Notes under the pieces: model-generated
The model's database searches: none
The model's input: only the letters and a program-made list of their open reading frames with translations
What the model was told of the DNA's origin: nothing
Program-made: the position numbers and the translations under genes
Part shown: positions 1 through 23,418 of the stretch, piece by piece
How the letters are laid out: each line of letters begins with the position of its first letter
Numbering within the stretch: position 1 is the first letter of the stretch
Assembly: GCA_027623355.1 (NCBI GenBank)
Contig: JAQBWB010000013.1
Location: 1 to 23,418 of the forward strand
Length of the DNA: 23,418 nucleotides
Source of the DNA: Nanobdellota archaeon
GTDB lineage: Archaea; Nanobdellota; Nanobdellia; Woesearchaeales; JACPBV01
Direction of reading: 5' to 3'

Positions 1-80
1 GTTTTTAGATTAAGAAGCAAGGCTGAGCCTGCGCTAACCGAGGCATTGCCGGGAGGATTTCTATGGGGCCGTTCACATGT

Positions 81-247
81 ATGTGCATAGCATCCTAAGG
101 TCGAAATTCTTTGACCTTCCAAAGCAGGTGCGTTGCGAGGGGTCGACCCCCTCCCGGGACGCAGCACATTCAAGGAATAATCTCAGGAATTTCGAAGATG
201 GTTGCTTTAGCAGCCTACGAACGCTAGTGACTATGCTATGCACATAC
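81..247. repeat. 167-bp structured repeat element, copy A (MITE-like element or small structured RNA)
   Basis: Matches 11236-11402 at 164/167 positions (mismatches at 113, 155, 168). Perfect 13-bp terminal inverted repeats: ATGTGCATAGCAT at 81-93 and ATGCTATGCACAT at 233-245. Internal hairpins: 97-102/113-118, 138-142/148-152 and 200-205/210-215. A 9-nt long-range complement links 101-109 with 187-195. Visibly GC-richer than its flanks. Confidence 0.8.
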
Positions 248-284
248 GTTTACATCTTTCATAAGTATATCTGGCCCACAAAAG

Positions 285-292
285 TTTATAAA
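285..292 (+). promoter_or_regulatory. TATA box (TTTATAAA) for leaderless methyltransferase mRNA
   Basis: TTTATAAA is centred 26.5 nt upstream of the ATG at 315. The same spacing recurs at other transcription-unit starts in this window. Confidence 0.55.
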
Positions 293-314
293 GCAAGATT
301 AACTCTAAAAACAC

Positions 315-1046
315 ATGGAAATGCGCCCTTTATTTGAGAAGAAATACCATCTGCTTGAAGCAAAGCACTGGTGGTTCAAAGCAAGACGAGATATGATTCT
401 AAAACTACTAAGATCTACTAAAAAAGAAGCAAAACTAATAGACATCGGCTGTGCTGGAGGAACAACCCTCAAATTTCTTACCAAAAAAGGATTTTCGAAT
501 ACCTCAGGAATCGATCTCAGTGCAAATGCAATTAAACACTGCAAAAGCAAAGGGATGAAGCAAGTTTCCTGCCAGGATGCAACAAAAACCAACTTCAAAG
601 ACAACACTTTCGATACCCTCATTTCCTCGGATGTCGTTCAAAACATTCCTGATGACTTGCAAGCACTAAAAGAATGGCATCGTATAGCAAACAAAGACTC
701 AACTTTAATCCTCTTTACCGATGCCTACCAATGGCTCTGGAGCAAACACGATGAATCAGCAAAGGCACTACGCAGATATTCCCTATCTCAACTAGAAAAG
801 AAAGTAAAACAAGCGGGTTGGAAAATAGAAAAAAGCTCCTATTGGAATATGATGCTACTTCCCCCTATTGCAATAGTAAGGTTCCTAAAAAACCTAGTCA
901 ACAACAAAGAAGGAGACGACCTAGATCTGCCACCGAGAATACTTAACCGTCTAATCACCGCCTGGATGAAAACAGAAAACTCACTTCTAACACATATCAA
1001 TGCTCCCTTTGGAGTAAATGTAATGATTGTAGCAAGAAAAAACTAA
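315..1046 (+). CDS. class I SAM-dependent methyltransferase
   Basis: 243-aa ORF. SAM-binding motif I is LIDIGCAGGTTLKFL. An acidic residue closes strand 2 (GIDLS). Typical Methyltransf_11/23-like length. Confidence 0.85.
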   Translation: MEMRPLFEKKYHLLEAKHWWFKARRDMILKLLRSTKKEAKLIDIGCAGGTTLKFLTKKGFSNTSGIDLSANAIKHCKSKGMKQVSCQDATKTNFKDNTFDTLISSDVVQNIPDDLQALKEWHRIANKDSTLILFTDAYQWLWSKHDESAKALRRYSLSQLEKKVKQAGWKIEKSSYWNMMLLPPIAIVRFLKNLVNNKEGDDLDLPPRILNRLITAWMKTENSLLTHINAPFGVNVMIVARKN

Positions 1047-2971
1047 CACGAAAGATCTATTTCCAAAACCTTCTCATCAACCAAGGACTTCAATAAACAC
1101 AAACCGCTAGAGTAATCGGCCCCTTGTTCTAACAACACCCATGTGCCCTCTACAGCAATAACTCCATACTCTTCTGAAGTAACCAAATTATGATATTCCT
1201 CATTTGAAACAAGAAGCGCACTTCGTTTAGGATCATTACGTGCCTCGCTCAGCTCAAGAACAATGTATTCTGGAGCTGCTACAACTTCCGGTTTGTGAAT
1301 CATATCTTTAATTCTATACACATATTCCCGATTAGAAAGATGAGGCAGCACCCAATTCGCAGCAGCAACCGTCGCATCATCAGGAACCAGATCTATAATC
1401 ATATTACCATTTGCAACATAATCACTACCCGGGTTAAAATCACCAACATCATACAACAGTGCAAAGGGACCATAGAATGAAAAGGACAATACACTGGTGG
1501 CAAGTGCAAAAATAGCCAAAGCAGGAACAATATTTTTTACCACAACAAAATTCAGCTTCAGTTTCTTTACCCATCGTGGCAAATACTTAGCTAAAAATAC
1601 AATCCCAAATAAAGCACTCAAAATAACAAAAACAAAAGCATTACTTTGGTGGTGATATACGATATCGGGAAGTGTTCTCTGCTGATACACCAAAAGAATC
1701 CCAAATTCAGTAGCTCCCAGTAATAACACCGGCAATCCAAAGAGGGAAAGTAACCCCATCCCATATTCAGAGAAGAATAATCCTAAGAATGCAATCTTAT
1801 CAAAGGACAACAGATAGCGTATCGTATCTATCGGCTGCGTCACCATCGAAATAAGCGTTTCAGATAAGCTACCACCAAAGTCAGGGTTATAATATCTAAA
1901 TGCCTGTTCATAAAAGTGAGGAATGATAATCTCAATGTTCAGATACACCCAAGCAATACCTACTATCGCAAGAATACTACCCATCACTCTTTTTCGGTCC
2001 TTTAAAAAAATATAGATACCAAACGGAACCAGCACTAACGGCAAATTTTCCTTACAAATACCAGCAAAGACAAGAAACAAAATCATCAATCCATATCGTT
2101 TCTCAAATAAATAATAAACAGCGTACATCAAGAAAGGAACCGCTAACACTAACGGATGAAAATCAAATAGTGCAGGGTACCAGAACGCAGGAGCAAAAAA
2201 GTAAGCCAAAAACAAAAGAAATACAGCAACATCATGTTTTAAATATTTTCGAGCAAGTAAGAAGAGAGGAATCGAACCAACAGCAATGGCAAGAGACTGA
2301 ATCACCACAAGAGTAAGTGGACTGGAAAAAAGAACATAGAACGGAAGCAATAAGAAGAGAATCGGTTGAACATGATCTCCAAAAATAGTATAACCGAGAA
2401 CAGAAGAATAGTCAGCACCGTTACTCAAACCGAATATCACCTGGTTATACAATCCTAAATCAAAACCTGTGGAATAAAACGAAAGATGCTTGAACACTGC
2501 AAGTAATGTAACAACCACAAAAAAGAAGCAAGATACTCCATACACCCACCGAATAGGAATCGTTCTACTTTTAATCTCGATATCTAACAACAACATGCTA
2601 AGCAAAATCCACACGCTAAGAGCAAATAACAACAACAATAGCGATGGCAATGAAGAATATTGAGAAAACTGAGCTGGAATAACAACGAGAGACGTTATCG
2701 GAAATAATGCGAGAACAAAAAAAGAAAGAAAAGGAATACTTTGTTTCTTTCTAACTAACCCAAGTTTAACTTTTGTCTTTTTAACAATAAAGGAACACAA
2801 GCCCTGCCAAACACCTAAGAATAATCCGATAAACAGAACAATAACCAATATACTGAGCCCCATATTATTCTGAGCATTTGAGATGCCTACAGCAAAGTTC
2901 AAACTAAAAAGGCCGGTAATCAAACCTGCCAAAACAACAACAAGTCCAGGGAGCAAAGATAATCGCTTCAT
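1043..2971 (-). CDS. polytopic membrane protein, DUF2079/GT-C-like putative glycosyltransferase
   Basis: 642-aa ORF with more than 12 predicted TM helices and a soluble C-terminal domain of about 150 aa. The stretch FGDHVQPILFLLLPFY resembles the DUF2079 signature. ATGA overlap with the upstream GT4 gene. Confidence 0.6.
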   Translation of the reverse strand: MKRLSLLPGLVVVLAGLITGLFSLNFAVGISNAQNNMGLSILVIVLFIGLFLGVWQGLCSFIVKKTKVKLGLVRKKQSIPFLSFFVLALFPITSLVVIPAQFSQYSSLPSLLLLLFALSVWILLSMLLLDIEIKSRTIPIRWVYGVSCFFFVVVTLLAVFKHLSFYSTGFDLGLYNQVIFGLSNGADYSSVLGYTIFGDHVQPILFLLLPFYVLFSSPLTLVVIQSLAIAVGSIPLFLLARKYLKHDVAVFLLFLAYFFAPAFWYPALFDFHPLVLAVPFLMYAVYYLFEKRYGLMILFLVFAGICKENLPLVLVPFGIYIFLKDRKRVMGSILAIVGIAWVYLNIEIIIPHFYEQAFRYYNPDFGGSLSETLISMVTQPIDTIRYLLSFDKIAFLGLFFSEYGMGLLSLFGLPVLLLGATEFGILLVYQQRTLPDIVYHHQSNAFVFVILSALFGIVFLAKYLPRWVKKLKLNFVVVKNIVPALAIFALATSVLSFSFYGPFALLYDVGDFNPGSDYVANGNMIIDLVPDDATVAAANWVLPHLSNREYVYRIKDMIHKPEVVAAPEYIVLELSEARNDPKRSALLVSNEEYHNLVTSEEYGVIAVEGTWVLLEQGADYSSGLCLLKSLVDEKVLEIDLSC

Positions 2972-4017
2972 ACCTTAAGAAAGGAAACTCTGTTTTTAAG
3001 ACTTACTTTTTTTCTAAGAAGTTCAATAACAGCATCCGCAAATCCAGAAATATCATTAACCGCAACAAGCTTACCTTTCTTCAACACCTCAGGGTGACTT
3101 CCTACAGAGAAAGCAACCGTAGGCTTACCACACGCAAATGCCTCAACAATAGGAATATCAAATCCTTCCCATAAACTACAAGTCGTGTACACGTCACACG
3201 CAGCATAATATTCAGGGAGTTCAGCATCCGCAACAAAACCAGCAAACGTAACGCCCGAGACATTCATAGATTTCAACTTTTTTGAATAACCAGAAAACGT
3301 ATGTTTTCCAACAATAACCAATTGAGCATTAGAAAACTCTTTCTTAATCAACGTAAAAGCTTTCAACAACAAGTCAACGCCCTTATGCGGACTAATTCTG
3401 CCAACATACAGCAAAACGGGTCCACTACCTAAGCCATGTTTCTTCACAATTCGTGAACCAGGCACCGTAGAATTAAACCGTTTACTTTCAACAGAAATAT
3501 ATTCAACCGTACTAGTAACTCCAGTCTCCTTTTTCAAAACATCCGCGAGAAACTTGGAAATCGAAACAGCCGAATCACATGACTTCACAAAATGATTGTT
3601 AAAAGCATTAAATAATGTTAAGTACTGTCTCTCAAAGTAAGAATAACTAGAAACAATACCCACTCCAGCATTATAGTACACATACTCAATCTTCGGATTC
3701 TTTTTCTTTGCACTAGCACCCAATATAGTCATCGGATATAAATGAGAAACAACACGATCATATCCAGCCAACTCCGAACCGACTCTAGAAACCTTGAAAA
3801 CATCCAAGAACATCAAGAGCCGATATATTCTCTGTAAAAAACCGCCGTTAGGCATACCTAACACATGCACTCTAATACCGGTTGGCTTCAAACTCCCTGC
3901 TAACGTAAAAACATGAACCTCATGACCTGTCTTCGAAAGTTCTTTTGCCTGACCCTCAACCAATCTGTCAATTCCAGAGAACTCGTGAAATGTTGGAGTT
4001 AACAGTGCAATTTTCAT
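2968..4017 (-). CDS. GT4-family (GT-B fold) glycosyltransferase
   Basis: 349-aa ORF. GRISPHKGVDLLLKAF is followed by EGFDIPIVEAFACGKP, an EX7E-type motif typical of Glycos_transf_1. ATGA overlaps at both ends. Confidence 0.9.
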   Translation of the reverse strand: MKIALLTPTFHEFSGIDRLVEGQAKELSKTGHEVHVFTLAGSLKPTGIRVHVLGMPNGGFLQRIYRLLMFLDVFKVSRVGSELAGYDRVVSHLYPMTILGASAKKKNPKIEYVYYNAGVGIVSSYSYFERQYLTLFNAFNNHFVKSCDSAVSISKFLADVLKKETGVTSTVEYISVESKRFNSTVPGSRIVKKHGLGSGPVLLYVGRISPHKGVDLLLKAFTLIKKEFSNAQLVIVGKHTFSGYSKKLKSMNVSGVTFAGFVADAELPEYYAACDVYTTCSLWEGFDIPIVEAFACGKPTVAFSVGSHPEVLKKGKLVAVNDISGFADAVIELLRKKVSLKNRVSFLKV

Positions 4018-4730
4018 GTTTTCGTCGCAACCAGCACAATCTGATTACTAAAGCGAGGAACCACATCACCTAAGTTAATCAGAATCTTTTTCATAAATGC
4101 AGGCACAGGCACAGTTCTGATAGGAAACGGAAAGTTAGGACTCGTTACCTGTTTAATCAAAAATCCATGCTCCTTCATCTGATTAATCAAAGCAGAAAAC
4201 GTATAGATTCGAATATGACCTGATCCAGAAGCCCTATATTCAGCACTTGTAGGATATTTTCCAATTAACATCGTTAGTCTATTCGTTAACGAAGCAATAT
4301 TAGGAGTAGTAATAATAAACACTCCTCCCGGTTTCAAAATACGTTTAATTTCACTCAATAAAAAATCAGTATCAAAGATATGTTCAATAACCTCACATAA
4401 CGTAATCAAATCAAAGGTATCATCCTCAATCGGCATAGGCTGCTCAAGATTATGCACAATACCCTTAACCCCTTTTTCTTTACAGCTAGCAATAGAGCCC
4501 TCCGCCATATCGAGTCCATACATATCAAAGCCAAATGCTTTCTTTAAACGAGCGGCAAAACCACCATCAGTACAACCAATATCTAATGCCTTACTAATCT
4601 TCTTTTTCGAAGATAGGGTACGAATAAGCGAGAACACCTTTTCTAGGTAGGTAGCCTGGGGCCTTTCAACAGAATACTGATCATACTTAGATTCATGATA
4701 ACTGTACAAGGTCTTTGCCTGCTTTTTCAT
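4014..4730 (-). CDS. class I SAM-dependent methyltransferase
   Basis: Motif I is ALDIGCTDGGFAARL; post-II motifs are LKPGGVFIITTPN. The ORF track starts at a TTG (4742), but the first ATG (MKKQAK, 4730) sits 26.5 nt from the shared TATA box, so 4730 is preferred. Confidence 0.85.
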   Translation of the reverse strand: MKKQAKTLYSYHESKYDQYSVERPQATYLEKVFSLIRTLSSKKKISKALDIGCTDGGFAARLKKAFGFDMYGLDMAEGSIASCKEKGVKGIVHNLEQPMPIEDDTFDLITLCEVIEHIFDTDFLLSEIKRILKPGGVFIITTPNIASLTNRLTMLIGKYPTSAEYRASGSGHIRIYTFSALINQMKEHGFLIKQVTSPNFPFPIRTVPVPAFMKKILINLGDVVPRFSNQIVLVATKT

Positions 4731-4752
4731 AAAAGAAATCAATGGAGAAACG

Positions 4753-4760
4753 TTTAAAAA
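4753..4760. promoter_or_regulatory. shared, near-palindromic TATA element (TTTAAAAA) between divergent leaderless genes
   Basis: Centre at 4756.5. It lies 26.5 nt from the minus-strand ATG (4730) and 27.5 nt from the plus-strand ATG (4784). The intergenic gap is only 53 nt. Confidence 0.5.
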
Positions 4761-4783
4761 GCTTTCTTAACCCACGTTCAAGT

Positions 4784-5683
4784 ATGAAAGCACTTATTAC
4801 AGGGGCGGGCGGTTTTGTCGGCGGATATCTAAAAAAGCACCTCGAAGAAAAAAACATTGAGGTAGCAGGTCTAGATAAACATCCAAATGTTAACACAACT
4901 CATACAGTAGACCTCCTAGACAAAGAAAAACTCTCCGCAACAATAAAAGAGGTCTCCCCAGATTTAATCTTTCACCTAGCAGCACAATCCTCAGTAAAGA
5001 AATCATGGCAAGAACCCGAATTAACAAAAGAAATCAACGTACAAGGCACAAAAAACCTTTTAGATGCCGTAAAAGAAAATAATCTCAATCCTAAAATTCT
5101 TCTAATAAGTTCCGCAGACGTCTATGGCATACCTGCTACCCAGCCCATGAATGAAAGTTTACCCCTAGCACCCGTAAGTCCCTACGGGAAGTCAAGAATC
5201 GAACAAGAAAAGCTAGCACTCTCCTACGATCTTGACATCATTATTTCAAGAAGTTTCACCCATACCGGTCCCGGCCAAAAGGCTATCTTCGTCTGTAGCG
5301 ATTTCGTAAAACAGGTAGCAGAAATAGAAAAAGGAACCAGAACAGAACTAGTAACTGGAGACTTAACCATCACAAGAGATATCATCGATGTGCGTGATAT
5401 GGTAACCGCCTACCTCATAGCCATCCAAAAAGCAAAACCCAAGCAAATCTACAATCTCTGCGGCAATAAAGGATACAAACTCCAAGAAATAGTAGATATC
5501 CTAAGGACCCTAACCACAACCGAAATCACAGTAAAGCAAGATCCCGAAAAGATCCGCACAAAAGACATCCCAGAAATGATTGGCGACAATACCAAGTTCA
5601 CCCAAACCACAAATTGGAAACCAAAAATCCCAATGCAACAAACCCTCAAAGACATGCTAGACTTCTGGCGAAAAGAGTTGTAG
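4784..5683 (+). CDS. NAD(P)-dependent SDR epimerase/reductase (GDP-6-deoxy-4-keto-mannose reductase Rmd-like)
   Basis: Rossmann motif MKALITGAGGFVGGYL. Catalytic YxxxK (SPYGKSR). FTHTGPGQ...GDLTITRDIIDVRDMV resembles Rmd/GMD-like SDRs. Start moved from 4742 to the ATG at 4784, directly before the Rossmann motif and correctly spaced from the TATA box. Confidence 0.8.
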   Translation: MKALITGAGGFVGGYLKKHLEEKNIEVAGLDKHPNVNTTHTVDLLDKEKLSATIKEVSPDLIFHLAAQSSVKKSWQEPELTKEINVQGTKNLLDAVKENNLNPKILLISSADVYGIPATQPMNESLPLAPVSPYGKSRIEQEKLALSYDLDIIISRSFTHTGPGQKAIFVCSDFVKQVAEIEKGTRTELVTGDLTITRDIIDVRDMVTAYLIAIQKAKPKQIYNLCGNKGYKLQEIVDILRTLTTTEITVKQDPEKIRTKDIPEMIGDNTKFTQTTNWKPKIPMQQTLKDMLDFWRKEL

Positions 5684-5687
5684 TAAC

Positions 5688-6032
5688 TTACTTTTTCTCC
5701 CTAAACAAAAACCAACACCCAATCAACACACCGAGTAAAGGAACAACATACACCTGAAGAGCAAAAGAAACACCAATCACCCCTAGATTATAACCAACAG
5801 CTCCATAAAACGCAGTTCCCAAAATAAAACTCATAATCAACCTCTCAAGGCTAGAAAGTGAAGGCAATGAAAACAATAAAAAGTAACCAGGAATAAAAAA
5901 CAACCAAAACAAGCCAAGTGTAAGCTTCAACACAGAAAAGAAAGAGGAAGAATGAAACACAATCTTCAAAACCAAAAGCACAATAACTAACAAAACTCCA
6001 ACTATTTTACTCTCATCAACCAATTTATCCAT
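5688..6032 (-). CDS. small integral membrane protein (about 4 TM; DUF1616-like N-terminal pattern)
   Basis: 114-aa hydrophobic ORF overlapping the upstream GT-C gene by 8 nt. FIPGYFLLFSLPSLSSLERLIMSFILG resembles the archaeal DUF1616 pattern (recalled from memory, low certainty). Confidence 0.55.
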   Translation of the reverse strand: MDKLVDESKIVGVLLVIVLLVLKIVFHSSSFFSVLKLTLGLFWLFFIPGYFLLFSLPSLSSLERLIMSFILGTAFYGAVGYNLGVIGVSFALQVYVVPLLGVLIGCWFLFREKK

Positions 6033-7662
6033 TCAAACACTCCACCCCTGGCTGTGTATTATGAACAATAGAGATAAGACCATTTGAATAAATCTCAGTA
6101 ATCCATTCATTAGCGAGTAAGGCACTGCGGACCAAATTATTATATTGAGCAAATACCGGCTGTGAAGTCTGCTTCGTAATATAGACATACTCCATCTTGC
6201 AAAGATCCACTCGAGAGGCAGTTAACGGCACCCTAGCAGATCGAATGTAGGTATCAACACAAGTAAATGAATCATTCCTAGGCTTCAAGTTCTGATCAAA
6301 GTAACAAAAGTCAAATACTCCTCTATCATGAATCCTATCAACATACCCATCCGTAAACCCAAAGGAGAAATTCCGTTGTAATGCACCCGTCTGAATCAAT
6401 TTAACGTAACTATTAGTTCCAACCTTAAACGCTAGCCTTTGAGAATTATACAAGGGAGCATTATGAATCAGCGTATCAGAATAAAGATAGTGTACCCAAG
6501 CATCGTCAGGTAAATTACTAGCAATCCACTGCAATCCGTCCCAGTCATACTCATTCATAATGCCCGGATTAGTCACAATATCAGCACCAAGCGAACGAGA
6601 AAACAACAAAATCAAAACAACACTAAGTGCAAACGGAATGACCGTTTTCTTGCCTCTACCAATCAACTGCAATCCAAAATACAATGCTACACCCACAAAA
6701 AAAGCAACATAAATAATCCAAAACAATCGTTGGGCATACGCTCTTTTACCTAATCCTAAATAAATCAGAAACCCGAGAGCAAATGAATACAGGAACGAAT
6801 AGCCAGTCAACTGAAATTTTTTCTTTCGTGTCAAGAAAAATACTCCTACCCCAACCAAAGCAAGAACTCCTATCCATCCCAGCTGCGCAACATCAAACGC
6901 AGGGTATCCTCCTCGAGCAATATCCATATCGAATGCTCCTCGATAACCCTCAGTCTGCAAAAAGGTAGCAGAAAAGATAAGAAGAGAGTAAAAGGTCAAA
7001 GCACCAATCAACAAAACAAAAATACCTGTTTTCTTGACGATCTCCATAGATATTTTCCTTTCAGAATAAAAGCGATACAACAAGAACAAACCAAAGAAAC
7101 CACCCGCATACACAAACTCAGGCTGGTGCGATAAAGCAATAGCAGAAAACAAGAATGCCATAATAAAAGGACCATATTTCTTATCAAAAATCGTCAATGA
7201 CCAAAGCGATGCAATCATATAGGTTATTCCCGGTACCAACAACCAATAACCCCAATAAATCAACGGCAGCAATCTGTTCTGCAACATAAAAAGCGCAAAC
7301 GGCAATGCAAGCAATGCAACCGCAACCGAACTCTTTCTCCAAAGGAGGTAAGCAGCAAGCACCCCCAACAAGTAAATAAACACCGTAATGAAAAACAACG
7401 TATCGTGGGTCTCCATTCCCGTCAACACACTCAAGCTTGCAGCAAGTTCATACGGTAAAGGGGGGTGACTATCCAATACGCCATCATACCCCCCAACAGA
7501 ATACGGAGCAGCATACTTCAATCTGCCATCCTCCTTAGCATACTGAGTCATCGCATGATGAAAAAACGCATCAGAAGCTGAGTACGAAGCAGGAAAATCA
7601 TGTTCCGCAACCCCGCCCCACGGCTTACCAATAGCCAAGAATAAAAAAGCAAAACTAAACAA
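6025..7662 (-). CDS. polytopic GT-C-like membrane glycosyltransferase (STT3/AglB-like layout, no WWDYG motif)
   Basis: 545-aa ORF with about 11-13 TM helices and a soluble C-terminal domain. The first loop, SDAFFHH, resembles the acidic EL1 motif of GT-C enzymes. NEYDWDGLQWIASNLPDDAWV follows the last TM helix. The start is a TTG and is uncertain (see findings). Confidence 0.6.
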   Translation of the reverse strand: MFSFAFLFLAIGKPWGGVAEHDFPASYSASDAFFHHAMTQYAKEDGRLKYAAPYSVGGYDGVLDSHPPLPYELAASLSVLTGMETHDTLFFITVFIYLLGVLAAYLLWRKSSVAVALLALPFALFMLQNRLLPLIYWGYWLLVPGITYMIASLWSLTIFDKKYGPFIMAFLFSAIALSHQPEFVYAGGFFGLFLLYRFYSERKISMEIVKKTGIFVLLIGALTFYSLLIFSATFLQTEGYRGAFDMDIARGGYPAFDVAQLGWIGVLALVGVGVFFLTRKKKFQLTGYSFLYSFALGFLIYLGLGKRAYAQRLFWIIYVAFFVGVALYFGLQLIGRGKKTVIPFALSVVLILLFSRSLGADIVTNPGIMNEYDWDGLQWIASNLPDDAWVHYLYSDTLIHNAPLYNSQRLAFKVGTNSYVKLIQTGALQRNFSFGFTDGYVDRIHDRGVFDFCYFDQNLKPRNDSFTCVDTYIRSARVPLTASRVDLCKMEYVYITKQTSQPVFAQYNNLVRSALLANEWITEIYSNGLISIVHNTQPGVECLNG

Positions 7663-7810
7663 AACAACAACGATTGCCTCATATGGTACCTTATATTTTG
7701 TAATGATGACCCCTCACCATGATATAACACAAATCTACTTTTAAATCTTTTGAAGGATGCTGCTGACGACCTCAAAGAAGTCATGATATAGCAAAGGCAG
7801 CTAATTTTCG

Positions 7811-7852
7811 AAGATTAAAACTGCATTTGCTAAGATTAAAACTGCATTTGCT
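7811..7852. repeat. perfect tandem duplication of a 21-nt unit (AAGATTAAAACTGCATTTGCT x2)
   Basis: 7811-7831 and 7832-7852 are identical and abut directly. They lie in the 343-nt divergent intergenic region between the GT-C gene and the epimerase operon. Confidence 0.9.
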
Positions 7853-7930
7853 TATCCCATAGGGATACCAGGAATGTTTCATTCCTAAGTATTACGAACG
7901 GCAAACAAATCTTCGATTATTATTTGCCGT
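7853..7930. promoter_or_regulatory. three consecutive inverted repeats/hairpins in the divergent intergenic region
   Basis: TATCCC-ATA-GGGATA at 7853-7867. AGGAATG-TTT-CATTCCT at 7870-7886. ACGGCAAA-(17 nt)-TTTGCCGT at 7898-7930. Confidence 0.35.
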
Positions 7931-7975
7931 GAGTATAGCACCGTGCCTCAGCATCATCGACACTTATCCAACACA

Positions 7976-7983
7976 TTTATAAA
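7976..7983 (+). promoter_or_regulatory. TATA box (TTTATAAA) for the epimerase-GT2-MT-rfbF operon
   Basis: Centre lies 26.5 nt upstream of the ATG at 8006. Confidence 0.55.
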
Positions 7984-15604: not shown

Positions 15605-15967
15605 TTAAGCAGCTAGTTCAATATCTTTAATTTCTTTAATAGTTTCAAACACCAAAATTTCTTGTTCATCAACCCTCTTCGCCAGTACTAACTTGCCCCC
15701 TCGAACAAAATTATGATGGCAGCCCTTCTTAATTACAAATATATCTTTATGAGGGTACTTTCCAGATTCTACTTCGCCATGGTAACACCCAAGTAAATCG
15801 TATCGATTCGAAGAATAAGACCTCATCGCTTCTGAGGCTCTTTCAACACAAAAAAGTAATTCAAATCGCTCACCCCAAATACCTCGTTCAAAAGCGATGT
15901 GAAATTTAAGAGTCTTGGTGACTACAGTAATATTCCCTTTACCAATAAATGAAGACACAACAACCAA
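15605..15967 (-). CDS. hypothetical Cys/His-rich small protein (start codon uncertain, no ATG)
   Basis: 120-aa ORF beginning at a TTG (15967), with an alternative GTG at 15958. Contains CYHGE and GCHHNF. No family recognised. Confidence 0.4.
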   Translation of the reverse strand: MVVVSSFIGKGNITVVTKTLKFHIAFERGIWGERFELLFCVERASEAMRSYSSNRYDLLGCYHGEVESGKYPHKDIFVIKKGCHHNFVRGGKLVLAKRVDEQEILVFETIKEIKDIELAA

Positions 15968-16009
15968 CTATAAATAATTTTCCATTATCCAGGACCTATT
16001 GACCCAATA

Positions 16010-16017
16010 TTTATAAA
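16010..16017 (+). promoter_or_regulatory. TATA box (TTTATAAA) for srp54
   Basis: Centre lies 28.5 nt upstream of the ATG at 16042. Confidence 0.55.
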
Positions 16018-16041
16018 CAAAACATCCCCTCCAACTCAAAG

Positions 16042-17382
16042 ATGGTACTGGACAAATTAGGCGCATCACTAAAAAACACCCTGAGCAAGATAGCAAAAGC
16101 TGTCTTCATCGATGAAAAATTAATCAATGAACTCATAAAAGATATCCAAAAAGCACTTCTGCAAGCTGACGTCAATGTAAAACTAGTCTTCAATCTTACA
16201 AATGGTATCAAAGAGCGAATAAAAAAAGAAGATACTCCTAAAGGACTCACAAAGAGAGAACAACTCGTCAATATTGTCTATGAAGCCTTAGTAGAATTTC
16301 TAGGAAAAGAAGCAGTAAAAATAGAACCCGATAAGAAACCATTCAAAATCATGCTCGTAGGATTATTCGGCTCCGGTAAAACAACCACCGCCGGAAAACT
16401 AGCAAAATATTTCCTTAAACGTGGAAAAACTGTAGGCGTAGTAGGTCTAGACGTCCATCGACCCGCAGCAATGGACCAGCTTGAACAAGTCGCAAAGAAA
16501 GCAAACGTTCAAGCGTATACTAACAAAGAAGAAAAAGATCCCATAAAGATCTGGAACGAACATAAAGAAGAACTAGAAAAGAAAGACATCATTATCATAG
16601 ACACTGCAGGACGAGATGCTCTAAGCGACGACTTAATCAAAGAAATCGAAGCAGTAAACAAAGCAATCCAACCCGATGAAAAATTACTAGTCATTTCTGC
16701 AGACATCGGACAAACGGCAGAAGCTCAAGCAAAAAAATTCCATGAAAGCTGCGGTATCACCGGAGTCATCGCAACAAAGATGGATGGAACTGCAAAAGCA
16801 GGTGGAGCATTATCTGCATGTGCAATAACGCAAGCCCCCATCAAATTCATCGGAGTAGGAGAAAAACTTGAAGATATTGAATCATTTAATCCCAAAGGAT
16901 TCGTAGGAAGACTCCTAGGGATGGGAGACCTAGAAGCATTACTAGAAAAAGCACAAGGAGCAATCTCAGAAGAAGATGCAGAAGATCTCAGCAAAAGATT
17001 ACTCAAAGGGGAATTCACGCTAGAAGACCTCTATGAACAGATGGAAGTCATGTCCAAGATGGGTTCAATCGGAAAAATCATGGAAATGATTCCCGGGATG
17101 AGTCAAATCAAGATGCCAAAAGACGCTCTTAAAGTCCAGGAAGGAAAACTAAAGAAATGGAAATACGTCATGGATTCAATGACCAAACAAGAAAAACAAC
17201 TACCGGACGAAACCCTAAACCAATCAAGAATCGAAAGAATTTCAAAAGGTTCTGGAACAAGCATAGCAGACGTAAGATCCCTAATCAAACAATACCGGCA
17301 AGGAAAGAAAATGATGAAAATGTTCAAGGGAAAAGACCCAGAAAAAGCCATGGGCAAAATGATGAGTAAGATGCAGCAATAA
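16042..17382 (+). CDS. srp54: signal recognition particle protein SRP54 (archaeal type)
   Basis: N domain MVLDKLGASLKNTLSKI. G domain GLFGSGKTTTAGKLA, DTAGR and ATKMDG. Met-rich M domain at the C terminus. Confidence 0.95.
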   Translation: MVLDKLGASLKNTLSKIAKAVFIDEKLINELIKDIQKALLQADVNVKLVFNLTNGIKERIKKEDTPKGLTKREQLVNIVYEALVEFLGKEAVKIEPDKKPFKIMLVGLFGSGKTTTAGKLAKYFLKRGKTVGVVGLDVHRPAAMDQLEQVAKKANVQAYTNKEEKDPIKIWNEHKEELEKKDIIIIDTAGRDALSDDLIKEIEAVNKAIQPDEKLLVISADIGQTAEAQAKKFHESCGITGVIATKMDGTAKAGGALSACAITQAPIKFIGVGEKLEDIESFNPKGFVGRLLGMGDLEALLEKAQGAISEEDAEDLSKRLLKGEFTLEDLYEQMEVMSKMGSIGKIMEMIPGMSQIKMPKDALKVQEGKLKKWKYVMDSMTKQEKQLPDETLNQSRIERISKGSGTSIADVRSLIKQYRQGKKMMKMFKGKDPEKAMGKMMSKMQQ

Positions 17383-18195
17383 ATGATATCTATGGTTCCT
17401 AAAGAAAAAATAGATCGATACAACACATTAGTAATGGACCTCTGGACTCACCGATTTACAAGGCTCCCTTTCAGCATGAGTCAATCTCAACTAGCCGAAA
17501 CCGCAGAAACCTATAGAGAATGGCTAGAAAATACTTGTCAGAATGATCTGGAATTGATACGCGCAAGAAATCCAAATACCAGCAGAGTTGGCTATCTCCA
17601 TAGTTCAATCCCTGACGAAATGGGGGATGATTACTTACAGTATGAACCTGGATTAGAAGAAAAAGTAACCTCTCAAGTGAATATGGGTGATCTAATTCCA
17701 CTACTAAACGAGACACATTTAGCATCTCTTCAAACTGCAACAACCTTCCTAGAAATCATTGAAGAACGTTATCCTGGTGCACGAAATTTATTCTCAACAA
17801 ATGGCACACCTCATGTAGAAATAAGACTAATACGATTTGGAGAAAAAAATGGGAAGAATTTCTACGGGCATAACGATGTAGAAGCATTTACAGGAGCAGT
17901 CTACCAAAGTCACCCTGGTCTAGGCATAATGGATAGTAATAACAATATGGTCCCAATCACACACGAAGAAAAAACTGCTGCCATGTGGGTGGGATCCGGT
18001 AGCGAATGGAGAATCGTGCCTAGTTTACCCATTGCTCACCATGAAGTACATACAACGGGAAACAAATCAGAAAAAGAAAGAATTTCAATAATGTTTCACA
18101 TACTACCTCCTGCTGGGATGAGACTAGAAGCAGATCTGAGCTTAAGAACCTACGATCCCTATCACCTAACTAAACTACTCATCACGAAACAATAA
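17383..18195 (+). CDS. 2OG-Fe(II) oxygenase superfamily protein (putative)
   Basis: HxD (GHNDVEAF), a distal His (IAHHEVH) and RxS (ERISIMF) occur in the order and spacing typical of the 2OG-FeII_Oxy fold. The ATG directly abuts the srp54 TAA. Confidence 0.6.
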   Translation: MISMVPKEKIDRYNTLVMDLWTHRFTRLPFSMSQSQLAETAETYREWLENTCQNDLELIRARNPNTSRVGYLHSSIPDEMGDDYLQYEPGLEEKVTSQVNMGDLIPLLNETHLASLQTATTFLEIIEERYPGARNLFSTNGTPHVEIRLIRFGEKNGKNFYGHNDVEAFTGAVYQSHPGLGIMDSNNNMVPITHEEKTAAMWVGSGSEWRIVPSLPIAHHEVHTTGNKSEKERISIMFHILPPAGMRLEADLSLRTYDPYHLTKLLITKQ

Positions 18196-18643
18196 CTTCT
18201 TCCGACTTCTCAAGTAAAGTATGCTGCAAATATAAGATCTCCATCTTCACCGTATGCACGCCCGATAAAACACGACGATCCAAACTAAAATCCGACAACC
18301 AAAGCTCATACACATAATCACCAGAAAAACCTAAGCCAGTATATGAAACAGATTCCAACTCACCAGAAGTATAATTATATTCCTGCCCCGACTTCAAAAT
18401 AAAGTCTCGAACCGTCATAAAAGCCTGTTTACGATCAATAGTAACTGCAACATATGCATTCTCCGGGATAACTTCACCAGAAGAAGTGGAAAGAGTAACA
18501 CGAGCATCCAAGTTACGTAAAGCACCAGACTCATTCACAACAGCAAAACCCGTAATCGTAGGTTCAGTAGCATACAAAAAACCAAAAACAAAAGCAATAC
18601 TGATAATCGGCAACAAAAAAGAGAAAACAACTTTTCCATTCAT
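18182..18643 (-). CDS. small secreted/membrane-anchored hypothetical protein
   Basis: The ATG at 18643 lies 1 nt after the nadB stop. N-terminal TM FSFLLPIISIAFVFGFLY is followed by ITGFAV and a beta-rich domain. The longer ORF-track start (18760) would overlap nadB by 116 nt and was rejected. Confidence 0.6.
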   Translation of the reverse strand: MNGKVVFSFLLPIISIAFVFGFLYATEPTITGFAVVNESGALRNLDARVTLSTSSGEVIPENAYVAVTIDRKQAFMTVRDFILKSGQEYNYTSGELESVSYTGLGFSGDYVYELWLSDFSLDRRVLSGVHTVKMEILYLQHTLLEKSEEVIVS

Positions 18644-18644
18644 C

Positions 18645-20102
18645 TTATTCAAAACTAATGCCTTCCTTATTAATAAGCGTATGCTTCCTAAACAAGTCAA
18701 TTTTAGTAGAAAAATCAGAACGATAGTGCGTACCTCGACTCTCCTCTCGAGCCAAAGCACATCGTGTAATCATCTCGGCAACAGTAGCATTCCTCCCCGT
18801 TAGCTTCTTTAATTCATCTAAACAATACTGTAACCCCTGTTGATTTCTAACAATACCTACATGCTCCCACATCAACGCCTGGATAGCGGATAAAGAACTG
18901 CTCTCCTCATCAAGAAGAGTCTCCTCAATCTCAACCGGTTCGAGCAAACCTTTCTCCAAATGCTCAGCCAATCTTTTACTAAACACCAATCCATCAACCA
19001 ATGAATTCGAAGCGAGTCTATCAGCACCATGCGCACCGCTACAAGAAACCTCTCCTATAGCATACAATCCATCAACATCCGTTCGACCAGAAAGATCAAT
19101 CTTAACTCCACCGCACAAATAATGTGCAGTAGGACTAACAGGGACCGGTTCACTAAAGACATCATATCCTAACAAAGTACATTTAGCAGTTATAGCAGGA
19201 AACTCTTTTTCTAAAACATCTTTGGCGATGGTGGTCATATCCAAATACACATCGGCTCCCGTTTTTTGAGCCTCCATAAAACAAGCTCTTGCAACAATAT
19301 CTCTAGCAGCCATCTCCCTCTCAGGATGATAATGCTCCATGAACCGCTCTCCCTGAGCATTAACAAGTAAAGCACCCTCTCCTCGTAAACGTTCAGTTAA
19401 CAAAAAATTAGTTCCCTTATGTAACAACCCCGTAGGATGAAACTGTATAAATTCCATGTCCATTAACGTAGCACCCGCCTCATAGGCAAGAGCAATCCCA
19501 TCTCCAGTAGCAATAGCAGGATTACAAGTCCGAGAATACAAATTCCCAATACCCCCCGTAGCTAACACAGTAGCGCGAGCATGAATAATTTTCCTCTCAC
19601 CATCACAAACAACAACGGCCCCACCACACCGACCCTTTTCAGATAGTATTGAAACAACATCATGTTGCTCTAAAACCGTAATCTTTCCCTCAGTAACTCG
19701 ATCAACCAACACCTGCTGAATACTTTTACCAGTACTGTCTCCTGCATGAACTATTCGACGCCGTGAATGAACGGCCTCCTTACCTAAATGAAAGCTCCCG
19801 TTCTTATCAAAAGCAACCCCTAAAGAATCTAACCAAGTAATCGAATCAGGAGCATTCTCAACAAGTACTTTTACAGCCTCCTTATTACAAATCCCATCAC
19901 CAACCTTCAACGTATCTGCAACATGTAATGCAAAATCATCATTTTCAGAAAATACCCCTGCCAAACCCCCCTGAGCATAGCGAGTATTAGATTCCATCAC
20001 CTCAGTTTTTGTAACAAGAGTAACCGAAGCACGTTTAGAGACACGTAAAGCAAACGATAATCCTGCAATACCTCCACCAATCACTAAAATATCTGTCTTC
20101 AT
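18645..20102 (-). CDS. nadB: L-aspartate oxidase
   Basis: FAD motif DILVIGGGIAGL. RYAQGGLAGV, HPTG and a C-terminal RGTHYRSDF. 485 aa. Confidence 0.93.
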   Translation of the reverse strand: MKTDILVIGGGIAGLSFALRVSKRASVTLVTKTEVMESNTRYAQGGLAGVFSENDDFALHVADTLKVGDGICNKEAVKVLVENAPDSITWLDSLGVAFDKNGSFHLGKEAVHSRRRIVHAGDSTGKSIQQVLVDRVTEGKITVLEQHDVVSILSEKGRCGGAVVVCDGERKIIHARATVLATGGIGNLYSRTCNPAIATGDGIALAYEAGATLMDMEFIQFHPTGLLHKGTNFLLTERLRGEGALLVNAQGERFMEHYHPEREMAARDIVARACFMEAQKTGADVYLDMTTIAKDVLEKEFPAITAKCTLLGYDVFSEPVPVSPTAHYLCGGVKIDLSGRTDVDGLYAIGEVSCSGAHGADRLASNSLVDGLVFSKRLAEHLEKGLLEPVEIEETLLDEESSSLSAIQALMWEHVGIVRNQQGLQYCLDELKKLTGRNATVAEMITRCALAREESRGTHYRSDFSTKIDLFRKHTLINKEGISFE

Positions 20103-21022
20103 GAAATCATCTCTAAATGAATATCCACCGAAGGAAAAGTTCTCGTTAAACTACCCATAGAAACCACATCCACACCACTTACAGCATAAGAAGCAAGATT
20201 CTTTTCAGTAATTCCTCCACTAGCCTCAAAAACAATCTGATCTGCACCCGAAACTGCATTTACCTTTTCAAGAACAGCACTAATCTCCTCAACACTCATA
20301 TTATCAAACATCATAACCCTGCCCGTTTCACCCACTAAAGAGGAATATGCGTGTGCAGCAGCCAAAGCCTCTTTCTCTGTAGAAACCTCGATCTCAACAA
20401 AGTTCGCCTTAGACTTCCAGCCCCTCTCAAGAGATTCTTTAACATAATCTTCAGCTTCACTTTTTAATTGAGTCAAATGATTGTCCTTAATCAAAACAGC
20501 ATCGAATAGACCAAGACGATGTGTCAACCCTCCTCCAATCGAAACTGCTTTTTTATCAATAAAAGGAAACAAAGATTTACGAGTACAAGCAACTAATAAA
20601 GAAGAACTAGAAACAATCTTTGCAGTACCCGTTGCAATCCCAGACATCCGAGCAATAACCTCTAATATCCCACGCTCAGCCTTCAAAATATCCTGTTCCT
20701 TTCCTTCCACTTCAATCAACACCATCCCAGCACGAACTCTCTCACCATCCTGCTTCTTTATGTTACAAGTAACATAAAACTGCTCATAAAGAAAGACAGC
20801 TTCAGCCATACCTGCAACCAGAAACGAAGACTGAGCGATGATGGCTCCCTTGGCAGATTTATTCGCTGATAAAACAGCATGTCCAGTAACATCCCGACCA
20901 CCAACATCAGCAATGATAGGAGCCAACACAACATCCAAGACCCAGTTCCTATACCGATCACTATCCATTACTAATTCCTTGCTATAATCAAGTACCGACC
21001 TAACGAAATCCCCACGATCCAT
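20099..21022 (-). CDS. nadC: nicotinate-nucleotide pyrophosphorylase (carboxylating)
   Basis: ILKAERGILEVIARMSGIATGT and TRKSLFPF...KKAVSIGGGLTHRLGLFDAVLIKDNH are QPRTase signatures. ATGA overlap with nadB. Confidence 0.9.
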   Translation of the reverse strand: MDRGDFVRSVLDYSKELVMDSDRYRNWVLDVVLAPIIADVGGRDVTGHAVLSANKSAKGAIIAQSSFLVAGMAEAVFLYEQFYVTCNIKKQDGERVRAGMVLIEVEGKEQDILKAERGILEVIARMSGIATGTAKIVSSSSLLVACTRKSLFPFIDKKAVSIGGGLTHRLGLFDAVLIKDNHLTQLKSEAEDYVKESLERGWKSKANFVEIEVSTEKEALAAAHAYSSLVGETGRVMMFDNMSVEEISAVLEKVNAVSGADQIVFEASGGITEKNLASYAVSGVDVVSMGSLTRTFPSVDIHLEMIS

Positions 21023-21045
21023 AGTTAAAAAGAACCTATTACGAC

Positions 21046-21051
21046 ATTTAA
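21046..21051 (-). promoter_or_regulatory. TATA-like element (TTAAAT on minus strand) for the nadC-nadB operon
   Basis: Centre lies 26.5 nt upstream of the minus-strand ATG at 21022. Confidence 0.35.
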
Positions 21052-21072
21052 GGCTTTGGTTTGACTAAACCA

Positions 21073-21079
21073 TTTTAAA
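21073..21079 (+). promoter_or_regulatory. TATA-like element (TTTTAAA) for the NurA-like gene
   Basis: Centre lies 25 nt upstream of the ATG at 21101. Confidence 0.45.
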
Positions 21080-21100
21080 CCCTCTCAACTTACCTGTTTA

Positions 21101-22075
21101 ATGAACAACGAAGTCCTAGATGAAGTAATTCAGAGCCTTAAACAATCACTCCAAAATCAGGGAACCCATCTCCAAATCAAAGATCCTGAATTCCAACCCA
21201 TCGAAATAACTAAAGACAATTTCCATGAGATCCCAAAGCAACCTGAAAAAACCATTGCATATGTAGACGGCGGTAACGCAGAACTGCTAGCAGCATCAAA
21301 CTTCTCATTACAATTAGTAAAAGTAGCTGCAGTAACCTATAAAGGAAAAGAAAGAATCAAAACAATACATCTTGACTGTACCGTCTTCATAAAAGAAATC
21401 AACAGCCAGTATGAAGTAACCTTTCATGGTATAAAAAAAGAAAAACTAATCTTCGATCCCTACGACACGTTATTAGCACAACCCAACACTAAATTAGATC
21501 CCACCTCTGTAATCAATCCAGTAAGAAAAGTCCTAGAAGCAGAACTGGCGGCGGCGGCAGAAGCAGAAATAATAATACTAGATGGAGAATTAAATCCTAA
21601 ATCTCAACAAGAACTAACTGCATTAGAAAACCTCTACCTCCAAGGAACCGTACTAGCAATAGCAAAAACAAATGACTTGGTAACAGAAACAGGAAACGCG
21701 TTCGTCCCAGTACTAAAATCATTTGCACCACAAACGGCCTGGTCCTACCATCCGCTAGGTCACTCGAAAAGAGATCTAGCAATACTTAACCTCCACCATA
21801 AAGCAAGATATGCTTTCAAAGCAGAACGCTACCCGCTAAGTAAATTAAATTGGGACGAAATAGCAGCTGCACTAAAAAGCAACGCCTCCGATCCCGTTTT
21901 CCTAGGATATCCCTATGGCCTAATAGAGGCAGATAGAATCGCCAGAATCTCAAATCAAGAGGTAGACTATCAAAGAACAAAATTAATGACTAAACTAGGT
22001 TCAGAAGCAAAACTCCTAGAAACATATGCAACAACAAAGAACGCTCACCAAATTCTAGATACGATTAGTTTCTAA
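21101..22075 (+). CDS. NurA-domain 5'-3' nuclease-like protein
   Basis: Ordered motifs IAYVDGGNAEL, IIILDGEL, IAKTNDL and GYPYGLIEADRIARIS match the NurA pattern (DGS..., lDGsL, sKts, YP..L..A(H/D)..A) recalled from the family. Confidence 0.55.
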   Translation: MNNEVLDEVIQSLKQSLQNQGTHLQIKDPEFQPIEITKDNFHEIPKQPEKTIAYVDGGNAELLAASNFSLQLVKVAAVTYKGKERIKTIHLDCTVFIKEINSQYEVTFHGIKKEKLIFDPYDTLLAQPNTKLDPTSVINPVRKVLEAELAAAAEAEIIILDGELNPKSQQELTALENLYLQGTVLAIAKTNDLVTETGNAFVPVLKSFAPQTAWSYHPLGHSKRDLAILNLHHKARYAFKAERYPLSKLNWDEIAAALKSNASDPVFLGYPYGLIEADRIARISNQEVDYQRTKLMTKLGSEAKLLETYATTKNAHQILDTISF

Positions 22076-22081
22076 CAAACC

Positions 22082-22089
22082 TTTTTATA
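22082..22089 (+). promoter_or_regulatory. TATA-like element (TTTTTATA) for the PfkB kinase gene
   Basis: Centre lies 25.5 nt upstream of the ATG at 22111. Confidence 0.45.
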
Positions 22090-22110
22090 CAGAGAAAACA
22101 ATATTCAACC

Positions 22111-23088
22111 ATGTACGACGTCATTACCGTAGGTTCAGCAACCGTAGACATCTTTGTAAAAACACATTACTCTAAAACCATTAAAAAGAACAAAAAGAAA
22201 GGAATCAAATCCGATCTTCAAGCATATCCGATAGGAAGCAAAATTCTCATTGACAAAATGCATGAGACCGTAGGAGGAGGCGGTATCAACTCAGCCATAG
22301 CACTAAAACGACTAGGCCATAAAGTAGCATTCCTAGGAAATGTAGGGACAGGAAATAATGCCAACTTCATCTTAAATAAACTCAAAAAAGACAACGTACT
22401 AGCAATAGCACCTAAAGATAAAGAAATTGAATCAGGAACATCAATAATATTAGATAGCATTGAACATGATCGCACCATCCTAACATTCAAAGGAGCAAAT
22501 GACCATTTAAGATGGAAAGACATCAAAAAAATACCAAAAACAAAATGGTTTTACTTCTCAACCATGTTAAAAGAATCCTGGGAAACACAAAAGAAGCTAG
22601 CAGCATACGCTAAAAAAAACAATATCCACATCATCTTCAATATGAGTGAGTATCTAGCTGAGAAAGGGTTAACGTATTGCAAACCCATACTACGACACAC
22701 CACAATCTTCGTATGCAACAAACAAGAAGCAAGAATACTAACAAAAAAGAAAAACATGAATGAAATAGTAAGAACACTCTCAAAAGCAGGACCAAAAATA
22801 GTAATCATCACCGATGGAAACGAAAACGTAATTGCATATGACCAACTCCAAACATACCAATTAGCAACAAAAAAAGTCAAAGTAGTAGAAACGACAGGAG
22901 CAGGAGATGCATTCGCCTCATCCTTCCTTAGTGGAATGATAAAAAGAAACGACATCAAATTCGCATTACAATTAGCAAGAACCAATGCCGAATCTGTAAT
23001 ACAACATCACGGAGCCACCAATAAACTCTTAACATTCAAACAAGCCTGCAAAGAAATAAAGAAACCGACGAAAATAATCATCACATAA
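22111..23088 (+). CDS. PfkB-family carbohydrate/nucleoside kinase
   Basis: N-terminal YDVITVGSATVDIF. GG dipeptide (VGGGGINSA). C-terminal PfkB signature TTGAGDAFASSFLSG. Confidence 0.88.
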   Translation: MYDVITVGSATVDIFVKTHYSKTIKKNKKKGIKSDLQAYPIGSKILIDKMHETVGGGGINSAIALKRLGHKVAFLGNVGTGNNANFILNKLKKDNVLAIAPKDKEIESGTSIILDSIEHDRTILTFKGANDHLRWKDIKKIPKTKWFYFSTMLKESWETQKKLAAYAKKNNIHIIFNMSEYLAEKGLTYCKPILRHTTIFVCNKQEARILTKKKNMNEIVRTLSKAGPKIVIITDGNENVIAYDQLQTYQLATKKVKVVETTGAGDAFASSFLSGMIKRNDIKFALQLARTNAESVIQHHGATNKLLTFKQACKEIKKPTKIIIT

Positions 23089-23091
23089 TTA

Positions 23092-23418
23092 TCAATCGGT
23101 ATATCTAATAGCGAGTCCAACTTGAGCCAAGTGGGCTTCAAAATGCCCTATAGCATCGAAAAATGATTCGGAGTCATTTCGTAGTGCATGGTGTAATAGT
23201 TCAGCTGAAGAAAAAAAAGATATGCCGCTAGGGTACTTGAAAAAATATTCCTTATTCAGACTTGCATAAAAGTGCACATTCCCCATTTCAACTCTCGCAT
23301 GATCTAGATGCTCTTAACTAGGATTTTCAGAGTGAAAAATAGGCTTGACAACACAGTTGGACTTATCACTAATAAATTGATAGTGATTTACTACCTCCAT
23401 TACAAGGTACTTAGCCAT
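23092..23418 (-). pseudogene. small hypothetical ORF interrupted by one in-frame TAA (possible pseudogene, or two mini-ORFs)
   Basis: An ATG lies at the window edge (23418-23416). After 34 codons there is a TAA at 23316-23314. The 64-aa ORF 23092-23286 continues in the same frame (23418-23286 = 132 nt). Confidence 0.35.

What the first reader, a model, noticed from the sequence alone, without database searches (positions are those of the whole stretch)
81..247. 167-bp GC-rich element with perfect 13-bp terminal inverted repeats and multiple internal helices, present twice
**Seen in sequence:**
- 81-247 and 11236-11402 are 164/167 nt identical and in the same orientation.
- The ends ATGTGCATAGCAT and ATGCTATGCACAT are perfect inverted repeats, which could act as DNA TIRs or as a closing RNA helix.
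- Inside are hairpins AAGGTC/GACCTT, AGGGG/CCCCT (within the palindrome GGGGTCGACCCC) and GGTTGC/GCAGCC.
- A bulged helix pairs GTGC..TGCG with CGCAGCAC.
- A 9-nt long-range complement links TCGAAATTC (101-109) with GAATTTCGA (187-195).
- The element is noticeably GC-richer than the AT-rich surroundings, as structured RNAs are in low-GC genomes.
- No transposase lies nearby and no obvious target-site duplication is present.

**Inference:** this is either a MITE or a repeated structured non-coding RNA. I could not match it to the SRP RNA, RNase P, C/D-box or hammerhead signatures I know.
Basis: seen in the sequence. Interest (0 to 1): 0.7.

Follow-up and report, generated by a model that had tools for sequence, protein, structure and literature searches.

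The report
Small non-coding transposon (MITE) of Woesearchaeota
The repeated 167-bp GC-rich element is a miniature, gene-less DNA transposon (a MITE) that is common in groundwater DPANN archaea, so it is an ordinary kind of mobile DNA rather than a new RNA gene, though its folded shape is unusually well kept.

Summary
Window 81-247 and 11236-11402 are 164/167 identical, in the same orientation, 50% GC against 39% for the window.

**What it is:** a MITE whose true ends are 79-247 and 11234-11402.
- It has 15-bp terminal inverted repeats, GTATGTGCATAGCAT...ATGCTATGCACATAC.
- It makes 8-bp target-site duplications.
- I recovered 57 distinct copies from Woesearchaeota/Nanoarchaeota MAGs and metagenomes, 129-459 bp long. 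Thirty-four distinct sites carry a TSD with at most one mismatch.
- An orthologous empty site exists (L109/L110, against the filled site in L001).
- Copies are intergenic, show no orientation bias, and have no Rfam match.

**Structure:** Both strands fold equally well, so this does not show an RNA function.

**Parent element:** a 1.72-kb element with the same ends turned out to be a MITE carrying a nested IS4-subgroup insertion sequence. That IS has its own inverted repeats and a 10-bp TSD, and it targets the MITE's apical hairpin. It is a guest, not the parent. The MITE's own transposase was not found.

**Side finding:** the window's flank right of copy 2 is non-ancestral, from recombination or a chimeric assembly at the repeat.

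It is a new member of a known kind, of modest interest.

The parts
79..247 (+). MITE copy 1 (169 bp including the GT/AC terminal dinucleotides)
   Evidence: Direct repeat with 11234-11402. Matches family covariance model R1 at 71.1 bits, E about 4e-13, on the + strand.
79..93 (+). Left terminal inverted repeat GTATGTGCATAGCAT
   Evidence: Columns 3-16 are invariant and 1-2 nearly so across 29 distinct family members. Pairs with 233-247.
233..247 (+). Right terminal inverted repeat ATGCTATGCACATAC
71..78 (.). Left copy of the 8-bp target-site duplication, GTTCACAT
   Evidence: Matches 248-255 at 7 of 8 positions. Chance of at most 1 mismatch is about 0.003 per site.
248..255 (.). Right copy of the target-site duplication, GTTTACAT
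101..109 (+). Subterminal helix P1b, 5' arm TCGAAATTC; pairs with 187-195 GAATTTCGA
   Evidence: Family helix 2 (alignment columns 23-31/110-118): 100% paired, and 4 of 9 pairs show changes on both sides.
187..195 (+). Subterminal helix P1b, 3' arm
128..137 (+). Core helix P2, 5' side: GTGC (128-131), bulge GTT, GCG (135-137)
   Evidence: Family helices 4 and 5: 97-99% paired, and 6 of 7 pairs show compensatory changes.
160..167 (+). Core helix P2, 3' side: CGC (160-162), A, GCAC (164-167)
138..159 (+). Apex AGGGGTCGACCCCCTCCCGGGA, a variant of the family apex AGGGGWTGC-TCCC-TAC-GGGA
   Evidence: Alignment to model R1. In other copies this apex is the insertion site of the IS4-type guest IS.
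201..235 (+). 35-nt insertion specific to this subfamily. It splits the right subterminal region after GAAGATG. Its position is ambiguous by the 3-nt ATG repeat.
   Evidence: Present only in the two window copies and in L001. Absent from the 29 basic copies.
11234..11402 (+). MITE copy 2 (169 bp). The left repeat has GA instead of GT.
   Evidence: Matches R1 at 77.6 bits, E about 2e-14.
11226..11233 (.). Left target-site copy AATAAACA of copy 2, 6 nt after the stop codon of the NTP-transferase gene (10523-11227)
   Evidence: In L001 the same insertion has AATAAACA on both sides. The empty site in L109/L110 has one copy, GTAAACA.
11403..11410 (.). Right flank ATCAATAC, which does not match the left target-site copy. 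This is the point where the window departs from L001 and from the ancestral gene order.
   Evidence: L001 is 99.94% identical to window 7866-11403 and then diverges. The gene order in L109 agrees with L001.

Best explanation
[quoted passage not shown] It is a non-coding, non-autonomous cut/copy-and-paste DNA transposon of Woesearchaeota-type DPANN archaea.

**How it moves (inferred from the duplications and inverted repeats):** a DDE-type transposase encoded elsewhere recognises the 15-bp terminal inverted repeats GTATGTGCATAGCAT, probably together with the conserved 30-nt subterminal regions. It makes an 8-bp staggered cut in A+T-rich intergenic DNA, and the repair leaves 8-bp target-site duplications.

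**Its anatomy:** the basic form is about 130-135 bp and folds back on itself.
- The stem consists of the terminal repeats, a subterminal helix, a core helix and a small apical hairpin.
- A conserved unpaired AGGGGWTGC sits next to the apical hairpin.
- Larger forms carry extra DNA in the apex or, as in this window, a 35-nt insertion near the right end.

**Side effects seen here:**
- The apex is a specific landing site for an unrelated IS4-subgroup insertion sequence.
- Dispersed copies act as recombination or assembly-break points. The window itself changes locus exactly at the end of copy 2.

**Shown versus inferred:**
- Shown: the ends, the duplications, the copy number, the empty site, the covariation and the nested IS.
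- Inferred: the identity and family of the mobilising transposase, which was not found, and the reason the fold is kept.
For: **Family size and spread**
- Same-end elements of 166-179 bp occur in 5 Woesearchaeota/Nanoarchaeota MAGs, with 5 copies in one MAG.
- A further 69 metagenome loci match the left end.
- Sizes are mostly 129-135 bp, with others at 169-191, 213-243, 310 and 416/459 bp.

**Target-site duplications**
- 41 of 62 full copies have an 8-bp TSD with at most 1 mismatch. These represent 34 distinct sites among 57 distinct copies.
- Chance is about 0.003 per site, and the duplications are 78% A+T.

**Filled versus empty site**
- L001 reads TGGTAATAAACA[MITE]AATAAACAGAAAAGT.
- The syntenic L109/L110, whose NTP-transferase is 88% identical, reads GGGAGTAAACAGAAAAGT with no element.

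**Coding and context**
- There is no conserved ORF. The ORFs across the two window copies differ.
- 46 of 54 distinct copies are intergenic.
- Contigs break inside the element (L002, and many loci), as expected for a multi-copy repeat.
- Copies occur adjacent to one another (L054, L066, L035).

**Membership of the window copies**
- Covariance model R1 finds exactly the two copies in the window, at 77.6 and 71.1 bits.
- No transposase is encoded in the window.

**Background:** high MITE density has been reported for a Woesearchaea genome (PMC11602168).
Against: - No autonomous element with these ends and its own transposase was found. None turned up among the 69 metagenome loci, the 9 genome loci or the viral contigs.
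- 21 of 62 copies lack a recognisable TSD, including window copy 2. I attribute this to recombination or assembly joins between copies, but that is an inference.
- The internal helices covary more strongly than a purely selfish, decaying MITE would need. Something keeps the fold, and I cannot say what.
Confidence: 0.9

Rival explanations
1. The MITE also carries a selected nucleic-acid structure. In this reading the core module (P2 helix, unpaired AGGGGWUGC, 4-bp hairpin with a UNC loop) works as an RNA when co-transcribed, or as single-stranded or cruciform DNA. Possible roles include a binding site for a host or transposon protein, or a stabiliser or terminator. This adds to the MITE explanation rather than replacing it.
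For: - On a structure-blind MAFFT alignment of 29 distinct copies, 96.9% of cells are paired.
- 13 pairs show changes on both sides (75 cells), and 0 of 500 shuffles reach that score. Slid registers give only 31-48% paired.
- P2 takes at least six different sequences (GAGC, GCCC, GCTC, GGGC, AGGC, GCGC) while staying paired.
- The hairpin covaries UCCC/GGGA to CUCC/GGAG.
- The loop stays T-N-C (TAC, TGC, TTC, GTC).
- G.U-type mismatches outnumber A.C-type 12 to 4 on the + strand.
- The same apex motif occurs in hairpin elements with other ends (L005, L058) and inside an ISH3-like IS (L082).
Against: - Both strands fold equally well, with z about -6 to -8 on each.
- There is no orientation bias relative to neighbouring genes: 24 against 15 upstream and 20 against 15 downstream.
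- There is no Rfam match.
- The G.U excess is small and the counts are not independent.
- Paired changes in a palindrome can also arise without selection, by template switching within quasi-palindromes, or from the need for both ends to fit one transposase.
- On the opposite strand the loop reads G-N-A, which I recall as a very stable DNA triloop. The loop rule therefore fits a DNA hairpin as well as an RNA one.
Confidence: 0.2
2. The MITE is a deletion derivative of the 1.72-kb element seen in L081, which has the same ends and the 8-bp TSD CCCAATTG, and it is mobilised by the IS4-family transposase that element encodes.
For: - L081 2665-4388 has GTATGTGCATAGCAC...GTGCTATGCACATAC, a perfect 8-bp TSD, and a 429-aa transposase. 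That transposase matches IS4-family model NF033592 at 162 bits against a cutoff of 115.
- L040 and L061 show a MITE left end followed by the same gene.
- The outer and inner ends share ATGT(G)CAT and TAAGG-like words, by my reading of the sequences.
Against: - The transposase sits in a 1583-bp unit with its own perfect inverted repeats, CAATGTCATTAAGTTA/TAACTTAATGACATTG. These fit the IS4-subgroup end signature -AATR--------WTW.
- That unit is flanked by a 10-bp direct repeat (GGGAGCAACC), and the IS4 subgroup makes 10-13 bp duplications (PMC2266710 Table 1).
- Removing the unit and one repeat copy restores a 132-bp MITE that aligns end to end with the family.
- The identical protein P0024 also sits in a different host hairpin next to an ISH3-like IS (L082/84/86, TSD GGTTGCTCCC).
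- Relatives sit in other hairpins (L112 with TSD GCTTGCTACG, and L114).
- The MITE's own duplication is 8 bp, not 10-13.
Confidence: 0.07
3. The element is a stand-alone repeated non-coding RNA gene, and the terminal repeats serve only as a closing helix.
For: - The element is GC-rich in an AT-rich genome.
- Its folds are stable.
- Its helices covary.
Against: - It has a fixed 8-bp flanking duplication at 34 unrelated sites and a filled/empty site pair.
- Its orientation is random.
- Its length varies from 129 to 459 bp, with insertions in the apex.
- No promoter element is conserved inside it.
- There is no Rfam family match.
Confidence: 0.03

Closest known systems
Prokaryotic MITEs in general, including archaeal ones
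   Same: Small size, no coding capacity, terminal inverted repeats, a fixed-length target-site duplication, intergenic location, many copies and fold-back structure. High MITE density has already been reported for a Woesearchaea genome (PMC11602168; review PMC10969869). I also recall the Sulfolobus SM1-SM4 MITEs as archaeal examples.
   Different: I did not find this particular family (ends GTATGTGCATAGCAT, 8-bp TSD) described anywhere. No parent IS was identified, so it cannot be assigned to an IS family.
Enterobacterial ERIC/IRU and neisserial Correia (NEMIS) elements
   Same: These are imperfect palindromes of about 100-160 bp that fold into long hairpins on either strand. Size variants arise from insertions at fixed internal sites, and pairing is kept (Delihas review PMC2229807; details from my own knowledge).
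   Different: They come from different hosts and have different ends. Correia elements make a TA duplication, whereas this family makes 8 bp. No RNA processing or promoter activity has been shown here.
REP/BIME palindromes as specific targets of insertion sequences (IS1397, ISPpu9/10 and others)
   Same: An IS inserts specifically into the apex of a repeated palindromic element (PMC1525189). Here an IS4-subgroup IS always sits in the apical hairpin, with a 10-bp TSD.
   Different: The host repeat here is a transposon with inverted repeats and a TSD, not a REP. The guest is IS4-family, not IS3 or IS110. REPs themselves have no terminal repeats or TSD.
Porphyromonas gingivalis MITE that contains a minisatellite
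   Same: A tandem repeat sits inside a MITE and varies in copy number (PMC4596501). Here a 43-nt unit occurs 3.6 times in L049/L075 and one unit fewer in L052.
   Different: The sequence and host are unrelated, and only a few copies of this family carry the repeat.

Membership tests
MITE (non-autonomous transposon with terminal inverted repeats) | Terminal inverted repeats | tested here: met
   15-bp repeats in which columns 3-16 are invariant and 1-2 nearly so across 29 distinct copies.
MITE (non-autonomous transposon with terminal inverted repeats) | Target-site duplication of fixed length flanking independent insertions | tested here: met
   An 8-bp TSD with at most 1 mismatch at 41 of 62 copies, representing 34 distinct sites. 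Chance is about 0.003 per site. Window copy 1 matches 7/8. Window copy 2 lacks it, but L001 has it perfectly.
MITE (non-autonomous transposon with terminal inverted repeats) | Small size and no coding capacity | tested here: met
   Copies are 129-459 bp. Only short ORFs are present, and they differ between copies.
MITE (non-autonomous transposon with terminal inverted repeats) | Multiple dispersed copies at unrelated loci | tested here: met
   57 distinct copies in MAGs and metagenomes. At least 3 are implied in the window's own genome.
MITE (non-autonomous transposon with terminal inverted repeats) | Insertion polymorphism (filled versus empty orthologous site) | tested here: met
   L001 is filled and L109/L110 are empty, with a single copy of the target.
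MITE (non-autonomous transposon with terminal inverted repeats) | A cognate autonomous IS with the same ends | tested here: inconclusive
   None found in 78 loci or in the viral contigs. The only long element with these ends (L081) owes its transposase to a nested guest IS.
IS4 family, IS4 subgroup (as parent of the MITE) | End signature -AATR--------WTW | tested here: not met
   The MITE end GTATGTGCATAGCATC fits only 5 of the 7 specified positions. The nested IS end CAATGTCATTAAGTTA fits all of them (PMC2266710 Table 1).
IS4 family, IS4 subgroup (as parent of the MITE) | Target-site duplication of 10-13 bp | tested here: not met
   The MITE TSD is 8 bp. The nested IS has 10 bp.
Curated structured RNA family (Rfam 15) | Match to a family covariance model at gathering score | tested here: not met
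   No hit in the whole window. Only chance-level hits at E >= 0.15 in the relaxed searches. No tRNA or tmRNA was found.
Structured non-coding RNA gene (generic) | Helices supported by compensatory changes | tested here: met
   13 pairs with changes on both sides, 96.9% paired, and 0 of 500 shuffles reaching the score.
Structured non-coding RNA gene (generic) | Strand specificity (one strand folds better, or orientation is tied to transcription) | tested here: not met
   Both strands fold equally well. There is no orientation bias. Only a weak 12:4 excess of G.U over A.C mismatches.
Structured non-coding RNA gene (generic) | A discrete transcript | not testable with these tools
   No transcriptome data are available.
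REP/BIME or IS200/IS605-type palindromic elements (PATEs) | Subterminal hairpins without terminal inverted repeats and without target-site duplication | tested here: not met
   This family has both terminal repeats and an 8-bp TSD.

The most novel reading that the evidence does not exclude
The roughly 35-nt core is a closing helix, an unpaired AGGGGWUGC and a 4-bp hairpin with a U-N-C (G-N-A on the other strand) loop. In this reading it is an independent functional nucleic-acid module that several unrelated mobile elements of Woesearchaeota carry:
- this MITE family;
- at least two hairpin elements with other ends;
- an ISH3-like IS.

A clade of IS4-type elements has evolved to recognise it. 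It would then be a shared handle for a host or transposon protein, acting as RNA or as single-stranded DNA, rather than a by-product of palindromic ends.
Probability: 0.15. Interest if true: 0.55.

Novelty: new member of a known kind. Interest (0 to 1): 0.3.

Why it matters
- It settles what the two GC-rich repeats in this window are, and removes them from the list of candidate new RNA genes.
- It gives a defined MITE family for annotating groundwater DPANN genomes: its ends, its 8-bp duplication, a size series and a covariance model.
- It flags the element as a place where assemblies of these genomes break or join wrongly. The window itself changes locus at 11402/11403.
- It documents an archaeal case of an insertion sequence that homes to the apical hairpin of another mobile element.
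- The strongly covarying fold, and the same apex turning up in other elements, is the one open point that could repay a transcriptome check.

Tried and rejected
**Searches that found nothing useful**
- Rfam at gathering score on the whole window, and relaxed searches on 1-400 and on a basic copy in L015, gave nothing credible.
- ARAGORN found no tRNA or tmRNA.
- Viral-contig scans with the core, the left end and the 15-mer repeat gave 0, 0 and 21 single chance hits without a partner end.
- A search of all held loci (374 kb) for isolated terminal-repeat matches found only contig-end fragments of MITEs. No long element was found other than L081/L085.
- Look-ups of the window proteins flanking copy 1 and the right side of copy 2 found them not on record. 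The window's own assembly and an empty site for copy 1 could therefore not be retrieved.
- I suspected L004 held an IS4-like gene because its contig length equals that of P0050's contig. It does not.

**Interpretations rejected**
- The 1.72-kb element as parent, for the reasons given under the rivals.
- A C(UNCG)G tetraloop reading of the apical hairpin. Covariation supports a 4-bp stem with a 3-nt loop instead.

**Method notes**
- RNAalifold's own consensus on the family alignment missed the core helices. I therefore specified the structure by hand and counted pairs.
- My quick count of 13-mer inverted repeats against mononucleotide shuffles was uninformative, because overlapping palindromes inflate it. 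I do not use it.

Full report
**1. The observation**

The window holds one long direct repeat, 81-247 and 11236-11402, 167 nt at 98% identity in the same orientation.
- The copies differ at 113, 155 and 168, and at 80 just outside the reported range.
- The 13-bp ends are perfect inverted repeats.
- The copies are 50% GC in a 39% GC window.
- The + strand folds at -64.1 kcal/mol (z = -5.4) and the - strand at -60.1 kcal/mol (z = -3.3).
- Rfam finds nothing at gathering score and only chance-level hits in the relaxed search. There are no tRNAs.

**2. Surroundings**

The gene content points to a DPANN archaeon of the Woesearchaeota type: SRP54, a NurA-domain protein, and a long run of methyltransferases, glycosyltransferases, epimerases and an NTP-transferase between the two copies. 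Close homologues of the NTP-transferase are labelled Woesearchaeota or Nanoarchaeota. No transposase is encoded in the window.
- Copy 1 lies upstream of a methyltransferase gene (315-1046).
- Copy 2 starts 6 nt after the stop codon of the NTP-transferase gene (10523-11227).
- Both copies are followed within about 10-35 nt by AAAGTTTATAAA (281-292 and 11413-11424). I read this as an archaeal BRE/TATA-like promoter element; that is my own interpretation.

**3. More copies**

A genome scan for the two 13-mers 125-155 nt apart returned 9 loci in 5 Woesearchaeota/Nanoarchaeota MAGs, with five copies in one MAG.

A metagenome scan with the left end returned 69 loci. Pairing left and right ends gave 62 full copies.
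- Most are 129-135 bp.
- Others are 169-191, 213-243, 310 and 416/459 bp.
- Many contigs stop inside the element, as does the Logan contig L002. That is what a multi-copy repeat does to short-read assemblies.

A covariance model built from 29 distinct basic copies finds only the two known copies in the window, at 77.6 and 71.1 bits on the + strand. In the fetched loci it finds further adjacent or tandem copies (L054, L066, L035).

**4. It is a transposon**

Nearly every copy is bounded by GT...AC, so the terminal repeat is 15 bp. Immediately outside lies an 8-bp direct repeat.
- 41 of 62 copies have it with at most one mismatch. These represent 34 distinct sites among 57 distinct copies.
- Chance per site is about 0.003, and the duplicated sites are 78% A+T.
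- Window copy 1 has GTTCACAT/GTTTACAT.

Copy 2 needs a separate account. Contig L001 is 99.94% identical to window 7866-11403 and carries the same insertion with a perfect AATAAACA on both sides. It then continues differently from the window.

A relative whose NTP-transferase is 88% identical (L109/L110) has the same gene order as L001 and no element at this spot.
- Empty site: GGGAGTAAACAGAAAAGTTTATATAC.
- Filled site: TGGTAATAAACA[MITE]AATAAACAGAAAAGTGTATATAC.

That is a filled/empty pair with a duplicated target. It also shows that the window's flank to the right of copy 2 is not the ancestral one. Either two copies recombined or the assembler jumped between copies. I cannot tell which.

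Window copy 2 has the consensus G in its right terminal repeat where L001 has C. This fits a hybrid of two copies.

**5. Anatomy and the helices**

The structure-blind alignment of 29 distinct basic copies shows the following features.
- Terminal repeats that are essentially invariant.
- Conserved subterminal regions, CATAAGGTCAAAATTC on the left and GAATTTTGAAG on the right.
- Two variable A+T-rich spacers.
- A conserved core, GAGC-GTT-GCG-AGGGGWTGC-TCCC-TAC-GGGA-A-CGC-A-GCTC.

RNAalifold's own consensus missed the core. I therefore wrote the structure by hand and counted pairs.
- 96.9% of cells are paired.
- 13 pairs show changes on both sides (75 cells).
- 0 of 500 shuffles reach this score, and slid registers give 31-48% paired.

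The subterminal helix, both parts of the core helix and the 4-bp apical hairpin all covary. The terminal repeat does not vary.

AAGGTC/GACCTT is broken in copy 2. GGTTGC/GCAGCC lies in a 35-nt insertion (201-235) seen only in the window and L001.

**6. Does the fold mean RNA?**

Not shown.
- Both strands fold equally well.
- 46 of 54 distinct copies are intergenic, and orientation relative to neighbouring genes is unbiased.
- G.U-type mismatches exceed A.C-type 12 to 4 on the + strand. That is weak and the counts are not independent.
- The apical loop keeps T-N-C on one strand and therefore G-N-A on the other. I recall G-N-A closed by C-G as a very stable DNA triloop, so the loop rule fits DNA hairpins as well as RNA.
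- Paired changes in a palindrome can also come from template switching, or from the need for both ends to fit one transposase.

I keep a selected structure as an add-on possibility at about 0.2.

**7. The search for a parent**

Two metagenome contigs (L040, L061) show a MITE left end followed by a 429-aa gene.
- Pfam DDE_Tnp_1 matches at E = 5e-19.
- NCBIfam IS4-family model NF033592 matches at 162 bits against a cutoff of 115.

This protein has 892 homologues at E <= 1e-20. In L081 it lies inside a 1724-bp element with the MITE ends and a perfect 8-bp TSD, CCCAATTG.

The gene, however, belongs to an inner 1583-bp unit.
- The unit has its own perfect inverted repeats, CAATGTCATTAAGTTA/TAACTTAATGACATTG, and is flanked by a 10-bp direct repeat, GGGAGCAACC.
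- Cutting out the unit and one repeat copy restores a 132-bp MITE that aligns end to end with the family.
- The published signature of the IS4 subgroup is ends -AATR--------WTW, size 1400-1650 bp and duplications of 10-13 bp (PMC2266710 Table 1). The inner unit fits all three. The MITE ends and their 8-bp duplication do not.

The same IS turns up in other hosts.
- The identical protein sits in a different hairpin beside an ISH3-like IS (L082/84/86, TSD GGTTGCTCCC).
- Relatives sit in other small hairpins (L112 with TSD GCTTGCTACG, and L114).

So this IS is a guest that homes to hairpin apices, and the MITE's AGGGGTTGCTCCC apex is one of its targets. That parallels bacterial insertion sequences that target REP palindromes (PMC1525189).

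The MITE's own transposase was not found in the fetched loci or in viral contigs.

**8. Comparison with known things, and verdict**

The element meets every structural criterion of a MITE except a known parent (see the membership table).
- MITEs are well known in bacteria and archaea, and a Woesearchaea genome has been reported among the most MITE-dense archaeal genomes (PMC11602168).
- I found no description of this particular family.
- The size series with apex insertions recalls ERIC elements.
- The 43-nt tandem repeat in some copies recalls a P. gingivalis MITE with a minisatellite.

Verdict: a new member of a known kind, with confidence 0.9 that it is a MITE and interest 0.3.

The least ordinary feature is the strongly covarying core, whose apex motif also appears in other mobile elements.

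Noticed in passing
window 11402/11403 (compare L001 3537/3538 and L109 6700-6730): The window departs from contig L001 exactly at the end of MITE copy 2, after 3538 bp of 99.94% identity. L001 and the related L109/L110 share the downstream gene order (small ORFs, then epimerase, then GT2). The window instead continues with an 880-aa protein and an RHS-repeat protein. This is either recombination between MITE copies or a chimeric assembly.
   Followed up: partly
window 1-78: A GC-rich (51%) stretch lies left of copy 1 and is cut by the window start. It has no Rfam match. It shares only a 12-nt word (GATTAAGAAGCA) with the right half of another hairpin element in L005. It may be the end of a different repeat element.
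   Followed up: partly
L081 2734-4316; also L082 1233-2815, L112, L114, L040, L061, L087: A 1583-bp IS4-subgroup insertion sequence with these features:
- a 429-aa transposase;
- a conserved antisense ORF of about 49-60 aa upstream of it;
- inverted repeats CAATGTCATTAAGTTA.

It is always found in the apex of a small hairpin with a 10-bp duplication. Several copies have mismatched flanks (L083, L085, L087, L040), which suggests recombination or assembly joins between IS copies.
   Followed up: yes
L082 about 1-3000 and L083 26-...: An ISH3-like IS with these features:
- a 354-aa transposase, matching NF033541 at 117 bits, below the 225-bit cutoff;
- ends CAGTAGATTCGA, which fit the ISH3 CRGT signature;
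- between its transposase stop and its right end, a long hairpin with the same apex motif, GGGGTTGCTCCCTACGGGA.

The IS4-type guest has inserted into that apex.
   Followed up: partly
L005 about 5400-5560 (- strand); L058 about 1300-1400 (+ strand): Two other fold-back elements with different outer arms (GTTGCCATC... and GGGTTTGTCCCAAGA...) but the same apex motif, GGGGWWGYCCCTWCGGGG. This hints at a wider group of hairpin elements in these genomes.
   Followed up: no
L049 1071-1223; L075; L052: A 43-nt tandem repeat sits inside the MITE apex. There are 3.6 units in the 459-bp copies and one unit fewer in the 416-bp copy at the same insertion site (TSD GTAGGAAT), so it varies in copy number like a minisatellite.
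   Followed up: partly
L054 1467-1598 and 1604-1735; L066 205-332 and 334-466; L035 40-172 and 1309-1443: MITE copies lie next to each other, head to head 5 nt apart in L054 and in tandem 1 nt apart in L066. This suggests insertion close to existing copies or local duplication.
   Followed up: no
window 281-292 and 11413-11424: The same AAAGTTTATAAA, which looks like an archaeal BRE/TATA element, lies just downstream of both copies. At the L001/L109 site the MITE also sits directly upstream of AAAGT(G/T)TATATAC. Insertions may favour A+T-rich promoter-proximal DNA.
   Followed up: no
window 11506-15581: An 880-aa protein with no Pfam match is followed by a 478-aa protein with RHS repeats. This could be a surface or toxin-like pair, and it lies in the segment joined to the glycosylation cluster at copy 2.
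   Followed up: no
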